From NCBI GenBank assembly GCA_016219965.1, contig JACRJM010000007.1, positions 372,294-436,293 of the forward strand: a stretch of DNA of 64,000 nt, written 5' to 3'. This DNA is from Candidatus Schekmanbacteria bacterium. GTDB taxonomy: Bacteria > Schekmanbacteria > GWA2-38-11 > J061. The translations under genes were made by a program, and so were the position numbers. Below the pieces are notes generated by a model. That model did no database searches, had not been told where the DNA came from, and saw only the letters and a list, made by a program, of their open reading frames with translations. Numbering within the stretch: the first letter of the stretch is position 1; the number at the start of each line of letters is the position of its first letter. Positions 1 through 64,000 of this stretch are shown here, one piece after another.

Positions 1-87
1 CCACGTCTTTGTAAAGAAGATGAAAGATTAAAATAATTCAAGTGTAAACCAGAGAGCCGCAGCTTTTAGTCTGCGGCATTTTATTTT

Positions 88-1260
88 ATGGGAAATGATA
101 ATCTATATCCTGTTTTTACAGCCGGCGTTTTCCTAAAACACCTTGAAGAACCGTACATCTACAACATATTAAATGACGAGCTTTACGAGATAAACGACGA
201 AGCGCTCGAATTTCTTATTAAATGTGATGGGATAACCCCCCTTTCCTCTCTTTCCTTCGATAATGAGTTCATGGATTACTGCTTAGAGGAAAAGCTTTTA
301 GAGCTAGCTGAAATCAGAATAGATAATCCAAAAAAACCGCCGGTCAGAAAGTCCCCTGTCCCGTCATTGAGATACCTTGAGCTTCAGATAACGGACAGGT
401 GTAACCTTGCCTGCCGCCATTGTTATCTTGGAGAGCCGAAAGGGAAAGAGCTTACGATTCAAAATATAAAGGATGTCTTCACACAGTTTGAAGAATTGCA
501 GGGACTCCGGATGATAGTCTCCGGCGGAGAGCCTATGCTTCACCGCGATTTTGCCATTATCAATGAAGAGATAAAAGGGCGCGCCTTCAGAGCTATACTT
601 CTTACTAACGGGACTATTATCAATGAAGAGAAAGCCAGGAATCTCAATTTCCAGGAGGTGCAGATAAGTCTCGACGGACTTGAAGAAGCACATGACCATC
701 TAAGGGGAAAAGGTAACTTTAAGAAAGCAGTTAAGGCTGCGAAAATTCTTATTGAAATGGGAATAGACGTCTCTGCGGCAACGATGATAACAAAGATGAA
801 CGCCAATGATTTCGAACCTTTGGAAGCTATGCTTAAAGATATGGGGGTAAAAGAGTGGGCTGTCGATGTGCCTGCAGGAACGGGTTTTGCGGCGGGAGGA
901 GGAGGTGATATCTTCTTGCCATCCAAAGAAGCTTCATTATATCTAAGATACGGATATGGAGGAGGGCTTTACCAGTCTACAGGGGAATATGCCTGCGGAG
1001 CCCACCTATGTGCGATAACACCTGACGGCAGCGTATGCAAATGCGGATTCTTCGCAGACAAGCCTGCCGGCAATATCAATGCTGACAGCCTTTCTGATTG
1101 CTGGGGCAGGATAGAGAAACAGAGATTCAGCGAGCTTGAATGCGGAAATTGCGAATATATTGCCGAGTGCCGCGGAGGATGCAGGTTCAGGGCAATGCTT
1201 GAGAGTTCCATGAATGCACCAGACAGTGTGAAATGCTTTGCGTATGGAATAAAAAAATAA
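88..1260 (+). CDS. Radical SAM/SPASM-domain peptide-modifying enzyme with N-terminal PqqD-like RRE (RiPP maturase-like)
   Basis: 390-aa ORF; CxxxCxxC cluster (DRCNLACRHCY); C-terminal SPASM-type Cys motifs (CGAHLC..CKCGFF and CGNCEYIAECRGGC); N-terminal ~85 aa (LYEINDEALEFLIKCDGITPL) resembles a PqqD/RRE peptide-binding domain. Confidence 0.8.
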   Translation: MGNDNLYPVFTAGVFLKHLEEPYIYNILNDELYEINDEALEFLIKCDGITPLSSLSFDNEFMDYCLEEKLLELAEIRIDNPKKPPVRKSPVPSLRYLELQITDRCNLACRHCYLGEPKGKELTIQNIKDVFTQFEELQGLRMIVSGGEPMLHRDFAIINEEIKGRAFRAILLTNGTIINEEKARNLNFQEVQISLDGLEEAHDHLRGKGNFKKAVKAAKILIEMGIDVSAATMITKMNANDFEPLEAMLKDMGVKEWAVDVPAGTGFAAGGGGDIFLPSKEASLYLRYGYGGGLYQSTGEYACGAHLCAITPDGSVCKCGFFADKPAGNINADSLSDCWGRIEKQRFSELECGNCEYIAECRGGCRFRAMLESSMNAPDSVKCFAYGIKK

Positions 1261-1476
1261 GTGGGAAAAGAATTTTCCCTTGATTTTTTTATAATGCGGA
1301 ATAACAATAAGGCCATTCGGCTCCATTTTAAAAACTTATTCGAATGCAGCATCCGAAAAGTGCATTTGAATTTATGGGAGGAGGTGATATTAAGTGAAGA
1401 TCAGAAAGATCGCAAAGTCAGCTTCTATTACCTGCAAATGTAAGTCATCTTGTTAGTATTAGATTTAATATAAAGA

Positions 1477-1516
1477 GGGGAAACATTGTAAACATATCGA
1501 TGTTTCCCTTTTTTTA
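1477..1516 (+). terminator. Intrinsic terminator hairpin
   Basis: GGGGAAACAT..ATGTTTCCC perfect inverted repeat followed by a T7 run; lies between the convergent rSAM and holB genes, A-rich on the 5' side so could act in both directions. Confidence 0.55.
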
Positions 1517-2884
1517 TAATGCCGCTGTCACATCAAGAAGGAAGTTTTCAAGGAGGAGTTCCTGATTTTCGTTTGATTGAAGCCGCTCTAATGCATCGCA
1601 TCCGTGGAAAAAAAGTTTATCAAGAGTGCCGACTGACAGCTCCCCAAAAGCTTTACTATGGATTATCTTATCCATGCTGACACAGAATTCCCCGTCAATA
1701 CCTGACTTATAAAATATAAGGTCTCTGATTATCCTTAAAAATATCTCCATAAAGTTTCTTATTTTTTGAATCTCATATCCCCGCGATGCATCAAGAATCC
1801 CTTGTTCAAAAAGCGGGAAACATATAAAGTTCGAGAGCTTGCTTTCCCCGCTTAGCAGAGCTTCGATGAAATCCCTGACTGCGGAATAACTCGCGTAATC
1901 AAATGACAGCGCATTGGCAGGACTTCCGGAAGACAAAATTGCAGCTGAAAATGAGTGCTCTTCCTGCAAAGAGGCTGATGCTGATAAAAACTCTTTAATC
2001 TCTCCGCTCTTTAAAGGAGCAAACCTCACTGTCTCGCATCTCGATCTTATAGTCTGAAGGATAGCTGCCGGCTTCGAAGTGACAAGGATTAAGATCGAAT
2101 CAGGCGGAGGCTCTTCAAGTGTTTTAAGAAAACAGTCCGCAGCTTCCTCGGTCATCCTGTGTGCGTTATCAATGATGAAGACCTTTTTCCTGCTCTCTAC
2201 AGGCTTCATATAAATATCGCTTATTATCCCTCTCACACTCTCTCCGATACCGCTCTCTCCGATCTTTAAGCTGTTGGAGTAGAATAAAGCAGAGCTTGAA
2301 ACAAGATAGCGGAAAACAGAGTTTGCTGTCTGATTCCGGCTCAATAATTTCTGCTGGATCGCCGCCATTACCTCGTACTCAATGTAGTAGCCCTGCTTTA
2401 CCTTGTCCGAGGAGAATATTTCATCCCTGTTCAGATAAACAGCGTCAAGTGCCCCGCCTCCCTTCCCTTCGGAAAGCCTTAAAGACAGGATATTCTCTTC
2501 TTCAAGAATTCTGAGAGCATTTAAATATTCTTCTTCTGAATCTTCGCGAGGGATAAGACTTCCGCCAAAAAGAACCTCCATCACTGAACCCCGTCTTAAA
2601 TAGATGGGGTCATTGATATCCTTGAATACCTTGATGTCAGGGTGAAAGAAATGTGGAGTTCCAAGTTTAACGCAACTGCTGCACGAGCAGCACGGATCTG
2701 CCCCTTTTCTATCAATGCAGTTTAGCGCCTTTGCAAAAACAATGGCCGCAAGTTTTTTACCTACGCCTTCGGGACCGGCAAAAAGAAAGGCATGAGGAAG
2801 CCTGTCTTTTTTTATCACCCTTTTTAAGAGTTCAAGGGCTCTGTCCTGCCCTATGATGGCGCTAAAATCCATTTCCTTAATCAT
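1514..2884 (-). CDS. holB: DNA polymerase III delta-prime subunit (clamp-loader AAA+)
   Basis: Walker A GPEGVGKK; zinc module CCSCSSC; VFIIDNAHRMTEEAADCFLKTLEEPP box; start placed at MIKEMDF (ORF-track start 2962 would overlap holA); unusually long for HolB (~456 aa). Confidence 0.7.
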   Translation of the reverse strand: MIKEMDFSAIIGQDRALELLKRVIKKDRLPHAFLFAGPEGVGKKLAAIVFAKALNCIDRKGADPCCSCSSCVKLGTPHFFHPDIKVFKDINDPIYLRRGSVMEVLFGGSLIPREDSEEEYLNALRILEEENILSLRLSEGKGGGALDAVYLNRDEIFSSDKVKQGYYIEYEVMAAIQQKLLSRNQTANSVFRYLVSSSALFYSNSLKIGESGIGESVRGIISDIYMKPVESRKKVFIIDNAHRMTEEAADCFLKTLEEPPPDSILILVTSKPAAILQTIRSRCETVRFAPLKSGEIKEFLSASASLQEEHSFSAAILSSGSPANALSFDYASYSAVRDFIEALLSGESKLSNFICFPLFEQGILDASRGYEIQKIRNFMEIFLRIIRDLIFYKSGIDGEFCVSMDKIIHSKAFGELSVGTLDKLFFHGCDALERLQSNENQELLLENFLLDVTAAL

Positions 2885-3987
2885 AATGAGACCAATGACA
2901 GGATAAGTTTCTCCACTATAATACCCTTTGACATACCGAAAGATTTCAATTCCACGTCGCATTCTCTAAGCACCCTGATTGCCTTAGCTGCAGACTGGGG
3001 AGAAAAATTCAATGCCGCAAGCATGAGGTTAAAAACATAAAATGGATGCCCTGAGATGAGATTCGCCTTCCCTGAGAGATAACTTTCATTGAAGGAACGG
3101 ATAAGAGGATGAATGCTTTTCATAAACATATCGTAGTTTATATTCCCTTTGGGTTTTCTGAATTCCATTTTTTCCATGAAATCATAGAACTGCAGAAATG
3201 AATGGAACCTCCTTGAAATCATATAAACGATTTGCATTTCTTCTTCGCCGCTTCTTACGAGCGCCCTGAAAAGCTCGACAGAGCGTCCTGCCTCTTTTCT
3301 ACCTATGGAATCTAAAAGTTCAAAAACCACGGTACTTTTGTTGGAAGTAACTATGCGCTCTACATCAGCTAAGGTTACTCTTACCCCCTTTCCGGAAGAA
3401 AGAGTGAGCATCAGCTTATCTGCCTCTATCCTTGTCTTGTAATAATCAAAATCGCTTTTGATGATAAGCTGCCTTAAGGCATCACTGTTTATTGAAAATC
3501 CCTTTTCTGAAAAATATCCGTTAAGTATCTGGGGAAGTTCGGAATCACTGATCTTGGTTTCCTTTGCAAATTCGAGCAGTTCCCAGCTCTTCTTAATCTG
3601 CTTATAAAAAGTTGTTCTTTTGTCCGGAACATCTTCCGGTATCACTATAAGAAAATTCCCTTCAGGAATTCCCGTTTCAATAGAGCTGGAAAACATTTTG
3701 AGATGCCTCTCCTCAATATTCTTCATGTCCCAGTCAATGAGGGCTAATATCTTGTTCCCCGGGAAAAAAGGGCGTGTCATGATGTTTGAGATTATATCCG
3801 GGACAGCAGGATGATTTTCTCCGTAAGATTCAAGGTTTGTATCAGGGGAGCCATCCTTCAGCAAGGCATCGCAAATAATCTTAAAAGCCTCCTTCTTCAA
3901 TCCTCTGTCGTCTCCCCCAATCAATATCAGAGGATTGGCTTTCCCCTCTGATATTTTTTTAATGAGGCTTTCAATGCCGGGTATCAA
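2881..3987 (-). CDS. holA: DNA polymerase III delta subunit (putative)
   Basis: 368-aa ORF immediately upstream of and co-directional with holB; N-terminal PLILIGGDDRGL pattern typical of delta subunits; assignment by context and weak motif. Confidence 0.5.
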   Translation of the reverse strand: MIPGIESLIKKISEGKANPLILIGGDDRGLKKEAFKIICDALLKDGSPDTNLESYGENHPAVPDIISNIMTRPFFPGNKILALIDWDMKNIEERHLKMFSSSIETGIPEGNFLIVIPEDVPDKRTTFYKQIKKSWELLEFAKETKISDSELPQILNGYFSEKGFSINSDALRQLIIKSDFDYYKTRIEADKLMLTLSSGKGVRVTLADVERIVTSNKSTVVFELLDSIGRKEAGRSVELFRALVRSGEEEMQIVYMISRRFHSFLQFYDFMEKMEFRKPKGNINYDMFMKSIHPLIRSFNESYLSGKANLISGHPFYVFNLMLAALNFSPQSAAKAIRVLRECDVELKSFGMSKGIIVEKLILSLVSL

Positions 3988-4136
3988 GTTAATTTCTCCC
4001 TATCTCTGCTTTTCATGTATTAGATTTTCAATTAATAACCGAGTTCTTTTAATTTGACAAGAAAGCATAACGGATTGTAGCATATTTTAATCATTAAACT
4101 ATTGGTAACATCAGGCTAACTTATAAGGCTTAAAAT

Positions 4137-5885
4137 ATGCGGATGATACGTGTCGGTGCAGCGCAGATAAATACAACTGTAGGGGACCTTGCCGGGAATA
4201 CGTCTAAGATGACGGAAATCATAAAAAAGGCCAAGGACTTATCTATTGATATTCTGACATTCCCCGAGCTTGCAATCACAGGCTACCCTCCCAAAGACCT
4301 TCTGCTCAAGAGAAAGTTCATTCAGGACAATATCCAGATGCTTGATAAAATATGTAATGCCTCAAAAGGGATCATAGTCATTGCCGGATTCGTTAACGAG
4401 GAAAATGACATTTTCAACTCCGCTGCAGTCATACAGAACGGAAAGATAGTCGGCATCCAGAACAAGATACACCTTCCTAATTACAGTGTCTTTGATGAAA
4501 AAAGATATTTCAGGAGCGGAAAGGAAAGCCTGCTTTTTAAAGGAAAGAACATGACCTTCGGCGTCAACATCTGTGAAGATATATGGATTCCCGGATACCC
4601 GACTGAAAACCAGGCAAGTTCCGGAGCCGAGCTTATAATCAACATATCGGCTTCCCCTTATCATGTCGGCAAACCTGCGTTCAGGGAGGAAATGCTTAAG
4701 ACACGATGCACTGACAACATTGTCGCCCTTGTGTTCAACAATCTTGTAGGGGGACAGGACGACCTTGTATTTGACGGGCGAAGCATGATCATAAACTGCA
4801 AAGGGGAAATCCTCAGGAGAGGAAAGCTTTTTGAGGAAGACCTTATAATGTCTGACATAAACCTTGATGACATAAAAAGGATGAGGCTCCAGGACCCGAG
4901 GGGAAGGGAAGAACTCATGACTCCCGATGAGCATAAAGTAACGATAGTAAATATTGACGGGAAAATTTCTTCAGCAAAACAGAAGAAGAGAATCAGAGTG
5001 AACAGCAAGGCAGAGAAGGCATCTGGAAACAAGATCAGCCGCGCTGAGGAAATCTACAAAGCACTGGTCCTGGGAGTAAGCGATTATCTCAGAAAAAACG
5101 GTTTCAAACAGGTAATCCTGGGATTGAGCGGCGGGATAGATTCTTCGCTTGTAGCGACTATTGCCGTTGACGCACTTGGCAAAGAAAATGTCATTGGGAT
5201 CGCAATGCCGACTTCCATATCCTCATCACACAGCATTGAAGATGCGCGCCATCTTGCAAAGAACCTCTCCATAAGATTCGAGGTGGTTCCAATACAGTCT
5301 GTCTTTGATGAATACACAGAGATACTTTCCCCGCTTTTCAAGGGACGCAAATGGGATGTAGCTGAAGAAAACATCCAGGCAAGGATAAGAGGAAACATAC
5401 TGATGGCTCTTTCCAATAAATTCGGATACCTGCTGCTCACAACAGGGAACAAGTCTGAGCTGAGCGTCGGCTATGCGACACTTTACGGTGACATGGCAGG
5501 TGGCCTTGCCGTAATATCCGATGTCCCGAAAACATGGGTATATGAACTTGCAAGGTACAGGAACTCAGTTGCAGGAAAATCGCTCATCCCTGAAAGGTGC
5601 ATCACAAAACCACCTTCAGCAGAGCTTCGGCCAAATCAGAAAGACACGGATTCTCTTCCCGAGTACGAAATCCTGGATCAGATACTTCATCTTTATATTG
5701 AAGAGGACAACAGCCTTGAAGAGATAGTACGCCGGGGGATTGATGAAAAAACCGCACGCGATATGATACAGAGGATAGACGGGAATGAATACAAGAGACA
5801 GCAGGCCCCTCCGGGCATAAGGATAACAACAAAGGCTTTCGGTTCTGGAAGAAGGATACCAATCACTAACAAGTACAGAGGTTAA
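4137..5885 (+). CDS. nadE: Glutamine-dependent NAD+ synthetase
   Basis: N-terminal nitrilase/CN-hydrolase domain fused to C-terminal NAD synthetase with PP-loop LGLSGGIDSS. Confidence 0.9.
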   Translation: MRMIRVGAAQINTTVGDLAGNTSKMTEIIKKAKDLSIDILTFPELAITGYPPKDLLLKRKFIQDNIQMLDKICNASKGIIVIAGFVNEENDIFNSAAVIQNGKIVGIQNKIHLPNYSVFDEKRYFRSGKESLLFKGKNMTFGVNICEDIWIPGYPTENQASSGAELIINISASPYHVGKPAFREEMLKTRCTDNIVALVFNNLVGGQDDLVFDGRSMIINCKGEILRRGKLFEEDLIMSDINLDDIKRMRLQDPRGREELMTPDEHKVTIVNIDGKISSAKQKKRIRVNSKAEKASGNKISRAEEIYKALVLGVSDYLRKNGFKQVILGLSGGIDSSLVATIAVDALGKENVIGIAMPTSISSSHSIEDARHLAKNLSIRFEVVPIQSVFDEYTEILSPLFKGRKWDVAEENIQARIRGNILMALSNKFGYLLLTTGNKSELSVGYATLYGDMAGGLAVISDVPKTWVYELARYRNSVAGKSLIPERCITKPPSAELRPNQKDTDSLPEYEILDQILHLYIEEDNSLEEIVRRGIDEKTARDMIQRIDGNEYKRQQAPPGIRITTKAFGSGRRIPITNKYRG

Positions 5886-8518
5886 GCTGAAAGGCTTAAA
5901 GGTGGCGTCGTCTGCTTATGGCATATTTTTAAAAACTCATCGAAATCCACACGTTCTGTCATTTTTGAATATGTGATATTAATCTTTTCCTCGACATCCC
6001 TGTCCTTCACGATAACAGGCCTGCGGGCAAATGTTTCAAGGTAAAGATCAACATGCCCTTTGTCGCGTGTTATCACTACTTCAACGTACTTGGCTGAATA
6101 GCGTAATTTCAAACGCATAATATAGAATACAAGGACTTCGATAAAATCACCCGCCTCTATTGCAGAATCAGGAAGACCGCAAAACCTGCGGTTGTCTATG
6201 TAGTTGTCATAGAGGTCTTTAAATAAATCAAACTCATCTTCAACAGCAGAAGTTTTAATTCTGAGCCTGAAAACTTCCATGCCTGTTCCATCAGGAACTG
6301 ATGCATATGCCGGAGCTGATACGTCTGCCGGAACAGATGTAATAGGCTCTGTCTTATTTTTTCCTGCCTGAGCTTCAGATGAGATTGAAACCGGTTTGCT
6401 GATATTTGCTGCTGGAATATTCTTATTCACTCCGTATGTCTCAACATATTCACTGTTGCAAACTTCGATGAGCTGATCCAGCGTGCGTGCTTTATACTTA
6501 TCAGACTCCATCTGGAAAACTACCCTGTTAATTTCTTTAAGGGTCGTAATACCTTTAAGCGATTTGTAAATCCCATCTTCCCTCAGTGAAATGAGTTCCG
6601 CCGCCTGCCTTGCAATATGCCTGATTTCAGATGAAGGCATTCTTTGAAGAATCGCATCTCTAATCGAGTCATTCAAAACAAGAAGTTCATGGATGGCAGT
6701 CCTTCCCTTGAATCCGGTATGATTGCATTTATCGCAACCTTTTCCTTTGTAAAATTTATGATTCTGTGCATCATCGGGTGATATGTGGAAGGAAGCCAGC
6801 ACTTCAGGATCCAGATCGGTATCTTCCACCTTGCAGTATCCGCATATTGTTCTTACAAGGCGCTGGGACATAACTGACACTATTGTTGATGAAATAAGAA
6901 ATGTCTCAATACCCATATCCATGAGCCTCAGCAGTGCGCTTGTACTGTCATCGGTATGGAAGGACGAGAGGACCTTATGTCCTGTCAGCGCTGCCTGGAT
7001 AGTTGCCTCGGCAGCCACTTTATCGCGCACCTCGCCAACCATCAGCACATCCGGGTCCTGCCTCATCATGGATTTTAAGAAATCCATATAGCTCATACCG
7101 AGTTTTGGATCCAGTTTTCCCTGAACAACCCCATCAATCATATACTCAACAGGGTCTTCAACAGTGATGATAGAGTAATTTTTTTTGTTCAGATAGCAGA
7201 GAACAGCATAAAGACTTGTCGTCTTACCCGAACCTGTAGGCCCTGTTGCAAGAATAACACCTGTAGGAGAATCGACAATCTTCCTGAACCTTGAGAGATT
7301 GATAGGCGAAAGCCCCAGGCTCTCTATATCAATTAATGACGACTGCCTGTGGAGTATCCTGATGACAATGGTTTCGCCATAGACTGAAGCGTAAGTTGAA
7401 ACCCTGAGGTCTATCTCTTTACCCATTACGTTTGCATATATCTTCCCATCCTGGTGCCGCCTTTTTTCAGAGATATCAAGCTGGCATACGGCTTTTATTC
7501 TTGAAGCCACGTTGGGAGCAATGCTGGAAGGCAAATCTGTTTTATGTACCATTACACCGTCAATCCTGTATCTTATTCTTAACCTGTTCTGCTGGGGCTC
7601 AATGTGAATATCGCTTGCACCCTCTTTTACTCCATTGGATATTATATAATTTACGACTGAAACTATTTTATCATCTCCCCTGCTCAAATCCACATTACCT
7701 ATTGTAAGCTGGCTCTTGCTTAAAGATGATGATTCACTGCCGTTAAAAGAGCCCAAGTCTTTAAGATGTACTTTCTCATAGACATTCTTTATGGCAAAAA
7801 GGATCTCTTCTTTTGAAGCTATTCCTACTATGACATTATCTTTGATTGTAGACTTAATGCTGATTATTAAATTTTCATCAAGCGGGTCAGCCATCGCAAT
7901 AGTAACATTGTTCTCATCGTTAAAAACAGGGATGAAGTAGTTTGTTTCGAGGAACTTCCTATTAAAACTGTTTAACAGCGATGCCTCTATAAGAAGCGGG
8001 TCTGGTTTTATCCTTGGGATATCGAGCTGATGGCTTAAAGCCATGATAAGGTTTTCTTCGTTTATACATCCCATCTCAACCAGTGTCTCTCCGAGCTTCT
8101 TATTAAGAACCTTCTGCTTTTGAAGTGCCTCCCCAACCTGTTTTTCATTGATGAGACCCATTGAAGTGAAAAGCTCACCTATTCTCATCTCCTTGCCATA
8201 TTGCTTTATGATGTTCTTGAGCTCATGCCTTGTAATAAGACCTTCAGCAATACATATCTCTCCAATGGGGAGATGTTCAGTAGATTCTTTTTGAAGGATA
8301 AGAAGCCTTTGAAGCTCTTCTTCTTTAATTATCTTTTCCTTTACCAGAATCTCGCCAAGTTTTAGCTTTGTCTTTGCAGGAACCATCTGTTTACATGCCT
8401 TGCCATAAAAAAATTGTGAGAACGTTTCTTCGTCACCACGCGCTCTAATATTAACATATCTAACATAACTATCATCTCTGTTAATGAAACAATTATCCAA
8501 TTCCATAAGACTTGACAA
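5882..8518 (-). CDS. GspE/PilB-family secretion ATPase with four N-terminal T2SSE_N-like repeats and a ~200-aa C-terminal extension
   Basis: Walker A GPTGSGKTT; tetracysteine CGYC..CDKC motif; four tandem LGE(I/L)..(E/Q)..L repeats at the N-terminus; extra C-terminal region of unknown function; true start may be an internal Met. Confidence 0.8.
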   Translation of the reverse strand: MSSLMELDNCFINRDDSYVRYVNIRARGDEETFSQFFYGKACKQMVPAKTKLKLGEILVKEKIIKEEELQRLLILQKESTEHLPIGEICIAEGLITRHELKNIIKQYGKEMRIGELFTSMGLINEKQVGEALQKQKVLNKKLGETLVEMGCINEENLIMALSHQLDIPRIKPDPLLIEASLLNSFNRKFLETNYFIPVFNDENNVTIAMADPLDENLIISIKSTIKDNVIVGIASKEEILFAIKNVYEKVHLKDLGSFNGSESSSLSKSQLTIGNVDLSRGDDKIVSVVNYIISNGVKEGASDIHIEPQQNRLRIRYRIDGVMVHKTDLPSSIAPNVASRIKAVCQLDISEKRRHQDGKIYANVMGKEIDLRVSTYASVYGETIVIRILHRQSSLIDIESLGLSPINLSRFRKIVDSPTGVILATGPTGSGKTTSLYAVLCYLNKKNYSIITVEDPVEYMIDGVVQGKLDPKLGMSYMDFLKSMMRQDPDVLMVGEVRDKVAAEATIQAALTGHKVLSSFHTDDSTSALLRLMDMGIETFLISSTIVSVMSQRLVRTICGYCKVEDTDLDPEVLASFHISPDDAQNHKFYKGKGCDKCNHTGFKGRTAIHELLVLNDSIRDAILQRMPSSEIRHIARQAAELISLREDGIYKSLKGITTLKEINRVVFQMESDKYKARTLDQLIEVCNSEYVETYGVNKNIPAANISKPVSISSEAQAGKNKTEPITSVPADVSAPAYASVPDGTGMEVFRLRIKTSAVEDEFDLFKDLYDNYIDNRRFCGLPDSAIEAGDFIEVLVFYIMRLKLRYSAKYVEVVITRDKGHVDLYLETFARRPVIVKDRDVEEKINITYSKMTERVDFDEFLKICHKQTTPPLSLSA

Positions 8519-8566
8519 TCTCCCCGCTATTGCCGGAATATGTGCTGATTTTTTAATAGGTTAACA

Positions 8567-9985
8567 ATGGCTAATATGAGACAAAAACTTTCATCACTGC
8601 ATATTGTCACAATCCTTATCGGGTGTGTCTATATCTGTTATTTCATCCTGAAAATCAGTATGTTTGCTCAACATTCAGAATCGATAAAATACGCTTTTGC
8701 CATTAAAGAGTTTCATAAAAACATTGTAAGCTTTACCTTATTTCCCAAATGGGCTTCAGGGTTTGGGAATGGCTATGGCTATCCTCTTTTTATATTCAGC
8801 CCTCCGCTTTTCTTTTTTTTAGCTGAGCCCTTCGCCTTAAGCGGGATAAGTCCATTCTCATTATTGAATATTATTTCTGTGCTCACCGTCTTTTGCTGCG
8901 CCATTTCCATGTTCAGACTTTCTGAAGATGTTTCTGGCATAAGAGGAGGGCTTATATCATCATTAATCTACCTCTTTTCCCCATCTCTCATATCAATACT
9001 TTTTAACCGCAATAATTTTGATGATATTTACTCTTTTCTCTTCCTCCCATTGTCATGCTGCATAGCTGGAAAATCATACAAAATAGAAGAAGCGGATTTA
9101 TCAATTAATACAAAACATTTTATAAAGTTATCTTTCTGCTGCTCTCTTCTATTTCTTTCATCAAAACCGACTTTTATGATGACTTTGTCATTGCTCTTAT
9201 ACTCACTATTTTATCATTTTATAGTCTGTAAAAATAAGAGGCCGTTGAGATTCTTATTAATCAATTCAGGAGGCATATTTACAGGGCTCTGGCTTTCTGC
9301 ATTTTTCTGGTTCCAGGCAGCATTGGAAGCTAAATATATCTATGGGAATGACTCTGAAGGCAATATTTTTCTTCCTCTGATTTTACCGGCTTCTTTTTTC
9401 ATCTCATTCCTGGCAGGACTGCTGTTTAAAGATAAATCCTACAATAAGCCTTATAAATTGAGGCTTCTCACAATCATATCTGTTCTGATTATTTTTATTG
9501 GAGGAGCATGGAATATTTCTGACAATATAAACAATATCAAAGAAACTACAGAAATCTACGAATGGCAGGACACACTTCCCTATTCCGTAGGGCAGGAATA
9601 CATGCCCATAGGGGTTAAGAAGATGCCGGACAATGAACCGCGAGTGCCTCTTGAAACGATCTCCGGGAAATTAGGAGTGCTAAGGAAAGAGATATCCCCG
9701 TCAGAAAGGGGGATAAGGGTAAAGGCAGTAGCTGGAAGTGCAACAGTACGTCTTAATTTATTTTACTTCCCAGGATGGACTCTTAAGATAAAAGATATTG
9801 AACCGGTACCGGTCCCCTTCACCGTCGATGACACCGGAAGAATAATCGCTAAACTTCCAGAAGGTGTTAATTTTCTGAGAGTGACTTTTGATCCCACCAT
9901 TGCAAGGATTGCAGGAGAGCTCATATCATTTACAGGGCTACTCTTCTGCCTCTTCCTGTTCATTTACAAAAAAGAGAAAAAATAA
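8567..9985 (+). CDS. Polytopic integral membrane protein with C-terminal soluble domain (possible membrane glycosyltransferase/polymerase)
   Basis: 472-aa ORF, many hydrophobic segments, adjacent to the glycosyltransferase cluster; no diagnostic motif recognised. Confidence 0.45.
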   Translation: MANMRQKLSSLHIVTILIGCVYICYFILKISMFAQHSESIKYAFAIKEFHKNIVSFTLFPKWASGFGNGYGYPLFIFSPPLFFFLAEPFALSGISPFSLLNIISVLTVFCCAISMFRLSEDVSGIRGGLISSLIYLFSPSLISILFNRNNFDDIYSFLFLPLSCCIAGKSYKIEEADLSINTKHFIKLSFCCSLLFLSSKPTFMMTLSLLLYSLFYHFIVCKNKRPLRFLLINSGGIFTGLWLSAFFWFQAALEAKYIYGNDSEGNIFLPLILPASFFISFLAGLLFKDKSYNKPYKLRLLTIISVLIIFIGGAWNISDNINNIKETTEIYEWQDTLPYSVGQEYMPIGVKKMPDNEPRVPLETISGKLGVLRKEISPSERGIRVKAVAGSATVRLNLFYFPGWTLKIKDIEPVPVPFTVDDTGRIIAKLPEGVNFLRVTFDPTIARIAGELISFTGLLFCLFLFIYKKEKK

Positions 9986-9988
9986 AGG

Positions 9989-12052
9989 TTATCTTGAGAC
10001 AAGTACACCTTCAATCTCACGCTCTATTCCATTTATTGTTTCTGAAAAAAGATATGACATTCTCACAGTCTGAACAGCGGCTTGTCCGGTTTTTCGTACC
10101 TCTTCAGGATTTTTTAATAGTCTCATAAGTATTGATTTCAGGAGCTCGATATTTCCGGGTTTGATTATATAGCCGTTCACACCATCCCTGATAATCTCTC
10201 CAATGCTCCCGGTATCAGATGCTATAACGGAAAGCCCGCTGGCCATAGCTTCGAGAATCACAAGTGGGAACCCTTCAGCATAGGAAGGAAGGACAAAGAT
10301 ACCGCACTCCCGCAACACCTTTCTTTTCCGCTCTCCATCCACCCATCCGGTGAGACTCACCTTTTTATCAAGGTTATGGTCACTGATAAATTTTTTCACA
10401 TTCCCATCGCTATCCACACCTGCCAGAACAAGCTTCGCATCAATTCCATCTTCCCCTGAAATCTCAGCAAAAGCTTTCAGAAGGTCATATATTCCTTTGC
10501 GCTCCTCAAGTTGTCCCATAAAAAGTATCCCGCCGGCCTTGTCATATTTCTTTTCTCTTCCATCTTCTGTGAAAAGCTCAAGCTCTGGAGAGGAAGGTGG
10601 AACAATGCTTATGTCTTCTCTTCCGGAAATATAGGAAAGGCTCTGCTTCCAGCAGTCAGAAAGCGCGATAAGCCTATCTGCGCGTTTAAAGATATAGTGC
10701 ATATATTTTTTTACTAACTCATTAGACCTTGCATAAAAATGGTCAATATCAAATGAATGACAGTAAATGACGGTCTTCACCCTAAAGAAATATGCAATAA
10801 GTGCAATGATGGACTTCCTGAAAAAGCTTGCATCCCCGCTCATGTAGATTAAGAGCATATGGGGCGGATTAAGTATAAGCTTAAGCTTCAACTTTACAAA
10901 TGCAGAAAGCGCTTTAAATAATTTTGAGATCTTCCCCCCCGAGACATGTGTCTCAAGGTAATCCAAACGGTATTTTTCTGAAAGTCTGCTCTTTAGAAGA
11001 AATCCAGCCTGTCTTGAAAGCCCTCCTTTCACCGAGAGAGCGGGGCCTGCAAGCATTATGCGCATCGAAGGAATAGTGTCTGAAAACGGTCTGAATTCAT
11101 CAAAGGGAAAAACAAGGAATCTGAAGTGCCCCTTTATTCGCGCGCTCTCCCTCTCTTCATCACCTATAGAAAGAGAGAATTTCAATATAGCTGCCAACAG
11201 TCTGATGATTGTGCCGGTTTTTTTTATGGCAATAAATATCTTCCCTTTCCAGAGAGGGCTCCTTCTTATAAATGCAAGGCATCCGCTCCTCTGGAACTCA
11301 AAGTACATTCTGCCGACCCATTCCGCATCCAGCTTCCCTGACTCCGGAAATGAGCTCTGTCTGTGTCTGTGAACCATCGTGGCATCCGGCACAAAACCTA
11401 TCTTCCAGCCAAGAGCCCTTGCCTTGAAACAAATATCTTCATCGCCTGTAAATGAAGTTTCATCAAAACCCCCGGTCTTTTCTATAGCCTTGCGCCTCAT
11501 TATCATTGCTGCGCCCATTATCCAGTCAGGGTATATCTTTTCCGATGAATCGCGCTTTTCTATTTCAGCAACCGGAAACTCTGCGATATTCTTAAAAAAT
11601 CTGTCTATGAAAAATGCCTCTGCTAAAGCCCTCAAAAGCGTTCTGTCCTTAAAACAGGTCGCTTGATTTCCTCCATCAGGATAAAATAGTCTGCACCCGG
11701 CAATCCCGACATCATTATTCTCTTCCATAAATTTTATGAGCCTGTTCAGCGCCTCCGGAAGCACAATTACATCATTATTGAGCACAAAAAGGTATTCTCC
11801 GGTAGCCACTCTCATTCCGGCATTTACAGCTTTTGTAAATCCAAGATTGCTTTCATTTCTGATGACCTTTGCTTCAGGAAATTGCTGGGAAAGCATCTCC
11901 ACAGTGCCGTCAGTCGAACCATTATCTATGACTATAGCCTCAGACTGAAACGAGGAAGGAGCCCCTTTCAGTGATTCGAGGCATTGAGCGAGCATCTCTT
12001 TTCCATTCCATGTTGGAATGACTATGGATAATTTGTAATTATATTCCTTCAT
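9989..12052 (-). CDS. Bifunctional glycosyltransferase (N-terminal GT2 + C-terminal GT4/GT1-type)
   Basis: N-term SIVIPTWNGKE..IVIDNGSTDGT (GT2); C-term EGFPLVILEAMASGLSVIASDTGSIGEIIRDGVNGYI (GT4 signature); start placed at MKEYNYKL to limit overlap with the downstream gene. Confidence 0.8.
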   Translation of the reverse strand: MKEYNYKLSIVIPTWNGKEMLAQCLESLKGAPSSFQSEAIVIDNGSTDGTVEMLSQQFPEAKVIRNESNLGFTKAVNAGMRVATGEYLFVLNNDVIVLPEALNRLIKFMEENNDVGIAGCRLFYPDGGNQATCFKDRTLLRALAEAFFIDRFFKNIAEFPVAEIEKRDSSEKIYPDWIMGAAMIMRRKAIEKTGGFDETSFTGDEDICFKARALGWKIGFVPDATMVHRHRQSSFPESGKLDAEWVGRMYFEFQRSGCLAFIRRSPLWKGKIFIAIKKTGTIIRLLAAILKFSLSIGDEERESARIKGHFRFLVFPFDEFRPFSDTIPSMRIMLAGPALSVKGGLSRQAGFLLKSRLSEKYRLDYLETHVSGGKISKLFKALSAFVKLKLKLILNPPHMLLIYMSGDASFFRKSIIALIAYFFRVKTVIYCHSFDIDHFYARSNELVKKYMHYIFKRADRLIALSDCWKQSLSYISGREDISIVPPSSPELELFTEDGREKKYDKAGGILFMGQLEERKGIYDLLKAFAEISGEDGIDAKLVLAGVDSDGNVKKFISDHNLDKKVSLTGWVDGERKRKVLRECGIFVLPSYAEGFPLVILEAMASGLSVIASDTGSIGEIIRDGVNGYIIKPGNIELLKSILMRLLKNPEEVRKTGQAAVQTVRMSYLFSETINGIEREIEGVLVSR

Positions 12053-12989
12053 CAAAGCCCTTATGCAGGTGGTAGAGAAAAGCGTTCTTTGCAAAAAAAG
12101 CTAACAGACCTGACATCTCATCATCTGGATTTTTTTTTGCCAGGATTTTTTCGACTATTCTTGCTGTAAAGCGGTTCCTGATTGCCCTTTTAATGAATCT
12201 TTTTTTTAGCACAAGCTTACCATCTTTTGATTCATAACCATAAGTAGCTGCAACCTCAGGCCATTTGGATAGAAATATCCTGAGAGCTCTTCCGCTTGTC
12301 TCCATCCTCGCGAGCAATCTGGAAAGTTCCTGCCTATGATTATGTTCAACCACTGCATTCTGGTTAAAAACAATCTTCATCCCTGCTTTTTCAAGCCTGT
12401 AGCCAAACTCGATATCCTCCCATGCCGCGGCAGGAAACTTCTCATCAAAAAATATGTTATTCTTTACAACAAAACTTTTTTTAAGAGAGAGATTTGAAGA
12501 ATAAAAATTGTGAAAATCCGTTTCATAGTTTTTCGAGCCTTCAGTTTTTTTAAACTGGAATTCTGCTTCATCAAGAAAGCGATGCAGACTGTTCCGTGCA
12601 ATGGATTTTTCCCACACAACAGCTCCTACCATAGCATACTCATCCCCACAGTAATCCTTCTCATGAAACCTGAGATGCTCATTTAATGTATCCGGAGAAA
12701 CAAGAATATCATCACCCGTAAAAAAAATAATATTCGAGCTAGCCGCCCTTATCCCTGTGTTTCTTGCTGAAGCAGGCCCCCTTTTCGCTGAAGGAATATA
12801 ATTTATCTTTTCCTTAAATTTCAAACATATCTCCCTGTTCCTATCCATCACAGCAGAGTCTGATCCATCATCAACAACGATAATCTCCATTTCACTTAAA
12901 AGAACTCCGGAGGAAACCAGTTTAGAAAGAGCATCTACAAGCTGCTCCGGACGGTTCCGCGTCGGGATTATAATTGAAATGCGGTTCAT
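12039..12989 (-). CDS. Family 2 glycosyltransferase
   Basis: ISIIIPTRNRPEQL..IIVVDDGSDS motifs. Confidence 0.75.
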   Translation of the reverse strand: MNRISIIIPTRNRPEQLVDALSKLVSSGVLLSEMEIIVVDDGSDSAVMDRNREICLKFKEKINYIPSAKRGPASARNTGIRAASSNIIFFTGDDILVSPDTLNEHLRFHEKDYCGDEYAMVGAVVWEKSIARNSLHRFLDEAEFQFKKTEGSKNYETDFHNFYSSNLSLKKSFVVKNNIFFDEKFPAAAWEDIEFGYRLEKAGMKIVFNQNAVVEHNHRQELSRLLARMETSGRALRIFLSKWPEVAATYGYESKDGKLVLKKRFIKRAIRNRFTARIVEKILAKKNPDDEMSGLLAFFAKNAFLYHLHKGFDEGI

Positions 12990-13855
12990 TTATTAATCCT
13001 TTGATTAACCCTTTTTAATGAAGCGGAAACCAATGCGGTCATTTCAACTGCAAAGGCAAGTATATCTATTAAGACAAATGAGAGTCTGCATTCATCCCAT
13101 TTTTTTTGAAGAAAATATCTTAAAGGATTCTTAATTATGATCTTAAGGTAATTAATAAAAAAACTCTTCCTGTTTTTGCTTAAAGCGATTATGCCCCAGT
13201 AATACCAGCGGTAAATAGCCTTAGTTAGCGAAGATAGGCTATCATGCTTTAGATGGGAAACCGTGGCAGATGGCTCGTAGATAAGCCTGTATCCTTTGTT
13301 TTTAAGCCTGGTGCCGATTTCAATATCCTCGCCGTTCGTTCTAAAATCAATATCAAATCCCCCTAAACTGCGAAGTATGTCAACTCTATACGATGAGCAT
13401 ACACCCCAGAGGAACATGGCATCGCCCCCCGAGCTATGCTCCTGCCTCATCCTTGAGCTTCTCCATCTGTCCCATAGGGTTTCCGCTTCAGCTTCAATCG
13501 CTTTTCCTCCGACGCCTGCAATGTTTTCATCCCTGTAGCAGGCAGCAATCTTTTCGAGAAAATCTTTGCGAGGTACTGTGTCGCTGTCAAAATACGCAAT
13601 TATATCGGTGTCGCATTGTGCAAGAGCGCTGTTCCGCGCAGATGCAAGCCCCATGTTCTTTTCATGTGTTATAACCACAACATCCGGAAACTCGGCAAGT
13701 ACTTTGGGAGTATTATCTATAGAGCCGTCATCAATCACTATTATACGGGATGGCTTGGGGTCGAGGTCTTTAATACCTGAAATGTTTCTTTTTAAATATT
13801 TTTCTGCATTGCAGGCTGGAATGGCTACTGTAATTCTTAATTTATCCTGCTTCAA
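12986..13855 (-). CDS. Family 2 glycosyltransferase
   Basis: RITVAIPACNAEKYL..IIVIDDGSIDNT motifs; 4-bp overlap with downstream GT2 suggests an operon. Confidence 0.75.
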   Translation of the reverse strand: MKQDKLRITVAIPACNAEKYLKRNISGIKDLDPKPSRIIVIDDGSIDNTPKVLAEFPDVVVITHEKNMGLASARNSALAQCDTDIIAYFDSDTVPRKDFLEKIAACYRDENIAGVGGKAIEAEAETLWDRWRSSRMRQEHSSGGDAMFLWGVCSSYRVDILRSLGGFDIDFRTNGEDIEIGTRLKNKGYRLIYEPSATVSHLKHDSLSSLTKAIYRWYYWGIIALSKNRKSFFINYLKIIIKNPLRYFLQKKWDECRLSFVLIDILAFAVEMTALVSASLKRVNQRINK

Positions 13856-13861
13856 GAGATA

Positions 13862-14713
13862 TTATCTTCTTATGACCATGTTATCTATAAGCCGCGTATT
13901 CCCTATCTTTACTGCCACGGCAACGAGCACGTTTTTTTCGAGGGTATCGAGGTCTTCAAGCGTATCCGGATCACAAAGCAAGATATAATCCACAACAATG
14001 TTTTTTTCTTTTTTCACGATTTTATGCAATGCAGAGAGGACAGCCTCCGGCTCAACCTCACCATTAATAATAAGATGCTCCGCTTCCTTGATTATCTTCC
14101 TTAAAATCTTCGCCCTTCCCCGGTCTTCAGGATTCAAATACTTGTTTCGCGAGCTCATTGCCACGCAATCCGGTTCGCGGACTATGGGCATAGCAACGAT
14201 AGCTGTATCAAGATTCAGGTCATTTACCATTTTCTTTATTATCTGGAGCTGCTGATAATCTTTCTCACCAAAGTAAGCCTTGTGGGGGAAAACAATATTG
14301 AAGAGCTTTAGCACTATGGTAGCAACGCCGTCAAAATGACCCGGTCTTGAAAGACCGCAAAGGTGAGTTTGAAGCAATTTTACGCTCACCGAAGTCTGGA
14401 ATCCTTCAGGATACATCTCTTCAACAGAAGGAGCGAAAATGACATCAACCTTTTCATTCATGCAATCCTCGCAATCCTGCTCAAAGATCCGCGGGTAGGC
14501 GGTATAATCCTCTTTGGGACCAAACTGCGTGGGATTCACAAATATGCTCACTACCGTAACATCGCAATCTTCCCTTGATTTTCTTATTAGCGATAAATGG
14601 CCGTCATGGAGGCATCCCATAGTGGGGACAAGTCCTATGGTTTTTCTCTCTTTTTTCCAGCGTGCAGATAGCTCTTTCATCTGTTGTATTTTTTCAACTA
14701 CTAGCATCATCAC
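13862..14713 (-). CDS. panC: Pantoate--beta-alanine ligase (pantothenate synthetase)
   Basis: GLVPTMGCLHDGHLSLIRKS HIGH-type motif and overall PanC pattern. Confidence 0.9.
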   Translation of the reverse strand: MMMLVVEKIQQMKELSARWKKERKTIGLVPTMGCLHDGHLSLIRKSREDCDVTVVSIFVNPTQFGPKEDYTAYPRIFEQDCEDCMNEKVDVIFAPSVEEMYPEGFQTSVSVKLLQTHLCGLSRPGHFDGVATIVLKLFNIVFPHKAYFGEKDYQQLQIIKKMVNDLNLDTAIVAMPIVREPDCVAMSSRNKYLNPEDRGRAKILRKIIKEAEHLIINGEVEPEAVLSALHKIVKKEKNIVVDYILLCDPDTLEDLDTLEKNVLVAVAVKIGNTRLIDNMVIRR

Positions 14714-15276
14714 TTCCCTACTGACAGATCCAGGGACTTCCTGAAATCACTGAAGTACTGAACACCGGAGATTACTGAGATCACAGCCGTGAAAAATATG
14801 AGCCCCAGGCCTGCGTTATAAAAATATATTATTTCCTGATTAGCTCCTGCAAGGATGAGAAGCAGAATGGCTATGATCTCGAAAACAGTCTTATATTTTG
14901 CGAGAGTGCTTGCCTGTATCACCAGCCCCTGTGTTGCAGCAATACTTCTTAATCCATCAATGCAGAAATCCCTTCCGATAATAAGCACCACTATCCATGC
15001 GGGAGCTTTTTGCAGATCAACAAGTGAAATAAGCGCTGAAGATGTGAGGAGTTTATCAGCTATCGGATCGAGGAGTTTCCCTAATGTAGTAATCTGATTC
15101 CGGTTCCTCGCTATGTAGCCATCAATTATATCTGTGAGAGAAGCGATGCCGAATATCAGTGCAGCCATGAGATGCATATAATATTTGCTTGAATAGAGCA
15201 GGAAAAAAACAATAAGCGGGATAAGGAATATCCTCACCGTAGTTATCCTATTCGCCAGGTTCATCTCAAAAAATGC
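14710..15276 (-). CDS. pgsA: CDP-alcohol phosphatidyltransferase (phosphatidylglycerophosphate synthase-like)
   Basis: DIIDGYIARNRNQITTLGKLLDPIADK matches the CDP-alcohol phosphatidyltransferase D-G-A-R-G-D-D signature; start placed at an internal Met. Confidence 0.8.
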   Translation of the reverse strand, partial: AFFEMNLANRITTVRIFLIPLIVFFLLYSSKYYMHLMAALIFGIASLTDIIDGYIARNRNQITTLGKLLDPIADKLLTSSALISLVDLQKAPAWIVVLIIGRDFCIDGLRSIAATQGLVIQASTLAKYKTVFEIIAILLLILAGANQEIIYFYNAGLGLIFFTAVISVISGVQYFSDFRKSLDLSVGK

Positions 15277-15403
15277 CATTCTTTTGGCCGCCTCCTCTGC
15301 CCGTAACTTATGGGCAACACCGCTATTTGTCAAGAAATTGTTAAATTGCTCATTGAATTCGCAAAGCTCATTTAATATAGTCTACATTACACTAAAATTA
15401 TCT

Positions 15404-16807
15404 ATGGCACGAATCGCATTCTTACAGAATTTCTGGTATGAATTTTTAGGCACCATGTATATCTCAGCTTTGCTGAAAGATAGGGGGCATACCTGCGAGG
15501 TATTTATTGAATCCGGAGAGAAAAACTTCACAGAAAGCATAACTCGCTTCAAACCTGACCTCATAGGCTTTTACACGACAACCGGCACTCATGGCTGGGC
15601 ATTATCGAGAGCTTCGAAACTAAAGAAATTAACCGGAAGCCGCGTTATCCTGGGAGGTCCGCATCCAACATTTTTTCCTGAAGTCATAGAGAATGAAGCT
15701 GTAGATATCATATGCATGGGTGAAGGAGAGTATGCCATGATCGAGCTTGCAGAAAGGTTAGACAGCGGGAAATCTTTCGCCGATATTCAAAACCTCCATG
15801 TAAAATCAAATGGGGCAATTACCAGAAACGATCTCAGACCTTTGATAGATGACCTTGATACCCTGCCGCCCCCTGACCGCGCGCTCTACGACAAGTATCC
15901 ATCGCTTCAGGACAATCTGAGCGTCTTTACCGGACGCGGTTGTCCCTTCGACTGCTCATTCTGTTTCAACAGACCCTACATCAAGCTTTACAAAGACAAG
16001 GGAAAGCCAATAAGGAGGCACAGCCCCCGCTGGGTGATAGAAGAATTAAAAAGGATAATAAGACTTTATAAAACGAAGTTCATACGTTTCGATGATGAGG
16101 TTTTCATCCTCAACAATAAATGGCTTACTGAATTTCTCCCCATTTATAAAAAAGAGATAGGACTTCCATTCACGTGCCTTCTCCATGTGAAGCTTGTTAC
16201 ACCTGAGGTAGTCGAATTGCTCAAAGAATCAGGATGCCAGATGGCATACTTCGGGATTGAAAGCGGCAATGAAGAAATAAGAAATGTTGCCTTGAGAAAA
16301 GGAATAAAAGAAGAGGAGATGATGAGGTCTGCCGAGCTTCTAAACAAGGCAGGCATTAAAATTGGCACATACAATATGCTTGGACTGCCCGGAGAAACTG
16401 TGGACAAGGCATTTGAAACCGTGCATATCAATCAGCGCATCGGTGTTGAATACCCGTGGTGCTCTTTATATCAGCCATATCCGGGAACAGACCTTGAAAA
16501 TTATTGCAGGGAAAAGGGACTGCTCGGAGAGGATTATTCCTGCGATTCCATATCTGCATCATTCTTTAAGAGAAGCGTAGTTGAAAACAAAGAGAAAAAA
16601 GAACTTGAGAGATTGCAGAAGCTTTTCCACATTGCCGTGCAGTTCCCAAGCCTTGAGCCGCTCATCAGGTTTGCTGTAAGGCTTCCAATCACATCGCTGC
16701 TGGACGTAATCTTCTATGCTACTTATGGGTATAGGTATATGAAGACATATAAGGTGTCGTTGTGGAGAGTTATCATCACTGGGTTGAGGTCGAGGGAATA
16801 TATCTAG
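15404..16807 (+). CDS. B12-binding domain radical SAM protein (class B rSAM)
   Basis: N-terminal cobalamin-binding-like domain followed by GRGCPFDCSFCFN (CxxxCxxC); start at MARIAFLQ rather than the ORF-track start, which overlaps pgsA. Confidence 0.85.
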   Translation: MARIAFLQNFWYEFLGTMYISALLKDRGHTCEVFIESGEKNFTESITRFKPDLIGFYTTTGTHGWALSRASKLKKLTGSRVILGGPHPTFFPEVIENEAVDIICMGEGEYAMIELAERLDSGKSFADIQNLHVKSNGAITRNDLRPLIDDLDTLPPPDRALYDKYPSLQDNLSVFTGRGCPFDCSFCFNRPYIKLYKDKGKPIRRHSPRWVIEELKRIIRLYKTKFIRFDDEVFILNNKWLTEFLPIYKKEIGLPFTCLLHVKLVTPEVVELLKESGCQMAYFGIESGNEEIRNVALRKGIKEEEMMRSAELLNKAGIKIGTYNMLGLPGETVDKAFETVHINQRIGVEYPWCSLYQPYPGTDLENYCREKGLLGEDYSCDSISASFFKRSVVENKEKKELERLQKLFHIAVQFPSLEPLIRFAVRLPITSLLDVIFYATYGYRYMKTYKVSLWRVIITGLRSREYI

Positions 16808-16821
16808 GTTAGGACATAGGC

Positions 16822-16926
16822 AAAAAGGGGACGCAACCCTTTTTTATTTGGTAAATTCAAGTTTTGTTTGCAAGAAGAAATCAATAGTTCAATAGCGCAA
16901 AAGAAAAAGGGTTGCGTCCCCCTTTT
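16822..16926. repeat. Inverted-repeat pair (~24 bp arms) separated by ~57 bp
   Basis: AAAAAGGGGACGCAACCCTTTTTT at 16822-16845 and its reverse complement GAAAAAGGGTTGCGTCCCCCTTTT at 16903-16926; each arm is itself a weak A-run/GGG/loop/CCC/T-run hairpin. Confidence 0.7.
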
Positions 16927-17064
16927 CTCCGTCTCCGGATTCCCGCTTTTGCGGGAATCTTCAGAGAGTATATTTAGGGAAATCTTTTTTATGTATCTTT
17001 TTTAAACTTTGGCCATTGATTGTAACCAACTTCTGGATTATTCGATTCATATTGAACTGGTGTT

Positions 17065-17090
17065 ATAAAAAACGGGCGCTGTCCCTATTT
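17065..17090. repeat. 26-bp direct repeat, copy 1 (TAAAAAACGGGCGCTGTCCCTATTTT)
   Basis: Identical 26-mer recurs at 17631-17656; the pair brackets the small secreted-protein gene. Confidence 0.8.
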
Positions 17091-17347
17091 TCCCCTATTT
17101 TCCCATGTCCCCCTTTTCCAAACAAAATTTTTTTAATCTGCAAAAAAATTTGCACCATACAAAACCTGATCAAGAACCATTATTTTACCACGGATAAAAA
17201 TTATCTCATTATTTCAGCTAGATACCATCAACCAGAATTAGCCCTACTGATTGGAATGATAATTGCAAAATCATAAGGCAACGGGCAGCGAAGAACAAAC
17301 ATTAAAGCAGCATGAACTTCCATTAGCTTTAATGAGGAGGCAGAAAA

Positions 17348-17569
17348 ATGAAACACATGAAGAAAATGTTGGCTATAATATTATTATCTTTAGCAACAAT
17401 GATTGTTTCCGCAGAAGACACCAGCAAGATTGTTCCCAAGTGCATCCAAATTATCAAAGACAGAAAAGCTCCACCTAAGACAGACTGCGAAAGCTGCCAC
17501 ATATATTGTAAGGGACAGATTGAAATAGTAGAAAAATTTTTAAGTAAGTTAGGAGACTCAAAAAAATGA
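17348..17569 (+). CDS. Small secreted cysteine-rich protein (73 aa), unknown function
   Basis: Strong RBS GAGGAGG 7 nt upstream of ATG; N-terminal signal-peptide-like segment MKKMLAIILLSLATMIVSA; five Cys in the mature part (CIQ..CESCHIYC). Confidence 0.5.
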   Translation: MKHMKKMLAIILLSLATMIVSAEDTSKIVPKCIQIIKDRKAPPKTDCESCHIYCKGQIEIVEKFLSKLGDSKK

Positions 17570-17630
17570 ATAGAGGAAGACACTGGATTCCAGCTTTCGG
17601 GTCAATGACAAGAATTTCGGCAAACTCAAC

Positions 17631-17656
17631 TAAAAAACGGGCGCTGTCCCTATTTT
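17631..17656. repeat. 26-bp direct repeat, copy 2
   Basis: Exact copy of 17065-17090. Confidence 0.8.
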
Positions 17657-17685
17657 TTTTAACACCAAAAATTGAAGTTGCCCCC

Positions 17686-18498
17686 TTAATTCATGCTGCC
17701 GCGTCGATAGCCTTCCAGGTCCAGTGCAACATACTTAAACCCAATAGCCTTTAATTTCTCTATCACCTGATGCCGGGTTTCCTTATCCATCATTTTCTCG
17801 ATTGCGTCCTTTTCAAGCTCTATCCTTGCTATTTCTCCATGATGGCGGACGCGAAGCTGTTTAAACCCAAGCTCTCTCAATACTCTCTCGGCGTCATCTA
17901 CCATGAGGAGCTTTTCGCGGGTAATGTCCGTGCCATAGGGAAAGCGAGATGAAAGGCACGCCATCTCAGGTTTGTCCCATGTCGGAAGGGAAAGCTTTTT
18001 TGAAAGATATCTTATTTCTTCCTTGTTGAGCTTTGCCTCGCAGAGCGGGCTTACAACTCCAAGCTCGCATGATGCGCGCATGCCGGGCCTGTGGTCGCTT
18101 GTAATATCATTGAAGTTTGTCCCGTCTGACACAAGGGCTATACCTTCTTTTTCAGCAATCTTCTTTAACTGCGAGAAAAGTTCGTACTTGCAGTAATAGC
18201 ATCTGTCCGGGGGGTTTTCCCTGAACTGAGGTATGTCAACCTCGCCTGATTCGATAAGTACCTGCCTTACTCCTATCTGGGATGCCATTTTTTTCGCTAT
18301 CTCAAGTTCCTCTTTCGCGTATGTTTCTGAGAGTGCAGTGACAGCGAGCACTTTGTCACCGAGAACATCCTTTGCGACTTTTAACAGGAACGTACTGTCC
18401 ACACCTCCTGAAAAAGCAATAAGAAGACTCTTGTATCCTAATAGGATTTTTTTCAGATCATCAAATTTCTTTTCTGTTTCAGTAACATTTATATCCAT
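17686..18498 (-). CDS. LarE-like PP-loop ATP pyrophosphatase (TIGR00268-type)
   Basis: PP-loop LIAFSGGVDSTFLL and overall LarE/ATP-utilising-enzyme pattern. Confidence 0.7.
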   Translation of the reverse strand: MDINVTETEKKFDDLKKILLGYKSLLIAFSGGVDSTFLLKVAKDVLGDKVLAVTALSETYAKEELEIAKKMASQIGVRQVLIESGEVDIPQFRENPPDRCYYCKYELFSQLKKIAEKEGIALVSDGTNFNDITSDHRPGMRASCELGVVSPLCEAKLNKEEIRYLSKKLSLPTWDKPEMACLSSRFPYGTDITREKLLMVDDAERVLRELGFKQLRVRHHGEIARIELEKDAIEKMMDKETRHQVIEKLKAIGFKYVALDLEGYRRGSMN

Positions 18499-18499
18499 C

Positions 18500-19657
18500 T
18501 CATTTTACCAGTTCTGATGCGAATACTATTTTTGTGCCTTCTGCTTCCAGTTCAGGAATTTTCATCTTAAGTGCCATGAGCGTTTCAGGATTAGGATGTC
18601 CTATTGCAATGGCGCTTCCATTCTTATCAGCCATCTCAGCCGCCTTAGAAATATTTTTCGAAATCTCAGGGACATCTTTTATATTGTCAAGGAAGATAGA
18701 ATTCTCTGCTGTTTTCACTCCCAGCTCCTTTGCAATTTCATAGGCGCGGCTCTTAGAGTTTGTCCTGCTGTCAATGAAGAACAAACCCCGCTTTTTTAGC
18801 TCTTCTAAAACTATTTTAATTTTTTCTGCATCACCTGTAAACTTCGAACCCATGTGATTGCTTATCCCTTTGATCCCCTGTAACTCACCAATATCATCTC
18901 CGAGAATCTTTATTATCTCATCATTACTCATTGAGACTTTCAATGCTCCGGGACCCGGATCTTCATCGTTACTTATTGATTCCATCGGGCAATGAAGTAT
19001 TGCCTCTTTCCCTTTTTCTCTGGAAAGTACTACTGACTGCCGCGTATATTGAAGCCCGGGGAGAACAGCTACAGTAACCGGAAAATCAAACCCAGCAACA
19101 AGTTCTGTTTTTTTGATGTCCCCGCCTATGTCATCTATGATAATCGCAAGCCTGCCTTTAAGTTTCTTTTCTCCTCCTGTGCCTGAATCAACAGCTATCG
19201 CAATTGCCTGAAGGATTGTATTCCCTTTGCTCATGGTTACATAAATTTCGCTGCTACTTCCTTTCAGTTCACTTGTTGGCGGAGCGGAAAATTCAAGTTT
19301 GTGCTTTTCCGAAAGTTTTTTCAGCGCTTCAATTATCTGGTTTGCATCTTCAGGGGTGTAGGCTTTTAAAGATTGCTTTCTTGTGACAACCTTTGTTTTG
19401 ATATCAACGTGTTTGGTTGTATCTATGAGGATGAAAGAAGTCTTAAAACGGGAAAGAGTCTCTTCAGTCTCGCTGTCTATCCTGGATGAAAATTCTCCTG
19501 ATACGCCCCCTCCTATCAATGATGTTAATGAAGGTTTAAGAGAGGGCTTGAAATAAAAGAATGCCGCTGCTGCTACAGCTAAAATGAGAATTACAAGAAA
19601 TGCTTTTGAGCTCGAAGCAGATCTCGGCTTTCCCTCTTTTTGCTTCTTAGATGCCAT
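18500..19657 (-). CDS. Divergent polysaccharide deacetylase family protein (YibQ-like)
   Basis: N-terminal membrane anchor; hallmark LAIIIDDIGGD motif. Confidence 0.7.
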   Translation of the reverse strand: MASKKQKEGKPRSASSSKAFLVILILAVAAAAFFYFKPSLKPSLTSLIGGGVSGEFSSRIDSETEETLSRFKTSFILIDTTKHVDIKTKVVTRKQSLKAYTPEDANQIIEALKKLSEKHKLEFSAPPTSELKGSSSEIYVTMSKGNTILQAIAIAVDSGTGGEKKLKGRLAIIIDDIGGDIKKTELVAGFDFPVTVAVLPGLQYTRQSVVLSREKGKEAILHCPMESISNDEDPGPGALKVSMSNDEIIKILGDDIGELQGIKGISNHMGSKFTGDAEKIKIVLEELKKRGLFFIDSRTNSKSRAYEIAKELGVKTAENSIFLDNIKDVPEISKNISKAAEMADKNGSAIAIGHPNPETLMALKMKIPELEAEGTKIVFASELVK

Positions 19658-19665
19658 CAGCTTTA

Positions 19666-21069
19666 CTATTTCTGTGTTTCAAATATCCTGTAACCTTTTA
19701 TAAGGTCAATAGCTCTCTGAAGCTGATAATCATTAGCCGGATCTATTTCCCTAATAAGGTGAGGCACTTTCTTTTCAGAATCAGGCTGAGACTCATCCCC
19801 TTCCGGCTGCGGCGCGGTTACTTCATCTTTCTCATTTTTCATAACAGGAACCTGCTCTGTTTCGCTCTGCGGAGTTTCCTTGTTCAGGATATGTTTATCC
19901 AAATCCTTTTCCCTGAATATAGGAAGAGTCTTTGTTTTCGAATTGAGATCTATCTGTTTTACATCTATGTCCGGCTCAATCCCTGTTTCCTGAATAAGCC
20001 TTCCATTGGGCGTATAATAAAGAGCTGTTGTAAGCCTTAACGCTGAGCCGTCTTTAAGCGGGATTACGGTCTGCACCGAGCCTTTGCCAAATGTCCTTGT
20101 TCCCATTATGACCCCGCGTTTCCAATCCTGCAATGCTCCTGCTACTATTTCAGAGGCACTGGCGCTCCCGCTGTTAACAAGGATGACCATGGGAAGCTCA
20201 GGAAAATATGGATCTGATTTTGATTCAAACTTCAGGCTCTTTGTGCCGTCCCTTTCCACTGTATAAACGATAAGCCTTTTCTTAGGGAGGAATCTCTCCG
20301 CAACTTCAGAAGCCATATTGAGAAGCCCGCCGGGGTTATTCCTGAGGTCAAGGATAATCCCCTGAATATGCTCTTTCTCAAGTGCTTTTAGCGCGTTGTC
20401 GAGCTCATTAGATGTATCCTCCTGAAACTGGCTTATCCTTATGTAGCCTACAGAGTTGAACACTTTTTGTTTAACGCTCTTTATTTTTATTATGTCCCTT
20501 ACAATGTGGTAGTCTTTAAGTTCTTTAAATCCTTCCCTCATAATGGTGAGAACAACTTCAGTCCCCTTGGCACCGCGCATCATCATTACTGCATCATTAA
20601 GGGTCATGCCGCGGGTGTTCTTCCCGTCAATCTTTATTATCTTGTCCAGTTCCTTGATACCTGCAATCGCTGCCGGAGTATCATCCAATGGCGCAATCAC
20701 GGTAAGCTGTTCATCAACTATGGATATCTGGATCCCAACTCCTCCGAACTGTCCTTTTGTTTCAATCTGCATCTCCTTGAACATGTCAGGAGTCATAAAA
20801 CTTGAATGGGGGTCAAGGGATTCAACCATTCCTTTGATGGCGCTATACACAAGGTCCTTTGTCCCAACCTTGTCCGCACTGACATACTGTTGTTTGATTA
20901 TCGTGAATGCCTGACTGAAGACAGATAGGTTATCGTACGACGAATCATCCTTTTTGCCGTCTACTGCTGAATTCAGCAGAAAACCTGCAGTCAGTACAAT
21001 TACGACTAAAATAACTGCCGTAAGGCTTCTTCTAAAACGCATTGAGCTCTCCTTGGTTTTCATCCGCAA
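19666..21069 (-). CDS. ctpA: Carboxyl-terminal processing protease (S41 family)
   Basis: PDZ segment GVGIQI..; catalytic region ILDLRNNPGGLL and VILVNSGSASASEIVAGALQD. Confidence 0.9.
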   Translation of the reverse strand: MRMKTKESSMRFRRSLTAVILVVIVLTAGFLLNSAVDGKKDDSSYDNLSVFSQAFTIIKQQYVSADKVGTKDLVYSAIKGMVESLDPHSSFMTPDMFKEMQIETKGQFGGVGIQISIVDEQLTVIAPLDDTPAAIAGIKELDKIIKIDGKNTRGMTLNDAVMMMRGAKGTEVVLTIMREGFKELKDYHIVRDIIKIKSVKQKVFNSVGYIRISQFQEDTSNELDNALKALEKEHIQGIILDLRNNPGGLLNMASEVAERFLPKKRLIVYTVERDGTKSLKFESKSDPYFPELPMVILVNSGSASASEIVAGALQDWKRGVIMGTRTFGKGSVQTVIPLKDGSALRLTTALYYTPNGRLIQETGIEPDIDVKQIDLNSKTKTLPIFREKDLDKHILNKETPQSETEQVPVMKNEKDEVTAPQPEGDESQPDSEKKVPHLIREIDPANDYQLQRAIDLIKGYRIFETQK

Positions 21070-21154
21070 ATCTCACATTTGCAATGATAAATTAAATGAT
21101 AAATTAGTTTATTCTTAATTACTCCAATTTGTAACAGATATCAACAAAACTGCA

Positions 21155-22321
21155 CTAAGGATGCAGCCATTCAATCGGATTCTGCGGCTCCCCCCTGTGA
21201 TTAATCTCGAAATATAGTTTACCGGAGCCCCCTGTGTCCAGATTAATTTTTCCAAGAATCTTTCCTGTAAAAATATTCTGTCCTTCTTTTACAAAAATAT
21301 TGCCATTAAATCCATAAACAGAATAATAGCCATCTCCATGATCCACTATAACAAGATTCCCATATTCCTTAAATGGCCCTGCAAAAGATATCTTCCCGCC
21401 GAATATGGACTGAACCACATCGCCCTTTGAAACAGATATCATGATGCCCCGTAAAGCCGGGCTGTTCCCGCCGCTTATTATCCGTTTTGCCGGCAGCTCG
21501 CCTTTAACGGGCCATCCCAGAAGTTTACGATTATCAGGAAAAAGCTCGTTAACTTTAGAATCATTTGCAGTTGCCTGAACATTCTCCTCACTTCTCATAT
21601 CAACTTCCTGAACAAGCGTGCCAAGTTCCGAGACCTGCTTTTTCAGACCCGCTATCTTTTTACCTGAAAGATACTCCTGGCTTCTCAGCATAGTGATTAG
21701 TTTATTCTTCTCCCGCTTTTTGTCAGCAAGCTCTTTCCCGAGTGCTGTCTCTTTGTCATAAACTTCCTTTGTCTTTGCCAGAGAAAGAGTAAGGGAATTT
21801 TGCAGCTTGTTTAAAGACATAACCTGCTCGTTGACCCTGTTGAAGTCCTTAAGCTCCCTTGATGAAATTATTTTCACTGTCATGACGTTATTGACAAAAT
21901 TGAGATAGCCTTTTGAATTGTAGATGACTTTGAGAGGGTAATCTTTCCCTCTCATGTAAACAAACTTCACCCTGTTAGAAATGTAATCTTTCAATTCCCG
22001 GACATTCGATTCTTCTTTTTGCAGGTTATCGCTGAGCTCTCTATTCATAGATGTAAGCTTCACATATTCTGTCTTGTACTTTGCAAGCTCTTTTTCTTTT
22101 TTCCTGAGAAGTGTCGTGATGTTTTTGATTTCTCCTTCCAGCCCACTCCTTTTTTTAGACAGCGACTGAAGCTTTGTTTCTTCGTCAGCAAGTTCTTTTT
22201 TTATTTCTTCAGGGTTTTTGGGGGTCTCTGTTTTCTTTTCAGCGGCAAAAGCATAAACAGGAAACAAAAAAAACAGGACAATGACAGCAGTTATTTTAAG
22301 CCTTGATTTTAAGAGTCTCAT
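21155..22321 (-). CDS. M23 peptidase-domain protein with N-terminal coiled coil (EnvC-like murein hydrolase activator)
   Basis: Signal peptide; long coiled-coil region; C-terminal LytM/M23 domain (VIVDHGDGYYSVYG); sits directly downstream of ftsEX. Confidence 0.8.
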   Translation of the reverse strand: MRLLKSRLKITAVIVLFFLFPVYAFAAEKKTETPKNPEEIKKELADEETKLQSLSKKRSGLEGEIKNITTLLRKKEKELAKYKTEYVKLTSMNRELSDNLQKEESNVRELKDYISNRVKFVYMRGKDYPLKVIYNSKGYLNFVNNVMTVKIISSRELKDFNRVNEQVMSLNKLQNSLTLSLAKTKEVYDKETALGKELADKKREKNKLITMLRSQEYLSGKKIAGLKKQVSELGTLVQEVDMRSEENVQATANDSKVNELFPDNRKLLGWPVKGELPAKRIISGGNSPALRGIMISVSKGDVVQSIFGGKISFAGPFKEYGNLVIVDHGDGYYSVYGFNGNIFVKEGQNIFTGKILGKINLDTGGSGKLYFEINHRGEPQNPIEWLHP

Positions 22322-23220
22322 TTCCTCAGAAACTTCGCTGTAGATATGCCTCCTCCGCAGATTCCCAGCAATATGCCTCCTCCTAATATGAAAAATATCG
22401 AGAGGGGGTCAAGGAATTCAAATCTCATCCCGGAGAATATTAATGAGAACGCACCTTCAAGATTGTTCTTCAGGAATGAATAAACAGCATAGAGTATCCC
22501 GACTGAAAGGAGTGAACCTCCTAAACCCTGCCATATCCCTTCAAATATGAAGGGCCCCTTTATAAACCAGTTGGTGGCACCTATGAGTTTCATTATCTCT
22601 ATCTGCGTTGAACGGGAATGGATGGTAATCTTCACTGTGTTATAAATGATAAAGACAACGCCTACTCCTATGAGGAGCATGATTATCCCGGCAACCAGTT
22701 TTATGAAGGAAAGGAAGCCGAAAAACCTGTTAATCCAGTCACCGGTGATATTCACATCTTCGATGCCGTCGATGCGGGAAAGCCCAGCCACAAAACGCTC
22801 CATGCTCTGCACATCCCTGGTGTTCTTTTTTAATTTTATCTCAATCGAAGACGGAAGCGGGTTAGATCCAGCAAAATCAATGAGCTTGTTATAATCAGGC
22901 ATTTCTTTCCTGAATTTTGCCAGTGCTTCATCGGATGAAACGAATTTTAAGGATTCAATAACAGAGTCCTCTTTAAGGCGCAGCTCTATCTTCTTGTAAA
23001 CATCATCACCCGGCTTGATATCAGGCTTTAGATAGACAGTCACATCAATGTCTGCATATATTGAATCTACGACCCTGTTGAGGTTAAAAGCAAAAAGCAG
23101 GACGATTCCGAAGATAAAGCAGGCAAGGGATATTATCACTACAACCGACAGGTGGAGATATGGATGGTTTTTAAAATCCCTGACAGACTGGGAAAGGAAA
23201 AATCCTGCGCTACTGAACAT
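22318..23220 (-). CDS. ftsX: Cell division permease FtsX
   Basis: 300-aa four-TM protein with FtsX-type periplasmic loop, overlapping the ftsE stop. Confidence 0.8.
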   Translation of the reverse strand: MFSSAGFFLSQSVRDFKNHPYLHLSVVVIISLACFIFGIVLLFAFNLNRVVDSIYADIDVTVYLKPDIKPGDDVYKKIELRLKEDSVIESLKFVSSDEALAKFRKEMPDYNKLIDFAGSNPLPSSIEIKLKKNTRDVQSMERFVAGLSRIDGIEDVNITGDWINRFFGFLSFIKLVAGIIMLLIGVGVVFIIYNTVKITIHSRSTQIEIMKLIGATNWFIKGPFIFEGIWQGLGGSLLSVGILYAVYSFLKNNLEGAFSLIFSGMRFEFLDPLSIFFILGGGILLGICGGGISTAKFLRK

Positions 23221-23893
23221 CAGACTCCCTCCCCGTTGAATCTTCCCTTATCTTCCCATTGTCAATATGCAGTGTCCTCTTTCCGAGTTCCCGAACCATC
23301 GCCACATTATGTGTTGCGACGATAACAGTGCTCCCCTTTGCGTTTACCTGGTTGAATATATCTATTATCCTTGCTGCGTTCTCAGGGTCAAGGTTTCCAG
23401 ACGGTTCATCTGCAAGTAGAAGAGCCGGGCTGTTCACTATGGCACGGGCGATGCAGACACGCTGCTGCTCGCCGCCTGAAAGGTTTTCCGGAACATCCCT
23501 GTATCTTTTTTCAAGTCCCACCATGCGGAGCACTTCCATGACCCTGCCGTTTATCTCTGAGTGTTTCCTGCCCAGAATCCTAAGTGCAAATGCAACATTA
23601 TCAAAAACATTGCTGTCGCGCAGGAGCTTGAAATCCTGGAACACAACGCCTATGTTGCGCCGGAAATAGGGGATGCTTCTTTTCTTGAGGCGGGAAGTGT
23701 TCTTTCCAAATATCACGACCTGTCCGTCTGAAAGAGTTTCAGCCATGTAGAGAAGTTTTAAAAGAGTGGTCTTGCCTGCACCGCTGGGACCGGTCAAAAA
23801 GACAAACTCGCCTTTCTTCACACTGAGGCTTATATCCCTCAATGCCCAAAGCCCACCGTCATATACTTTGTTTACATGGAAAAGCTGGATCAT
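23210..23893 (-). CDS. ftsE: Cell division ATP-binding protein FtsE
   Basis: Walker A GPSGAGKTT; ABC signature [14 protein letters not shown]; Walker B LLLADEP; start placed at MIQLFHVNKVY. Confidence 0.9.
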   Translation of the reverse strand: MIQLFHVNKVYDGGLWALRDISLSVKKGEFVFLTGPSGAGKTTLLKLLYMAETLSDGQVVIFGKNTSRLKKRSIPYFRRNIGVVFQDFKLLRDSNVFDNVAFALRILGRKHSEINGRVMEVLRMVGLEKRYRDVPENLSGGEQQRVCIARAIVNSPALLLADEPSGNLDPENAARIIDIFNQVNAKGSTVIVATHNVAMVRELGKRTLHIDNGKIREDSTGRESDVQ

Positions 23894-23960
23894 ATTGATT
23901 TTTTTATAAATTAGTAATACCCTCTTTGCAAGCACAAAACTCTATCTAAACTTAAATGCC

Positions 23961-24305
23961 ATGTATTTCAGAAATATATATATCAGGGGATTAAAGCCCG
24001 TAAAATTAAAGGTTGCCGACAAATTTAAAAAACCGTCAGCAAAAGATAACCTTAAAATATGGCCCAAAAGCTACAAGCGCTTTTCTGTGAGCAGCAATGA
24101 AGAGGAAAATTTTAAGGTTGAACCGCAGAAACACAATTACAAACTTCTATTGATTTCAATCGGGATTCTCCTGCTTCTCTGGTTTGTATTCATTAGGCCC
24201 ATTGAAAAGATAAAGACACCACATAGTACGCCGGACAAATCAATTGCAGTGCAACTTTCTGATAACAGCGCAGCAGAAAAACCGGATGGAGAAGAGTCGC
24301 ACTGA
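23961..24305 (+). CDS. Hypothetical small single-pass membrane protein
   Basis: 114-aa ORF filling the ftsE-htrA gap; one hydrophobic segment; no clear RBS. Confidence 0.25.
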   Translation: MYFRNIYIRGLKPVKLKVADKFKKPSAKDNLKIWPKSYKRFSVSSNEEENFKVEPQKHNYKLLLISIGILLLLWFVFIRPIEKIKTPHSTPDKSIAVQLSDNSAAEKPDGEESH

Positions 24306-24313
24306 GACTCCCG

Positions 24314-25792
24314 TCAATCACCGTCGGTTGAAAGATAGACACCTTTCCCGTCCCTGATTACCAGAAAAATAAAGGCATTGCTTGGAGATAATTCCTTTAG
24401 AACCCTGCTGAATTCCTTGCTGTCTTTAACCCGCAGTGTGTTTATTTCAAGGATAACATCCCCTTCCATAACCCGCGCCTTGTAACCTATTCCGCCATCT
24501 CCGACAGATTCAACAATGACTCCGGGTTCATTGACCTTGAATTGCTTGGCGAGCAAAGGGTTAAGGTCCGAAACGACAATCCCCATCCTGTCCTCGAAAT
24601 TCCCTGAAGACCTTATTAAGAAATTCCTTGATAGCTCTACCGGCGTGATCTGCATGTTAATTGTCTTACCTTCCCGGAAAACAGTGAGCGGGTATGGTTT
24701 TCCCGGAGATGATTTCTCTATGAGGGAATAAAGGTCTCTGCATGAGCTTACAATATTGCCTCCATAGTTTACTATGATATCACCGGTTTTTATCCCCGCC
24801 CGTTCTGCTGATGTGCCTACTGCAACGTCTCCCACCAAAGCACCCATCTCATCGCTCACGCCAAAGCTTTTAGCAATCAGCTTATCAACAGGCTGGATTC
24901 TCACACCGATCCAGGAGCGTTCCAATCTGCTGTTTGAAGCCATTTCCGCTACGGACTGTTTTATGCTGTTAATCGGTATGGCAAATCCTATCCCTGTGCC
25001 ATTGGCGATAATCGCAGAGTTTATCCCGACGACTTCGCCGTTGATATTGAGGAGCGGCCCTCCGCTGTTCCCCTGATTTATAGGAGCATCTGTCTGAATG
25101 AAAGAGTTGGTAGTCCCCATGCCGAGCAGTCTTCCTTTTGCACTAACTATGCCGGCAGTGACCGTATGCCCAAGCCCGAAGGGATTGCCGATGGCAACTA
25201 CCCATTCCCCAACTTCTGCCTTGTCTGAATTTCCAAGAGTCACGAATGGAAGATCTTTCCCGGAATAGATCTTAAGAAGCGCCACATCCTTGTCAGGGTC
25301 TCTTCCGATTATCTTCGCCTCAAACTCGCGCGTGTCGGACAAGGTGACATTTATCCTTGTAGAACTCTGAATGACATGGTTGTTGGTAAGAATGTAGCCG
25401 CTCTTGTTTATTATAAAACCTGAACCAAGGCTGATTCGCTGGTAATATTTTGAATTTTTCTTCCCGTTGAAATTATTAAAGAGGTCTCCGTACGGCACCC
25501 CCTTTTCTCTTTTCTCGTACTCCCAGTGATGGACGTCATCCTCTTCCTTTGCCGTTGAATAGGTGTTGATATTCACCACCGCACTGTCAATGGCATTTAC
25601 CAGAGGAACAAAAGTAAGCGGACGGGAGGAGCTGTCAGTCTCTATAATGGGATTAGGGTTTTTAACCTCTGTCCATATCCTCTCAGATATATTGCGGTTA
25701 AGATCCGACATGCGTCCCACAGTGACTGCAATAAATATAAGAAATACTAAAACTATTGCAGAGACATGATCTCTTTTTGAAGTTCCGTTCAT
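24314..25792 (-). CDS. htrA: Periplasmic serine endoprotease HtrA/DegP family (trypsin-like + 2 PDZ)
   Basis: N-terminal anchor; catalytic GNSGGPLLN; two PDZ-like C-terminal segments. Confidence 0.9.
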   Translation of the reverse strand: MNGTSKRDHVSAIVLVFLIFIAVTVGRMSDLNRNISERIWTEVKNPNPIIETDSSSRPLTFVPLVNAIDSAVVNINTYSTAKEEDDVHHWEYEKREKGVPYGDLFNNFNGKKNSKYYQRISLGSGFIINKSGYILTNNHVIQSSTRINVTLSDTREFEAKIIGRDPDKDVALLKIYSGKDLPFVTLGNSDKAEVGEWVVAIGNPFGLGHTVTAGIVSAKGRLLGMGTTNSFIQTDAPINQGNSGGPLLNINGEVVGINSAIIANGTGIGFAIPINSIKQSVAEMASNSRLERSWIGVRIQPVDKLIAKSFGVSDEMGALVGDVAVGTSAERAGIKTGDIIVNYGGNIVSSCRDLYSLIEKSSPGKPYPLTVFREGKTINMQITPVELSRNFLIRSSGNFEDRMGIVVSDLNPLLAKQFKVNEPGVIVESVGDGGIGYKARVMEGDVILEINTLRVKDSKEFSRVLKELSPSNAFIFLVIRDGKGVYLSTDGD

Positions 25793-25825
25793 GTTATTTA
25801 TTTTTATTCTTTCATTTTTCTTCTT

Positions 25826-27100
25826 TTATTTTTCATCCCTCATCGAGCAGAAAACTCCGCACATGGTACATACGTCGGGAGCCGCGGGTTTTGACGATTC
25901 CCTTATGGCAGCAGCCTTTTCAGGATTGATTGAAAGGCTTATCTGCTTCTTCCAGTCAAGATTTCTTCTCGCCCTGGCCATTTCAATATCCCTTTCCATG
26001 GCGCCCTTCTTCCCCTTTGCCACATCGGCGGCATGTGCGGCAATCCTTGCGACTATCACGGCTTCCTTCACATCATCAACCGTTGGAAGCCTTAAATGCT
26101 CGGACGGAGTCACATAACAGAGAAAATCCGCACCATAACTTCCTGCAAGTGCACCTCCTATGGCTGACGTAATGTGATCATAGCCAGGAGCAATATCGGT
26201 AACAAGAGGACCTAATACATAAAACGGCGCTCCTTTGCAAAGCTTTTTCTCCAAAAGTATATTGGTCTCAATCTGGTTAATTGGGACATGTCCGGGACCT
26301 TCTATCATAACCTGCACACCTACATTCCATGCAGACTGCGCAAGCTCACCCAGATGGATAAGCTCCTGCACCTGCGCCCTGTCAGTGGCATCGCTAAGAC
26401 ATCCCGGCCTTAAACCATCACCAAGGCTTATCGTTACATCATACTCCTTAAGGATCTCGAGGAGCCGTCCATAGTCCTCATAGTAAGGATTCTCTTTTTC
26501 ATTATGCCTCATCCATTTTGAAAGTATGGAACCGCCGCGGCTCACTATGCCGGTAATGCGTCCCTCTTTATCAAGGGCATCAAGAGCTCTTAATGTCACA
26601 CCGCAATGGACTGTTACGAAATCAACCCCTTCTTTAAGATGGTCTTCAACAGCCTTGAAAAAATCATCTTTCTTTATATCCTTTATGGACTTTCCATTTT
26701 CAAATGCATCAACTGCCGTCATATATATTGGCACAGTGCCTACCATAACATTGCTTGCTTTAATCACCCTGCGCAAGGTCTCTGCTAAGTTGCCGCCTGT
26801 GCTTAAATCCATTACTGCATCTGCTCCGGCTTTTACCGCAACTTCAACTTTTTTTATTTCCTCATCAATGTCGTGCATCTCAGGGGAAGTCCCGATATTG
26901 GCATTCACTTTTGTGAATAGCCCTTCACCTATGCCGCGCGGCTCTATCCCCCGCTTTCGTCGATTATTAAATGGAATCGCCACTTTCCCTTCTGCTATTT
27001 TTTTAGCAAGCTCTTCGCAGTCTATCCCTTCATAAGCGGAGACCCTTTCCATTTCAGGTGTCAGTTCCCCGCTTCTTGCTTTTTCAATTAATGTCTTCAT
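25826..27100 (-). CDS. thiC: Phosphomethylpyrimidine synthase
   Basis: ThiC-like sequence throughout; C-terminal CTMCGVFCSM Fe-S motif. Confidence 0.9.
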   Translation of the reverse strand: MKTLIEKARSGELTPEMERVSAYEGIDCEELAKKIAEGKVAIPFNNRRKRGIEPRGIGEGLFTKVNANIGTSPEMHDIDEEIKKVEVAVKAGADAVMDLSTGGNLAETLRRVIKASNVMVGTVPIYMTAVDAFENGKSIKDIKKDDFFKAVEDHLKEGVDFVTVHCGVTLRALDALDKEGRITGIVSRGGSILSKWMRHNEKENPYYEDYGRLLEILKEYDVTISLGDGLRPGCLSDATDRAQVQELIHLGELAQSAWNVGVQVMIEGPGHVPINQIETNILLEKKLCKGAPFYVLGPLVTDIAPGYDHITSAIGGALAGSYGADFLCYVTPSEHLRLPTVDDVKEAVIVARIAAHAADVAKGKKGAMERDIEMARARRNLDWKKQISLSINPEKAAAIRESSKPAAPDVCTMCGVFCSMRDEK

Positions 27101-28527
27101 TTATTTCCGCCTTTTGCTTTCCCTTCCGGATATGTCTTTTTCATTTCAAATGCAATCTTTAAAACCTTTTCTGCCGCCTCTTTGGCGCTTCTGCCAAACA
27201 CCCTGATCATTGGCTCTTTGCCTTCTCCCCCTTTGTCAAAAATAATATCAGGGCATTTTCCTTTTTTCCTCAGTATCTGCTCCACTCCCCAGTCAAGGGT
27301 TCTTCCTTCCTTTGAACTGTTGCTTTTTGGTTCGCTTTTCCTTGAAAATTCCGCAACCTCAAGACCGAGTTTTTTTGCCGCAGAAACTATTGATGGAGAA
27401 TATTTTATATTCATTGAACCTGCAATGCTTTTATCAAAACTGCGCGCTGTAAGAAGGACGCGGGCAATATGGCTTGATGCTCCCATTTTGGGAGAAGACA
27501 AAACTGCAATGTCATCGCCAAGCCTTACGATCCGTCCCGGAAATGCGGCTACATCATCTATAGTATTTCCTCTCACGGTTACAGAGGCTATGTTGGTCTG
27601 GACTTCAGGGATAAGAAAACCTAATTGCCTTCCCTTTAAAATCTCAAAAGCATTCTGTGCATCTTCGATTGCTGAAAGCTTCACTGCATCGCGGACAACC
27701 CATGATGATGGATCAGGCGGGCTTATGCCGTTCCCCACTCCCTCTGAATTAATAAGTGCGTTCTCAACATATTCCTTTGCTTTGGAGACTGCACTTTTAA
27801 GGTCAAAACCACAGGCTAGTAACGATGCGATAAAAGCTGAAAACATACAGCCTATGCCATGAGTATTTTTTGACTCGATCCGCTTCCCTTCGAACAATGT
27901 AAAAGCCCTGCCATTATAAAAGACATCAACGGGTGCGCCTTTAAGATGCCCTCCCTTTACAAGTACATTTTTTGCCCCAAGTTTAACTATCACTTTTGCA
28001 GCAGACTTCATGTCATCTATATTTTTTATATTTATACCGGAAAGCACAGTCGCCTCATCAATATTGGGAGTGACAAGGATAGAGAGAGGAAATATTTTTT
28101 CGACAAGGGATTTTATAGCCTCTTTTTTAAGAAGTATGTTTCCTCCCTTTGAAACCGTTACCGGGTCAACTACGAGATTCCTCACCTTGTAATGTTTAAG
28201 TCTGGCGGCTGTCACATTTATAAGAGCGCTTGTATAGAGCATCCCTGTCTTTACAGCATCAAATTTAATATCTCTTAGGACTGCATCAAGCTGGTTTTCC
28301 ACAATGTCAGCAGGCAATGAAAAAATGCTTTCAATGCCAAGAGTATTCTGTGCTGTAATGGCAGTTATGACCGTTGCACCGTAACCACCCATGCTGTTTA
28401 CTACTCTTAAATCAGCCTGAACGCCTGCACCGCCCCCTGAGTCTGAGCCGGCAATAGTCAATACCTTAAACACTATGAAATAATCCTCCTGATTTTCCTG
28501 GCTTCTTCTTCTGCGTCTCCTGCGCAA
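27097..28527 (-). CDS. thiDN: Bifunctional HMP/HMP-P kinase ThiD fused to a ThiN-type thiamine-phosphate synthase domain (ThiDN)
   Basis: N-terminal VLTIAGSDSGGGAGVQADL (ThiD); C-terminal ~180 aa ThiN-like domain; ORF-track start overlaps thiE, so the true start is probably an internal or non-ATG codon near 28470. Confidence 0.8.
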   Translation of the reverse strand: MRRRRRRRSQENQEDYFIVFKVLTIAGSDSGGGAGVQADLRVVNSMGGYGATVITAITAQNTLGIESIFSLPADIVENQLDAVLRDIKFDAVKTGMLYTSALINVTAARLKHYKVRNLVVDPVTVSKGGNILLKKEAIKSLVEKIFPLSILVTPNIDEATVLSGINIKNIDDMKSAAKVIVKLGAKNVLVKGGHLKGAPVDVFYNGRAFTLFEGKRIESKNTHGIGCMFSAFIASLLACGFDLKSAVSKAKEYVENALINSEGVGNGISPPDPSSWVVRDAVKLSAIEDAQNAFEILKGRQLGFLIPEVQTNIASVTVRGNTIDDVAAFPGRIVRLGDDIAVLSSPKMGASSHIARVLLTARSFDKSIAGSMNIKYSPSIVSAAKKLGLEVAEFSRKSEPKSNSSKEGRTLDWGVEQILRKKGKCPDIIFDKGGEGKEPMIRVFGRSAKEAAEKVLKIAFEMKKTYPEGKAKGGNK

Positions 28528-29102
28528 AGAATAGCCCTTATCATTGCCACACCGTCTGCCCCTGCATCAATCACATCTTTGCAGTTTTCGATATCAATCC
28601 CTCCGATGGCTATGACCGGCACTGAGACGTTCTTCCTTATCAGCTTTATTCCTTCAATACCGCGCGGCTCTATCAATCCTTCTTTTGAAGGGGTCTTAAA
28701 AACAGGACCATAGGTAATATAGTCAGCGCCTTCCTTTTCAGCCGTAACTGCATCTTCAACTCCATGGCATGAAACCCCTACAATCATGGAATAGGGTTTT
28801 AACAGTTTCTTTACCTCATAAAGAGGAAGCGACTTCCATCCAAGATGTATCCCGTCAACTCCTGCTGCAATCGCGACATCAACGCGGTCGTTGATTATTA
28901 TCTTTGCTGATTTCCCTGATGCTATTTTTATTTCCTGCACAAGCTTATAAAGTTCGCGGGCATTTAAATCCTTCTCGCGCACCTGGATTGAATCAACGCC
29001 GCCGCGTACAGCATCTCTCGCAATCCCGCACAAATTCCCTTTTGCAAGCGCCCTGTCTGTTACAAGGCAAAGTTTAAATGGAGTCTCTTTCAACCCGTTC
29101 AA
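28473..29102 (-). CDS. thiE: Thiamine-phosphate synthase
   Basis: LCLVTDRAL.. and GVDGIHLG.. ThiE motifs. Confidence 0.85.
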   Translation of the reverse strand: MNGLKETPFKLCLVTDRALAKGNLCGIARDAVRGGVDSIQVREKDLNARELYKLVQEIKIASGKSAKIIINDRVDVAIAAGVDGIHLGWKSLPLYEVKKLLKPYSMIVGVSCHGVEDAVTAEKEGADYITYGPVFKTPSKEGLIEPRGIEGIKLIRKNVSVPVIAIGGIDIENCKDVIDAGADGVAMIRAILCAGDAEEEARKIRRIIS

Positions 29103-29110
29103 GATATATC

Positions 29111-29893
29111 CTATTCGATCGTGCCATCAAAAGGGCTTGAAGCCGTTGCATAAAGTTTCTTCTGTATTCGTCCGGCAAGATAGGCAAGGCGTCCTGCATG
29201 CACTGCATATCTCATTGCCTCAGCCATGAGAAGCGGCTTTTTCGCTCCCGCGATGCCTGTGTTCATAAGCACTCCATCACAGCCAAGCTCCATTGCTATT
29301 GCAGCATCCGAGGCAGTGCCAACACCTGCATCAACAAGCACCGGGACTTTTACGGTCTCAAGGATTATTCTTATATTGTAGGGGTTCCTTATCCCAAGCC
29401 CTGAGCCAATAGGGGCGCCAAGGGGCATAACCGCAGAGGCACCGGCATCTTCAAGTTTCTTTGCCATGATTGGGTCGTCGTTTGTATATGGAAGAACTAT
29501 AAAACCTTCTTTAACTAACACTTTCGTAGCTTCAAGGAGAGCCTCGTTATCGGGGAAAAGTGTTTTCTCGCTCCCTATGACCTCAAGCTTTACCATGCTT
29601 GAAAGCCCTGCTTCGCGTCCAAGGCGGGCAGTCCTTATTGCATCATCCGCTGTATAGCATGCAGCAGTGTTTGGAAGTATTGTATATTTTTTCCTGTCTA
29701 TGTAATCGAGCAGGGATTCTTTCGTTGAGTCGCTTATGTTTATCCTTCGCACCGCGACAGTCACAATCTCAGCGCCTGAAAGTTCAAGCGCCTGCTTAGT
29801 CTCTTCGAAGCTTGCGTATTTTCCTGTCCCGACAATAAGCCTTGATTTGAATTTCTTATCACCGAGTATTAGATAATCTTCTGACATGTTCAT
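29111..29893 (-). CDS. thiG: Thiazole synthase
   Basis: [19 protein letters not shown] and overall ThiG TIM-barrel pattern. Confidence 0.9.
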
Positions 29894-30090
29894 CCTCCTC
29901 CAACAAAATGTATTATCTCAACAATGTCTCCGTCTTTTAAGGACACCGACATGTAATCTTCTTTTTTAATGACTTCCCTGTTAAGCTCCACGGCAACCTG
30001 TTTTCCGGCAATTCCCAAAGATTCCAGAAGTGCGTAAACCGTAAGCTCTCCGCTGAATTCTTTCAACTCACCGTTAATTTTTAATTGCAT
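29890..30090 (-). CDS. thiS: Sulfur carrier protein ThiS
   Basis: 66-aa [12 protein letters not shown] with C-terminal Gly-Gly; the ORF-track 107-aa version extends into the riboswitch and is rejected. Confidence 0.85.
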
Positions 30091-30099
30091 CAACTCACC

Positions 30100-30262
30100 G
30101 CACCAAAAATAAAAAAACCGGAAACCTAAAAGGTCCCGGCTATTATCAATAAGGCAAATCTTTGCTCCCTTCGCTGGCATTACCCAGATCAGGTTCAAAG
30201 GGTCACCCCGCAAACCGGGATTTCTCAGCCCTCATCAGGCTCCCCTAACAACCGCATATTAG
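30100..30262 (-). ncRNA. TPP (THI-box) riboswitch with terminator-type expression platform
   Basis: Minus-strand reads UAGGGGAGCCUGAUGAGGGCUGAGAAAUCCCGG..ACCCUUUGAACCUGAUCUGGGUAAUGCCAGCGAAGGGA, matching the conserved THI-element core (CUGAGA, ACCUGAUCUGG, UAAUGCCAGCG, AGGGA); followed by CCGGGA..UUUCCGG hairpin and U7 before the thiS start. Confidence 0.85.
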
Positions 30263-30298
30263 ACTTCCTGCTTTAATAGTCAAGGATTTTATGGAGTG

Positions 30299-30338
30299 GC
30301 AATTTACTCCGTAAACCCTTTTCCCTTCATATCTTCCA
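30299..30338. repeat. Remnant copy A of the GNAT gene 3' end
   Basis: Minus strand reads ..GATATGAAGGGAAAAGGGTTTACGGAGTAA (..DMKGKGFTE*), matching the genuine GNAT C-terminus at 31500-31535; located just after the isochorismatase stop. Confidence 0.75.
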
Positions 30339-30346
30339 TCCCATAT

Positions 30347-30973
30347 TTACTTGCCGGACTTAAGCGACATATAGCTGTTGATAAGGTTGCGGTAGTCGGG
30401 GATGTGCTTAGAGAACAACATTCCCAGACCCTCAACATCATTGCGCCAGTCTCGATGCAATTCGCAGGCCACACCGAACCAGGTCATAAGTTGCGCACCT
30501 GCGGCAGACATGCGATCCCAGGCGGAATGTCGTGTAACCTCGTTGAATGTGCCCGAGGCATCTGTTACGACAAAGACTTCAAAGCCTTCCTCCAAGGCCG
30601 ACAACGCCGGAAAAGCGACACATACTTCAGTCACTATGCCGGCAACGATCAACTGCTTCTTGCCGGTAGACTTTACTGCCTTGACGAACTCCTCATTATC
30701 CCAGGCATTGATCTGGCCGGGACGGGCAATGTAGGGTGCACCAGGGAAGGTTTCCTTCAACTCTGTCATCAACGGCCCATTCGGCCCATCTTCAAAACTT
30801 GTAGTTAGGATGGTTGGTAGCTTGAAATATTTTGCGAGATCGGCCAGAGCCAAGACGTTATTCCTGAATGTATCCGGATCGATATCGCGCACTAGTGACA
30901 AGAGGCCGGACTGGTGATCTACCAACAGTACAGCGGCATTGTTTTTATCAAGACGAACATAGGATTTGCTCAT
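30347..30973 (-). CDS. Isochorismatase-family cysteine hydrolase
   Basis: MSKSYVRLDKNNAAVLLVDHQ..VAGIVTEVCVAFPALSALEEGFEVFVVTDA pattern; RBS AAAGGAG before the MSKS start; visibly higher GC than neighbouring genes. Confidence 0.8.
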   Translation of the reverse strand: MSKSYVRLDKNNAAVLLVDHQSGLLSLVRDIDPDTFRNNVLALADLAKYFKLPTILTTSFEDGPNGPLMTELKETFPGAPYIARPGQINAWDNEEFVKAVKSTGKKQLIVAGIVTEVCVAFPALSALEEGFEVFVVTDASGTFNEVTRHSAWDRMSAAGAQLMTWFGVACELHRDWRNDVEGLGMLFSKHIPDYRNLINSYMSLKSGK

Positions 30974-31110
30974 GGCATGACTCCTTTCATGGTTTGAGTT
31001 TAGTCTCAGACATGAATGGGTGAGAGATGATAACATACGTCATAAATCTTTTCCTCATTCTATACGCTTCTATTTTAAAATTAAATTATTGAAAAGAAAT
31101 TTGCAAGGAA

Positions 31111-31147
31111 TCTACTCGGTAAATCCTTTTCCCTTCATCTCATCTGG
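31111..31147. repeat. Remnant copy B of the GNAT gene 3' end
   Basis: Minus strand CCAGATGAGATGAAGGGAAAAGGATTTACCGAGTAG (PDEMKGKGFTE*) with an in-frame stop immediately upstream, so non-coding. Confidence 0.75.
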
Positions 31148-31215
31148 TTTTTAATGAACGGGAGAAACAGACTGGATTGCCCTCTATACGGGAACAATAA
31201 GAAAGACAAGTTTAT

Positions 31216-31416
31216 CTATCTTAAATCTGAAAGATTTCCTTCCCAAAGTCCTTTATGTCTTCCTGTGAGAAGCTTCTTCCTTTTTAACCGGCTCACCAAC
31301 TCACGCAGAGCCAGCTCAACCACTTCCTTTTTTGTTTTCAAGGAAGTCAATTTCTTTGCCTCGTTTATTAGTTTGTCTTCCAAAACTATATTGGTTCTTT
31401 TGGTATACATAATCAT
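31216..31416 (-). CDS. VapB-family type II antitoxin-like protein (orphan)
   Basis: MYTKRTNIVLEDKLINEAKKLT..KTKKEVVELALRELV..GLWEGNLSDLR resembles VapB antitoxins; no PIN-domain toxin gene adjacent. Confidence 0.55.
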   Translation of the reverse strand: MIMYTKRTNIVLEDKLINEAKKLTSLKTKKEVVELALRELVSRLKRKKLLTGRHKGLWEGNLSDLR

Positions 31417-31499
31417 CCTTCTTTACACATTAAAAAAGCTTATTATTTTTATGCAAGCAATAAGAAAAATAGTTTATCGATAGACAATATGCGAGTAAT

Positions 31500-31922
31500 T
31501 TACTCTGTGAATCCTTTTCCCTTCATCTCATCTGCTTTTCTGAAGAGTGCCATGCCGGTCTTCATTTTCCGCAATCCTAATTTTCTGTAAAAATCTTCTT
31601 TACCGGGAGAGGCAAAGAGGATGACATTGCACTGCGAGAGACGGGAGAGGATGTTTGTAATAATTTTAGTTCCAATCCCCTTTTTTTGGAATTCAGGGAC
31701 AACAGCTACATCATAGATAGCGGCCTGATAAGCCCCATCGGAAATTGCCCTGCCAAAACCAATCAACTGTCCGTCATGATAGACAAACACAGCGACATAG
31801 CTGTTCTCAAAGGCTTTCCTGTGTATGCCGGGCTCATGATACCCCATTCCGACACGCTTTAGCGTTTCCGATACCACTTTCCACTCCACTCCGGAACATT
31901 CAAATTTAATCTCTATTTCCAC
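31500..31922 (-). CDS. GNAT family N-acetyltransferase
   Basis: Acetyl-CoA binding motif (Q/R)xxGxG/A as QKKGIGTKI and overall GNAT pattern; the last ~12 codons are the source of the repeated tail sequence. Confidence 0.85.
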   Translation of the reverse strand: MEIEIKFECSGVEWKVVSETLKRVGMGYHEPGIHRKAFENSYVAVFVYHDGQLIGFGRAISDGAYQAAIYDVAVVPEFQKKGIGTKIITNILSRLSQCNVILFASPGKEDFYRKLGLRKMKTGMALFRKADEMKGKGFTE

Positions 31923-32000
31923 AAAGACCCCCTGAGGACTGAATGGTATCAGAGTGTAACACTGAGAGTATCATGCGATATTCAATTTGTTATTTTTTAA

Positions 32001-32249
32001 TTACTCTGCAACTTGATGGATAATCTCAGAGATATAAGTTTGATATTTTATACCTATTTTTTTTGCTTTAACTTTTATTTTTTCAATATCTTCACTATTA
32101 ACTCTTATAGTCATTGTTATATCTTTCTTTCGTGATTTAAGAGACCTCTCTATTTTTTCAAGTTCTTTACCTTTTATCTTTTTATACTCACCACGCAGTA
32201 ATGCGCTTTCAATCTCTCGTTCTTCTTTAGTTAATCTAATTTTTTTCAT
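32001..32249 (-). CDS. BrnA/CopG-like ribbon-helix-helix antitoxin-like protein (orphan)
   Basis: 82 aa; ITMTIRVNSEDIEKIKVKAKKIGIKYQTYISEIIHQ resembles the BrnA antitoxin family; no BrnT-like toxin adjacent. Confidence 0.5.
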   Translation of the reverse strand: MKKIRLTKEEREIESALLRGEYKKIKGKELEKIERSLKSRKKDITMTIRVNSEDIEKIKVKAKKIGIKYQTYISEIIHQVAE

Positions 32250-32282
32250 TGTTTATCTTTCAGGATTTTGTTTTTTTCTTCA

Positions 32283-32413
32283 TTATCCACAAACCGTTGC
32301 AATATTAGAGATAAGTTTTTTGAGTATTTTAACCTTCTGAATTTTTCACAAAGCTATTTTGTCTCTCGACTTAAACATTTATGACTTACATTTGTTAGCT
32401 ATGAAGATTTGAC
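32283..32413. repeat. ~130-bp direct repeat R1 (upstream of the 82-aa gene)
   Basis: About three-quarters identical by eye to 33361-33490 (shared blocks GAGATAAGTTTTT, TTTTTCAC, ATTTATGACTTA(C/T)ATTTGT, TATGAA). Confidence 0.7.
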
Positions 32414-32448
32414 CTTATTACCCTTTTGAACTTAATACATAGACAACA

Positions 32449-33318
32449 TCATCCTGCTCGTTTAATATCATTTTTAGTTAACTGATATATTGCTGCCTTT
32501 AAAACTTGCCAGCATATTGCAGCAGTGTGTTTATCAGGATTAAACCCACTACTAACTTGCTCATATGGGTGAATATAGTTTCTAAAATATCTTAACGAAT
32601 GACTAAATTTTCGTACATCTTCCAGTAGGAGACCTACATCATATGCTACATCAATAAAATTGTTTAATGACCAATCTGGAAATTGTTTAACTTTTCCTTC
32701 CTTATCTTTTGGTGACATCTTTGATTGATTAAATTCTTTTGGATGTTTTAAAGCTATTCCAAGTAAAATACCCTCCAGTGTACTTCCTGCAAGAAATATT
32801 ACAGAAAGTGGCGCAGTGACAGATAAACATTTTTTCATTTCTTCAAATCGATATTTCAATGTCTCGGTAATAACTCCATCAAGTCCAATTTTCTCAAGTG
32901 AAATTTCGCTAAACTCTCTTTTTAAAAACTCATCTTCTTCTGTTTCACTTGAACTATCTTCGAAGTTTATTTTATCAGCTTTTGCAAATATTATTTCTTT
33001 TTCATTCCTGACAACTTTCCAATTATCAAATGCGAGATATTGATTAAACTCTTTGATGAATTTGTCTAAATCAGCAAATCGACCAATGAAGTTTACTGGT
33101 GCAAACAATTTCTTGATACATTTGTCCAATTCAGGAGTACCGTTGATTTTGGAAAGCTTTTCATCTGTGTACATCCATCTTGAAGGGAATCCTTGTAAAT
33201 ATTGATCCTTAAATCCTAACTCATTAAAAAAACTAACTAATTGAGGGCCGGAACGATATTCCGTTTCTTCATTAATCAGGTTTCTTAATTTCTCAAGTGA
33301 TTTTTTCTGAAGAATCAT
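32449..33318 (-). CDS. Hypothetical protein with AbiJ-like N-terminal region and C-terminal HEPN-like Rx6H motif
   Basis: 289 aa; C-terminal RYFRNYIH fits the HEPN R-x(4-6)-H motif; assignment tentative. Confidence 0.4.
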   Translation of the reverse strand: MILQKKSLEKLRNLINEETEYRSGPQLVSFFNELGFKDQYLQGFPSRWMYTDEKLSKINGTPELDKCIKKLFAPVNFIGRFADLDKFIKEFNQYLAFDNWKVVRNEKEIIFAKADKINFEDSSSETEEDEFLKREFSEISLEKIGLDGVITETLKYRFEEMKKCLSVTAPLSVIFLAGSTLEGILLGIALKHPKEFNQSKMSPKDKEGKVKQFPDWSLNNFIDVAYDVGLLLEDVRKFSHSLRYFRNYIHPYEQVSSGFNPDKHTAAICWQVLKAAIYQLTKNDIKRAG

Positions 33319-33360
33319 TTTAATCCTATATTTGAAACAATAGATGGGGACAAATCTTCG

Positions 33361-33490
33361 TTATCTACAAACTGCTCACTCTGAGAGATAAGTTTTTCGA
33401 AAATTTTCACCCTCTACTTTTTTCACGCAGTCATTTCGTTTCTTGTCTCACAAATTTATGACTTATATTTGTCGTTATGAAAATTTTACA
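33361..33490. repeat. ~130-bp direct repeat R2 (upstream of the 289-aa gene)
   Basis: Paralogous to R1 at 32283-32413. Confidence 0.7.
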
Positions 33491-33660
33491 CTACTAGCCT
33501 CATCTTGTCTCCTTCGATTTTTATTGATCTAACACAGAATTGAGTAATGAGTCACTGAAAGATAACAATATGCCTACAACTAATTGGCATCCATCATAGC
33601 AATGTAAGCAAAAAAAACGACCTAACGCACTCGTTCAAGTGCAGCGTGTACTGGGGGGGG

Positions 33661-34023
33661 TCAGTCACTATATTTGGAAGTCTGCCATGAGTTAACCTCG
33701 AATAGTACGGCACAATCACCGGAATTATTCCAGACAGTTTTCTCAAGTCCCCAAAACATGAAGTGTGTTGTAGACCCATCTTGGTTCTTCTGTTCACTTG
33801 GTGTTCCCGATTTTGTATAAAGGACTACGGAGTCCCCAGCGCGTACCTCTTTTGGCTTGAACCAGTATGCGTGCCGTTGGAGGTTTGAGATTGCATTCTG
33901 AGACGTATACGTTGTGTCAAACACAATAAAGTAATTTAGGTTCGTAGTAGCAATGACTTTAAGCCACAACCGCTCTTTGTTGGCTACACCTCTGTCGACG
34001 ATATTGACTATTTCAATCTTCAT
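33661..34023 (-). CDS. Hypothetical protein (~120 aa)
   Basis: ORF starting MKIEIVNIVDRG; translationally coupled to the upstream membrane-protein gene (4-bp overlap); GC higher than surrounding housekeeping genes; no recognisable motif. Confidence 0.4.
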   Translation of the reverse strand: MKIEIVNIVDRGVANKERLWLKVIATTNLNYFIVFDTTYTSQNAISNLQRHAYWFKPKEVRAGDSVVLYTKSGTPSEQKNQDGSTTHFMFWGLEKTVWNNSGDCAVLFEVNSWQTSKYSD

Positions 34024-34484
34024 CTTTTTACAATCCTCCCGACAGATGCGCCCACTATAATGCATAAACCAACTATACCAGCGATGACGCCATATTCGGA
34101 CTTCTCTCCCCAAAAAAACGGCATCAGACCGATGATAGCGCCCCCGAGACCTACTCCTACGCCAAAAAAAATCTCTATTGCTTTTTGAGTCAGTAATTTC
34201 TCAGAGAGTACTGCTGCTTTCTTGTCGGATTCATGATAGAGGTTTATGTATGATCTTAAATACTCCCGCTCATCATCAGCTTCTTCGAGCAGGCCGAGGA
34301 TAAGCTTCTGCACGCCAGGGGAGAACAACTCTTCGTCGGTCAATTGCCTTCTAACATCTCTGAATGCTGCTCGTCGTCCAGATGGTGGCACACCAGACTC
34401 AATCGTGCCAGTTTCACGTGGTTCTGTTTCCTTTTTTTGACTGGGAGGGCCCAATGCTGAAGCCTCAGTTTTAACATCATTCAT
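34020..34484 (-). CDS. Hypothetical membrane protein (N-terminal soluble region, two C-terminal TM helices)
   Basis: 154 aa; C-terminal glycine-rich hydrophobic segments FFGVGVGLGGAIIGL and GVIAGIVGLCIIVGA. Confidence 0.45.
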   Translation of the reverse strand: MNDVKTEASALGPPSQKKETEPRETGTIESGVPPSGRRAAFRDVRRQLTDEELFSPGVQKLILGLLEEADDEREYLRSYINLYHESDKKAAVLSEKLLTQKAIEIFFGVGVGLGGAIIGLMPFFWGEKSEYGVIAGIVGLCIIVGASVGRIVKR

Positions 34485-34693
34485 TTTTCGCCTCCATCAT
34501 AATTTCAAAGACCTAACATTCCTCTTTATATTTATTCCCTGATTGTCAATTTTATACTCATCATTAAAATACTTAGTCAAGAAAAAGTGCCTATAAGATA
34601 ATTTGAACGTGTAAAAAAAGATAACAAATATTATAAAATGATTTATGATTGACAATCCATTCCATCAACTCAGAAATCTTAAAAGGTAAGATA

Positions 34694-35425
34694 ATGATAT
34701 GTCCTAAATGCAAAATAGAACAGGCTGACGGAAATACTGAATGCACAAGGTGCGGGATTATTTTCGAAAAATATGAAGAGCATCAGAATTTACTTGCTGA
34801 AGAAAAGATTCCTAAGGCTTGTGATGATGAAACAGTATCTTCTCTCATCTCATTAAAAGACTTCTTGTTCTACGTAGCTCCCGGCACCAATCCCTTTTAT
34901 CTTGGCGGGAGAATAATTGTTTTCTTATTCATTCTGGCCTGGAGCATAAACTTTTTCCGTTTTCCAATGGAGAGCAATCATTCGGGGGAAAGTTTCCTCC
35001 ATTTCATAAACATCCCCTTCCATGAAGCAGGGCATATTATATTCATGCCCTTTGGGAGATTTATGAGCGCTCTTGGCGGCACACTGGGGCAACTGCTCAT
35101 ACCGTTTGCCTGTCTTTTCACTTTCCTTATAAAAACACGTGACACCTTCGGAGGATCAGTAGCATTGTGGTGGACTGGAGAAAATTTTCTTGATATTGCC
35201 CCCTATATAAATGATGCGAGGGATTTAAATCTTTTACTCCTGGGCGGAGTGACAGGAAAGGAAGTTGAGGGGCATGACTGGGAATTCATTCTTGGCAAAC
35301 TACAGGCTCTCCGGTATGATCACACTATTGCAAATATTATCCATAATGCCGGAATCGTCGTGATGATTCTTTCGCTTTTATGGGGAGGGTACATTATTTT
35401 TAAACAGGTGATTTCAAGAGCATGA
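34694..35425 (+). CDS. Membrane protein with N-terminal zinc ribbon and HExxH motif (putative intramembrane zinc metallopeptidase)
   Basis: CPKC..CTRC zinc ribbon, then several TM segments containing FHEAGHIIF; start placed at MICPKCK after the AAGGTAAG RBS. Confidence 0.5.
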   Translation: MICPKCKIEQADGNTECTRCGIIFEKYEEHQNLLAEEKIPKACDDETVSSLISLKDFLFYVAPGTNPFYLGGRIIVFLFILAWSINFFRFPMESNHSGESFLHFINIPFHEAGHIIFMPFGRFMSALGGTLGQLLIPFACLFTFLIKTRDTFGGSVALWWTGENFLDIAPYINDARDLNLLLLGGVTGKEVEGHDWEFILGKLQALRYDHTIANIIHNAGIVVMILSLLWGGYIIFKQVISRA

Positions 35426-36099
35426 AGCTGATAAAGAATATTCCAATAAAAATTGATAAAGATGAGCTGTTAAAGATCCTGAAAATAAAAAAGGAGTCTG
35501 CGGGAAAAATCAATGACAATCTCGCAAGGCTGATAGATGAAGAAATAGCGCGGGGGATGAAACTCGCAAGGCCTCAGGCGCTTTATGAATTTAGAAAAGT
35601 AATAAATTCTGATGGTGACGGTGTTGAAATAGAAGGCGGCATAAAGATTGGCGAAAACACTTTCAAGAATTACATGACATCAATTGACCGAATCTGTTTT
35701 GCCCTTGTGACCATAGGTCCTGCCCTTGAAGAGGAGGCTGACAAGCTTCAAAAGGATGGCGAATACACCCGTGCAATGATACTCGATGCTGTAGGGTCAG
35801 TTGCAGTTGAAGATGCGGCAGGGAATTTAAACCACATGATTTGCGACAAATTAAAAGGGAAGAAAACCGGAATATCCCGCCGCTTCAGTCCTGGATATGG
35901 AAAGTTCAAGGTTAAGGAACAGAAAAAAATATCAGACATAATCCCATTCAAAAAAATTGGAGTGGCTCTCACATCATCATTCATGATGGTGCCTCAAAAG
36001 AGCATAAGCTTTTGCCTTTATACTGGAAAGCTTAAAAAAGAAATCCCCGGAACCTGTAATATATGCGGGATGAAGGATTGCCCTTACCGCAGCTGTTGA
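35422..36099 (+). CDS. Hypothetical protein with methionine-synthase-activation-domain-like RFSPGYG motif and C-terminal Cys cluster
   Basis: 225 aa; start overlaps the upstream stop (ATGA); RRFSPGYG; C-terminal CNICGMKDCPYRSC. Confidence 0.4.
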   Translation: MKLIKNIPIKIDKDELLKILKIKKESAGKINDNLARLIDEEIARGMKLARPQALYEFRKVINSDGDGVEIEGGIKIGENTFKNYMTSIDRICFALVTIGPALEEEADKLQKDGEYTRAMILDAVGSVAVEDAAGNLNHMICDKLKGKKTGISRRFSPGYGKFKVKEQKKISDIIPFKKIGVALTSSFMMVPQKSISFCLYTGKLKKEIPGTCNICGMKDCPYRSC

Positions 36100-36977
36100 C
36101 CGGTCTTATCTTTTTCCGGAATGAATGACCTTATCTGTTTGAGGCAGAAAAAATAGCTCAGGGTTTTTGTTGATACAAGAAGGAAGAGATAGAAAAGTGC
36201 GAAGGGCATATAAGACATGCCTTTAAGAAATATCTCATAAATATAAAAAACCGCCCCTGCCATGAAAAACAATTCTGTGAAAAGTCCTGCAATGCCTGCG
36301 CGGAAGAATCCAGTCTTCATATATGCGCCTCCCGGGATCAAAAGAGAATCCTGAAGAAGTTTCTTGTCATCCTTGAATTTTTTACCGCATGCCTGACAGC
36401 AAAAAACACCTTCTCTCAGAAGAGAAAGACAGTCAGGGCAGACATGATATGCAAACTTTACATTACCATTCTGTATGCTTCGCGGGGCGCTCAATATCCT
36501 GTTCTTAAGCCTTCCTGCAATATCTTCAATATCGGCTTTGCTAAGGTTCTCATAGGATAATGCAAGATTATCTCTGCATTTTACATCAAGGCTTTTCCAG
36601 ATTCCTGCTGAGCATCTGATATCTTTTATTGCAGAATATCTTACAATTCTTATCCTGTTTCCTAAGAGCAAAGGACCGCCGGTTGATATTTCAATAAGTC
36701 TCCTGTCAGTGAATACAAGAACGACTTTTTTGACAGTGTAAGCATAACAGAGAGTTATTACCGCCTCCCAGATTTTTATCTTTTCAGCGGCAGATACCAG
36801 CGCAAGGACTTCCTCATTTTTTTCGATCAGACTGGAAAGAAGCCCGGATATCTCTTCAAATGTTTTTATTTTAGACTTAGTTTGTTTATCATTTAATACT
36901 TTACTTGGCGGATCAACGAGCACCGCCCCGGGGAACTTAAAAGCTACTGTTTTAGTATTCATAATAACGTCACTCAT
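36084..36977 (-). CDS. Membrane protein with bacterial PH-like domain and CxxC zinc ribbon
   Basis: 297 aa; VVLVFTDRRLIEI bPH-like segment; CPDC..CQAC; C-terminal TM helices; RBS AGAGG before the start. Confidence 0.5.
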   Translation of the reverse strand: MSDVIMNTKTVAFKFPGAVLVDPPSKVLNDKQTKSKIKTFEEISGLLSSLIEKNEEVLALVSAAEKIKIWEAVITLCYAYTVKKVVLVFTDRRLIEISTGGPLLLGNRIRIVRYSAIKDIRCSAGIWKSLDVKCRDNLALSYENLSKADIEDIAGRLKNRILSAPRSIQNGNVKFAYHVCPDCLSLLREGVFCCQACGKKFKDDKKLLQDSLLIPGGAYMKTGFFRAGIAGLFTELFFMAGAVFYIYEIFLKGMSYMPFALFYLFLLVSTKTLSYFFCLKQIRSFIPEKDKTGQQLR

Positions 36978-37142
36978 ATAAGCCTCTATTTTTTAATTAG
37001 TCACTTTTAGAGCTATTTACAAGTGAGGGTTTCGGTTCACTGGAGGGATACTTAAGCAGTCAAATTATTTGGAGTAATTGGTAATAAAAAAGAATCGAAG
37101 GATTTAGAGATGACAAATCTGACGGCACGTTCGGGGAACGTG

Positions 37143-37246
37143 CCCTACAGAAGCGTAACATGTCCTACAGAAAATGATGCAGGGTCTGTGAGTTTATTTG
37201 TAGGGTCTGTGAGAATAGTTGTAGGGTCTGCTCCCCGAGCAGACCG
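37143..37246. promoter_or_regulatory. Array of five 21-bp-phased repeats plus a terminal palindrome (operator/iteron-like)
   Basis: CCCTACAG (37143), TCCTACAG (37163), then inverted-orientation TGCAGGGTCTGTGAG (37178), TGTAGGGTCTGTGAG (37199), TGTAGGGTCTGCTCC (37220), ending in palindrome GGTCTGCTC-CCC-GAGCAGACC; lies in the promoter region of the 36977 minus-strand gene. Confidence 0.5.
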
Positions 37247-37338
37247 GATAATTCATTAGAAAAGGAAGTGGTTTTCTATGAAAAAGTATTTATGAGCCAG
37301 TCACTGACGAAGTATAATGTTAAAATATTACGCTTGAG

Positions 37339-37638
37339 TCAGTGGTTATTGATGGGTTTAGAGGTAAGCCCGCTGATGAAATGCTTAAAACTTGCCCTCT
37401 CAATTATTTCTTCATCGGTCTGGGAGCAGTTATTCTCTTCAAGAAAAGCTTCCCAGCACTGATGCGTATAAACACATTTTGTAAAACAATACTCAGCGTA
37501 TTCTTTTTCCTCAGTCAGAAAGTCTATTGGATTATCTTCTGCCTCATTTATGGCATAATAACCATTTCCAAAGCACCAGCAACCAATACATCCGAATTTC
37601 TCAGCAAGCTGACTGGATCTGTCTTTTCTTTCACCCAT
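37339..37638 (-). CDS. Small cysteine-rich protein (99 aa), unknown function
   Basis: Strong RBS AGGAGA; seven Cys (CIGCWC..C..C..C..C). Confidence 0.5.
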   Translation of the reverse strand: MGERKDRSSQLAEKFGCIGCWCFGNGYYAINEAEDNPIDFLTEEKEYAEYCFTKCVYTHQCWEAFLEENNCSQTDEEIIERASFKHFISGLTSKPINNH

Positions 37639-37765
37639 ATTATTATCTCCTGATTAGATGTTATTTATCACTACTTCCCATGATATTCAAGAAATAATTT
37701 ATTTGAGCAATTTAGTATATTCCGCCCAGCTTTACTTTTAGTTTATTACATTGTAAAATCTGTGA

Positions 37766-38530
37766 ATGATAGATATTCATTGCCATATATTGCCTTCCAT
37801 AGATGACGGTCCTGACAATATTGACGAGTCAATTGAAATGGCTAAAATTGCCGAAGCCGACGGCATAAAAAAAATAGTTGCTACCCCACATCAGCTCGAA
37901 GGCCTGTACCAGCCCAAACCGGATTATATCCTTGCTAAAATAGAAGAGCTGAACAATCTGTTAACAGACAGGGGGTGCAATGTTGAAATCCTTCCCGGTT
38001 CCGATGCGCACATTTCCCATGATCTAATAAGCAAGATCGAGTCAAATGAAGTTTTTACGCTAAACCGGAAAAACCACATTCTCCTTGAGTTTCCAAATCA
38101 GTTTGTATCCGAAAGGATAAAAGAGCTTTTATCAAGTCTTATTTTAAAACGGATCACACCTGTAATCAGCCATCCTGAAAGAAATTTGATGTTTCAGCGC
38201 AACCCGAACCTTCTGTTTGAAATGATAGGAATCGGAGCGCTTTCTCAGATAACCGCAATGAGTGTGATTGGAGAATTTGGATATGATGCAAAAAAATCGG
38301 CAAAAAAATTCATCTCCCACAGGATGGTTCATTTTGTCGCATCTGACGCACATTCATCAGTGGGAAGGACTCCTGAAATAAGCATTTGCATCAAGCATCT
38401 TAAGAAAATCATATCTGAAGATGAAGTCGAAGAGATTCTTTTTACGAACCCGGAACTCGTTATACTGGGAAAGAGCGTCTATCCGCGCCAGGCGGAAAAA
38501 ATACGATCCTTTTTTGGCCTCTTTGGGTAA
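37766..38530 (+). CDS. PHP-family protein-tyrosine phosphatase (CpsB/YwqE-like)
   Basis: N-terminal MIDIHCHILPSIDDG and downstream His-rich PHP motifs. Confidence 0.8.
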   Translation: MIDIHCHILPSIDDGPDNIDESIEMAKIAEADGIKKIVATPHQLEGLYQPKPDYILAKIEELNNLLTDRGCNVEILPGSDAHISHDLISKIESNEVFTLNRKNHILLEFPNQFVSERIKELLSSLILKRITPVISHPERNLMFQRNPNLLFEMIGIGALSQITAMSVIGEFGYDAKKSAKKFISHRMVHFVASDAHSSVGRTPEISICIKHLKKIISEDEVEEILFTNPELVILGKSVYPRQAEKIRSFFGLFG

Positions 38531-38540
38531 ATAAAAAAAA

Positions 38541-38612
38541 GGCGGCATCCGGACTCGAACCGGAGAATAACGGTTTTGCAGACCGCTGCCTTAGCCACTT
38601 GGCTATGCCGCC
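38541..38612 (-). tRNA. tRNA-Cys (GCA)
   Basis: 72-nt cloverleaf on the minus strand GGCGGCAUAGCCAAGUGGCUAAGGCAGCGGUCUGCAAAACCGU..GGUUCGAGUCCGGAUGCCGCC; anticodon loop CUGCAAA. Confidence 0.9.
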
Positions 38613-38642
38613 GGATTGATTTCTTTCTGCCAAAAAGCAAAA

Positions 38643-38719
<77 letters not shown>

Positions 38720-38801
38720 AATAATGCAAAAAGAGATAATACAAATTCAAAGCCGTTTGTCAATCGGAAAGGGAAGCCCTAGAGTTTTCAACATTATTTC
38801 T

Positions 38802-40286
38802 TCATAGCTTGAAAATAATTATTTTTGTGTCTTGATAGCTGATTAGATACTTCGCAGCTAAAAATTTTCCAATAGGGCTAACTTTTAAAAAGTTTTTACT
38901 ATTATTTTCTTTTTTCTCAAAGGACATCACAAGAAATGCCGTGCCATTATCACTATTGTGCTTAATCCATTTCTTATTTAGCTTGCTTAAGGAGTGATGG
39001 ACTGTCTTTCTTTCACAGTAATACGTAAACTGAACCCACCTCGGTTTATCATTTACAAAAGCAACAAGTGAATCCCGCTGTGCTATTCTCTGTGTTATCA
39101 TACCTGCCTTGAGAGTTTGCTCGGAATGGAGCCTGTAATAATTTTTCACATAGACCGGAACAAGACAACAGAAAAAAAACAGAATTACTGCGACAAATGC
39201 AGTCCGGAACCGTTCGTATTTTCCAGTTTTCTGAAAGAAAACTGAAATCCAGCCAGCAGAGTAGTATATAAAAGCACCGATCATAATTGAAGCCGGCACC
39301 ATAAGAGGAACCTGATAATAATTATGCTTCATGCTTCCACGCGCAAACATGATAATAAAGACAAACATCCCGACCATCCATGCTTTAATATACCCTTGCT
39401 CCGGCTTCTCTTTTCTCAAAAAAATTCCACCTGCAAATAATAATAAACCAAGGGGAGTTAACGCATTCAAAAACATCTCAAAGATTGTAAGATAGAAACG
39501 CGGATCAATCAGAATATGAATATCAGCAAAACGCCAGGTGCCGCTCCCTTCGCTTCCGAAGATAGTTATCCCGCTCCATTTATAAGTCCAATAAGAATGT
39601 AAATACCATAAGATATTTGGAACAAGGACAATGATGGAGAAAATGACAGCTTTAGAGCTCAACAATCTTCTCTTCCTGTACCAGATGTATGCAAGCGGGA
39701 TTGCAAGATATACTGCTGCCATAAGCTTTATCAACAATGCCAGGCTTGCTGCAACCGCCGAGAACAGGAAATATCTGTTTTTCTCTTTTTCACTCCACAT
39801 TATGGAATAGAAAATTGAACATGTGGTGAAGAAAGAGAGCATCGGTTCGGGTATAAAAGCCCTGGTGAAAAAAAGATTGAGAGGAAGTATGGAGAATGAA
39901 AAAGAAGCTAAAAGAGCTATTTCCTGATTCCATAACTTCCTCGTAAGCTTATAGATAAACAATAAAGTTATGGTAAAAAAAAAGATTGATATCAATCTTC
40001 CCAAGTATTCATTTACACCGAAAAGCTTATAAAGCAGGGCAACAGCATAAGGATAAATAGGAAATTCTGTTTGTGCGTAGCCGGAAGATTTGCCTGCCCA
40101 GTCAACCTGAGGATAGAGAAAATTCATCCCATTATTAGAAAAATTCCTGGCTATCATAGCTCTGTTCGTTTGTCTCCAAGCATGTTCATCTGCAATTGGA
40201 TTGTCGATGCAAATAAAACGTATAGAAACAGAAAAGATGATAATCAGAATAAGAGCATAATTTGCTTTTTCTCTTGTCAGTAACAT
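38802..40286 (-). CDS. GT-C-type membrane glycosyltransferase (family 39/ArnT/PMT-like)
   Basis: 494 aa, many TM helices; N-terminal loop DNPIADEHAWRQ fits the GT39 acidic-loop pattern. Confidence 0.65.
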   Translation of the reverse strand: MLLTREKANYALILIIIFSVSIRFICIDNPIADEHAWRQTNRAMIARNFSNNGMNFLYPQVDWAGKSSGYAQTEFPIYPYAVALLYKLFGVNEYLGRLISIFFFTITLLFIYKLTRKLWNQEIALLASFSFSILPLNLFFTRAFIPEPMLSFFTTCSIFYSIMWSEKEKNRYFLFSAVAASLALLIKLMAAVYLAIPLAYIWYRKRRLLSSKAVIFSIIVLVPNILWYLHSYWTYKWSGITIFGSEGSGTWRFADIHILIDPRFYLTIFEMFLNALTPLGLLLFAGGIFLRKEKPEQGYIKAWMVGMFVFIIMFARGSMKHNYYQVPLMVPASIMIGAFIYYSAGWISVFFQKTGKYERFRTAFVAVILFFFCCLVPVYVKNYYRLHSEQTLKAGMITQRIAQRDSLVAFVNDKPRWVQFTYYCERKTVHHSLSKLNKKWIKHNSDNGTAFLVMSFEKKENNSKNFLKVSPIGKFLAAKYLISYQDTKIIIFKL

Positions 40287-40416
40287 TATTTATTTTTTAT
40301 ATGCTAAAATTTAGACTTCACAAATCAATATTTGCTGGAAATATTTTTTTACATTATATTTGATTCTAGTTTACACGGGAATCACAAAGATAAGCGGAAT
40401 GACATTATTTTTTGCA

Positions 40417-41658
40417 CTAATCGAAGCGCAGCACCTCCGCCGGATTAAGCTTCGAAGCATACTTAGACGGATAAAGCGTAGAAAGAAATGAAAGCGCAAG
40501 GCTTGAAACAATAATTAGTGCCACTGTGAGCGGTTCAACATCAACCGGTATTTTAGAGGTATAAAAAACCGTGTCATCAAGCTTCACTATCTCATACTTT
40601 TCGAGCAGAAATGAAAGTAAGAGTCCCAGCCCTGAACCTGCAAATGTCCCTATAAACCCTGTAAGCAGACCTTCAATCATGAATATCCTCATTATCTCGC
40701 GGCTTGATGCGCCAATTGATTTAAGGATTGCCACATCACCTCTTTTCTCGATAACCATCATTATTAGAGTATTCGCCACATTGAAGACTGCCACTATGAC
40801 GATTAAAAGCAGGATTGAAAACATGGCTATCTTTTCAAGCTTAAGCGCCGCGAAGAGATGTTTGTTCATCTCCTCCCATGTGCGCACCCTCATATTTTGT
40901 AGTGAACCGGAAAGCACAGAGGCTGTCTCACCAGCGCTGAAGATATCCTTAAGCTCTATATCAATATTCGTTACAGAGTTTGAAATGCCGAGCAGGTCGC
41001 GTGCATCATTTATATCTATATAGGCGGTCGCCATGTCATACTGATAAATGCCGCTCTGGAAAATTCCTTTTACGCGGAACTTCCTTACCGTGGGCACATT
41101 GCCAAAAGGGGTAACTCTTCCTTCGGGAAGCATTATGCGCACCATGTCGCCAGTTGAGACTGCAAGGCTTCTTGCAAGTTCCCGCCCCATGATTATTCCT
41201 TTATCATTTCCACTATTATTTTCAGAAGACTTGATGCTCTCTGCAATTGCCGAAGACGTTATCTTCTCTATTCTCTCCCTGCTAAAAGCATCAGAAGAAT
41301 CAATACCTGTGAGCTCAAGTCCCGTTGCACCTGAAATACTTAAAGCCATAGCCTGTGTCCTTATGACCGGATAAACTCCCTTTATGCCGCGAAATCCCTT
41401 TGCTTTTTTAACAACATCTTCCCAGTGGTCTATCAATCCTCCGCCCGACTTCTGTATCATGATGTGGGGTTGGGCAATCAGAATCTTTTCCCTTAAATCC
41501 CTCTGAAAGCCGTTCATCACGGAGATTATTATTATGAGGGCCATGACGCCTATAGTTATTCCAAGGACCGAGATAAGGGAAATAGCAGAGAGAAGCCTGT
41601 TCCTCTTCTTTCCCTTAAAATATCTCAAAGCCAGAAAAAGATCGCATCTAAAACTCAC
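40417..41658 (-). CDS. Lipoprotein-release ABC permease LolC/LolE family (FtsX-like domain)
   Basis: N-terminal TM, large periplasmic domain, C-terminal three-TM FtsX-like module; typical LolC/E length. Confidence 0.8.
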   Translation of the reverse strand: MSFRCDLFLALRYFKGKKRNRLLSAISLISVLGITIGVMALIIIISVMNGFQRDLREKILIAQPHIMIQKSGGGLIDHWEDVVKKAKGFRGIKGVYPVIRTQAMALSISGATGLELTGIDSSDAFSRERIEKITSSAIAESIKSSENNSGNDKGIIMGRELARSLAVSTGDMVRIMLPEGRVTPFGNVPTVRKFRVKGIFQSGIYQYDMATAYIDINDARDLLGISNSVTNIDIELKDIFSAGETASVLSGSLQNMRVRTWEEMNKHLFAALKLEKIAMFSILLLIVIVAVFNVANTLIMMVIEKRGDVAILKSIGASSREIMRIFMIEGLLTGFIGTFAGSGLGLLLSFLLEKYEIVKLDDTVFYTSKIPVDVEPLTVALIIVSSLALSFLSTLYPSKYASKLNPAEVLRFD

Positions 41659-41679
41659 GGTATGTTCCTCCTGCTAATC

Positions 41680-42894
41680 CTATTCATATCTTAAAAGCTC
41701 GACAGGGTTAAGTTTTGAAGCCTGCCACGCAGGGAAGAGGGAGAAAAAAAGGCTCACTGCAAGAGAGTATATGGATATGAGTCCGAAAGTCACAGGATTG
41801 ATTGATACAGGAAGAGTCTTTAAAAAATAAACAGTATAGTCAATCTTTATGAATGGATAGACCTTAAGCAGATAACAGCATAGAAGTCCTATGATATTCC
41901 CTGCCACCGTACCGCATATGCCTATCACCGCTCCCTTTATCAGAAAAAGCTTTAGAAGGGCACGCTTTGAAGCGCCTACAGATTTTAAGACTGCTATGTC
42001 GCGTCTTCTTTCAAGGACGCTTATGAGAAGAGTGCTCATTATGTTGAATGACGCAACAACAAGGATTAGCATTACTATTATGAAAAGCATTACCTTCTGC
42101 ACATAAAGGGCTGAAAAAAGATTGCGGTTCATCTTGCGCCAGTCGTTCATGTGATAGGGAAACGGGAACTTTGCTGACAGGGGTTCCAGGATAGAAGCGA
42201 CCTTCTCTGGGTCATCAAGCCTTATCTCAATTGCAGAAGCCTTTCCTTCTGCGCCAATTATGTTTCCTACGGTATCTATATCACCGTAGGCAAGGTTCAA
42301 ATCCCACTCGTACATCCCGCTTTCAAATATGCCCGCTACAACAAATGTGAATACTCGCGGCATGACAGTGCCTCCTCCCATTCCACGGGGAATAAGGCAG
42401 TTTACTTCGCCTCCCGGAATAACGCCCAGCTCATCAGCCAGTTCCTTTCCGAGGATTATCTTTTTCGCTCCTCCTGTAAAATTCTTATCAGCAAGATCAA
42501 GCCTTGAGAATTTCCTTATTACGTCAAGATAGGAAGGCTCCACTCCTTTAAGCACTATTCCTCTTTTCCCCTTAGAAGTTGAAAGCATTGCCTGAAGATA
42601 AAAAAATGGGTCAGCCCGTGAGACTCCGGGCTCGCTTGATATTGTGTTTGCAACATTCTGATAGCCGGAGATTAATCCGTTATCCGCTGCTTTGAACATG
42701 ATTATATGGGAATTGGATCCGAGGATCTTGTTCTTCATCTCCGCCTCATAGCCGTCTATTACTGAGATGACTATGAGGAGTACGGCAACGCCGAGCGCAA
42801 CACCAGCCGCTGACACAATGGTGATAATGGAAAGGAACCTGTTCCCCTCTTTTCCTTTGAGGAAACGAAACCCGACAAAGGTTTCAAATGACAT
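41680..42894 (-). CDS. Lipoprotein-release ABC permease LolC/LolE family (paralog)
   Basis: Same architecture as the 40417-41658 gene. Confidence 0.8.
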   Translation of the reverse strand: MSFETFVGFRFLKGKEGNRFLSIITIVSAAGVALGVAVLLIVISVIDGYEAEMKNKILGSNSHIIMFKAADNGLISGYQNVANTISSEPGVSRADPFFYLQAMLSTSKGKRGIVLKGVEPSYLDVIRKFSRLDLADKNFTGGAKKIILGKELADELGVIPGGEVNCLIPRGMGGGTVMPRVFTFVVAGIFESGMYEWDLNLAYGDIDTVGNIIGAEGKASAIEIRLDDPEKVASILEPLSAKFPFPYHMNDWRKMNRNLFSALYVQKVMLFIIVMLILVVASFNIMSTLLISVLERRRDIAVLKSVGASKRALLKLFLIKGAVIGICGTVAGNIIGLLCCYLLKVYPFIKIDYTVYFLKTLPVSINPVTFGLISIYSLAVSLFFSLFPAWQASKLNPVELLRYE

Positions 42895-42897
42895 GGC

Positions 42898-44397
42898 TTA
42901 ATTCTCAGGCTTTAGCTGCGGGAAAAATATCACATCCCTGATTGACGGGGAGCCGGTAAGTATCATTACAAGCCTGTCTATCCCTATTCCTTCTCCGGCA
43001 GTGGGAGGCATCCCGTATTCAAGGGCCCTTACATAATCATGGTCCATCTGATGAGCTTCTTCGTCTCCCTCCTGTCTTTCGCGAACCTGTTCCTGAAACC
43101 TCTCGAACTGGTCAATAGGATCGTTAAGTTCGCTGAAAGCATTGGCAAGCTCAAAGCCGGCAATGTACAACTCAAACCTCTCGACTATCGTTGTATCGCT
43201 GTCCTTCCTTCTCGAAAGAGGAGAAACCTCAACAGGAAAATCATAGATGAATGTCGGGTTGATAAGCTTTGGTTCAACGACAGTCTCGAATATGGAGAGT
43301 ATTATCTTCCCAAGCGTAGTTCCTTTTTCAAGTTTTATGCCAAGTTCACCAGCCTCGGCAGAAGCAGACCTAATGTCAGAAAGTTTTTCTCTTGTTATCC
43401 CGGTATGCTTTTCTATAGCCTCGAACATGGTCATTCGCGTCCACGGTGGAGAAAGGTTTATCTCATTTCCTTCAAAGGGAAATTTCAAATCATCAGAAAT
43501 AGTCTTAGCCACTGTTGATATGAGACGCTCCGTAAAATCCATGAGCCCTGTATAGGTCTGGTAAGCATGGTAAAATTCCATCATTGTAAACTCAGGGTTG
43601 TGATGGGTGGAAATACCCTCATTCCTGAAGTTCCTGTTTATCTCGTATATCCTGTGAAAGCCTCCTACCACGAGCCTTTTCAAATAAAGCTCGGGCGCAA
43701 TGCGGAGATAAAGGTCCATGCCGAGCGCGTTGTGATGTGTCTTAAACGGACGCGCTGCCGCACCTCCCGGGATAGACTGCATCATCGGAGTCTCAACCTC
43801 AAGGAAGCCGCTGTCATCCATGAATTTTCTTATATTTTTTATGATAAGGCACCGTTTCTCAAAGACCTCTTTCACTTCCGGATTTGCAATCAGGTCAACA
43901 TAACGCTGGCGATAGCGTATCTCAATATTCTTTAATCCATGCCACTTTTCAGGCAATGGTCTCAAACTCTTAGTGAGAATCCTTACCTTTGTACACCATA
44001 TGGTAAGCTCCCCTGTCTTTGTCCTGAAGACCTTTCCCGTTGCACCTACAAAATCTCCGATATCAAAATATTTTTTGGCAAACTGATAGTCTTCTTCTCC
44101 AAGGTCGTTGAAGCGGAGCATTATCTGGATTTTCCCTGATGAGTCCTGTATATGGGCAAAGGTGGTTTTCCCCATGACGCGCATGGTCAAAATCCTTCCT
44201 GCAACAGAAAGCGGTGGGCTGACATCATCCGACTCTTCAGGTTTCAAATCAGCATATTTAGCTACAATGCCGCTTACCAGAAGGTCCGAGACAAAATCAT
44301 TAGGGAAGGGATTTATCCCCTTCTCTCTGAGCTCCGCAAGCTTCTCTTTGCGTTTCGCTATCAGTTCATTTTCTTCAGTCACTACTTTTTCTCCCAT
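42898..44397 (-). CDS. lysS: Lysine--tRNA ligase (class II)
   Basis: OB-fold anticodon-binding N-terminus plus class II motifs (FLEVETPMMQ.., NFRNEGISTHHNPEFTMMEFY). Confidence 0.95.
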   Translation of the reverse strand: MGEKVVTEENELIAKRKEKLAELREKGINPFPNDFVSDLLVSGIVAKYADLKPEESDDVSPPLSVAGRILTMRVMGKTTFAHIQDSSGKIQIMLRFNDLGEEDYQFAKKYFDIGDFVGATGKVFRTKTGELTIWCTKVRILTKSLRPLPEKWHGLKNIEIRYRQRYVDLIANPEVKEVFEKRCLIIKNIRKFMDDSGFLEVETPMMQSIPGGAAARPFKTHHNALGMDLYLRIAPELYLKRLVVGGFHRIYEINRNFRNEGISTHHNPEFTMMEFYHAYQTYTGLMDFTERLISTVAKTISDDLKFPFEGNEINLSPPWTRMTMFEAIEKHTGITREKLSDIRSASAEAGELGIKLEKGTTLGKIILSIFETVVEPKLINPTFIYDFPVEVSPLSRRKDSDTTIVERFELYIAGFELANAFSELNDPIDQFERFQEQVRERQEGDEEAHQMDHDYVRALEYGMPPTAGEGIGIDRLVMILTGSPSIRDVIFFPQLKPEN

Positions 44398-44458
44398 GAA
44401 TAAAATGAATAAATTTCTTCGCTGTATTTTAACTTATTTGCAGATCAGATAAAACCAA

Positions 44459-45569
44459 TTACCCTTGCTTATTTCCTGAAAACTTTAAAAGGTATGTGTC
44501 TATAAACTTGTCTAACTCTCCATCAAGGACAGCGTCAGCATTGCCTGTTTCAACGTCAGTGCGGTGGTCCTTTACCATCCTGTAAGGGTGGAGCACATAA
44601 GACCTTATCTGGCTCCCCCATGCAATATCTTTTTTCTGGCTGTGGAACTCGTCCATCTTCTCTTTATCCTGTTCAAGCTTCAGCTCATAGAGCTTGGACC
44701 TCAATATCTTCATCGCCGTAACCTTGTTCTGATACTGCGACCTTTCGTTCTGGCAGGCGACAACTATATTGGTAGGAAGATGGGTTATCCTCACCGCAGT
44801 GTCTGATTTGTTTACATGCTGGCCTCCCGCACCTCCTGCCCTGAATGTATCAACTTTGAGTTCGTCATCCTTTATCTCGATCTCAGCATCATCTTCAATT
44901 TCTGGAATAACAAATACGGACACAAAGGAAGTGTGACGCCTTTTATTGGCATCAAAGGGAGATATCCTTACAAGCCTGTGTACGCCGCTTTCAGCTTTAA
45001 GATATCCATAGGCATACTCTCCCTTGATGGAGATAGTTGCGCTTTTAACACCCGCCTCTTCTCCGGGGAGCATGTCGTTTATCTCGACCGAATATCCTCT
45101 TCTCTCTGCCCATCTTATGTACATCCGCATCAGCATCTGCGCCCAGTCCTGCGACTCGGTGCCGCCTGCGCCCGGGTGAATGGTTAGAATGGCATTGCTT
45201 GAATCATGCTCACCCGAGAGGATGAATTTGAGTTCGCTTTTGGAAAGTTCTTCTTCAAGTGCGGCTATCTCAACGGCAAGCTCTTTTTCCATGACTTCAT
45301 CAGGCTCGCTGCGCACAAGCTCGTAGAGTTCTGAGGCATCCTTGTATCTTCTCCAGAGTTTGTCCCATTCCTGGACAACCCTGTCTATCCCTTTTCGTTC
45401 AGCAAGGATTTTCTTTGCCCCCTCCTTGTCCTGCCAGAAATCACCGGTGCCTATAAGGCCCTCAAGCTCTTCAAGACGGATTTTCTTGGATGGGAGGTCA
45501 AAGATGCCTCCCGAGATCATCTATTCTGCGCGCGATGTTCTCTATCATCTGTATTGTGCCGTATTCCAT
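44459..45569 (-). CDS. prfB: Peptide chain release factor 2, expressed via programmed +1 ribosomal frameshift
   Basis: GGQ motif (GAGGQHVN) and RF2-specific SPF motif; 23-codon frame-0 leader MEYGTIQMIENIARRIDDLGRHL ends at CTT TGA C (45503-45497) preceded by the internal SD-like GGGAGG; +1 frame continues DLPSKKI.. Confidence 0.9.
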
Positions 45570-45586
45570 AAACTGCTAATCCCTTC

Positions 45587-46381
45587 TCATCTTAAAAATA
45601 TTATACATATATACCATACAGGCGCTGTAAAAAGAAGCGCATCTATTCTGTCGAGTATCCCTCCATGCCCGGGGAAGATTGAGCCTGAATCCTTTACCCC
45701 AACACCTCTTTTAATGATTGATTCAAGAAGGTCGCCGGCAGTGGCTGAAACGGAAATCGCTATTCCGAAAATAACGGCCTGCCACAAGGCAATTATGCCG
45801 ATCCCCCACCATATGAGGAAAGCCGCAATAGTCAGCAATATCCCCCCCATGAGTCCCTCAATGGTCTTGTTAGGGCTTATAAGAGGAGCAAGTTTTCTTC
45901 TCCCGAATTTTTTCCCGGCAAGATAAGCGCCTGTATCGCTTGCCCATGTTGCCATGAGGAGTATGTATATGAAACTCAACCCGCCGTCTATTCTTCTGAT
46001 GTTAATCAAACATCCAACAGGGAAAGTTATATAAACAATGCTGAACAGGGAAAAAACAACGGAATAAACAGAATTCATAGGGCCTTTGTAAAAAACCATC
46101 TTCAGAACCGAGACGATTATGACGCATAAAAAATATGAAAGCAGGACAAGCCATATTCTTCCGCTGTAAAAACCATAACAGGCTCCGACTCCGCATAACA
46201 TGACCGGAGCTAAAGACAGATCAACTTCAAGATTCTTAAAAAGGGTCTTTAATTCATAAAGAGAAATGATGCTGACCAGGGTGACAATAATGGAAAATAC
46301 CGCAAAGCCCCCAAATTCAAGGAGGAGCATGAGCGCTGCCACCAATATGAGGGCTGTCGTGTACCTTCTGATTTCGCTCAT
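45587..46381 (-). CDS. cdsA: Phosphatidate cytidylyltransferase
   Basis: Polytopic membrane protein with C-terminal CTP-transferase signature (ASDTGAYLAGKKFGRRKLAPLISPNKTIEG). Confidence 0.9.
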   Translation of the reverse strand: MSEIRRYTTALILVAALMLLLEFGGFAVFSIIVTLVSIISLYELKTLFKNLEVDLSLAPVMLCGVGACYGFYSGRIWLVLLSYFLCVIIVSVLKMVFYKGPMNSVYSVVFSLFSIVYITFPVGCLINIRRIDGGLSFIYILLMATWASDTGAYLAGKKFGRRKLAPLISPNKTIEGLMGGILLTIAAFLIWWGIGIIALWQAVIFGIAISVSATAGDLLESIIKRGVGVKDSGSIFPGHGGILDRIDALLFTAPVWYICIIFLR

Positions 46382-46411
46382 AGCGCGATGATTTCTTTTA
46401 TAGGTGTAATA

Positions 46412-47161
46412 TCAGTATATGAAAACTTTTTTCTTTTCCTGTATCTGTTCACCTGTGAGCCCGAACCTTCTTTCTCTCTTTTGATAATCCTCTATGGCGG
46501 CAAACAGATGCTCTTTTTTAAAATCAGGCCAGAGGACTGGAGTGATCCATATCTCAGAGTACGCGGACTGCCAGAGAAGAAAATTGGATATCCTCATTTC
46601 CCCGCTTGTGCGTATCATAAGATCCGGGTCAGGAAGCCCGGCAGTATAAAGGTTGTCCGTTACCTCTTTCTCATCAATATCGGAGACATCAATTTCTCCA
46701 TTTTTGACCCTTGCAGCTATCTTCTTTATGGCATCAACTATCTCTGCGCGGCTGCCGTAGCTCAACGCGAGATTTAATATCATCCCATTGTTAGATGATG
46801 TCTTTGAGATAACGTTATCGAGGATAAGCCGTACATCGGAGGGGATAAGCTCAAGTCTGCCGGAAGCGATGAGCCTCACATTATTCTCCTGCATCTCTTC
46901 AAACTCTTCAATGAGGAACTGTTTTAAGAGCATCATGAGAGCCTTCACTTCGGCACGGGGTCTTTTCCAGTTTTCAAGTGAAAAAGTATACAGCGTCAGG
47001 ACATCCACATTGAGTTCCCGGCATGTCATTACGACAGTCCTCACGGTTTCCGTAGCACGTCTATGACCCTGGATGCGGTTGAGCCTCCTTTGCTTTGCCC
47101 ACCTTCCGTTCCCATCCATAATAATAGCAATATGTGACGGGATTTTCCGCTCTCCTTGCAC
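46412..47161 (-). CDS. uppS: Undecaprenyl diphosphate synthase
   Basis: HIAIIMDGNGRWAKQRRL.. motif. Confidence 0.9.
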   Translation of the reverse strand: MQGERKIPSHIAIIMDGNGRWAKQRRLNRIQGHRRATETVRTVVMTCRELNVDVLTLYTFSLENWKRPRAEVKALMMLLKQFLIEEFEEMQENNVRLIASGRLELIPSDVRLILDNVISKTSSNNGMILNLALSYGSRAEIVDAIKKIAARVKNGEIDVSDIDEKEVTDNLYTAGLPDPDLMIRTSGEMRISNFLLWQSAYSEIWITPVLWPDFKKEHLFAAIEDYQKRERRFGLTGEQIQEKKKVFIY

Positions 47162-47242
47162 TTTCTCAGTCCCCCATAAAGAAAGTCAAAAAGGGCGAAG
47201 AAAATTCAACCTTCTTCGCCCTCCTGATATATTTGCCTTGCT

Positions 47243-47431
47243 TCACGCCCCTGGCTTAATAGCATCAACCGGGCAAGACTCAACACATGTAGCGCAATCC
47301 GTACATGAATCATTGATTTTATATACATCTCCAGCTTCTTCGATAGCCTGAACAGGACATACCTCTGCACATGTCCCGCATGCGATACATTCATCTGTAA
47401 TTACGTGCATTGCATTTCCACCTCCTTCCAA
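47243..47431 (-). CDS. 2x[4Fe-4S] ferredoxin
   Basis: Two CxxCxxCxxxCP motifs in 62 aa (CIACGTCAEVCP and CTDCATCVESCP). Confidence 0.8.
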   Translation of the reverse strand: MEGGGNAMHVITDECIACGTCAEVCPVQAIEEAGDVYKINDSCTDCATCVESCPVDAIKPGA

Positions 47432-47452
47432 ATATCTTTTAAATTAACAAAA

Positions 47453-48010
47453 TCAAAACTTCATTATTTCATCTTCTTTGTTCTTCAGAATATCATCTAT
47501 TTTTTTAATATATTTGTCTGTCAGCTTTTGCATCTCATCATGCGCTCTGGTGTAATCATCTTTAGAAATTTTACTATCTTTTTCAAGCTTTTTAAGTTTC
47601 TCGTTCCCGTCCCTTCGTTCATTCCGGACTGTCACCCTTTCACGTTCCGCTATCTTTCTCACAAGCTTTACAAGTTCATGCCTTCTTTCCTCGGTAAGCT
47701 CAGGAACAGGCAGACGTATGACCTTGCCGTCACTGCTCGGTGTAAGCCCGAGGTCTGATTTCATTATCGCCCTCTCTATCTCGGGAATGACAGTAGGGTC
47801 CCAGGGTTGGAGAACGACAAGGCGGTTCTCAGGGATAGATATGGTCGCTACCTGATTAAGGGGAGTCCGTGTGTTGTAGTAGTTGACTTTTATTCCCTCA
47901 AAAAGGGTGACGCTAGCCCTTCCTGTCCTCACTCCTCCAAACTCCTTGACAAGAAAATTAAACGACTTTTCCATTAATTGTTCTACTTCATGCATGACTT
48001 CTTTATACAT
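47453..48010 (-). CDS. frr: Ribosome recycling factor
   Basis: 185 aa with typical RRF sequence. Confidence 0.95.
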   Translation of the reverse strand: MYKEVMHEVEQLMEKSFNFLVKEFGGVRTGRASVTLFEGIKVNYYNTRTPLNQVATISIPENRLVVLQPWDPTVIPEIERAIMKSDLGLTPSSDGKVIRLPVPELTEERRHELVKLVRKIAERERVTVRNERRDGNEKLKKLEKDSKISKDDYTRAHDEMQKLTDKYIKKIDDILKNKEDEIMKF

Positions 48011-48014
48011 GGTA

Positions 48015-48737
48015 TTACCCCTTGACTAATGTCCCTACACTCTCGCCTTTTATTATCCGCTTGAGGTTTCCGGGTTTGTTAAGGTTAAATACAACAATGC
48101 TTACGTCATTATCCATGCAAAGCGACACCGCTGTTGCATCCATTACAGCCAGTCTTTTCTCAAGCAGCTGGAGATATGAAAGGGTTTTGAACATCTTCGC
48201 TGATTTGTCTTTCATGGGATCGGAAGTATAAACTCCGTCCACCTTTGTTGCTTTTAGTATTATATCAGCCCTGATCTCAATGGCGCGCAGTGATGCGGCT
48301 GTGTCGGTGGTAAAAAAGGGATTTCCTGTGCCTGCTCCGAAGATGACAACTCTTTTTTTCTCAATATGCCTTATGGCGCGTCTTCGGATATAAGGCTCGG
48401 CAACATCCCTCATCTCTATGGCAGAAAGAACACGGGTAAAAACACCAACATTCTCAAGTGTGCTTTGAAGTGCAAGGGCATTTATTACTGTGGCAAGCAT
48501 CCCCATATAGTCAGCGGATGCACGGTCTTCCATTTCATGGGCTGATGCGCTGACTCCGCGGAAGATATTCCCTCCACCCACCACAATGGCAATCTCAACA
48601 CCAAGCTGATGGATGCCCTTTATCTCTAAGGCAATCTTCTTTATGCATTCAAGGTCAATACCATAACCTTTAGTGCCTGCAAGGATTTCCCCTGAAAGCT
48701 TTAGAAGTATTCTCTTATATTTTACCTTTTCAGGCAT
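48015..48737 (-). CDS. pyrH: UMP kinase
   Basis: [21 protein letters not shown] motifs. Confidence 0.95.
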
Positions 48738-48776
48738 AAAAAATTATGATGGGGTTACCCTAATGAATCTTAATCT

Positions 48777-49376
48777 TCAGCTCTCTTCGCCAAGCTGAAA
48801 ACGAACAAAACGTTTAACAGAAATATTTTCGCCTGTCTTGGCAATGATGCCGTCAATAATATCCTTAACGCTCTTTTCAGAATCTTTTATGAAAATCTGG
48901 TCAATAAGACAAACCGATTCATAATATTTTTCCAGTTTCCCGTCGGCAATCTTATCCAGTATTTTTTCCGGTTTCCCAGACTCTTTAGCCTGTTCAATGT
49001 AAATCCGTTTCTCCTTTGCCAGCTCTTCAGCGGGAACATCATCTCTTTTTACATACTTTGGTGTAGCAGCAGCGATCTGCATGGCAAGGTCCTTCACAAG
49101 TTCCTGAAACGCCTCGGTTCTGGCAACAAAATCAGTTTCGCAATTCACCTCTATGAGTACGCCTATTTTACCGCCTGCATGTATATATGAGCCGACAAGT
49201 CCGTTGGAAGTTGCCCTTGCAGACCTTTTCTGAGCTGAAGCAAGACCTTTCTTCCTCAGAAACTCGATTGCTTTTTCAAAATCTCCGCCGCTGTTCTCAA
49301 GGGCATCTTTGCAATCAAGCATACCGGCGCCTGTTTTCTCTCTTAGTTCCTTAACTGTGCTTGCTGATACTGCCAT
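48777..49376 (-). CDS. tsf: Elongation factor Ts (short form)
   Basis: N-terminal VKELREKTGAGMLDCKDAL UBA-like motif. Confidence 0.9.
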   Translation of the reverse strand: MAVSASTVKELREKTGAGMLDCKDALENSGGDFEKAIEFLRKKGLASAQKRSARATSNGLVGSYIHAGGKIGVLIEVNCETDFVARTEAFQELVKDLAMQIAAATPKYVKRDDVPAEELAKEKRIYIEQAKESGKPEKILDKIADGKLEKYYESVCLIDQIFIKDSEKSVKDIIDGIIAKTGENISVKRFVRFQLGEES

Positions 49377-49508
49377 CTTTATCTCCTGATCACATTTATC
49401 TGAAAATTGTTAATTGAAATCTTAACTGTCGTTAGAGTATTCCTGAAGAAATTCAGGATGTCCTGGCGGTTACATTTTCATAAAAGCAGAGCTGATACAA
49501 TACACTCT

Positions 49509-50318
49509 TTATTCAAAATCGCCCACACCTTTTAGCTTTTCTGTCTCCTCAATCTCATCAGTAATTTCATCTGCAATACTGTCCGCCTGCACAGCATCAG
49601 CTTCCTTTTTTTCCTCTTCGAAGGTTCTTTCAGTGATAAAAGTTCTTCCCTCAAGGACAGCATCAGCCATTTTCGATGAAATAAGTTTTATTGACCTTAT
49701 GGCATCATCGTTACCGGGGATTATGTAATCAATGAGATCAGGATCGCAGTTAGTATCAACAAGGCCTACAATCGGTATCCCCATTGTTTTGGCTTCATTG
49801 ACCGCTATTCTTTCTTTCCTCGGATCTATAACGAACAGAACATCAGGGAGCCTATCCAGAGTTTTTATACCGCCGAAGTAGCGTTCAAGCTTGATACGTT
49901 CCCTCTCAAGCTTTATCGCATCTTTTTTCGACATTGCTTCATAAATGCCCGCTGATTTCATTTCTTCTATTTCATTAAGTTTTTTTGTACTTTTCGATAT
50001 GGTCTGGAAGTTTGTGATTGTACCGCCAAGCCATCTTTCCGTTACAAATGAACAGCCGGCCCTTTCAGCTTCTTCCCTTATAATAAGGGATGCCTGCTTC
50101 TTAGTGCCGACGAAAAGGACATTACCGCCTGTTGCAACAGTATCTCTCACGAATTTAAAAGCTTCTTTAAAAAGCCTTAAAGTCTTCTGGAGATCTATAA
50201 TGTAAATATCATGCTTTGCACCGAAAATGTATTTCTTCATCTTCGGGTTCCATTTTTTTGTCTGGTGTCCGAAATGCACACCGCTTTCAAGAAGGGCTTT
50301 CATAGAGATTGTACTCAA
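49509..50318 (-). CDS. rpsB: 30S ribosomal protein S2
   Basis: [19 protein letters not shown] start; acidic C-terminal tail. Confidence 0.95.
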
Positions 50319-50444
50319 AAACTGACTCCTTTCTTTATAGTCTAGTTAAAAGGTTGCTTTTCTGCTAACTAATCTAAGTTAAAGTTTTAATCCTGTATCC
50401 CTACCACAACGATATTTTTTTGCAAGTAAAAATAGAGCCTTTAC

Positions 50445-50903
50445 TCAGTATGCTCCGTTAAAATAGTCTTCCAGTATTTTCCCATGGTCAAAAACTATCG
50501 GACTCGGAAGGGTGTTAGAGCTAAAGAGACATGCCTCCTTGGCATCGCTGTCGGCCTTGAGTTTTCCCCCCATTGCCCTGGCTATGAAAACAGTAGATAT
50601 GTTGTGCTGTCTTTCATCCCGCAATGGGTCTGAATACGTATGGAACTGCCTTATAAGTTCAACATCAAGAGATGTCTCTTCTTTGGCCTCCCTTACAGCA
50701 CATGCCTCAAGGGATTCCCCATAGTCGAGATAACCTCCGGGGATTGCCCATCCTACAGGAGGGTTTTTGCGCTTAATAAGCACAATCTTCTTTTCCCCTC
50801 CCGCGCCAGCCACCTCTATTATGATGTCAACCGTCGGTACGGGATTTTTAAAAAGCTCTACTTTCCCGCCACAATCCGGACAGCATATCCACTTCTCTGT
50901 CAA
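50445..50903 (-). CDS. NUDIX hydrolase with N-terminal zinc ribbon
   Basis: CPDCGG zinc ribbon; Nudix box [24 protein letters not shown]. Confidence 0.8.
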
Positions 50904-50905
50904 TT

Positions 50906-53749
50906 CTATTTCTTCTCTTTAAGCGTTGCCTGTGCAGCAGCAAGCCTTGCGATAGGCACCCTGAAAGGCGAACAGCTTACATAGTCAAGCCCTATCTTGT
51001 TGAAAAACTCTATTGAATCAGGGTCTCCTCCATGTTCACCGCATATGCCTATCTTTAATGTATGCTTTGTGGAACGCCCTTTTTCTACCCCTATGCGGAC
51101 AAGTTCTCCCACACCGCGCTGGTCTATTGTAGCAAAGGGATCCTTATCCATGATCCCTGCTTCCATATAGTATTTTAGGAATTTCCCTGAATCATCGCGT
51201 GAAAAGCCGAGAGTTGTCTGGGTCATGTCATTGGTTCCGAAGGAGAAGAATTGCGCCTCTTTAGCAATCTCATCAGCCGTAATAGCCCCGCGGGGAAGCT
51301 CTATCATTGTCCCTACAAGATATTCGATCTTGACCTTCTTCTCTTTCATTACCTTTTCCGCTTCATCAACAACTATCTGTTTCTGGGCTTTAAGCTCTGA
51401 AACATTGCCAACGAGCGGTATCATTATCTCAGGGACTACATTTATCTTCTCCTTTGCAAGTTCACAGGCTGCAAGAAATATTGCCCGTGCCTGCATCCTT
51501 GTGATCTCAGGATATGTTATGCCAAGCCTGCATCCCCTATGCCCCAGCATCGGATTGAACTCATGGAGTTCTTCGACTCTCTCAAGGAGAGACTCTTTTT
51601 CTTCTATCTTTGACTTGTTCTTCTTTTCTCCAAGAGCCTTTAAAGTTGCAACCTCAACCATGAGCTCTTCGCGCTTGGGAAGGAATTCATGGAGCGGCGG
51701 ATCAAGGGTCCTGATAGTCACAGGCATCCCCTTCATTTCTTTGAATATCCCGTAGAAATCCCCTTTCTGCATGGGGAGGAGTTTTGCAAGTGATTCCATA
51801 TAATCCTTTATTGAGGAACGGTATTCTGTCTCAACTTCCTTGATATTGTTCTTTATCTCTTTTGCTTTTTCATTGTTTGATTTTTCAAGCTCTTTTTTAA
51901 GTTCCTCTAATATATCAATCCCTCTTTGTCCTTTTGCAGCTGAAAGTATCATCTTTACAACGATAGGTATCCTTTTCTCTTCGAAGAACATATGCTCTGT
52001 CCTGCAAAGTCCGATTCCCTTTGCGCCGAATGCCCTTGCCACCATCGCATCAGTCGGGGTATCTGCGTTTGCCCTTACATTCATCCTCTTTACTTCATCT
52101 GCCCATGTGAGGAGTTTGTCAAAGTAACCGTATATCTTGCTTTTTTTGGCATTCAATTTTCCGGTTACAACCCTGATAATCTCAGATGGTATGGTAGGCA
52201 TATTTTCAAGGAACACTTCGCCTGTCGTACCTTCTATTGAGATAAAATCTCCCCTTTTCTTATGCATTCCGCCAATGGTGAGCTTTCCGGCTTTAATATC
52301 TATCTGAAGCCCGCCGCATCCGACAACACTGGGCTTTCCCATCTGTCTGCCGACAACAGCCGCATGTGAGGTCATTCCTCCGGTTGCAGTCAATACGCCC
52401 TCTGAAACATGCATTCCATGAATGTCATCAGGAACTGTTTCCATCCTGACAAGGACGATTCTTTTCCCTTTCTTTGCCCATTCAACAGCCTCTTCAGCGG
52501 TGAAAACTATATGGCCGGCGGCAGCACCCGGAGATGCCGGAAGACCCTTGCCTACAGCTTTTGCCCTGGCTCGTTTTACAGGATCAAAAACAGGGTGAAG
52601 AAGCTGTTCAATGGCTGAAGGATGAATCCTTCCCACAGCTTCCTCTTTTGTTATAAGTCCTTCTTCAACCATATCAACTGCAATCTTTACCGCCGCAAGA
52701 CCAGTCCTTTTCCCGCTGCGTGTCTGAAGCATGTAGAGTTGTTTATCCTGTATGGTAAACTCAAAATCCTGAATATCCCTGTAATGTTTCTCAAGCCTTG
52801 AAGTTATCTCCCTGAGCTCGCCAAATGCCTGAGGCATTACTTTTTTCAGTTTCTCGATAGGCTGGGGGGTTCTGATTCCTGCCACGACATCTTCTCCCTG
52901 TGCATTGACAAGGAATTCCCCGTAAAATTCTTTCTCACCTGATGCAGGGTTCCTTGTAAAACCAACGCCGGTCGCAGATGTGTTCCCGAGGTTTCCGAAT
53001 ACCATTGCCTGCACATTGACAGCAGTACCGAGGTCTTCAGATATGTTATTAAGCTTCCTGTAGGTCTTTGCCCTTGGGTTGTGCCATGATTTGAAAACCG
53101 CTTCAATCGCCATTGAAAGCTGTACCTTGCAGTTTTGAGGAAAGATAATTCCTGCAACCCGTTTTATCTCTTTCTTGTAATCCTTTACGATTTCCTCAAG
53201 GTCAGAAGCCGTAAGATCAACATCAAGTTTTATTTTTTTTGCATTCTTCTTTCTCATGAGTATATGTTCAAAGACATCCTTATCTATTCCAAGAACCACG
53301 TTCCCGAACATCTGGATGAATCGTCTGTAGCTGTCATAGGAAAAACGTTTGTTGCCTGTCCTGGAAACAATGCCGTCAACAGTCTTATCATTTAACCCGA
53401 GGTTCAGTATTGTATCCATCATACCAGGCATGGAAAACTTGGCGCCTGAACGAACTGAAAGCAGCAAAGGAGATTTTTCATCCCCAAGTGTAGAGCCAAG
53501 CGAATCTTCGAGCTTTTTCAATGCCTCGTCAATCTCCCACCTTATCCTCTGGCTGAGCGTCTGGTTGCTCTCGTAGTAGCTTTTACAGACCTCAGTCGTT
53601 ATTGTAAAACCTGGCGGAACAGGTATTTTTGCATTTGTCATCTCTGCGAGCCCCGCACCTTTTCCACCGAGCAGGTCCTTCATTCCGCCAGTACCCTCGG
53701 CCTCTCCATTACCAAAAAAATAAACATATTTTCCCATGCTCTCCTCCAA
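50906..53749 (-). CDS. ppdK: Pyruvate, phosphate dikinase
   Basis: 947 aa; ATP-grasp N-terminus; phosphohistidine motif [12 protein letters not shown]; C-terminal PEP-utilising TIM barrel. Confidence 0.95.
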
Positions 53750-53753
53750 AAAT

Positions 53754-55859
53754 TTAATTATTCTTACCAGGAGAAATCTGCCTGAAATCAGCTATATCTG
53801 AAAAAAGCCTGACAATACGCCGCAAGATATTGAGGCGGTTGTTCTTTAACGCCTCATCTTCGGCCATGACAAGCACCTCATCAAAGAACCTGTCAATATC
53901 TTCTTTAATACTGCACACTATCTTAAGTGCTCCGTAATAGTCAAACACAGCAAGTGCTGTGCGGCTTTTATTTTCCACCCTCTCTACTGACGCGAAAAGA
54001 ATTTTCTCACCTTCGTCCGTTAACAGTTGAGCCTTTACAGAACCCTCTCCGCAATCCCCCTGAGGTATAATTCTCATGGCTCTTTTAAAGGCAATTGAAA
54101 GAGACTCAAACCAGGGTTCAATCCGAAGTCTTTCAAGCGCTTCAACTCGTTGCGTAGCATCGTTAATATCATCGAATCTCGCGGCAATCACGGAATTTAC
54201 TATATCAGACCGGTAATTTTTAGAATCAAGGATATTCTGGTATCTTGTCATGAAGAAGCTTTTCATCTGAGCTGCTGCCTCTTTCTTTTTCCCGTCATCA
54301 ATGCCATAAAAACTGAGTCCTGCATCGATCAATTCATTGATATCCACAGAAAAGCCTTTTTCTGCGATTATATTGATTATGCCGATGGCAGCACGCCTTA
54401 ATCCGAATGGGTCCTCTGAACCGGTGGGTATAAGTCCAATCGAAAAACATCCTGAAATGGTGTCTATCCTGTCTGCAATTGCAAGAACTGCTGACTCTGG
54501 AAAACCGGGGAGACTGTCAGTTGAAAAACGGGGAAGGTAATGTTCAAACACTGCATCGGAAACTTTCCGCACCTCTCCCTGCCGGAAAAAGTATTCCCGT
54601 CCCATAATTCCCTGAAGCTCAGGAAACTCTTTTACCATATCAGTTAAGAGGTCGTTTTTGCATAATAAAGCCGCTCTTTCGCAAACTGATGAATCAAAAT
54701 TCTGAGAAAGATTTTTTATTATACCAGATGAAAGCTTTCCTGCAATTCCTTTAATGCGATGCACTTTATCATAGATGCTGCCGAGCTTTTCAAGGAATAC
54801 AACCCGCTTTAATTCATCAATCCGTTCTGCAAGAGGTACTTTTAAATCTTCCTCGAAAAAGAACATTGCGTCTGCCAATCTAGCACGAAGCACCCGTTCA
54901 TTGCCATTTTTAATATTCCCGGAAACATCCTTGTCCCTATCATAGGTTGCGGCAAAGGCATTGAGAAGGCGTCCTTCTCCATCTTTTCCGGTTCCTTTAA
55001 CTGCAAAATACATCTGCTGTTTCTGCATGGGGCACAAAAGGACTTCGTCAGGGAGAGCAAGATATTTTTCAGGAAAATGACCTGCAATGACGCCCGGGTA
55101 TTCAGCCATATAGGTTAAAAGATTTAGAAGGTCTTCATTCTCAACAAGTGTCCCCCCTGCTTTTATCGCAGCATTGTGGAGATTCTTATTAAGGATTTCT
55201 TTACGTTTATCCTGATTCAGCATCACTCCTGCTTTTTCAAGTTTTTCAGCATAATCTGCAAAGCTTGAGAATTCTATTTTCTCCGGTGCAATGAACCTAT
55301 GTCCATACGTGGCATTGGAACTTACAATATCTTCTATGCTGAAGGAGAGAACATTCCCGTCGAATATGGCTGCTATCCATTTTAAGGGACGGACAAACCT
55401 GAAATCACCATCACCCCATCTCATTGTCTTGGAAAAGCTGATACCGCAGATTATGTTCTTTGCAATTTGAGGAAGAAGCTCTGATGTTGGGCTTCCCTTA
55501 TAGAATTTTCTTGCACAGAGGACTTTTCCCTTGGGACTGTCTATGATTAACAGATCTTTAACATCAACCCCCTGTTTCTTTGCAAAACCATGAGCCGCCT
55601 TTGTTGGGTTCCCTTTATCGTCAAAGGCTATGCTTGCAGGCGGACCTGAAATCTCCTCTTCACGGTCTTTCTGGGTTTGCACTAAATCCGAGACATGAAG
55701 AGTGAATCTTCTGTGAGTTCCGAATGTATCAACCTTACCAAACTCTATGCCGGCTGCATTTAACTCTTTTTCTGCAAGAGATTTTATCTGCAAAAGCGCA
55801 TCAGGCATAAAGCGCGCAGGGATGTCTTCAGCCCCTATCTCTAAAATGAATTCAGCCAA
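53754..55859 (-). CDS. glyS: Glycine--tRNA ligase beta subunit
   Basis: 701 aa, typical GlyS; overlaps the glyQ stop. Confidence 0.95.
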
Positions 55860-56730
55860 TTTTCTTCCTCAGCAACGGGAATCCTTTTGTTTCTCTTCCT
55901 TTAACATACCCTTCAGCGCACTTCCTTGCTATTCCCCGAACTCTTGCAATGTAACCTACCCGCTCGGAAACGCTTATGGCTCCGCGCGCATCAAGTAGGT
56001 TAAAGACGTGTGAAGTTTTTAGACAATAATCATAGGCAGGAAGAACCAACCCCTTTTCAGTGAGACGAAGTGCTTCTTTTTCGTACATGTCAAAGAGAGA
56101 AAAAAGCATGTTGACATCAGCTTCTTCAAAATTATAGGTGGAAAATTCCACTTCCGAGGCAGAATGGATATCTCCATACTTAATGCCATGTGCCCATTCT
56201 ATGTCGTAAACGCTTTCAACTCCTTGTAAATATGTAGCAATTCTTTCTACGCCATAGGTTATCTCGACAGAGACCGGATTAAGATCTATCCCACCAACCT
56301 GCTGAAAATATGTAAATTGAGTTATTTCCATCCCATCAAGCCAGACTTCCCATCCTAATCCCCATGCTCCAAGTGTAGGAGACTCCCAATCATCCTCAAT
56401 AAAGCGTATATCGTGGGATGAGATATCAATTCCAAAGGATTTTAAGCTCTCAAGATATATGTTCTGGATATCAGAAGGGGATGGCTTCATAATAACCTGA
56501 AATTGATAATAGTGCTGAAGGCGGTTGGGATTCTCGCCGTAGCGTCCATCAGTTGGTCTCCGGGATGGCTCAACATAGGCAACATTCCATGGCTCCGGAC
56601 CCAGGACTCGCAAAAATGTGGCTGGGTTGAATGTACCGGCGCCCACTTCAATGTCATAGGGCTGCTGGATAATACATCCTTGTTTTGCCCAGAAATGCTG
56701 AAGGTTAAGTATTAATTCCTGAAAAGTCAT
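55852..56730 (-). CDS. glyQ: Glycine--tRNA ligase alpha subunit
   Basis: [19 protein letters not shown].. Confidence 0.95.
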
Positions 56731-56734
56731 TTTA

Positions 56735-57451
56735 TCAAACTGTCCCTGCTTTTACATCTATCTGCGTAAGCTTCCCATGCTCAAGCCGCAATACCCTGTC
56801 AGACTTACTTGCAATATCAAAGTTATGCGTTGCAATTACAAAGCTTTCGTTCTTGCTTTTATTAAGATTCCGCAAAAGTTCAAATACCTCATCCCCGGTC
56901 TCTCTGTCAAGGTTTCCGGTAGGCTCATCGGCAAGGACTATCTTCGGACTCATTGCCAGGGCCCTTGCTAATGCAACCCTTTGCTGCTCACCTCCGGAAA
57001 GCTCTGAAGGACGATGCTCAACCCTTTCGCCAAGCCCCACTTCTGAAAGGAGGTTAACCGCCAACTCCCTTGCCTCCTTCATGCTTTTCCCGTTGATCAA
57101 TTGCGGTATCATTACATTCTCAAGGCTTGAAAATTCCATAAGAAGGTGGTGGAACTGGAACACAAATCCAATGTTTACGTTCCTGAATCTTGCCCTCTCC
57201 TCTTCCTTGAACTTCCAGATGTCTTCAGAGCCGTAAAAAATCTCCCCGCCATCAGGAGAGTCAAGCAAACCAAGCAAATGAAGCAGTGTACTCTTACCAG
57301 TACCCGATGCACCGACGATGCTCACAAGCTCACCCTGTTTCAGGGAAAAGCTGAGACCCTTTAAGACCTCTATCTTTGCATCTCCCATCTGGTAGGATTT
57401 GCTGAGGTCTTTAGCTTCTAAAATAATATTATTAGACAATTCGCACTTCAT
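56735..57451 (-). CDS. lolD: Lipoprotein-releasing system ATP-binding protein
   Basis: Walker [10 protein letters not shown]; ABC signature [14 protein letters not shown]; Walker [12 protein letters not shown]. Confidence 0.85.
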
Positions 57452-58001
57452 TTGTTGATTACCTTACGACACGGCAAACAGGGCATTATATAAAAAAGTT
57501 CCGGTCATACTTTTAAGCTTCAAGCCTTACCGAAACAAATGCTTTCAACGAAAATAACAAAATAAAACAGGTATGTAAAAAGCCAAATAATTGTGCGAGT
57601 TATATAGGTCGGGGATTAAAAGTCAAGGAAAAATGGCAGCGGATAAAACCGGTACTTATGATATTTTGAAGAAAGAAAACAAGTAGAAAAAAACATAACA
57701 AGCTAAATAAAACCGTCGAATATTTGAACACTTTAAGTCGTTTAAAATCAATATGTTCTAAAAACTCACTAAAAAGTGTGCAGTTTAGTGAACAGTTTAG
57801 TAGGAGTTTATATTAACCTATCCAAGCTATACGACACATTTAAACCTAATATTTTCAAGCAAATCAGTATGTTATTATCTTCGAGTTACCTTCTGGCACA
57901 TTCTTTGCTTATTTTATATAGAATATTTTTTAAGTTTACTATTTAAGTCTTGTATATAGCCTGTAAAATTTTTTTCCACTTCAGAATAAGGGGGTATTGT
58001 G

Positions 58002-60512
58002 ATGAGGCGTAAATCAATTCTATTCATTATTGTTTTCTCAATTCTGTTAATTCCTCTTCTTGCTTTTGCAAACACATCACCTGATACATCAAAAGTTTTA
58101 GCCAAGGCCGCAAAGCTTCAGATACCTTTCATAGAGAACAAGGGACAGGTTCAGGACAAGTCTGTAAGATTTTATGCAAACACCTTCGCAGGCAATGTGT
58201 TTGTTACGGATAAAGGAGAGATAGTTTACGGGCTGGCAAACGGAGAAAGCTTTACTCCCCTTCGCGAAACTCTCCTTGGTACAATACCGTCAACTATAAA
58301 AGGCGAGAGCAAATCAGCAACACAGGTAAATTACTTCGTTGGCAATAAAGAAAACTGGAAGTCAAACATCTCCACATGGGACAGCGTAAATCTCGGCGAA
58401 GTCTATGAAGGTGTAGAGCTAAAGCTCAAAGCATATGGGAAAAATGTTGAAAAGCTTTTCTATGTAAATGAATGCGGAGATGTTGATGATATTAAACTAA
58501 CATTCGACGGCGCAGAAGATATTTCAGTTAACAAAGATGGCGAGCTTGAAATTGAAACAGCTCTCGGCACAGTGAAATTTACAAAGCCCTTCGCCTATCA
58601 GGAAATTGATGGAAAAAAGGTTGAAGTGAAATGCGACTTCGTAACTAATTCTTTCTCCTATGGCTTCCAGGTCACCTCATACAACAAAAACTATCCTCTG
58701 GTTATTGACCCATCTATTGTTTATTCAACATATCTTGGCGGAAGTAGTTTTGATTATGGTTACGGCATTGACGCTGACTGTTCAGGAAATGTTTATGTCA
58801 TAGGTGGCACCGAATCGACTGATTTTATAATTTCTTCTCCATATCAAGGGGATAGTGGTGGTTCTGCAGACATCTTTGTTACAAAAATAAATTCATCTGG
58901 TTCTGTTATCTACTCTACTTATATTGGTGGGAATGGGTATGACAGAGGTTACGATATTGCAGTTGACTGCTCAGGGAATGCTTACATCACTGGCTTTACA
59001 GAGTCTAGTAATTTCCCTACAGTTTCACCGATTCGTGCTACTAATGGTGGAGGTATGGATGTTTTTATTACAAAAATCAATCCCTCAGGCTCAAGCCTGA
59101 TATATTCAACTTATTTAGGAGGTAATTCCAGCGACGTTGGATTTGCTATCGCTGTTAACGCTTCCGGAAATGCATACATTACCGGAAGTACTTTATCATC
59201 AAACTTTCCAAAATATCATAATGTAATCCCAAATTCAAAGTATGGAACCACAGATGCAAGTGACGCTTTTATTGTAAAAATAAATTTATCCGGTACGGGT
59301 CTATTGTATTCCATGCTTCTTGGAGGAAATAATGATGATGAAGCAAAGGGCATCGCTGTTGACGGCAATGGAAACATCTATGTAGCTGGGAACACAAATT
59401 CGTCTGATTTCCCTACTGTTCTTCCTATTCAAGCTACAAAAGCAGGAACTGGCACTACAAGTGATGCTTTTGTCACAAAGATAAATGCCGCTGGAACAGC
59501 AATTTTATATTCTACCTACATTGGAGGTAGTAATATAGATTATGCTAATGGAGCTGACGTAGATAGTGCTGGTAATGTTTATATTACTGGGGCAACTAAA
59601 TCCAATAATTTCCCTACAGTCTTACCAATTAAAGGGTATGGCGGTGGGTATGATGCTTTTGTTACAAAGATTAATGAATCTGGTTCAGCTATTGTTTATT
59701 CTACTTACCTTGGAAGTGGTTATGGAGATTTTGGTAACGGCATCGCTGTTGATAATTCTGGGAATGCTTATGTTGCTGGCAATACAGGTGGGAATTTCCC
59801 TCAAGTATTGCCTGTTCAAACTACAAATTTAGACGGAGGTGATGCTTTTATTACAAAAATAAATGCATCCGGAGATGCTTTTGTTTTTTCCACACGTTAT
59901 GGAGGACAAGAAAGTGATGATGCAAGAGCGATTGCCATTGATAGCAGTGGAAATATTTACATCACAGGAAACACGTCTTCTACTAATTTTCAAATAGCTG
60001 CTCCAATACAACGCGCATATAATGGAGTATGGGACGCTTTTGTTGCAAAGATTGGAGAAGCGTCGGATAGTGATTCGGATGGGATTGCAGATTCAGCAGA
60101 TAATTGTCCTACAGTTTCAAATTCCGACCAAGCTGATTATAATAATAATGGACAAGGTGATGCATGTGACCCGCCTCCAACGTTAATAACCCTTTCCTCT
60201 TTTGAAGCCAAACAATCTGGCAAAAAAGTCTTAATAACTTGGCAGACCGCCACAGAGATCGACAACCTCGGTTTCAACATCCTGCGCAGTGAGACTGCTG
60301 ATGGAGAATATGTTAAGATAAATAAAAAACTCATCAAAGCCAAAGGTAGTTCAACAAAAGGTGCGAGTTACAAGTTCAAAGATAAGAATATCGAGGCAGG
60401 AAAGACTTATTTCTACAAACTCGAAGATATTGACAGTAGCACAGGACCAAATCTGTCTGATGCGGTGAAAGTTGAAGTGACTGCGAGGAAGGGAAAAGAG
60501 AAGAAGAAATAA
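58002..60512 (+). CDS. Secreted SBBP-type beta-propeller repeat protein with thrombospondin-type-3-like Asp-rich segment and conserved C-terminal domain (paralog 1)
   Basis: Signal peptide MRRKSILFIIVFSILLIPLLAFA; about nine tandem units of pattern (V/I)YSTY(L/I)GG..D.G.GIA(V/I)D.SGN.Y(V/I)TG.T.S.NFP; DSDSDGIADSADNCPTVSNSDQADYNNNGQGDACD; C-terminal ~110 aa ending in Lys-rich tail; ATG at 58002 follows RBS AAGGGGG. Confidence 0.8.
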   Translation: MRRKSILFIIVFSILLIPLLAFANTSPDTSKVLAKAAKLQIPFIENKGQVQDKSVRFYANTFAGNVFVTDKGEIVYGLANGESFTPLRETLLGTIPSTIKGESKSATQVNYFVGNKENWKSNISTWDSVNLGEVYEGVELKLKAYGKNVEKLFYVNECGDVDDIKLTFDGAEDISVNKDGELEIETALGTVKFTKPFAYQEIDGKKVEVKCDFVTNSFSYGFQVTSYNKNYPLVIDPSIVYSTYLGGSSFDYGYGIDADCSGNVYVIGGTESTDFIISSPYQGDSGGSADIFVTKINSSGSVIYSTYIGGNGYDRGYDIAVDCSGNAYITGFTESSNFPTVSPIRATNGGGMDVFITKINPSGSSLIYSTYLGGNSSDVGFAIAVNASGNAYITGSTLSSNFPKYHNVIPNSKYGTTDASDAFIVKINLSGTGLLYSMLLGGNNDDEAKGIAVDGNGNIYVAGNTNSSDFPTVLPIQATKAGTGTTSDAFVTKINAAGTAILYSTYIGGSNIDYANGADVDSAGNVYITGATKSNNFPTVLPIKGYGGGYDAFVTKINESGSAIVYSTYLGSGYGDFGNGIAVDNSGNAYVAGNTGGNFPQVLPVQTTNLDGGDAFITKINASGDAFVFSTRYGGQESDDARAIAIDSSGNIYITGNTSSTNFQIAAPIQRAYNGVWDAFVAKIGEASDSDSDGIADSADNCPTVSNSDQADYNNNGQGDACDPPPTLITLSSFEAKQSGKKVLITWQTATEIDNLGFNILRSETADGEYVKINKKLIKAKGSSTKGASYKFKDKNIEAGKTYFYKLEDIDSSTGPNLSDAVKVEVTARKGKEKKK

Positions 60513-60522
60513 AAGATTCTGG

Positions 60523-60583
60523 ATCCCGCATCAAGTGCGGGATGACAAAAGTGACTGTGTTGGATGCCGGCTCAAGTCCGGCA
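60523..60583 (+). other. Tandem stem-loop pair between the large gene and the small peptide gene
   Basis: ATCCCGCA-TCAAG-TGCGGGAT and ATGCCGG-CTCAAGT-CCGGCAT, each followed by GACA; same pair recurs at 63282-63342. Confidence 0.6.
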
Positions 60584-60630
60584 TGACAGATTATTAAGGA
60601 ATGACAACAGGATTAATAGGAGAATATAAA

Positions 60631-60786
60631 ATGAATAAGATGAAAAAAATTTATAAAAAACCAACTATCAGAAAAGTAAAACTTGTTCCTGAAGAAGCAG
60701 TTCTCGGTGTTTGCAAGAGCGACACAGGCGCGGGACCAAATCAGTCAGTCTGCATCATCCCACAATGCTTTAATCCGGGAAGCTGA
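60631..60786 (+). CDS. Conserved 51-aa three-cysteine peptide (paralog 1), unknown function
   Basis: MNKMKKIYKKPTIRKVKLVPEEAVLGVCKSDTGAGPNQSVCIIPQCFNPGS; RBS AGGAGA 7 nt upstream; copy 2 differs at 17 codons, 13 of them synonymous. Confidence 0.65.
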   Translation: MNKMKKIYKKPTIRKVKLVPEEAVLGVCKSDTGAGPNQSVCIIPQCFNPGS

Positions 60787-60820
60787 TTATTTTATAAAAC
60801 AAATATCTGGGGGTATTGTG

Positions 60821-63271
60821 ATGGGGCGTAAATCAATTCTATTTATTATTGTGTTCTCAATCCTGTTAATTCCTTTCATTACTTTTGCAAACACACAACC
60901 TGATACATCAAAAGTTTTAGCTAAGGCGGCTAAGCTCCAGATACCTTTCATAGAGAACAAGGGACAGGTTCAGGACAAGTCTGTAAGATTTTATGCAAAC
61001 ACTTTTGCAGGCAATGTGTTCGTTACTGATAAAGGAGAGATAGTTTACGGGTTGGTAAACGGAGAAAGCTTTACTCCCCTTCGCGAAACTCTCATTGGTA
61101 CAATACCGTCAACTATAAAGGGCGAGAGCAAATCAGCAACACAGGTAAATTACTTCGTTGGTAATAAAGAAAACTGGAAGTCAAACATCTCCACATGGGA
61201 CAGCGTAAATCTCGGTGAAGTCTATGAAGGTGTGGAGTTAAAGCTCAAAGCATACGGACAAAATGTAGAAAAGCTTTTCTATGTAAATGAATGCGGAGAT
61301 GTTGATGATATTAAACTAACATTCGACGGTGCAGAAGATATTTTTGTCAATGAAAGCGGAGAACTTGAAGTAGAGACAGAACTCGGCACAGTGAAATTTA
61401 CCAAGCCCTTCGCCTATCAGGAGCTTGATGGAAAAAAGATTGAGGTAAAATGCAACTTCATCGTCCCTTCCTCTACCCTGCGGGGAGAGGAACGAGGTGA
61501 GGGGGAACTCTCCTACGGCTTCCAGGTCGCCTCATACGACAAGAACTATCCGCTGGTCATAGATCCATCTATTGTTTATTTTGGAACATTTGGTGGAGGT
61601 GTAACAACCATCCCCTATGATGTAACTCTCGATAATTCAGGAAATGTGTACATCACAGGACAAACTTATGGCACTCTCGGTGATTTTCCACTAATTTCTC
61701 CATTATATAGTTATAATAAAGGGGACAGTGATGTGTTTGTTTTAAAAATTAATGCAAGCGGCACCGCACTTGTTTATTCAACTTTTATCGGTGGAACCGG
61801 GGTTGATGTCGGCTATGGTATCGCAGTTGATAGCTCAGAGAATATTTATATTACAGGTTCGACAACATCATCTAATTTTCCCTTAATGTCTCCAATACAA
61901 GCTTTGAAAGCTGGAACAAATGATGCATTTATTACCAAAATAAATTCATCCGGAACATCCCTTATTTATTCAACATATCTGGGAGGTAGCAATTCTGATT
62001 ACTGTACCGCAATAGCAGTTGATAACTCGGGGAATGCCTATGTTACAGGAAATACCAATTCTACAAATTTCCCCTTGTCATCTCCATTGCAGGGAAGTTT
62101 TGGGGGAGGAAGTTACGACGCATTTTTAACAAAAATTAATTCTTCAGGAAATGTTTTTGTTTATTCTACATACCTTGGTGGAAGCGACTGGGAAAGGGGG
62201 AATAGTATTGCCGTTGATTCAGCAGGCAATGCATATGTGACTGGAAGCACACAATCAACAAATTTCCCTATATATAATGCCTTTCAATCAACTATGAAAG
62301 ACAACAATGGTTATTATTCCCAACATGCTTTTATAACAAAGATTAATTCTTCAGGCACGACATTTATTTTTTCAACATATTTTGGAGGAACTTTCGGTGC
62401 TGTTGGTAAAGGCATTGCAGTTGATTCATACGGTAATATCTATGTAGGCGGTGAAACTTTTTCCTATGATCTTCCAGTTACCAACTATCTTTCAAATCCT
62501 TTCCCTATGAGCACTAATGCCTTTGTAAGTAAATTTGACACAACAGGCGCCACACTTCTTTATTCTACTTTTTTCGGTGGAAGTTGGGAACAGACAGTAA
62601 ATGACATTGCTATAGACGGAGGCGGCAATATTTATATTGTCGGTTCAACATACTCTTATGTCGATTTTCCAGTTTATAGAGCCTTCCAGCCGCAATTCAA
62701 CAATACAAGTGGTCTTAAAGATGGTTTTGTAAGCAAAATAAATCCGGCAACCCAATCTTTTGAATATTCCTCTTATTTAGGTAGTTATAGTTATGGAGTT
62801 GATAATGTGGCATATGGGGTTGCCGCATCACTTGATGGCACTGCATATGTAGCGGGAGTATCTGGTTTGCCAAGAATTAACAGTCCTTCAGGTTTAAATG
62901 GCGGGGACGCTTTTATTGCTAAAATTGCAGATATCCCAACAGCTATAACTCTTTCATTATTTGAAATAAATCAGCACGGCAAAAAAGTCCTTTTAACTTG
63001 GCAAACCGCCACAGAGATCGACAACCTCGGATTCAACATCCTGCGCAGTGAGACTGCTGATGGTCAATATGTTAAGATAAATAACAGACTCATCAAAGCC
63101 AAAGGGAGTTCAACAAAAGGTGTGAGTTACAAGTTCAAAGATAAGAATATTGAGGCAGGAAAGACTTACTTCTACAAACTCGAAGATATTGACAGCAACA
63201 CAGGACCAAATCTGTCTGATGCGGTGAAAGTTAAAGTGACCGCAAGGAAGGGAAAAGAGAAGAAGAAATAA
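60821..63271 (+). CDS. Secreted SBBP-type beta-propeller repeat protein (paralog 2)
   Basis: Start at MGRKSILF after the same GGGGGTATTGTG RBS block; N-terminal ~240 aa and C-terminal ~110 aa near-identical to paralog 1 at DNA level, central repeat region divergent; ORF-track start at 60683 rejected. Confidence 0.8.
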   Translation: MGRKSILFIIVFSILLIPFITFANTQPDTSKVLAKAAKLQIPFIENKGQVQDKSVRFYANTFAGNVFVTDKGEIVYGLVNGESFTPLRETLIGTIPSTIKGESKSATQVNYFVGNKENWKSNISTWDSVNLGEVYEGVELKLKAYGQNVEKLFYVNECGDVDDIKLTFDGAEDIFVNESGELEVETELGTVKFTKPFAYQELDGKKIEVKCNFIVPSSTLRGEERGEGELSYGFQVASYDKNYPLVIDPSIVYFGTFGGGVTTIPYDVTLDNSGNVYITGQTYGTLGDFPLISPLYSYNKGDSDVFVLKINASGTALVYSTFIGGTGVDVGYGIAVDSSENIYITGSTTSSNFPLMSPIQALKAGTNDAFITKINSSGTSLIYSTYLGGSNSDYCTAIAVDNSGNAYVTGNTNSTNFPLSSPLQGSFGGGSYDAFLTKINSSGNVFVYSTYLGGSDWERGNSIAVDSAGNAYVTGSTQSTNFPIYNAFQSTMKDNNGYYSQHAFITKINSSGTTFIFSTYFGGTFGAVGKGIAVDSYGNIYVGGETFSYDLPVTNYLSNPFPMSTNAFVSKFDTTGATLLYSTFFGGSWEQTVNDIAIDGGGNIYIVGSTYSYVDFPVYRAFQPQFNNTSGLKDGFVSKINPATQSFEYSSYLGSYSYGVDNVAYGVAASLDGTAYVAGVSGLPRINSPSGLNGGDAFIAKIADIPTAITLSLFEINQHGKKVLLTWQTATEIDNLGFNILRSETADGQYVKINNRLIKAKGSSTKGVSYKFKDKNIEAGKTYFYKLEDIDSNTGPNLSDAVKVKVTARKGKEKKK

Positions 63272-63390
63272 AAGATTCTGGATCCCGCATCAAGTGCGGG
63301 ATGACAAAAGTGACTGTGCTGGATGCCGGCTCAAGTCCGGCATGACAGATTATTAAAGAATGACAACAGGATTAATAGGAGAATATAATA

Positions 63391-63546
63391 ATGAATAAGG
63401 TAAAGAAGGCTTACAGAAAACCAACCATCAGAAAAGTAAAACTTGTTCCGGAAGAGGCAGTCCTTGGCGTATGCAAGAGCGACACAGGCGCAGGCCCAAA
63501 TCAGTCAACCTGCATCATCCCGCAATGCTTTAATCCGGGAAGCTGA
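63391..63546 (+). CDS. Conserved 51-aa three-cysteine peptide (paralog 2)
   Basis: MNKVKKAYRKPTIRKVKLVPEEAVLGVCKSDTGAGPNQSTCIIPQCFNPGS; below the ORF-track size cutoff but clearly the copy of 60631-60786. Confidence 0.65.
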   Translation: MNKVKKAYRKPTIRKVKLVPEEAVLGVCKSDTGAGPNQSTCIIPQCFNPGS

Positions 63547-63600
63547 TAGAATTATTATGAGCCGCTGCAACTTTTTATATAAATTGAATAAGGAGCGGGT

Positions 63601-64000
63601 TATGGTAAATCAAAAATTGATTTCTACCATGTTGTTTTTAATCACAGCATCCGCCTTTCTATTTACAACGAGTTCTGGCGCAGGCGAAATCACATTAGCT
63701 CCGATTGCAGACGGATCAGTGGCAAGACAATATACGACATATTCAATATTTACACCAGGTTCAGTTAAATTTGGCGAAGGAAATACTGTAGTTTCTAATG
63801 ACAATATTACAGTTCATCAACAAAGGGGTTATAGTTTCAATGATGTTGAATGTGAAGAAGGTATAATCGAGTTTGATATTACTTCTCTGAGCGAGCTATC
63901 TCCGGGTAGTTTCAATGCAGAATTAATACTCACTGTAGACAACTCAAACTGGCCTGCCGTACAATATCCTTCGACAGCGTATAACGAATTATTTGTTTAT
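63601..64000 (+). CDS. Secreted hypothetical protein, 5' partial (runs off window end)
   Basis: RBS AAGGAG then ATG; signal-peptide-like MVNQKLISTMLFLITASAFLFTTSSGAGE; open frame to the window edge. Confidence 0.5.

What the first reader, a model, noticed from the sequence alone, without database searches (positions are those of the whole stretch)
32283..33490. Paralogous ~130-bp elements precede two consecutive island genes
The 5' regions of the BrnA-like gene and the HEPN/AbiJ-like gene carry ~130-bp direct repeats sharing conserved blocks (GAGATAAGTTTTT, TTTTTCAC, ATTTATGACTTA(C/T)ATTTGT, TATGAA). They contain no ORF. They could be a shared promoter/operator, a cis-acting RNA leader, or cassette recombination sites of a second type. 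I could not find the inverse-core/core layout of integron attC sites in them.
Basis: seen in the sequence. Interest (0 to 1): 0.5.

Follow-up and report, generated by a model that had tools for sequence, protein, structure and literature searches.

The report
Diverged repeats bracketing an acquired gene
Two roughly 150-base non-coding repeats, about 75% alike, sit on either side of a horizontally acquired defence gene; they look like the scar of how that gene was spliced in, not a new RNA element or integron site, so the finding is real but fairly ordinary.

Summary
The repeat is real. Window 32277-32424 and 33355-33500 are direct copies, 75% identical over 148 nt (E = 2e-21), exactly 1077 bp apart, and the only two copies in the window.

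Both genes lie on the minus strand. Each copy ends 12-36 nt upstream of a start codon: a CopG/BrnA-like antitoxin gene and a 289-aa AbiJ/HEPN-like gene. Equally, the two copies bracket the HEPN gene.

The evidence does not support a special element:
- The "conserved blocks" are what randomly scattered mismatches give (P = 0.38).
- There is no Rfam match and no conserved or unusually stable fold.
- The terminal inverted repeat is not significant.
- No attC core pair and no integrase were found.
- No sigma-70 promoter sits at matching positions in the gene direction.
- The mismatches show no coding phase.

About 100 loci carrying relatives of either gene lack the element. Their nucleotide homology stops at the ORF edges, next to the repeat boundaries.

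The same island holds a second repeat-module-repeat array made of GNAT 3'-end copies. Two unrelated genomes show the same layout with their own local sequence.

Best reading: these are junction duplications left by recombinational insertion of a promoterless HEPN module. Each gene keeps one copy of the same 5' flank. Any function is unproven.

The parts
32277..32424 (.). Repeat copy E1. It lies between the HEPN stop codon (32449-32451) and the ATG of the CopG/BrnA-like gene (32249). The nhmmer envelope is 32262-32439.
   Evidence: (D8). GC is 0.28.
33355..33500 (.). Repeat copy E2. It lies about 155-160 nt after the stop of the 120-aa gene and 14-36 nt before the HEPN ATG (33318). The nhmmer envelope is 33333-33505.
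   Evidence: (D8). GC is 0.32.
32449..33318 (-). 289-aa AbiJ/HEPN-like ORF: an AbiJ/Stk2-type N-terminal domain plus a C-terminal R-x6-H motif (RYFRNYIH). This is the module bracketed by E2 and E1.
   Evidence: PADLOC matches Stk2 at 1e-11 and AbiJ at 2e-4. There is no Pfam match. The protein has 4496 homologues at 72-90% identity across many phyla. The motif was read from the translation.
32461..33335 (-). Extent of nucleotide homology between the HEPN gene and its closest relatives elsewhere (89% and 85% identity). It covers the ORF plus about 17-20 nt of ribosome-binding region, and none of the repeat.
   Evidence: blastn against L094-L101; boundary alignments.
32001..32249 (-). 82-aa CopG/BrnA-like RHH antitoxin gene with no BrnT partner. 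Its homology to relatives covers only 31997-32259.
   Evidence: (PF12441, PF21983, PF14384, all below the curated cut-offs). BrnT is present upstream in L103-L106.
31500..31922 (-). GNAT acetyltransferase gene. It is adjacent to the RHH gene here and in L104/L105. Its 3' end is the source of the island's second repeat family.
31465..31539 (.). Second repeat family, copy Y: the real GNAT 3' end plus about 40 nt.
   Evidence: (D11, D12).
31077..31151 (.). Second repeat family, copy X: a displaced GNAT 3'-end fragment lying after the VapB module.
   Evidence: (D11, D12).
30301..30336 (.). Second repeat family, copy Z: a displaced GNAT 3'-end fragment lying after the isochorismatase module.
   Evidence: (D12).

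Best explanation
E1 and E2 are the two junction copies of a repeat-module-repeat structure. It was made when a promoterless AbiJ/HEPN ORF module (window 33335-32461) was recombined into the 5' flank of the CopG/BrnA-like antitoxin gene.

There are two ways this could have happened. A circular or linear incoming piece may have carried its own, already diverged, version of that flank (Campbell-type or att-like integration). Alternatively, the target flank may have been duplicated at insertion and then diverged.

The consequence is that the HEPN gene and the antitoxin gene each sit 12-36 nt downstream of one copy of the same roughly 150-nt AT-rich flank. If that flank has any activity, it would be as ordinary 5' flank (promoter or untranslated region).

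Shown: the repeat itself; its position tight against both ends of the module; the homology limits of both genes; the absence of RNA, attC, MITE and coding signatures; and parallel architectures elsewhere.

Inferred: the recombinational origin, which copy came in with the module, and any promoter role.
For: 1. The repeats bracket the HEPN ORF tightly. They are in direct orientation with a period of exactly 1077 bp.
2. HEPN genes 89% and 85% identical in nucleotides, found in other contexts, share only window 33335-32461: the ORF plus about 20 nt upstream. Similarity stops within about 20 nt of E2's end and about 20-35 nt of E1's start. RHH homology is likewise limited to 32259-31997.
3. None of 80 genome loci with HEPN relatives carries the element. 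Neither do the 8 metagenomic loci holding the closest HEPN genes or the 5 loci with RHH relatives. The element therefore belongs to the site, not to either gene.
4. The same island has a second repeat-module-repeat array. Three copies of the GNAT 3' end delimit the VapB and isochorismatase modules. In the last 8 codons these copies differ only synonymously, so each came from a working GNAT allele and not from decay in place.
5. There are independent parallels built from local sequence. In L104/L105 a BrnT-BrnA insertion is flanked by a 166-nt, 87%-identical duplication of the GNAT 5' end. In L021 the HEPN gene plus a 112-aa gene is flanked by a 464-nt, 95%-identical duplication of the region upstream of the next gene.
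6. The mismatch pattern is consistent with unconstrained divergence. There is no coding phase.
Against: - No recombinase gene lies in the island or within about 15 kb on either side. The mechanism is therefore not identified.
- 25% divergence is large for a duplication made in place while both ORFs stay intact. This pushes towards copies that were already diverged, which implies a wider element family.
- No such family turned up. However, my public-collection scans needed exact matches to 18-22 specified bases and were insensitive to copies about 75% alike.
- Only 2 of 56 HEPN loci with usable flanks show long flanking non-coding repeats (L043's repeats are coding). The layout is therefore not a general property of this gene.
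- The rest of the source genome could not be searched.
Confidence: 0.5

Rival explanations
1. Shared promoter/operator. Both copies would be working 5' regulatory regions that place the HEPN gene and the orphan RHH antitoxin under one regulator, most plausibly the RHH protein itself binding the ACATTTAT-GACTT-ACATTTGT repeat.
For: - Each copy ends 12-36 nt from a start codon.
- RHH antitoxins commonly repress their own promoters (established knowledge of type II toxin-antitoxin systems).
- The region is AT-rich.
- This reading is compatible with the best explanation as a consequence of the duplication.
Against: - No -35/-10 pair lies at homologous positions in the gene direction.
- The only candidate in E2 (33511-33483) sits at the very edge and is not conserved in E1.
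- There is no significant similarity to the brnT promoter regions in front of 80-86%-identical RHH genes.
- The conserved runs are not more than chance.
- All seven island genes share one orientation and could be co-transcribed. No convincing terminator precedes E2.
Confidence: 0.2
2. Dedicated recombination sites of a non-integron gene-cassette system. The elements would be recognised by a recombinase encoded elsewhere, and HEPN plus one element would be a mobile cassette.
For: - The cassette-like layout is element-ORF-element-ORF, with ORF-only homology units.
- The cargo is defence and toxin-antitoxin genes in one orientation.
- Each copy has a 7-5-6 bipartite inverted repeat at its ends: TCTTCAT-5 nt-ACAAAT ... 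GTTTGT-5 nt-ATGAAGA.
Against: - The terminal inverted repeat is not significant: p = 0.08 for E1 and 0.8 for E2 against shuffles.
- No recombinase was found among the genes tested between 15 and 48 kb.
- Only two copies exist, and there is none after the RHH gene.
- No copy was found in IMG/VR, JGI metagenomes, plasmids or phages at the sensitivity used.
- The closest HEPN relatives have no room for a 3' site: in L094 there is a 20-nt gap to the next gene.
Confidence: 0.15
3. MITE-like miniature mobile element. It would have inserted twice and would incidentally sit in front of both genes.
For: The size is about 150 nt, the sequence is AT-rich and intergenic, and the ends form short inverted repeats.
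Against: - The inverted repeats are not significant.
- No target-site duplication is visible at the ends.
- The only two copies in 64 kb lie 1 kb apart and exactly bracket an acquired ORF.
- 75% identity is low for an active MITE family.
Confidence: 0.07
4. Cis-regulatory RNA leader or small RNA gene, on either strand.
For: - The position is that of a 5' untranslated region.
- A promoter-like pair lies at homologous positions on the + strand: T[CT]G[AT]CT-15-TA[CT]ATT at 32366-32392 and 33443-33469.
Against: - No Rfam match at E <= 10.
- Fold z-scores of -1.97, +0.40, -1.30 and -0.02.
- Consensus fold energies of -6.75 and -4.4 kcal/mol, with a single compensatory pair each.
- The spacer of the + strand pair is a poor 15 nt.
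Confidence: 0.03

Closest known systems
attL/attR-type direct repeats flanking integrated islands, where the incoming element carries its own copy of the target gene end. Examples are islands at tRNA 3' ends and SXT at the prfC 5' end (from my own knowledge).
   Same: - Direct repeats bracket an acquired, compositionally distinct segment.
- The repeats are diverged versions of one local sequence.
- Tandem accretion is seen in the same island, with the GNAT 3'-end copies differing only synonymously.
   Different: - No integrase was found in the module or nearby.
- The module is a single ORF of 0.9 kb.
- The repeated sequence is non-coding, and no crossover core is identifiable.
Integron gene cassettes and attC sites, including integrase-less attC clusters (CALIN)
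   Same: - There is an array of promoterless, same-orientation, unrelated small genes (toxin-antitoxin, GNAT, isochorismatase, defence) separated by repeats.
- The repeat length is near the upper attC range.
   Different: - There is no conserved AAC/GTT core pair.
- The single strand forms no imperfect hairpin: DNA folds of -4.4 to -11 kcal/mol, no better than shuffles.
- The length exceeds the 57-141 bp range given in PMC5371416.
- No IntI was found.
- The repeats are 75% alike in primary sequence, whereas attC sites share structure and not sequence (PMC5371416).
Campbell-type (single-crossover) integration, which duplicates the homologous segment on both sides of the insert
   Same: The architecture is H-insert-H in direct orientation. 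The parallels in L104 and L021 are made of purely local sequence.
   Different: 75% identity, with a longest identical run of 14 nt, is too low for recent RecA-dependent crossover. The event would have to be old, or mediated by another enzyme.
MITEs such as Correia/NEMIS elements that carry promoters
   Same: The size, AT-richness and intergenic position immediately upstream of genes.
   Different: No significant terminal inverted repeats, no target-site duplication, and only two adjacent copies.

Membership tests
Integron attC site | R''/R' boxes carrying the conserved AAC...GTT triplets (RYYYAAC ... GTTRRRY) 45-160 nt apart | tested here: not met
   A regex scan of 29500-35500 on both strands found no pair, against 6 in the whole window. 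By eye, the inner box pairs ACAAAT with GTTTGT (AAT, not AAC). The AAC present in E1 is not at the homologous column in E2.
Integron attC site | The single-stranded DNA folds into a long imperfect hairpin with an unpaired central spacer and extrahelical bases (PMC5371416) | tested here: not met
   DNA folds of both copies on both strands give -4.4 to -11 kcal/mol, with z-scores from -0.5 to +0.8 against shuffles.
Integron attC site | Length of 57-141 bp | tested here: not met
   The repeat is 148 nt by blastn and up to 173-178 nt by nhmmer.
Integron attC site | An integron integrase (IntI) adjacent to the array. This is not required for integrase-less attC clusters. | tested here: not met
   Pfam scans of 30 ORFs between 15.3 and 48 kb found no tyrosine recombinase or transposase. 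The outer parts of the window and the rest of the genome were not tested.
att-type junction repeats of an integrated module | Direct repeats immediately flank a segment whose similarity to relatives elsewhere ends at the repeats | tested here: met
   HEPN homology runs 33335-32461, and the repeats start within about 20-35 nt of those ends.
att-type junction repeats of an integrated module | A cognate recombinase, or demonstrable excision | tested here: not met
   No recombinase was found nearby. Excision cannot be tested without reads. Exact-protein look-ups returned only two contigs from the same sample, with no empty-site variant.
MITE | Terminal inverted repeats beyond chance | tested here: not met
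   The end-to-end duplex is -10.1 kcal/mol for E1 (p = 0.08) and -7.2 for E2 (p = 0.80) against shuffles. Genomic 156-nt windows average -9.9.
MITE | Many dispersed copies with target-site duplications | tested here: inconclusive
   There are only 2 copies in 64 kb and no target-site duplication by inspection.
Cis-regulatory RNA (riboswitch or leader) | A match to a described family, or a conserved and stable secondary structure | tested here: not met
   No Rfam match on the element at E <= 10. See the fold z-scores and the consensus folds of -6.75 and -4.4 kcal/mol. With only two sequences, covariation has almost no power.
Sigma-70 promoter shared by both genes | -35/-10 hexamers with a 15-19 nt spacer at homologous positions in the gene direction | tested here: not met
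   The consensus scan shows no such pair shared by E1 and E2 in the gene direction. This is a weak test: it uses a simple consensus, and the promoter rules of this phylum are unknown.
RHH (CopG/BrnA) operator | The antitoxin binds to repeated half-sites in the element | not testable with these tools
   The only indirect test was a comparison with the brnT promoters of close RHH relatives, which showed no significant shared motif.

The most novel reading that the evidence does not exclude
The island would be an integrase-less cassette array of a non-integron type. Single promoterless defence or toxin-antitoxin ORFs (AbiJ/HEPN, VapB, isochorismatase, BrnTA) would be captured one at a time next to a GNAT gene, by a trans-acting recombinase that uses roughly 40-150-nt sites. 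Two site families would be in use: the E element on the 5' side and the GNAT 3'-end copy on the 3' side. The E elements would then be the first members of a new recombination-site class. The near-identical AbiJ/HEPN ORF seen across bacterial phyla and in an archaeal MAG would be one of its travelling cassettes.
Probability: 0.1. Interest if true: 0.7.

Novelty: new member of a known kind. Interest (0 to 1): 0.25.

Why it matters
Taken alone, the repeat pair is a junction scar and changes little. Its value lies in the context.

- It marks precisely where a promoterless AbiJ/HEPN defence ORF was spliced into a small toxin-antitoxin/defence islet. That ORF is 72-90% identical in protein across very distant phyla.
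- The same islet and two unrelated genomes show the same repeat-module-repeat layout, built from local sequence.
- If that pattern proves general, it would point to a simple, integrase-independent or trans-mobilised route by which single defence genes are added next to conserved anchor genes.
- For annotation, the result warns against calling such upstream repeats riboswitch-like leaders or attC sites.

Tried and rejected
**Searches for further copies (all negative)**
- nhmmer with a two-copy profile found no copy in the whole window.
- It found none in 80 genome loci with HEPN relatives.
- It found none in 8 metagenomic loci with the closest HEPN genes.
- It found none in 5 loci with RHH relatives.
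- Exact block patterns in IMG/VR and JGI metagenomes gave only chance hits, which nhmmer did not extend.
- blastn against plasmids and phages found nothing.
- A protein-database search with the translated + strand frame shared by both copies (RDKFFE...L*) found no candidate.
- Exact-protein look-ups for the HEPN, RHH, g120 and GNAT proteins, aimed at sister strains, returned only contigs from the same sample, SRR12113407.

**Readings rejected**
- Coding remnant: mismatch phase is 11/11/15 and the shared frame is broken by an indel upstream.
- Remnant of brnT or its promoter: local alignments are no better than shuffles.
- attC.
- Terminal inverted repeats.
- 'Conserved blocks' as evidence of constraint.
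- Low GC as a sign of foreign origin of the element itself: host intergenic regions range from 0.24 to 0.48 GC, so 0.28-0.32 is uninformative.
- Brachyspira locus L043 as a third example of flanking repeats: its repeats are coding 75-nt units in the neighbouring genes.
- A strong terminator between g120 and E2: there is only a weak 6-bp hairpin, with a U8 tract 8 nt later.

Full report
**What is there**

The region lies in a small island between the thiamine operon and housekeeping genes. A TPP riboswitch sits at 30149-30256 on the minus strand. All island genes are on the minus strand:
- isochorismatase family, 31036-30347
- orphan VapB, 31416-31216
- GNAT acetyltransferase, 31922-31500
- 82-aa CopG/BrnA-like RHH protein, 32249-32001
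- 289-aa protein, 33318-32449
- 120-aa protein, 34023-33661
- 154-aa membrane protein, 34484-34020

The 289-aa protein has no Pfam match. It matches the PADLOC Stk2 and AbiJ models over its N-terminal domain and carries a C-terminal RYFRNYIH motif. This fits the AbiJ class of HEPN abortive-infection proteins, which have variable N-terminal domains (PMC3710099).

The 32-33 kb stretch has 30% GC against about 43% around it.

**The observation**

Two direct copies are real:
- 76% identity without gaps over 96 nt (D8).
- 75% over 148 nt, E = 2e-21: 33355-33500 vs 32277-32424.
- Profile envelopes of 32262-32439 and 33333-33505.
- The period is exactly 1077 bp.
- A profile built from both copies finds nothing else in the 64-kb window.
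- The only other repeat family in the island is the GNAT 3'-end family.

Read in the direction of the genes, each copy ends 12-36 nt before a start codon. The two copies also bracket the 289-aa ORF: E2 ends 14-36 nt before its ATG, and E1 begins 9-24 nt after its stop.

**Is there a signal beyond homology?**

No.
- Mismatches show no codon periodicity: 11/11/15.
- A + strand frame shared by both copies (RDKFFE...L*) is broken by an indel upstream and has no relative in the protein database.
- Rfam gives nothing on the elements, even at E <= 10.
- RNA folds have z-scores of -1.97, +0.40, -1.30 and -0.02. DNA folds are no better than shuffles.
- Two-sequence consensus folds are -6.75 and -4.4 kcal/mol.
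- Both copies carry a bipartite inverted repeat at their ends (TCTTCAT-5 nt-ACAAAT ... GTTTGT-5 nt-ATGAAGA) whose spacing recalls attC R/L boxes. The end-to-end duplex is not better than shuffles (p = 0.08 and 0.80) or than ordinary genomic windows.
- No RYYYAAC...GTTRRRY pair exists anywhere in 29.5-35.5 kb.
- No -35/-10 pair lies at homologous positions in the gene direction. One poor pair with a 15-nt spacer lies at homologous positions on the + strand.

**Does the element travel with either gene?**

No.

The 289-aa protein has 4496 homologues. The best 120 are 72-90% identical. They come from Sedimentisphaerales, Cloacimonadota, Bacteroidota, Chloroflexota, Zixibacteria, Clostridia and a Helarchaeota MAG. 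The exact protein is annotated in a Candidatus Schekmanbacteria MAG.

None of 80 genome loci with relatives has the element. Metagenomic genes 89% and 85% identical in nucleotides (L094-L101) match the window only from 33335 to 32461, which is the ORF plus about 20 nt of ribosome-binding region. In those loci the gene sits in other contexts, for example after serS and before an AAA ATPase.

The RHH gene behaves the same way. Its relatives match only 32259-31997, with no element upstream. In L103-L106 the RHH gene is preceded by an overlapping 87-aa brnT gene, which is missing in the window. The promoter regions of those brnT genes show no significant similarity to E1 or E2.

Both genes are therefore ORF-sized modules, and the repeat belongs to the site.

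**Searches for further copies**

- Exact two-block and one-block patterns in IMG/VR and a two-block pattern in JGI metagenomes gave only chance matches.
- Plasmid and phage blastn gave nothing.
- These scans needed exact matches to 18-22 specified bases, so they would miss most copies that are only about 75% alike.
The rest of the source genome could not be reached: exact-protein look-ups returned only two short contigs of the same sample.
- Absence of further copies is therefore not established.

**Parallels**

1. In the same island, three copies of the GNAT 3' end (31539-31465, 31151-31077, 30336-30301) delimit the VapB and isochorismatase modules. In the last eight codons (MKGKGFTE*) they differ only at synonymous sites. 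Each therefore derives from a working GNAT allele. This is the pattern expected when incoming pieces bring their own copy of the target gene end and pile up in tandem.
2. In L104/L105 a BrnT-BrnA pair sits in the 5' end of a GNAT homologue. It is flanked by a 166-nt, 87%-identical duplication of that 5' end.
3. In L021 (Cloacimonadota) the HEPN gene plus a 112-aa gene is flanked by a 464-nt, 95%-identical duplication. The duplication ends 29 nt before the HEPN ATG and 42 nt before the next gene.

A third candidate, L043, was discarded because its repeats are coding. Long non-coding flanking repeats occur in 2 of 56 HEPN loci with usable flanks.

**Interpretation**

The simplest account is that E1 and E2 are junction copies made when the promoterless HEPN module was recombined into the 5' flank of the RHH-GNAT unit. 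This left each gene with one copy of the same flank.

The 25% divergence is large for a duplication made in place next to two intact ORFs. I therefore favour copies that were already different when joined: one resident and one incoming. That in turn implies relatives of the element exist somewhere unsampled.

No recombinase is present among the ORFs tested between 15 and 48 kb, so the enzyme is unknown. A promoter or operator role is compatible with the position but has no sequence support. A dedicated recombination-site family, a MITE and an RNA motif remain possible at decreasing probability.

**Comparison with known systems**

The layout works like attL/attR repeats of integrated islands and like Campbell-type duplications. 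It resembles integron arrays in cargo and orientation, but it fails every attC feature tested.

**Verdict**

This is a real but ordinary feature. The 'conserved blocks' and the RNA-leader idea do not. The 'recombination site' idea survives only in the weak form of junction duplicates. Interest is low to moderate, and mainly as a pointer to how single defence ORFs are added to such islets.

Noticed in passing
window 30301-30336, 31077-31151, 31465-31539: Three direct copies of the GNAT gene's 3' end (encoding ...MKGKGFTE*) delimit the VapB and isochorismatase modules. In the last 8 codons they differ only synonymously. This suggests tandem accretion of modules that each brought a GNAT 3' end from a working allele.
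   Followed up: partly
window 32449-33318 (minus strand); loci L002-L101, L108: The 289-aa AbiJ/HEPN-like protein is 72-90% identical across very distant bacterial phyla and in a Helarchaeota MAG. Nucleotide homology is limited to the ORF plus about 20 nt. The ORF keeps 28-33% GC whatever the host GC (57% in the serS gene next to it in L094). It looks like an unusually mobile ORF-sized unit with no identified vehicle. A few copies are in IMG/VR contigs.
   Followed up: partly
L104 3505-3667 and 4478-4643 (also L105, L106): A BrnT-BrnA pair is inserted into the 5' end of a GNAT homologue with a 166-nt, 87%-identical duplication of that 5' end. This leaves a truncated 40-codon GNAT fragment upstream. 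A 27-nt repeat (CGCNNCGCTCCGGNNGATTTTTTCGTT) flanks the BrnTA pair itself.
   Followed up: partly
L021 3509-3972 and 5437-5896 (plus 2831-2947 / 5326-5439): In a Cloacimonadota MAG, the HEPN gene plus a 112-aa gene is flanked by a 464-nt, 95%-identical duplication of the region upstream of the next gene. This is the same layout as in the window, built from unrelated sequence.
   Followed up: partly
window 32001-32249 and 31216-31416 (minus strand): Both antitoxin genes are orphans. The CopG/BrnA-like gene lacks the brnT partner that overlaps it in L103-L106, and the VapB gene has no VapC.
   Followed up: partly
window 32366-32392 and 33443-33469 (+ strand): A promoter-like pair, T[CT]G[AT]CT-15 nt-TA[CT]ATT, lies at homologous positions in both copies on the strand opposite to the genes. 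It points into the 3' end of the upstream gene. The 15-nt spacer is poor, and this is probably chance.
   Followed up: no
window 30149-30256 (minus strand): A TPP riboswitch (68 bits, above the gathering score) lies in front of thiS-thiG-thiE, directly after the last GNAT 3'-end copy. It marks the island's lower boundary.
   Followed up: no
window 57999-63271: Two large paralogous genes (837 and 862 aa) carry about 63-aa tandem repeat units. Segments about 2.8 kb apart are 87-93% identical (D1-D7, D10).
   Followed up: no
L001 and L107 (Logan contigs from SRR12113407): The independent assembly of the same sample breaks inside the RHH gene. L001 ends at its codon 57 and L107 starts in its last 35 codons. 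This hints at several near-identical RHH genes or strain variation at this point.
   Followed up: no

What the first reader, a model, noticed from the sequence alone, without database searches (positions are those of the whole stretch)
58002..63546. Tandemly duplicated two-gene module: secreted beta-propeller protein plus 51-aa Cys peptide, with mosaic conservation
Two consecutive copies of [large SBBP-repeat secreted protein]-[tandem stem-loops]-[51-aa peptide]. Between copies, the first ~700 bp (signal peptide and N-terminal domain) and last ~330 bp (C-terminal domain) of the large gene are near-identical by eye, as is the downstream spacer and peptide gene. The central propeller-repeat region is replaced by a divergent set of the same repeat family, and copy 2 has a Gly/Glu-rich insert (SSTLRGEERGEGEL). 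That is the pattern expected from gene conversion or cassette swapping that varies a binding surface while keeping export and anchoring ends constant.
Basis: seen in the sequence. Interest (0 to 1): 0.8.

Follow-up and report, generated by a model that had tools for sequence, protein, structure and literature searches.

The report
Adhesin gene pair with RiPP-type peptides
Two neighbouring genes for secreted beta-propeller proteins in a Candidatus Schekmanbacteria genome have been patched together by recombination, and the small gene after each one belongs to a very large family of precursors for enzyme-modified peptides, a family that neither the curated libraries nor the paper searches made here name, and that sits here beside surface-protein genes instead of its modifying enzymes.

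Summary
Two tandem units run from 57990 to 60787 and from 60809 to 63547. Each holds an SBBP beta-propeller gene, two hairpins and a 51-aa gene. The units are 92-93% identical over about 725 bp at the 5' end and 570 bp at the 3' end. The centres cannot be aligned as DNA.

Synonymous divergence is about 0.3 in the flanks and about 1.9 (saturated) in the centre (Fisher p = 8e-10). The mosaic therefore comes from recombination, not from uneven protein evolution. Nothing indicates programmed cassette switching: the window has no donor copies, and central dN/dS is about 0.3.

The shared 3' end encodes an FN3-fold C-terminal domain (CTD) with a Lys-rich tail. In related loci this domain ends many unrelated secreted repeat proteins, and its sequences group by locus rather than by protein type.

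The 51-aa peptide has the invariant features of a broad RiPP-type precursor family: the leader [YW]xxPx[ILV]xxVKLVxEEAVLxxCK, three Cys and a C-terminal Ser. In 49 of 50 other loci such peptides lie beside genes for PqqD-like, radical SAM/SPASM, HprK-related, S26-like peptidase or NTP_transf_5 proteins.

In Schekmanbacteria the core is conserved, the gene is multicopy, and it is interleaved with CTD-protein genes with no maturase nearby. Why the two are linked is unknown.

The parts
57990..60787 (+). Tandem unit 1 (SBBP1, spacer with hairpins, pep1)
   Evidence: blastn boundaries of the duplicated blocks
60809..63547 (+). Tandem unit 2 (SBBP2, spacer with hairpins, pep2)
   Evidence: blastn boundaries
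58002..60512 (+). SBBP1 gene: Sec-type signal peptide, DUF7948, 7 SBBP blades, TSP3 linker, FN3-like C-terminal domain
   Evidence: ORF; Pfam; identical to NCBI MBI5375841.1, an 'SBBP repeat-containing protein' of Candidatus Schekmanbacteria
58128..58712 (+). DUF7948 domain of SBBP1, inside the conserved 5' block
   Evidence: Pfam PF25778, E = 1.8e-49, residues 44-238; dS about 0.30 against copy 2
58726..60176 (+). Divergent central region of copy 1 (SBBP blades plus TSP3 linker at 60066-60131)
   Evidence: No blastn match to copy 2; 43-46% aa identity; dS about 1.9 or saturated, dN/dS about 0.3; TSP_3 at residues 690-711
60177..60509 (+). FN3-like C-terminal domain (CTD) of SBBP1 with Lys-rich tail KGKEKKK
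60521..60587 (+). Two REP-like hairpins (60521-60546, 60562-60587) in the 121-nt spacer
   Evidence: Pattern search: 4 matches against 0 expected; RNA fold z = -3.5; no Rfam match; not terminator-like, no T run; related hairpins in L029, L056 and L064
60631..60786 (+). pep1: 51-aa RiPP-type precursor-like peptide (HZA77_10435)
   Evidence: ORF with AGGAG 8 nt upstream; 9 synonymous against 2 non-synonymous differences from pep2 in residues 16-51; family membership
60821..63271 (+). SBBP2 gene: signal peptide, DUF7948, 6 SBBP blades, FN3-like CTD, no TSP3
   Evidence: ORF and homology of its N-terminus to SBBP1; Pfam; NCBI MBI5375843.1
61472..61507 (+). 36-nt in-frame insert in a variable loop of DUF7948 (SSTLRGEERGEGEL), containing a 7-bp inverted repeat
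   Evidence: Protein alignment gap; sequence TTCCTCT...AGAGGAA; homologues have other loop lengths here
61581..62935 (+). Divergent central region of copy 2 (SBBP blades)
62936..63268 (+). FN3-like CTD of SBBP2
   Evidence: 88-89% aa identity to CTD1; local CTD profile E = 3e-57
63280..63346 (+). Two REP-like hairpins (63280-63305, 63321-63346); the spacer is 97.5% identical to that of unit 1
   Evidence: 3 differences in 121 nt, p = 5e-9 against the flank 4-fold rate
63391..63546 (+). pep2: 51-aa RiPP-type precursor-like peptide (HZA77_10445)
63602..64000 (+). 5' part of a third secreted-protein gene that runs off the window; its 86%-identical homologue P0183 (381 aa) ends in the same CTD and tail (…TARKGKEKKK)

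Best explanation
The window comes from a Candidatus Schekmanbacteria MAG.

Anatomy. The region is part of an array of genes for Sec-exported repeat proteins. These proteins share one FN3-fold C-terminal domain (CTD) with a Lys-rich tail. Interleaved with them are copies of a 51-aa gene.

Origin of the mosaic (shown). The two SBBP genes are old paralogues. Their central propellers have diverged to saturation. Their 5' end (signal peptide plus DUF7948) and 3' end (CTD, spacer, peptide gene) share a much more recent common ancestry.

Origin of the mosaic (inferred). Homologous recombination produced this pattern. One route is a tandem duplication at dS of about 0.3, followed by replacement of one centre from another paralogue. 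The other route is gene conversion of both ends. CTD sequences group by locus and not by passenger domain, so this kind of homogenisation is general in these arrays.

The peptide (shown). It is a conserved, translated member of a very large RiPP-type precursor family.

The peptide (inferred). It is probably matured in trans. The steps proposed are:
1. A PqqD-like protein recognises the [YW]xxPx[ILV]...VKLVPEEAVL leader.
2. A radical SAM/SPASM enzyme acts on the three Cys, probably forming thioether cross-links.
3. An HprK-related kinase, with or without an NTP_transf_5 enzyme, acts on the invariant C-terminal Ser. The HprK-family kinase and the nucleotidyltransferase of the lasso peptides paeninodin and pseudomycoidin act on a C-terminal Ser in this way.

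Co-location with CTD-protein genes most likely means co-expression and a shared extracellular role. The nature of that role is not shown.
For: Mosaic.
- blastn blocks are 92-93% identical, with nothing alignable between them.
- dS is 0.30 (N domain), 0.29 (CTD) and about 1.9 (centre).
- At 4-fold sites, 28/137 differ in the flanks and 61/103 in the centre, p = 8e-10.
- The N domain is 86% identical between the copies against 63% to the L001 homologue. The centre is 43-46% against 35-37%.

Concerted CTD evolution.
- The L001 LVIVD and TSP3 proteins share 88% CTD identity although their passenger domains are unrelated.
- L050 a and b share 96%.
- The window SBBP1 and SBBP2 CTDs are 82-85% identical to that of P0183, a close homologue of the window's third gene. 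They are 71-73% identical to the L001 SBBP CTD.

Peptide is a real gene.
- 9 synonymous against 2 non-synonymous changes in residues 16-51.
- 9 of 20 4-fold sites differ.
- The same MAG has at least 5 paralogues.

Peptide family.
- 66 distinct peptides were recovered.
- 62 of 66 carry the [YWF]xxPx[ILVMC]xx[VI]K[LI]V motif.
- Of 44 non-Schekmanbacteria cores, 43 end in Ser (the other is cut by a contig end) and 42 have 3 Cys.
- 49 of 50 such loci hold a PqqD-like, rSAM/SPASM, HprK-related, S26-like or NTP_transf_5 gene next to the peptide.
- Enzyme identities rest.
- The rSAM family has more than 5,530 clusters.
- L046 has a core similar in sequence and Cys spacing to the window's (CKTEAAGPNTSSC...) and sits beside the rSAM.

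Precedent for chemistry at the C-terminal Ser: PMC6993621.

Linkage to CTD genes: 16 of 26 Schekmanbacteria-type loci, always on the same strand.
Against: - No orthologue of the family's rSAM, PqqD-like, HprK-related or NTP_transf_5 genes occurs in the 64-kb window or anywhere in the 191 kb of Schekmanbacteria-type loci.
- None of the 120 listed rSAM hits is named Schekmanbacteria.
- The core is strongly conserved among paralogues and genomes. This is unlike the hypervariable cores of the enzyme-linked peptides and is unusual for dispersed RiPP precursors.
- No modification has been observed.
- The direction of the recombination events and the donor of the central region cannot be determined from one window.
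- The three parts of the 3' block differ in divergence: 20% of CTD 4-fold sites, 2.5% of the spacer, and 45% of peptide 4-fold sites. A single simple event does not explain this.
Confidence: 0.6

Rival explanations
1. The peptide no longer functions as a RiPP precursor. It is a small, unmodified or differently processed partner of the CTD proteins, for example a binding subunit, an assembly factor or a regulatory peptide. It would keep the ancestral leader only by descent.
For: No maturase lies in 191 kb of such loci. The core is conserved (17 near-identical cores), unlike the enzyme-linked relatives. The peptide is tightly linked, on the same strand, to CTD genes with gaps as short as about 8-30 nt.
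Against: Every invariant feature of the enzyme-linked family is kept under purifying selection: the [YW]xxP motif, VKLVPEEAVL, CK, three Cys and the terminal Ser. The one copy found away from CTD genes (L007/L021/L035) has lost its ATG, the Tyr and the terminal Ser. This suggests that these features matter where the gene is kept. Precursors encoded far from their enzyme are known, for example the prochlorosins (my own knowledge).
Confidence: 0.25
2. One reading: a dedicated variation system in which central propeller cassettes are swapped, by gene conversion from a repertoire, to vary a binding surface within a population.
For: The ends are conserved and the centre is divergent, with breakpoints at domain borders. 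CTD-encoding ends are homogenised among neighbouring genes.
Against: Only two expressed-looking full-length copies exist. tblastn of both proteins against the 64-kb window finds nothing else. No recombinase, invertase or reverse transcriptase gene was noticed nearby. Central dS is saturated and dN/dS is about 0.3, so the centres are old paralogues under purifying selection and not recently exchanged variants.
Confidence: 0.1
3. A plain tandem duplication followed by faster protein evolution of the propeller blades, without recombination.
For: Surface-exposed repeat domains often evolve fast (general knowledge).
Against: Synonymous divergence differs about six-fold between the flanks and the centre. 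One copy has a TSP3 linker and a different blade count.
Confidence: 0.05

Closest known systems
Radical SAM/SPASM-modified RiPPs with a PqqD-type recognition protein (sactipeptides and ranthipeptides such as SCIFF/thermocellin and PapB products; the SynChlorMet cassette ScmC-F)
   Same: The peptide's relatives lie directly beside a PqqD-like gene and a 360-370-aa rSAM/SPASM gene. They have a conserved leader, a Cys-bearing variable core and an HprK-related ScmC-like protein.
   Different: No NCBIfam equivalog reaches its cut-off for any cluster protein. The peptide matches no Pfam or NCBIfam model. The window copies have no enzyme nearby, and their core is conserved. The cross-link chemistry is unknown.
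Paeninodin and pseudomycoidin lasso peptide tailoring (HprK-family kinase PadeK/PsmK plus nucleotidyltransferase PsmN acting on the C-terminal Ser; PMC6993621)
   Same: The enzyme-linked relatives combine an HprK-related protein and an NTP_transf_5 protein with precursors that end in Ser in 43 of 43 complete cores. The window peptides also end in Ser.
   Different: No lasso cyclase is present; the core enzyme is an rSAM/SPASM. The similarity to HPr kinase is below the curated cut-offs. Phosphorylation is inferred, not shown.
Dispersed multicopy RiPP precursors served by one remote enzyme (prochlorosins, Nif11/NHLP-type precursors; my own knowledge)
   Same: One genome holds at least five paralogous precursor-like genes on three contigs, with the leader conserved.
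   Different: In those systems the cores are hypervariable. Here the core is nearly invariant, and each copy sits among genes for secreted CTD proteins.
SBBP repeat / DUF7948 secreted beta-propeller proteins (for example the Leptospira LipL53 family)
   Same: DUF7948 plus SBBP blades, and partial matches to NF047494.
   Different: Scores are 97-108 bits against a cut-off of 400, so these are not LipL53 equivalogs. They carry a signal peptide of the Sec type rather than a lipobox (read from the sequence), and an FN3-like CTD.
Quinohemoprotein amine dehydrogenase (small Cys-rich gamma subunit cross-linked by the rSAM/SPASM enzyme QhpD and assembled with a beta-propeller subunit; my own knowledge)
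   Same: A small Cys peptide of an rSAM-linked kind is encoded next to a beta-propeller protein.
   Different: There are no cytochrome or quinone-cofactor genes. The linkage here is to the FN3-like CTD of many passenger types, not to the propeller. No sequence similarity was tested or seen.

Membership tests
SBBP repeat / DUF7948 secreted proteins | DUF7948 N-terminal domain and multiple SBBP repeats above Pfam cut-offs | tested here: met
   PF25778 at 169 and 159 bits (cut-off 27); PF06739 at 199 and 163 bits (cut-off 20.5)
LipL53-family SBBP lipoprotein (NF047494) | Score at or above the equivalog cut-off (400 bits) | tested here: not met
   108 and 97 bits
RiPP-type precursor family linked to PqqD-like + rSAM/SPASM + HprK-related genes (unnamed) | Leader motif [YWF]xxPx[ILVMC]xx[VI]K[LI]VxEExV[LI]xxCK | tested here: met
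   Both window peptides carry it, as do 62 of 66 family members
RiPP-type precursor family linked to PqqD-like + rSAM/SPASM + HprK-related genes (unnamed) | Three Cys in the core and Ser as the last residue | tested here: met
   Window cores are CKSDTGAGPNQS[VT]CIIPQCFNPGS. In the family, 42 of 44 cores have 3 Cys and 43 of 43 complete cores end in Ser
RiPP-type precursor family linked to PqqD-like + rSAM/SPASM + HprK-related genes (unnamed) | Gene lies next to the maturation genes | tested here: not met
   0 of 26 Schekmanbacteria-type loci (191 kb) against 49 of 50 other loci. The window rSAM at 88-1257 is not an orthologue: 31% identity over half its length, and it follows a TusA gene
RiPP-type precursor family linked to PqqD-like + rSAM/SPASM + HprK-related genes (unnamed) | The peptide is post-translationally modified and its leader removed | not testable with these tools
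   Needs mass spectrometry or co-expression
Sactipeptide / ranthipeptide | Cys-to-carbon thioether bridges installed by an rSAM/SPASM enzyme | not testable with these tools
   Only the gene neighbourhood of relatives is known. Best NCBIfam matches to PapB, StsB and AlbA are far below their cut-offs
Cassette-based surface variation systems (pilE/pilS-type gene conversion, DGR) | Silent donor copies or template repeats of the variable region near the expressed gene | tested here: not met
   tblastn of both proteins against the window finds only the two genes
Cassette-based surface variation systems (pilE/pilS-type gene conversion, DGR) | Recent exchange or diversifying selection in the variable region | tested here: not met
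   Central dS is about 1.9 or saturated; dN/dS is about 0.3
Known C-terminal sorting domains (T9SS CTD, PEP-CTERM and similar) | Match to the family model, or for the CTERM types a motif followed by a TM helix and a basic cluster | tested here: not met
   No Pfam or NCBIfam sorting-domain match. The sequence has no hydrophobic helix before the Lys-rich tail. The best fold matches are FN3 domains
Fibronectin type III fold | Seven-strand beta-sandwich superposable on FN3 structures | tested here: met

The most novel reading that the evidence does not exclude
In Schekmanbacteria a RiPP-type peptide has been recruited as a dedicated extracellular partner of the FN3-like C-terminal domain. A cross-linked, possibly phosphorylated peptide would bind, tether or assemble a whole repertoire of adhesin-like proteins through their shared Lys-rich CTD. 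This would be a new kind of cell-surface display or matrix-assembly system. It would explain why the core is conserved, why the gene is multicopy, and why it travels with the CTD-encoding 3' ends.
Probability: 0.12. Interest if true: 0.85.

Novelty: new variant of a known kind. Interest (0 to 1): 0.6.

Why it matters
- It identifies a very large precursor and enzyme family. The family combines a PqqD-like protein, an rSAM/SPASM enzyme, an HprK-related protein, an S26-like peptidase and an NTP_transf_5 protein, and its rSAM has more than 5,530 protein clusters.
- The family is spread over uncultured anaerobic phyla. No Pfam or NCBIfam model names it, and no paper found here describes it.
- Its precursors have simple, searchable features: a conserved leader, three Cys and a terminal Ser.
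- It shows a lineage in which such precursors have left their enzymes, kept one core sequence, multiplied, and become interleaved with genes for secreted adhesin-like proteins that share one C-terminal domain. This hints at a role other than the usual antibiotic or signalling one.
- It gives a clean example of concerted evolution of a C-terminal domain across unrelated passenger domains.

Tried and rejected
- Exact-sequence contig look-ups for pep2, P0002, P0003, SBBP2 and SBBP1 found nothing. The contig beyond position 64000 could therefore not be read.
- A word-indexed protein search with the CTD returned only 9 short fragments. The exhaustive profile search was needed instead.
- Rfam found nothing in 57400-64000. 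The hairpins are not terminator-like. The promoter-like site at 63360-63389 is not above chance and would place the transcript start inside the ORF.
- The window rSAM at 88-1257 was considered as the missing maturase and rejected as unsupported. Only 31% identity over the core, no PqqD match in its N-terminal extension, a TusA gene upstream, and 57 kb of distance.
- Loci L076, L078 and L079 gave no useful context.
- Literature searches for SynChlorMet, Schekmanbacteria + radical SAM, HPr kinase + radical SAM + PqqD, SPASM + HPr kinase + RiPP, and Aminicenantes + RiPP found nothing relevant. PMC3133131 is not held.
- The afdb50 fold library was unavailable.
- I first called the third gene 'DNRLRE-like' from memory. 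NCBIfam gave no such match, so the label was dropped.
- P0293, an 860-aa ATPase, appears in the peptide's 90% cluster. This is a clustering artefact.
Full report
WHAT IS THERE

The window comes from a Candidatus Schekmanbacteria MAG, on a 516-kb contig with locus tags HZA77_10430 to HZA77_10445. After a run of housekeeping genes on the minus strand (glyS, glyQ, an ABC ATPase) and a 547-bp AT-rich gap, the plus strand carries these features:
- SBBP1, 58002-60512
- a 121-nt spacer with two hairpins
- pep1, 60631-60786
- SBBP2, 60821-63271
- the same spacer again
- pep2, 63391-63546
- a third secreted-protein gene from 63602 that runs off the window

Both large proteins have a Sec-type signal peptide (read from the sequence), a DUF7948 domain and 6-7 SBBP blades. 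Copy 1 alone has a TSP3 linker.

CHECK OF THE OBSERVATION

blastn gives three conserved blocks:
- 57990-58640 against 60809-61459, 92.2%
- 58654-58725 against 61509-61580, 88.9%
- 60219-60787 against 62978-63547, 92.8%

Nothing meaningful aligns between them.

At protein level, identity is about 95% in the N-terminal 215 residues, 30-55% in the blades, and about 90% in the last 110 residues. The insert SSTLRGEERGEGEL in copy 2 is real. It lies in a loop of DUF7948 whose length also varies in homologues, and its DNA contains a short inverted repeat.

IS THE MOSAIC MORE THAN UNEVEN PROTEIN EVOLUTION?

Yes. The evidence is as follows.
- Nei-Gojobori dS is 0.30 for the N domain, 0.29 for the C-terminal domain, and about 1.9 (several windows saturated) for the centre. 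Central dN/dS is about 0.3.
- At 4-fold sites within conserved residues, 28/137 differ in the flanks against 61/103 in the centre (Fisher p = 8e-10).
- Against the closest homologue from another genome (L001), the N domain is 63% identical (86% between the two copies). The centre is 35-37% identical (43-46% between the copies).

The centres are therefore old paralogues, and the ends share a much more recent ancestor. This requires recombination. One possibility is a tandem duplication followed by replacement of one centre. The other is conversion of both ends. The breakpoints sit at the DUF7948/blade border and at the start of the C-terminal domain.

I found no sign of a programmed switching device. 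tblastn finds no further copies in the window. No recombinase or reverse transcriptase was noticed among the neighbouring genes. The centre is under purifying selection.

THE SHARED 3' END IS A COMMON C-TERMINAL DOMAIN

Related loci show the same ~108-residue C-terminus, with the pattern PTxITLSSFxA...W.T.TEIDNxGFNIxRSE...Y.KIN..LI.AKG...GA.YKF.D....GKTY.YKLEDID... and a Lys-rich tail. It ends several unrelated kinds of protein:
- TSP3 proteins
- LVIVD, FG-GAP, NHL and RCC1-type proteins
- Thr-rich proteins

The homologue of the window's third gene (P0183, 86% identical over the part visible in the window) ends in the very same tail as SBBP1 and SBBP2.

A profile of the domain matches 52,136 cluster representatives, 791 of them at E <= 1e-30. 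Many matches lie at the extreme C-terminus, and some occur in tandem arrays.

CTD sequences group by locus rather than by passenger domain:
- 88% between the LVIVD and TSP3 proteins of L001
- 96% between the two L050 proteins
- 82-85% between the window SBBPs and P0183, against 71-73% to the L001 SBBP

This indicates concerted evolution of the CTD-encoding ends. The window's conserved 3' block is one instance of it.

THE 51-AA GENE

It is a real gene.
- It has an AGGAG 8 nt upstream of the ATG.
- The two copies differ by 9 synonymous and 2 non-synonymous changes in residues 16-51.
- 9 of its 20 4-fold sites differ, so its protein conservation is due to selection and not to recent copying.
- The same MAG has at least five paralogues on three contigs.
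- It matches no Pfam or NCBIfam model.

A genome scan and a metagenome DNA-pattern scan for K-L-V-x-E-E-x-V-L-x-x-C-K recovered 66 distinct peptides. They fall into two groups.

Group A (50 loci; Aminicenantes, Syntrophaceae and others):
- The leader is the same, but the core is hypervariable.
- 42 of 44 cores have exactly three Cys.
- All 43 complete cores end in Ser.
- In 49 of 50 loci the peptide lies in a conserved cluster. The gene order is PqqD-like, then rSAM/SPASM, then the peptide, then an HprK-related protein, an S26-like peptidase and an NTP_transf_5 protein. Some loci add a peptide-arginase-like gene.
- All 12 of the HprK-related proteins tested match HprK_rel_B, and their best PDB matches are HPr kinases. 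All these scores are below the curated cut-offs.
- The rSAM family has more than 5,530 clusters at E <= 1e-40, and sources name it only 'radical SAM protein'.
- In the lasso peptides paeninodin and pseudomycoidin, an HprK-family kinase phosphorylates the C-terminal Ser and a nucleotidyltransferase adds hexose to the phosphate (PMC6993621). The invariant terminal Ser of this family fits the same logic. This is an inference.

Group B (26 loci including the window; GC content about 33-42% in the seven of these loci checked, including the window; Schekmanbacteria where named):
- It has the same leader, three Cys and terminal Ser.
- The core is nearly fixed: CK[SNG][DEI]xxxGPNQSxC[IL]IPQCFNxGS.
- None of the maturation genes occurs in 191 kb of these loci.
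- In 16 loci a CTD-protein gene lies next to the peptide, on the same strand. It is usually upstream, with gaps from about 8 to 218 nt. In one locus (seen in L001 and L036) the peptide is the first gene after gdh and precedes the CTD genes.
- Not every CTD gene is followed by a peptide.
- One copy far from any CTD gene (L007/L021/L035) has lost its ATG, the Tyr and the terminal Ser.
- L046, a 63% GC group A locus, has a core similar in sequence and Cys spacing to group B and sits beside the rSAM. This ties the window peptide to the enzyme-linked family.

THE SPACER

The two hairpins differ from each other by compensatory changes. They share the loop TCAAG and the flanks GG...GAC. Similar hairpins occur in intergenic DNA of L029, L056 and L064, so they belong to a REP-like family. 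They lack a T run and match no Rfam family.

The whole 121-nt spacer differs at only 3 positions between the two units. That is far fewer than flanking 4-fold sites predict (p = 5e-9). Either the spacer is functionally constrained (the RNA folds with z = -3.5), or it was homogenised or inserted very recently. I cannot tell which.

HOW IT MOST LIKELY WORKS

Shown:
- The anatomy of the region.
- The recombinational mosaic.
- The shared FN3-fold CTD and its concerted evolution.
- The peptide's membership, by sequence, of an enzyme-linked precursor family.

Inferred:
- The large proteins are exported by Sec and act as surface or matrix binding proteins. The CTD and its Lys-rich tail would be the common attachment or assembly end.
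- The peptide is matured in trans by a family-type PqqD/rSAM/HprK-related system encoded elsewhere, and it is co-expressed with the CTD proteins.

Not known:
- Whether such a system exists in these genomes.
- What the modification is.
- Why the peptide is linked to CTD genes.

COMPARISON AND NOVELTY

The closest known kinds are:
- rSAM/SPASM RiPPs with a PqqD-type recognition protein, such as sactipeptides, ranthipeptides and the SynChlorMet cassette
- the HprK-kinase and nucleotidyltransferase tailoring of lasso peptides
- dispersed precursor families such as the prochlorosins (my own knowledge)

The window copies fail one defining feature of the family, adjacency to the enzymes. They also differ in having a fixed core and in being linked to CTD-protein genes. 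I found no paper and no curated model describing the family.

I rate this as a new variant of a known kind. The mosaic itself is ordinary paralogue recombination. The peptide family and its coupling to adhesin-like genes are the interesting part.

Noticed in passing
window 88-1257 (+): A 390-aa radical SAM/SPASM-type enzyme with a ~95-residue N-terminal extension of unknown kind and no NCBIfam equivalog. In a matching contig (L080) it follows a TusA-family gene. It is only 31% identical, over half its length, to the peptide-linked rSAM family.
   Followed up: partly
window 60510-60630 and 63269-63390: The spacer between the CTD stop codon and the peptide start codon is 97.5% identical between the units. 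That is much more conserved than synonymous sites on either side, the peptide gene included. It carries three ATGACA motifs and two hairpins.
   Followed up: partly
L029 7398-7423, L056 3800-3825, L064 4735-4760: Single hairpins (GGATTCCGCATCAAGTGCGGAATGAC and a variant) related to the window's by compensatory changes. They lie in intergenic DNA of other metagenome contigs, in either orientation, which suggests a REP-like element family.
   Followed up: partly
window 61472-61507: A 36-nt in-frame insert in SBBP2 (Gly/Glu-rich loop) that contains the inverted repeat TTCCTCT...AGAGGAA. It may be the footprint of a small palindromic insertion.
   Followed up: no
L077 466-2118: On a frameshift-ridden contig from another organism, a CTD-like ORF with a hydrophobic tail (…TPRLILGILGK) lies next to a different small Cys peptide (MENKKQYEAPAVITYSEDEIIDLLGPAQTCSPSPCPTY) and a PqqD-like gene. 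This may be an independent pairing of a RiPP-type peptide with an FN3-CTD protein.
   Followed up: partly
L007 878-1030 (also L021, L035): A degenerate copy of the peptide with no ATG, Tyr changed to Asp and the terminal Ser changed to Arg. It lies between a cyclase-like gene and a 389-aa membrane protein, with no CTD gene nearby.
   Followed up: partly
L008 5338-10457 and about 45 other loci (L013-L075): A conserved gene cluster that is widespread in uncultured anaerobic phyla and has no curated family name. Its order is PqqD-like, rSAM/SPASM, peptide, HprK-related, S26-like peptidase, NTP_transf_5, sometimes with a peptide-arginase-like gene. The rSAM has more than 5,530 protein clusters.
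   Followed up: partly
window 5882-8515 (-); L057 6516-11680 (-): A T2SS/T4P-type ATPase (T2SSE + MshEN) lies in the window. In L057, a run of ORFs whose N-termini read like pseudopilins, followed by two larger ORFs, lies a few kb from a CTD-gene/peptide pair (identified by eye, not tested against any family library). Whether CTD proteins use such a secretion system was not examined.
   Followed up: no
protein cluster of pep1/pep2: An unrelated 860-aa copper-ATPase-like protein (P0293) is listed as a member of the 51-aa peptide's 90% cluster. This is a clustering artefact in the database.
   Followed up: yes

What the first reader, a model, noticed from the sequence alone, without database searches (positions are those of the whole stretch)
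60631..60786. The 51-aa peptide is under clear purifying selection and may be a RiPP-like precursor
Codon-by-codon comparison of the two peptide copies gives 13 synonymous and 4 non-synonymous differences (M4V, I7A, K9R, V40T), so this is a real, constrained coding sequence even though copy 2 is below the ORF-track cutoff. It has a Lys-rich N-terminal half (KKPTIRKVKLVPEE) and three invariant Cys in the C-terminal half, which is the general layout of leader-core precursor peptides. The only radical SAM/SPASM maturase with an RRE in this window is ~57 kb away at 88-1260, so a link to it is speculative.
Basis: partly seen in the sequence, partly recalled or inferred. Interest (0 to 1): 0.7.

Follow-up and report, generated by a model that had tools for sequence, protein, structure and literature searches.

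The report
Stray precursor genes for a modified peptide
The two 51-residue peptide genes are real and strongly conserved; they belong to a large unnamed peptide family that in other bacteria is always encoded inside a set of peptide-modifying enzyme genes, whereas here they sit away from any such enzymes, just after genes for big secreted proteins.

Summary
Copies at 60631-60786 and 63391-63546 differ in 17 codons, 13 synonymous and 4 not (dN/dS 0.09).

The peptide belongs to a family of at least 1,239 protein clusters that no source names and no Pfam or NCBIfam model covers. Its signature is a conserved leader (KKxYxKPxIxxVKLVPEEAVLxxCK), a variable core with two further Cys, and a C-terminal Ser.

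All 35 distinct distant members I could place lie beside a conserved gene set:
- a PqqD chaperone
- a radical SAM/SPASM enzyme
- an HPr-kinase-like P-loop kinase
- an S24/S26-type peptidase
- a PF14907 nucleotidyltransferase

This set resembles the SynChlorMet cassette but fails its models, so the family reads as an undescribed modified-peptide (RiPP) precursor.

The window copies belong to a Candidatus Schekmanbacteria-type subgroup with a nearly fixed core (GPNQSxCIIPQCFNxGS). None of its 14 distinct members has these enzymes nearby. Thirteen lie within 6 kb of a secreted-protein gene carrying one ~105-residue C-terminal domain.

The radical SAM gene at 88-1260 is not the family's maturase. 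I could not test whether these genomes carry the enzymes elsewhere.

Best reading (0.6): stray precursors matured in trans.

The parts
60631..60786 (+). Peptide gene copy 1 (51 aa plus stop). Residues 1-27 are the inferred leader (60631-60711). Residues 28-51 are the inferred core, CKSDTGAGPNQSVCIIPQCFNPGS (60712-60783).
   Evidence: ORF and translation. dN/dS 0.094 against copy 2. Family profile hit at E 2.9e-31. The leader/core boundary is inferred from where family conservation ends.
63391..63546 (+). Peptide gene copy 2 (51 aa plus stop). It differs from copy 1 by M4V, I7A, K9R and V40T.
   Evidence: Family profile hit at E 6.9e-32.
60618..60622 (+). Shine-Dalgarno AGGAG, 8 nt upstream of the copy 1 ATG.
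   Evidence: Read from the sequence. Comparable GGAG or AAGGAG motifs precede the homologues.
63377..63381 (+). Shine-Dalgarno AGGAG, 9 nt upstream of the copy 2 ATG.
   Evidence: Read from the sequence.
57999..60512 (+). Secreted DUF7948 / SBBP beta-propeller protein 1 (837 aa). Its last ~105 residues (60189-60509) form the C-terminal domain that recurs next to this subgroup of peptide genes. This is associated context, not a proven functional part.
   Evidence: Pfam hits to SBBP (5.9e-60) and DUF7948 (1.8e-49). C-terminal domain profile hits.
60821..63271 (+). Secreted DUF7948 / SBBP protein 2 (816 aa). It starts 34 nt after copy 1 and ends 119 nt before copy 2. Its C-terminal domain is encoded at 62948-63268.
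   Evidence: Pfam. Mosaic similarity to protein 1: N-terminal domain about 93% identical, middle about 55%, C-terminal domain plus intergenic 95-98%.
60521..60588 (+). Pair of hairpins (60521-60547 and 60562-60588) between the secreted-protein gene and copy 1. Both have the form GGAT-stem-TCAAGT-stem-ATGACA.
   Evidence: Pattern search gave 4 matches against 0 expected. The fold z-score is -3.7. No Rfam hit. Function unknown.
63280..63347 (+). The same pair of hairpins (63280-63306 and 63321-63347) upstream of copy 2.
   Evidence: The two intergenic copies differ by only 2 substitutions and 1 indel.

Best explanation
The two ORFs are stray copies of the precursor peptide of an uncharacterised RiPP family, meaning a ribosomally made peptide that enzymes then modify.

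**How the family most likely works (from its canonical loci).**
1. A PqqD-type chaperone binds the conserved leader (KKxYxKPxIxxVKLVPEEAVL).
2. A radical SAM/SPASM enzyme modifies the three-Cys core. The most likely product is Cys-derived thioether cross-links.
3. An HPr-kinase-like P-loop kinase phosphorylates the conserved C-terminal Ser. A PF14907 nucleotidyltransferase may decorate that phosphate further.
4. An S24/S26-type peptidase removes the leader near the invariant Cys-Lys.

**How this applies to the window.** In this organism, a Candidatus Schekmanbacteria relative, the precursor genes have multiplied. They are dispersed just downstream of genes for large secreted proteins that share one C-terminal domain. 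I infer that they are matured in trans by enzymes encoded elsewhere in the genome.

**Shown:**
- The gene is real and constrained.
- It belongs to the family.
- The family is tightly linked to the enzyme cassette in other lineages.
- No cassette lies near any Schekmanbacteria-type copy.

**Inferred:**
- Every chemical step.
- The leader cleavage site.
- The presence of the enzymes in this genome.
For: **The gene is real.**
- dN/dS is 0.094, p = 4e-6, and each copy has a ribosome-binding site.
- The frame is conserved in at least 1,239 clusters at 90% identity.
- It is also conserved in 132 clusters at 50% identity, almost all 39-90 aa long.

**The layout is leader plus core.** P11, K17, L18, V19, E21, E22, V24, L25, C28, K29 and C41 are invariant, while the region after CK varies outside the window's subgroup.

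**The family sits in an enzyme cassette.**
- All 35 distinct non-Schekmanbacteria peptides lie within 6 kb of cassette genes. HprK-like genes accompany 29, radical SAM 24, PqqD 19, S26-type peptidase 15 and PF14907 nucleotidyltransferase 14; short contigs explain the gaps.
- Pfam and NCBIfam confirm PqqD (1.9e-17), Radical_SAM, NTP_transf_5 (1.7e-52) and archaeal-type signal peptidase I above its cut-off.
- Precomputed Pfam calls give the same order, PqqD then Radical_SAM then peptide, in L057.

**The enzymes fit the proposed chemistry.**
- The closest solved relatives of the cassette radical SAM are the thioether-forming SkfB (3e-21), then PqqE, plus 5v1q and 5wgg, which I recall to be SuiB and CteB.
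- The kinase model has pLDDT 90 and matches HPr kinase/phosphatase and PEP carboxykinase folds at probability 1.0. It carries an invariant GxxxxGKST P-loop.
- The peptide ends in Ser in 115 of 124 unique sequences and in Thr in 4. HPr-kinase homologues phosphorylate the C-terminal Ser of lasso-peptide precursors, and a nucleotidyltransferase adds hexose to that phosphate (PMC8498205).

**The window's subgroup is tied to cassette-linked members.**
- Its leader keeps the same invariant residues as cassette-linked members.
- Cassette-linked peptides in L020 and L057 have cores of the same pattern, AGPxxSSC...P.C...GS.
Against: - No cassette gene lies near any of the 14 distinct Schekmanbacteria-type peptides. 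This covers the 64-kb window and up to 10 kb of flank on each side on contigs of up to 74 kb.
- I could not check whole genomes, so the trans-acting enzymes are hypothetical.
- The subgroup's core is nearly fixed rather than hypervariable.
- Its consistent neighbour is a secreted-protein C-terminal domain, which the maturase model does not explain.
- No modification chemistry has been shown for any member of the family.
Confidence: 0.6

Rival explanations
1. The subgroup has been re-purposed. The peptide no longer needs the radical SAM cassette. It acts unmodified, or only disulfide-bonded, as a small partner of the secreted proteins whose shared C-terminal domain is encoded just upstream. Possible roles include a ligand, chaperone, anchor or cofactor-like piece.
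For: - 13 of 14 distinct subgroup peptides have a gene with this C-terminal domain within 6 kb, usually directly upstream. The N-terminal architectures differ widely: SBBP propeller, S8 protease, LVIVD and Ig-like/Thr-rich.
- Both genes with this domain in the 64-kb window are followed by a peptide gene.
- No cassette lies nearby in any case.
- The core is nearly invariant across paralogues and species.
Against: - The leader residues conserved in the subgroup are the same ones conserved in cassette-linked members. That is hard to explain without the same binding partner.
- Not every gene with the C-terminal domain is followed by a peptide gene (L009, L054).
- Joint duplication or recombination of the domain's 3' end together with the peptide could produce the linkage with no functional tie. 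The domain and the intergenic stretch are being homogenised in the window.
Confidence: 0.2
2. The radical SAM/SPASM protein at 88-1260 is the maturase of these peptides, acting from 57 kb away.
For: It is a SPASM-type radical SAM enzyme with a ~95-residue N-terminal extension. Its best NCBIfam similarities are to peptide maturases, for example ScmE at 112.9 bits, below the cut-off of 400.
Against: - It scores 90 bits against the cassette radical SAM profile. True members score 327-637 and unrelated radical SAMs in L008 score 65-93.
- It is 26-31% identical to cassette enzymes, mostly over the radical SAM core, no closer than to ScmE of L008.
- Its N-terminus shows no PqqD signal, even with all filters off.
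- It follows IscU-like and TusA genes and a terminator-like hairpin, next to DNA polymerase III genes.
- No radical SAM gene lies near any other copy of the subgroup.
Confidence: 0.07
3. The ORF is an upstream regulatory reading frame. Its translation controls expression of the secreted-protein gene that follows.
For: - It lies 34 nt and 56 nt upstream of the next genes in the window.
- In L009 its stop overlaps the start of the next gene.
Against: - Several copies have no downstream gene on the same strand (L001, L054, L055, L058, L059).
- Regulatory leader peptides are not normally conserved in sequence across phyla, and they do not sit inside enzyme cassettes.
Confidence: 0.05
4. It is not a gene. 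The similarity between the copies only reflects a recent tandem duplication of DNA.
For: The two copies lie in a tandem repeat of about 2.8 kb.
Against: - Differences fall on synonymous sites 7 to 8 times more often per site than on non-synonymous sites.
- The frame is kept in more than 1,000 clusters from several phyla.
Confidence: 0.01

Closest known systems
SynChlorMet (SCM) cassette, defined in NCBIfam as ScmC TIGR04249, ScmD TIGR04248, ScmE TIGR04250 and ScmF TIGR04251. To my knowledge it was defined bioinformatically only.
   Same: - The parts list matches: a PqqD-type chaperone, radical SAM/SPASM enzyme(s) and an HprK-like protein, with an S26-type peptidase gene inside the L008 example.
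- A true SCM cassette lies immediately downstream of the peptide's cassette in L008, with ScmE at 546 bits, ScmF at 534 and ScmC at 202, all above their cut-offs.
   Different: - The peptide's own cassette fails every SCM model: ScmE 78 bits against a cut-off of 400, ScmD 34 against 100, ScmC 20.5 against 125.
- It has one radical SAM enzyme rather than two, and it adds a PF14907 nucleotidyltransferase.
- No NCBIfam model hits the peptide.
Phosphorylated and phosphoglycosylated lasso peptides (paeninodin, pseudomycoidin)
   Same: - The precursor ends in Ser.
- An HPr-kinase homologue and a nucleotidyltransferase accompany a PqqD chaperone.
- The nucleotidyltransferase is sometimes fused to the leader protease. 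L007 here has an S24/S26 peptidase fused to NTP_transf_5 (PMC8498205).
- The leader carries a YxxP motif (own knowledge of lasso leaders).
   Different: - The cassette has no lasso cyclase and no transglutaminase-type B2 protease. It has a radical SAM enzyme and an S26-type peptidase instead.
- The core has no Asp or Glu at positions 7-9 to close a lactam ring.
Sactipeptides and ranthipeptides (SkfA/SkfB, CteA/CteB, PapA/PapB)
   Same: - The core is Cys-containing.
- The maturase is a SPASM-type radical SAM enzyme with a PqqD-type recognition element.
- SkfB is the closest solved relative of the cassette enzyme (3e-21).
   Different: - The enzyme scores far below the cut-offs of the NCBIfam sactipeptide and ranthipeptide maturase models listed (StsB, AlbA).
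- The peptide has only three Cys in a fixed CK...C...C...GS layout.
- Kinase, nucleotidyltransferase and S26 peptidase partners are not features of those classes.
- Thioether formation is not shown.
Dispersed multi-copy precursors matured in trans, such as prochlorosins with ProcM (own knowledge)
   Same: Several precursor genes per genome lie far from any maturase and keep a conserved leader.
   Different: - The core here is nearly identical among copies rather than hypervariable.
- The trans-acting enzymes have not been located.

Membership tests
RiPP precursor peptide (leader-core, dependent on a PqqD-type recognition element) | A small stand-alone ORF under purifying selection | tested here: met
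   dN/dS is 0.094. Homologues are 39-129 aa, almost all under 90 aa.
RiPP precursor peptide (leader-core, dependent on a PqqD-type recognition element) | A conserved N-terminal leader and a variable C-terminal core across the family | tested here: met
   The invariant residues (P11, K17, L18, V19, E21, E22, V24, L25, C28, K29, C41) lie mostly in the leader, and the region after CK varies in cassette-linked members. Within the window's own subgroup the core is nearly fixed.
RiPP precursor peptide (leader-core, dependent on a PqqD-type recognition element) | Encoded next to a recognition element and a modifying enzyme | tested here: inconclusive
   Met for all 35 distinct distant members. Not met for the window copies or any of the 14 distinct subgroup members. 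Whole genomes could not be searched.
RiPP precursor peptide (leader-core, dependent on a PqqD-type recognition element) | The peptide is post-translationally modified and its leader is removed | not testable with these tools
   This needs mass spectrometry or co-expression.
SynChlorMet cassette | Neighbouring proteins pass the ScmC, ScmD, ScmE and ScmF models | tested here: not met
   Cassette proteins score 20.5, 34 and 78 bits against cut-offs of 125, 100 and 400. A genuine SCM cassette next door in L008 passes.
Phosphorylated lasso peptide | A C-terminal Ser together with an HPr-kinase homologue | tested here: met
   Ser is the last residue in 115 of 124 unique sequences. The kinase fold is confirmed. 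This holds at family level only; the window has no kinase gene.
Phosphorylated lasso peptide | A lasso cyclase (Asn-synthetase-like) and a B2 transglutaminase protease, plus an acidic residue at core positions 7-9 | tested here: not met
   The cassettes contain neither enzyme. Counting from Cys28, the window core has Asp only at position 4 and no acidic residue at positions 7-9.
Sactipeptide / ranthipeptide | A SPASM radical SAM maturase with a Cys-containing core | tested here: met
   The enzyme has the CxxxCxxC motif plus seven conserved C-terminal Cys. Its nearest solved structure is SkfB. The peptide has three conserved Cys. This holds at family level only.
Sactipeptide / ranthipeptide | Cys sulfur-to-carbon thioether bridges | not testable with these tools
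   This needs MS/MS or NMR on the product.
Sec or lipoprotein signal peptide (considered because of the L-x-x-C motif) | A hydrophobic stretch ahead of the Cys | tested here: not met
   The highest 9-residue Kyte-Doolittle mean ahead of the Cys is about 1.0, and the stretch contains Glu-Glu.

The most novel reading that the evidence does not exclude
In Schekmanbacteria-type genomes the peptide, modified or not, may be a dedicated partner of the ~105-residue C-terminal domain that ends many different secreted proteins. It might be bound or attached to that domain. Alternatively, its C-terminal Ser might carry a phospho-sugar that links these proteins to surface polysaccharide.

That would be a pairing between a RiPP and a protein domain with no described precedent that I know of.

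Two observations leave this open:
- The peptide genes are closely linked to genes carrying this domain.
- Canonical cassettes recur beside polysaccharide export genes. In L004 the nucleotidyltransferase is fused to a Wza-like exporter.
Probability: 0.15. Interest if true: 0.8.

Novelty: new variant of a known kind. Interest (0 to 1): 0.6.

Why it matters
**A large uncatalogued family.** The peptide belongs to a family spanning several phyla: Schekmanbacteria, Aminicenantes, Nitrospirota/Sulfobium, Deltaproteobacteria, WOR-3 and Kiritimatiellia. Neither the Pfam and NCBIfam copies nor the paper library searched here describes the family or its cassette.

**An unusual combination of enzymes.** The cassette joins a thioether-type radical SAM enzyme to the kinase and nucleotidyltransferase pair so far known from lasso peptides. 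It therefore predicts a new scaffold: a cross-linked peptide carrying a phosphorylated, perhaps glycosylated, C-terminal Ser. This can be tested directly by co-expression and mass spectrometry.

**A second question from the window's subgroup.** Why do precursor genes leave the cassette, keep an almost fixed core, and settle behind one secreted-protein domain?

Tried and rejected
**Searches that found nothing**
- Pfam and NCBIfam scans of the window peptide and eight distant members, at E up to 1 for Pfam and up to 10 for NCBIfam.
- Rfam scan of 57400-64000.
- Literature searches for the cassette, for 'SynChlorMet', for the leader motif, and for HprK together with radical SAM and RiPP. None turned up a description of the cassette or the peptide family. 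The original SCM paper was not held.
- Exact-sequence look-ups of P0003, P0005 and window copy 2.
- tblastn of all cassette proteins against the window and the close loci. Only the generic radical SAM at 88-1260 matched, plus one marginal chance-level hit (E 0.003).

**Tests with no usable result**
- The promoter and terminator scan was no better than shuffled sequence. The best promoter-like hit ends 2 nt before the copy 2 ATG, so it is not credible.
- The single-sequence AlphaFold model of the C-terminal domain had pLDDT 41. I did not take it to a fold search.

**Readings considered and rejected**
- Lasso peptide: there is no cyclase and no acidic ring-closing residue.
- Lipoprotein or Sec signal: there is no hydrophobic stretch.
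- The N-terminus of the window radical SAM as a PqqD domain: no signal.
- The upstream hairpins as a conserved regulatory element of the peptide gene: they are absent upstream of the peptide genes in the eight other subgroup loci inspected.

- Scanning whole Schekmanbacteria genomes for the cassette.

Full report
**1. The observation**

The two ORFs are at the stated coordinates. They encode 51-residue peptides that differ at M4V, I7A, K9R and V40T. Seventeen codons differ, 13 synonymous and 4 non-synonymous, from 20 nucleotide changes.

Nei-Gojobori gives dS 0.60, dN 0.056 and dN/dS 0.094. The excess of synonymous change has binomial p = 4e-6. Each copy has an AGGAG 8-9 nt before its ATG. The mechanical ORF of copy 1 starts earlier, at 60601. 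Homologues and the ribosome-binding site favour 60631.

The copies lie in a tandem repeat of about 2.8 kb, and the repeat is a mosaic:
- the N-terminal DUF7948 domain of the neighbouring secreted proteins is about 93% identical
- the SBBP repeat region is about 55% identical
- the C-terminal domain plus the intergenic stretch is 95-98% identical
- the peptide gene is 87% identical

So the peptide genes are older than the homogenised DNA around them. They have been kept by selection on the protein.

**2. What the peptide belongs to**

No Pfam or NCBIfam model matches it. Sequence searches found:
- nine close relatives, two of them named Candidatus Schekmanbacteria
- eight genome loci
- 41 metagenome loci
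- at least 1,239 clusters with a profile search, every named one 'hypothetical protein'
- 132 clusters at 50% identity in an exhaustive single-sequence search, almost all 39-90 aa

The family signature has three parts:
- a leader, KKxYxKPx[IL]xx[VI]KLVPEEAVLxxCK
- a core with two more Cys; 116 of 124 unique sequences have exactly three Cys from the VKLV motif onward
- a last residue that is Ser in 115 of the 124 and Thr in 4, usually as Gly-Ser

**3. Gene neighbourhoods split the family in two**

I built local profiles from five genome loci and checked them against Pfam and NCBIfam.

*Cassette-linked members.* All 35 distinct peptides outside the window's subgroup lie within 6 kb of a conserved gene set, usually in this order: PqqD, radical SAM, peptide, HprK-like protein, S24/S26 peptidase, PF14907 nucleotidyltransferase. 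Short contigs explain the missing pieces. Precomputed Pfam calls on L057 give the same picture independently.

What is known about the individual enzymes:
- The radical SAM enzyme has the CxxxCxxC motif and seven further conserved Cys. Its closest solved relatives are SkfB (3e-21), then PqqE, plus 5v1q and 5wgg, which I recall to be SuiB and CteB.
- The HprK-like protein has an invariant GxxxxGKST P-loop. It belongs to a family of at least 4,233 clusters carrying the precomputed Pfam label PF27840.
- That protein gives a confident model (pLDDT 90). The model matches HPr kinase/phosphatase and PEP carboxykinase at probability 1.0.

None of the cassette proteins reaches the cut-off of any named NCBIfam system. 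The one exception is the peptidase, which passes the generic archaeal-type signal peptidase I model. In L008 a genuine SynChlorMet cassette, passing the ScmE, ScmF and ScmC cut-offs, lies immediately downstream. The two systems are therefore relatives but not the same.

*The window's subgroup.* The 14 distinct Schekmanbacteria-type peptides have the core GPNQSxC[IL]IPQCFNxGS.
- None has a cassette gene nearby. This covers the whole 64-kb window and up to 10 kb of flank on each side on contigs of up to 74 kb.
- Thirteen of the 14 are close to a gene whose product ends in one ~105-residue C-terminal domain with a Lys-rich tail.
- By my count of about 17 distinct sites, about 14 have that gene directly upstream.
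- That domain follows very different N-terminal parts: SBBP propeller, S8 protease, LVIVD and an Ig-like/Thr-rich protein.
- Both genes with this domain in the window are followed by a peptide gene.
- No Pfam model covers the domain. Its only NCBIfam hit is marginal, TIGR03000 at 18.6 bits against a cut-off of 43.1.

**4. Most likely mechanism**

At family level this is an RRE-dependent, radical-SAM-modified peptide. The steps below are inferences, each with its basis.
1. PqqD binds the leader. This rests on the general role of PqqD-type recognition elements and on the YxxP-like motif.
2. The SPASM enzyme cross-links the three-Cys core, most likely through thioethers. This rests on its nearest characterised relatives.
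3. The kinase phosphorylates the C-terminal Ser, and the nucleotidyltransferase may add sugar to the phosphate. This is by analogy with paeninodin and pseudomycoidin, where exactly these two enzyme types act on a C-terminal Ser (PMC8498205). The near-universal terminal Ser supports it.
4. The S24/S26 peptidase removes the leader near the invariant Cys-Lys. In cassette-linked members position -1 is mostly Gly or Ala and position -3 is Leu, which is compatible with type I signal peptidase rules (own knowledge).

For the window copies I infer maturation in trans, for two reasons:
- The subgroup keeps the same invariant leader residues as cassette-linked members.
- Cassette-linked peptides in L020 and L057 have cores of the same AGP...C..P.C..GS pattern.

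**5. Rivals**

- *Re-purposing (0.2).* The subgroup may no longer need the cassette and may act as a partner of proteins bearing the C-terminal domain. This reading explains the linkage to that domain and the fixed core, but not the retained leader.
- *The radical SAM gene at 88-1260 as maturase (0.07).* This is not supported.
  - It scores 90 bits against the cassette profile, where true members score 327-637.
  - It has no PqqD signal.
  - It follows IscU-like and TusA genes.
- *A regulatory upstream ORF (0.05).* This is unlikely, because the downstream gene is not conserved whereas the upstream one is.
- *Not a gene (0.01).* refute this.

**6. Novelty and limits**

None of the searches of papers found a description of this peptide family or its cassette. 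The kind of system, a radical SAM RiPP, is well known. The family, its mix of enzymes and the stray, domain-linked subgroup appear to be new.

All of the chemistry is inferred.

Noticed in passing
window 60521-60547, 60562-60588, 63280-63306, 63321-63347: Twin hairpins share the flanks GGAT...ATGACA and the loop TCAAGT. Their stems differ but stay paired. The 118-nt intergenic stretch that holds them differs by only 2 substitutions and 1 indel between the repeats, while the peptide gene next to it has dS 0.6. There is no Rfam hit, and they are absent upstream of peptide genes in the other loci inspected.
   Followed up: partly
window 60189-60509 and 62948-63268; also L001, L009, L013, L015, L016, L019, L054-L056, L058-L061: A ~105-residue C-terminal domain with a Lys-rich tail has no Pfam model and only a marginal NCBIfam hit. 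It ends secreted proteins with many different architectures, and its gene lies next to almost every Schekmanbacteria-type peptide gene. A single-sequence structure model failed, with pLDDT 41.
   Followed up: partly
window 57999-63271: The two DUF7948/SBBP genes are a mosaic. Their ends are 93-98% identical and their middles about 55%, which points to gene conversion of the terminal domains only.
   Followed up: partly
window 88-1260 (and L053 1-1713): A SPASM-type radical SAM gene with a ~95-residue N-terminal extension sits after IscU-like and TusA genes and a terminator-like hairpin. No candidate substrate peptide is visible beside it.
   Followed up: partly
L008 11403-15493: A genuine SynChlorMet cassette (ScmE, ScmF and ScmC above their cut-offs, plus a PqqD gene and an S26-type peptidase gene) lies immediately downstream of the peptide's own cassette in a Nitrospirae MAG.
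   Followed up: partly
L057 1-16695; L019, L056, L060: In L057 a C25 (gingipain-like) peptidase gene follows the HprK-like gene, and lasso-type genes (Transglut_core3, a 47-aa ORF, PqqD, Asn_synthase) lie nearby. In three Schekmanbacteria-type loci the peptide gene sits between S8 and C25 peptidase genes; in L019 and L060 a type II secretion cluster follows.
   Followed up: no
L004 10763-12979; L007 2993-4624; L003, L007, L032: The PF14907 nucleotidyltransferase is fused to a Wza-like polysaccharide exporter in L004 and to the S24/S26 peptidase in L007. L004 and L032 have Wzz-type (Pfam-checked in L032) and export genes next to the cassette, and, from ORF sequences alone, L007 and L003 appear to have export, chain-length and secretion-ATPase-like genes there too.
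   Followed up: no
L001 590-690; L015 190-235 and 510-550; L054 5245-5600; L061 1650-2000: Degenerate 7-8-nt tandem repeats (GTGAATAG, TGCAAAG, AAGTTAT) flank the peptide genes in several related loci. The tandem-repeat scores are weak.
   Followed up: no
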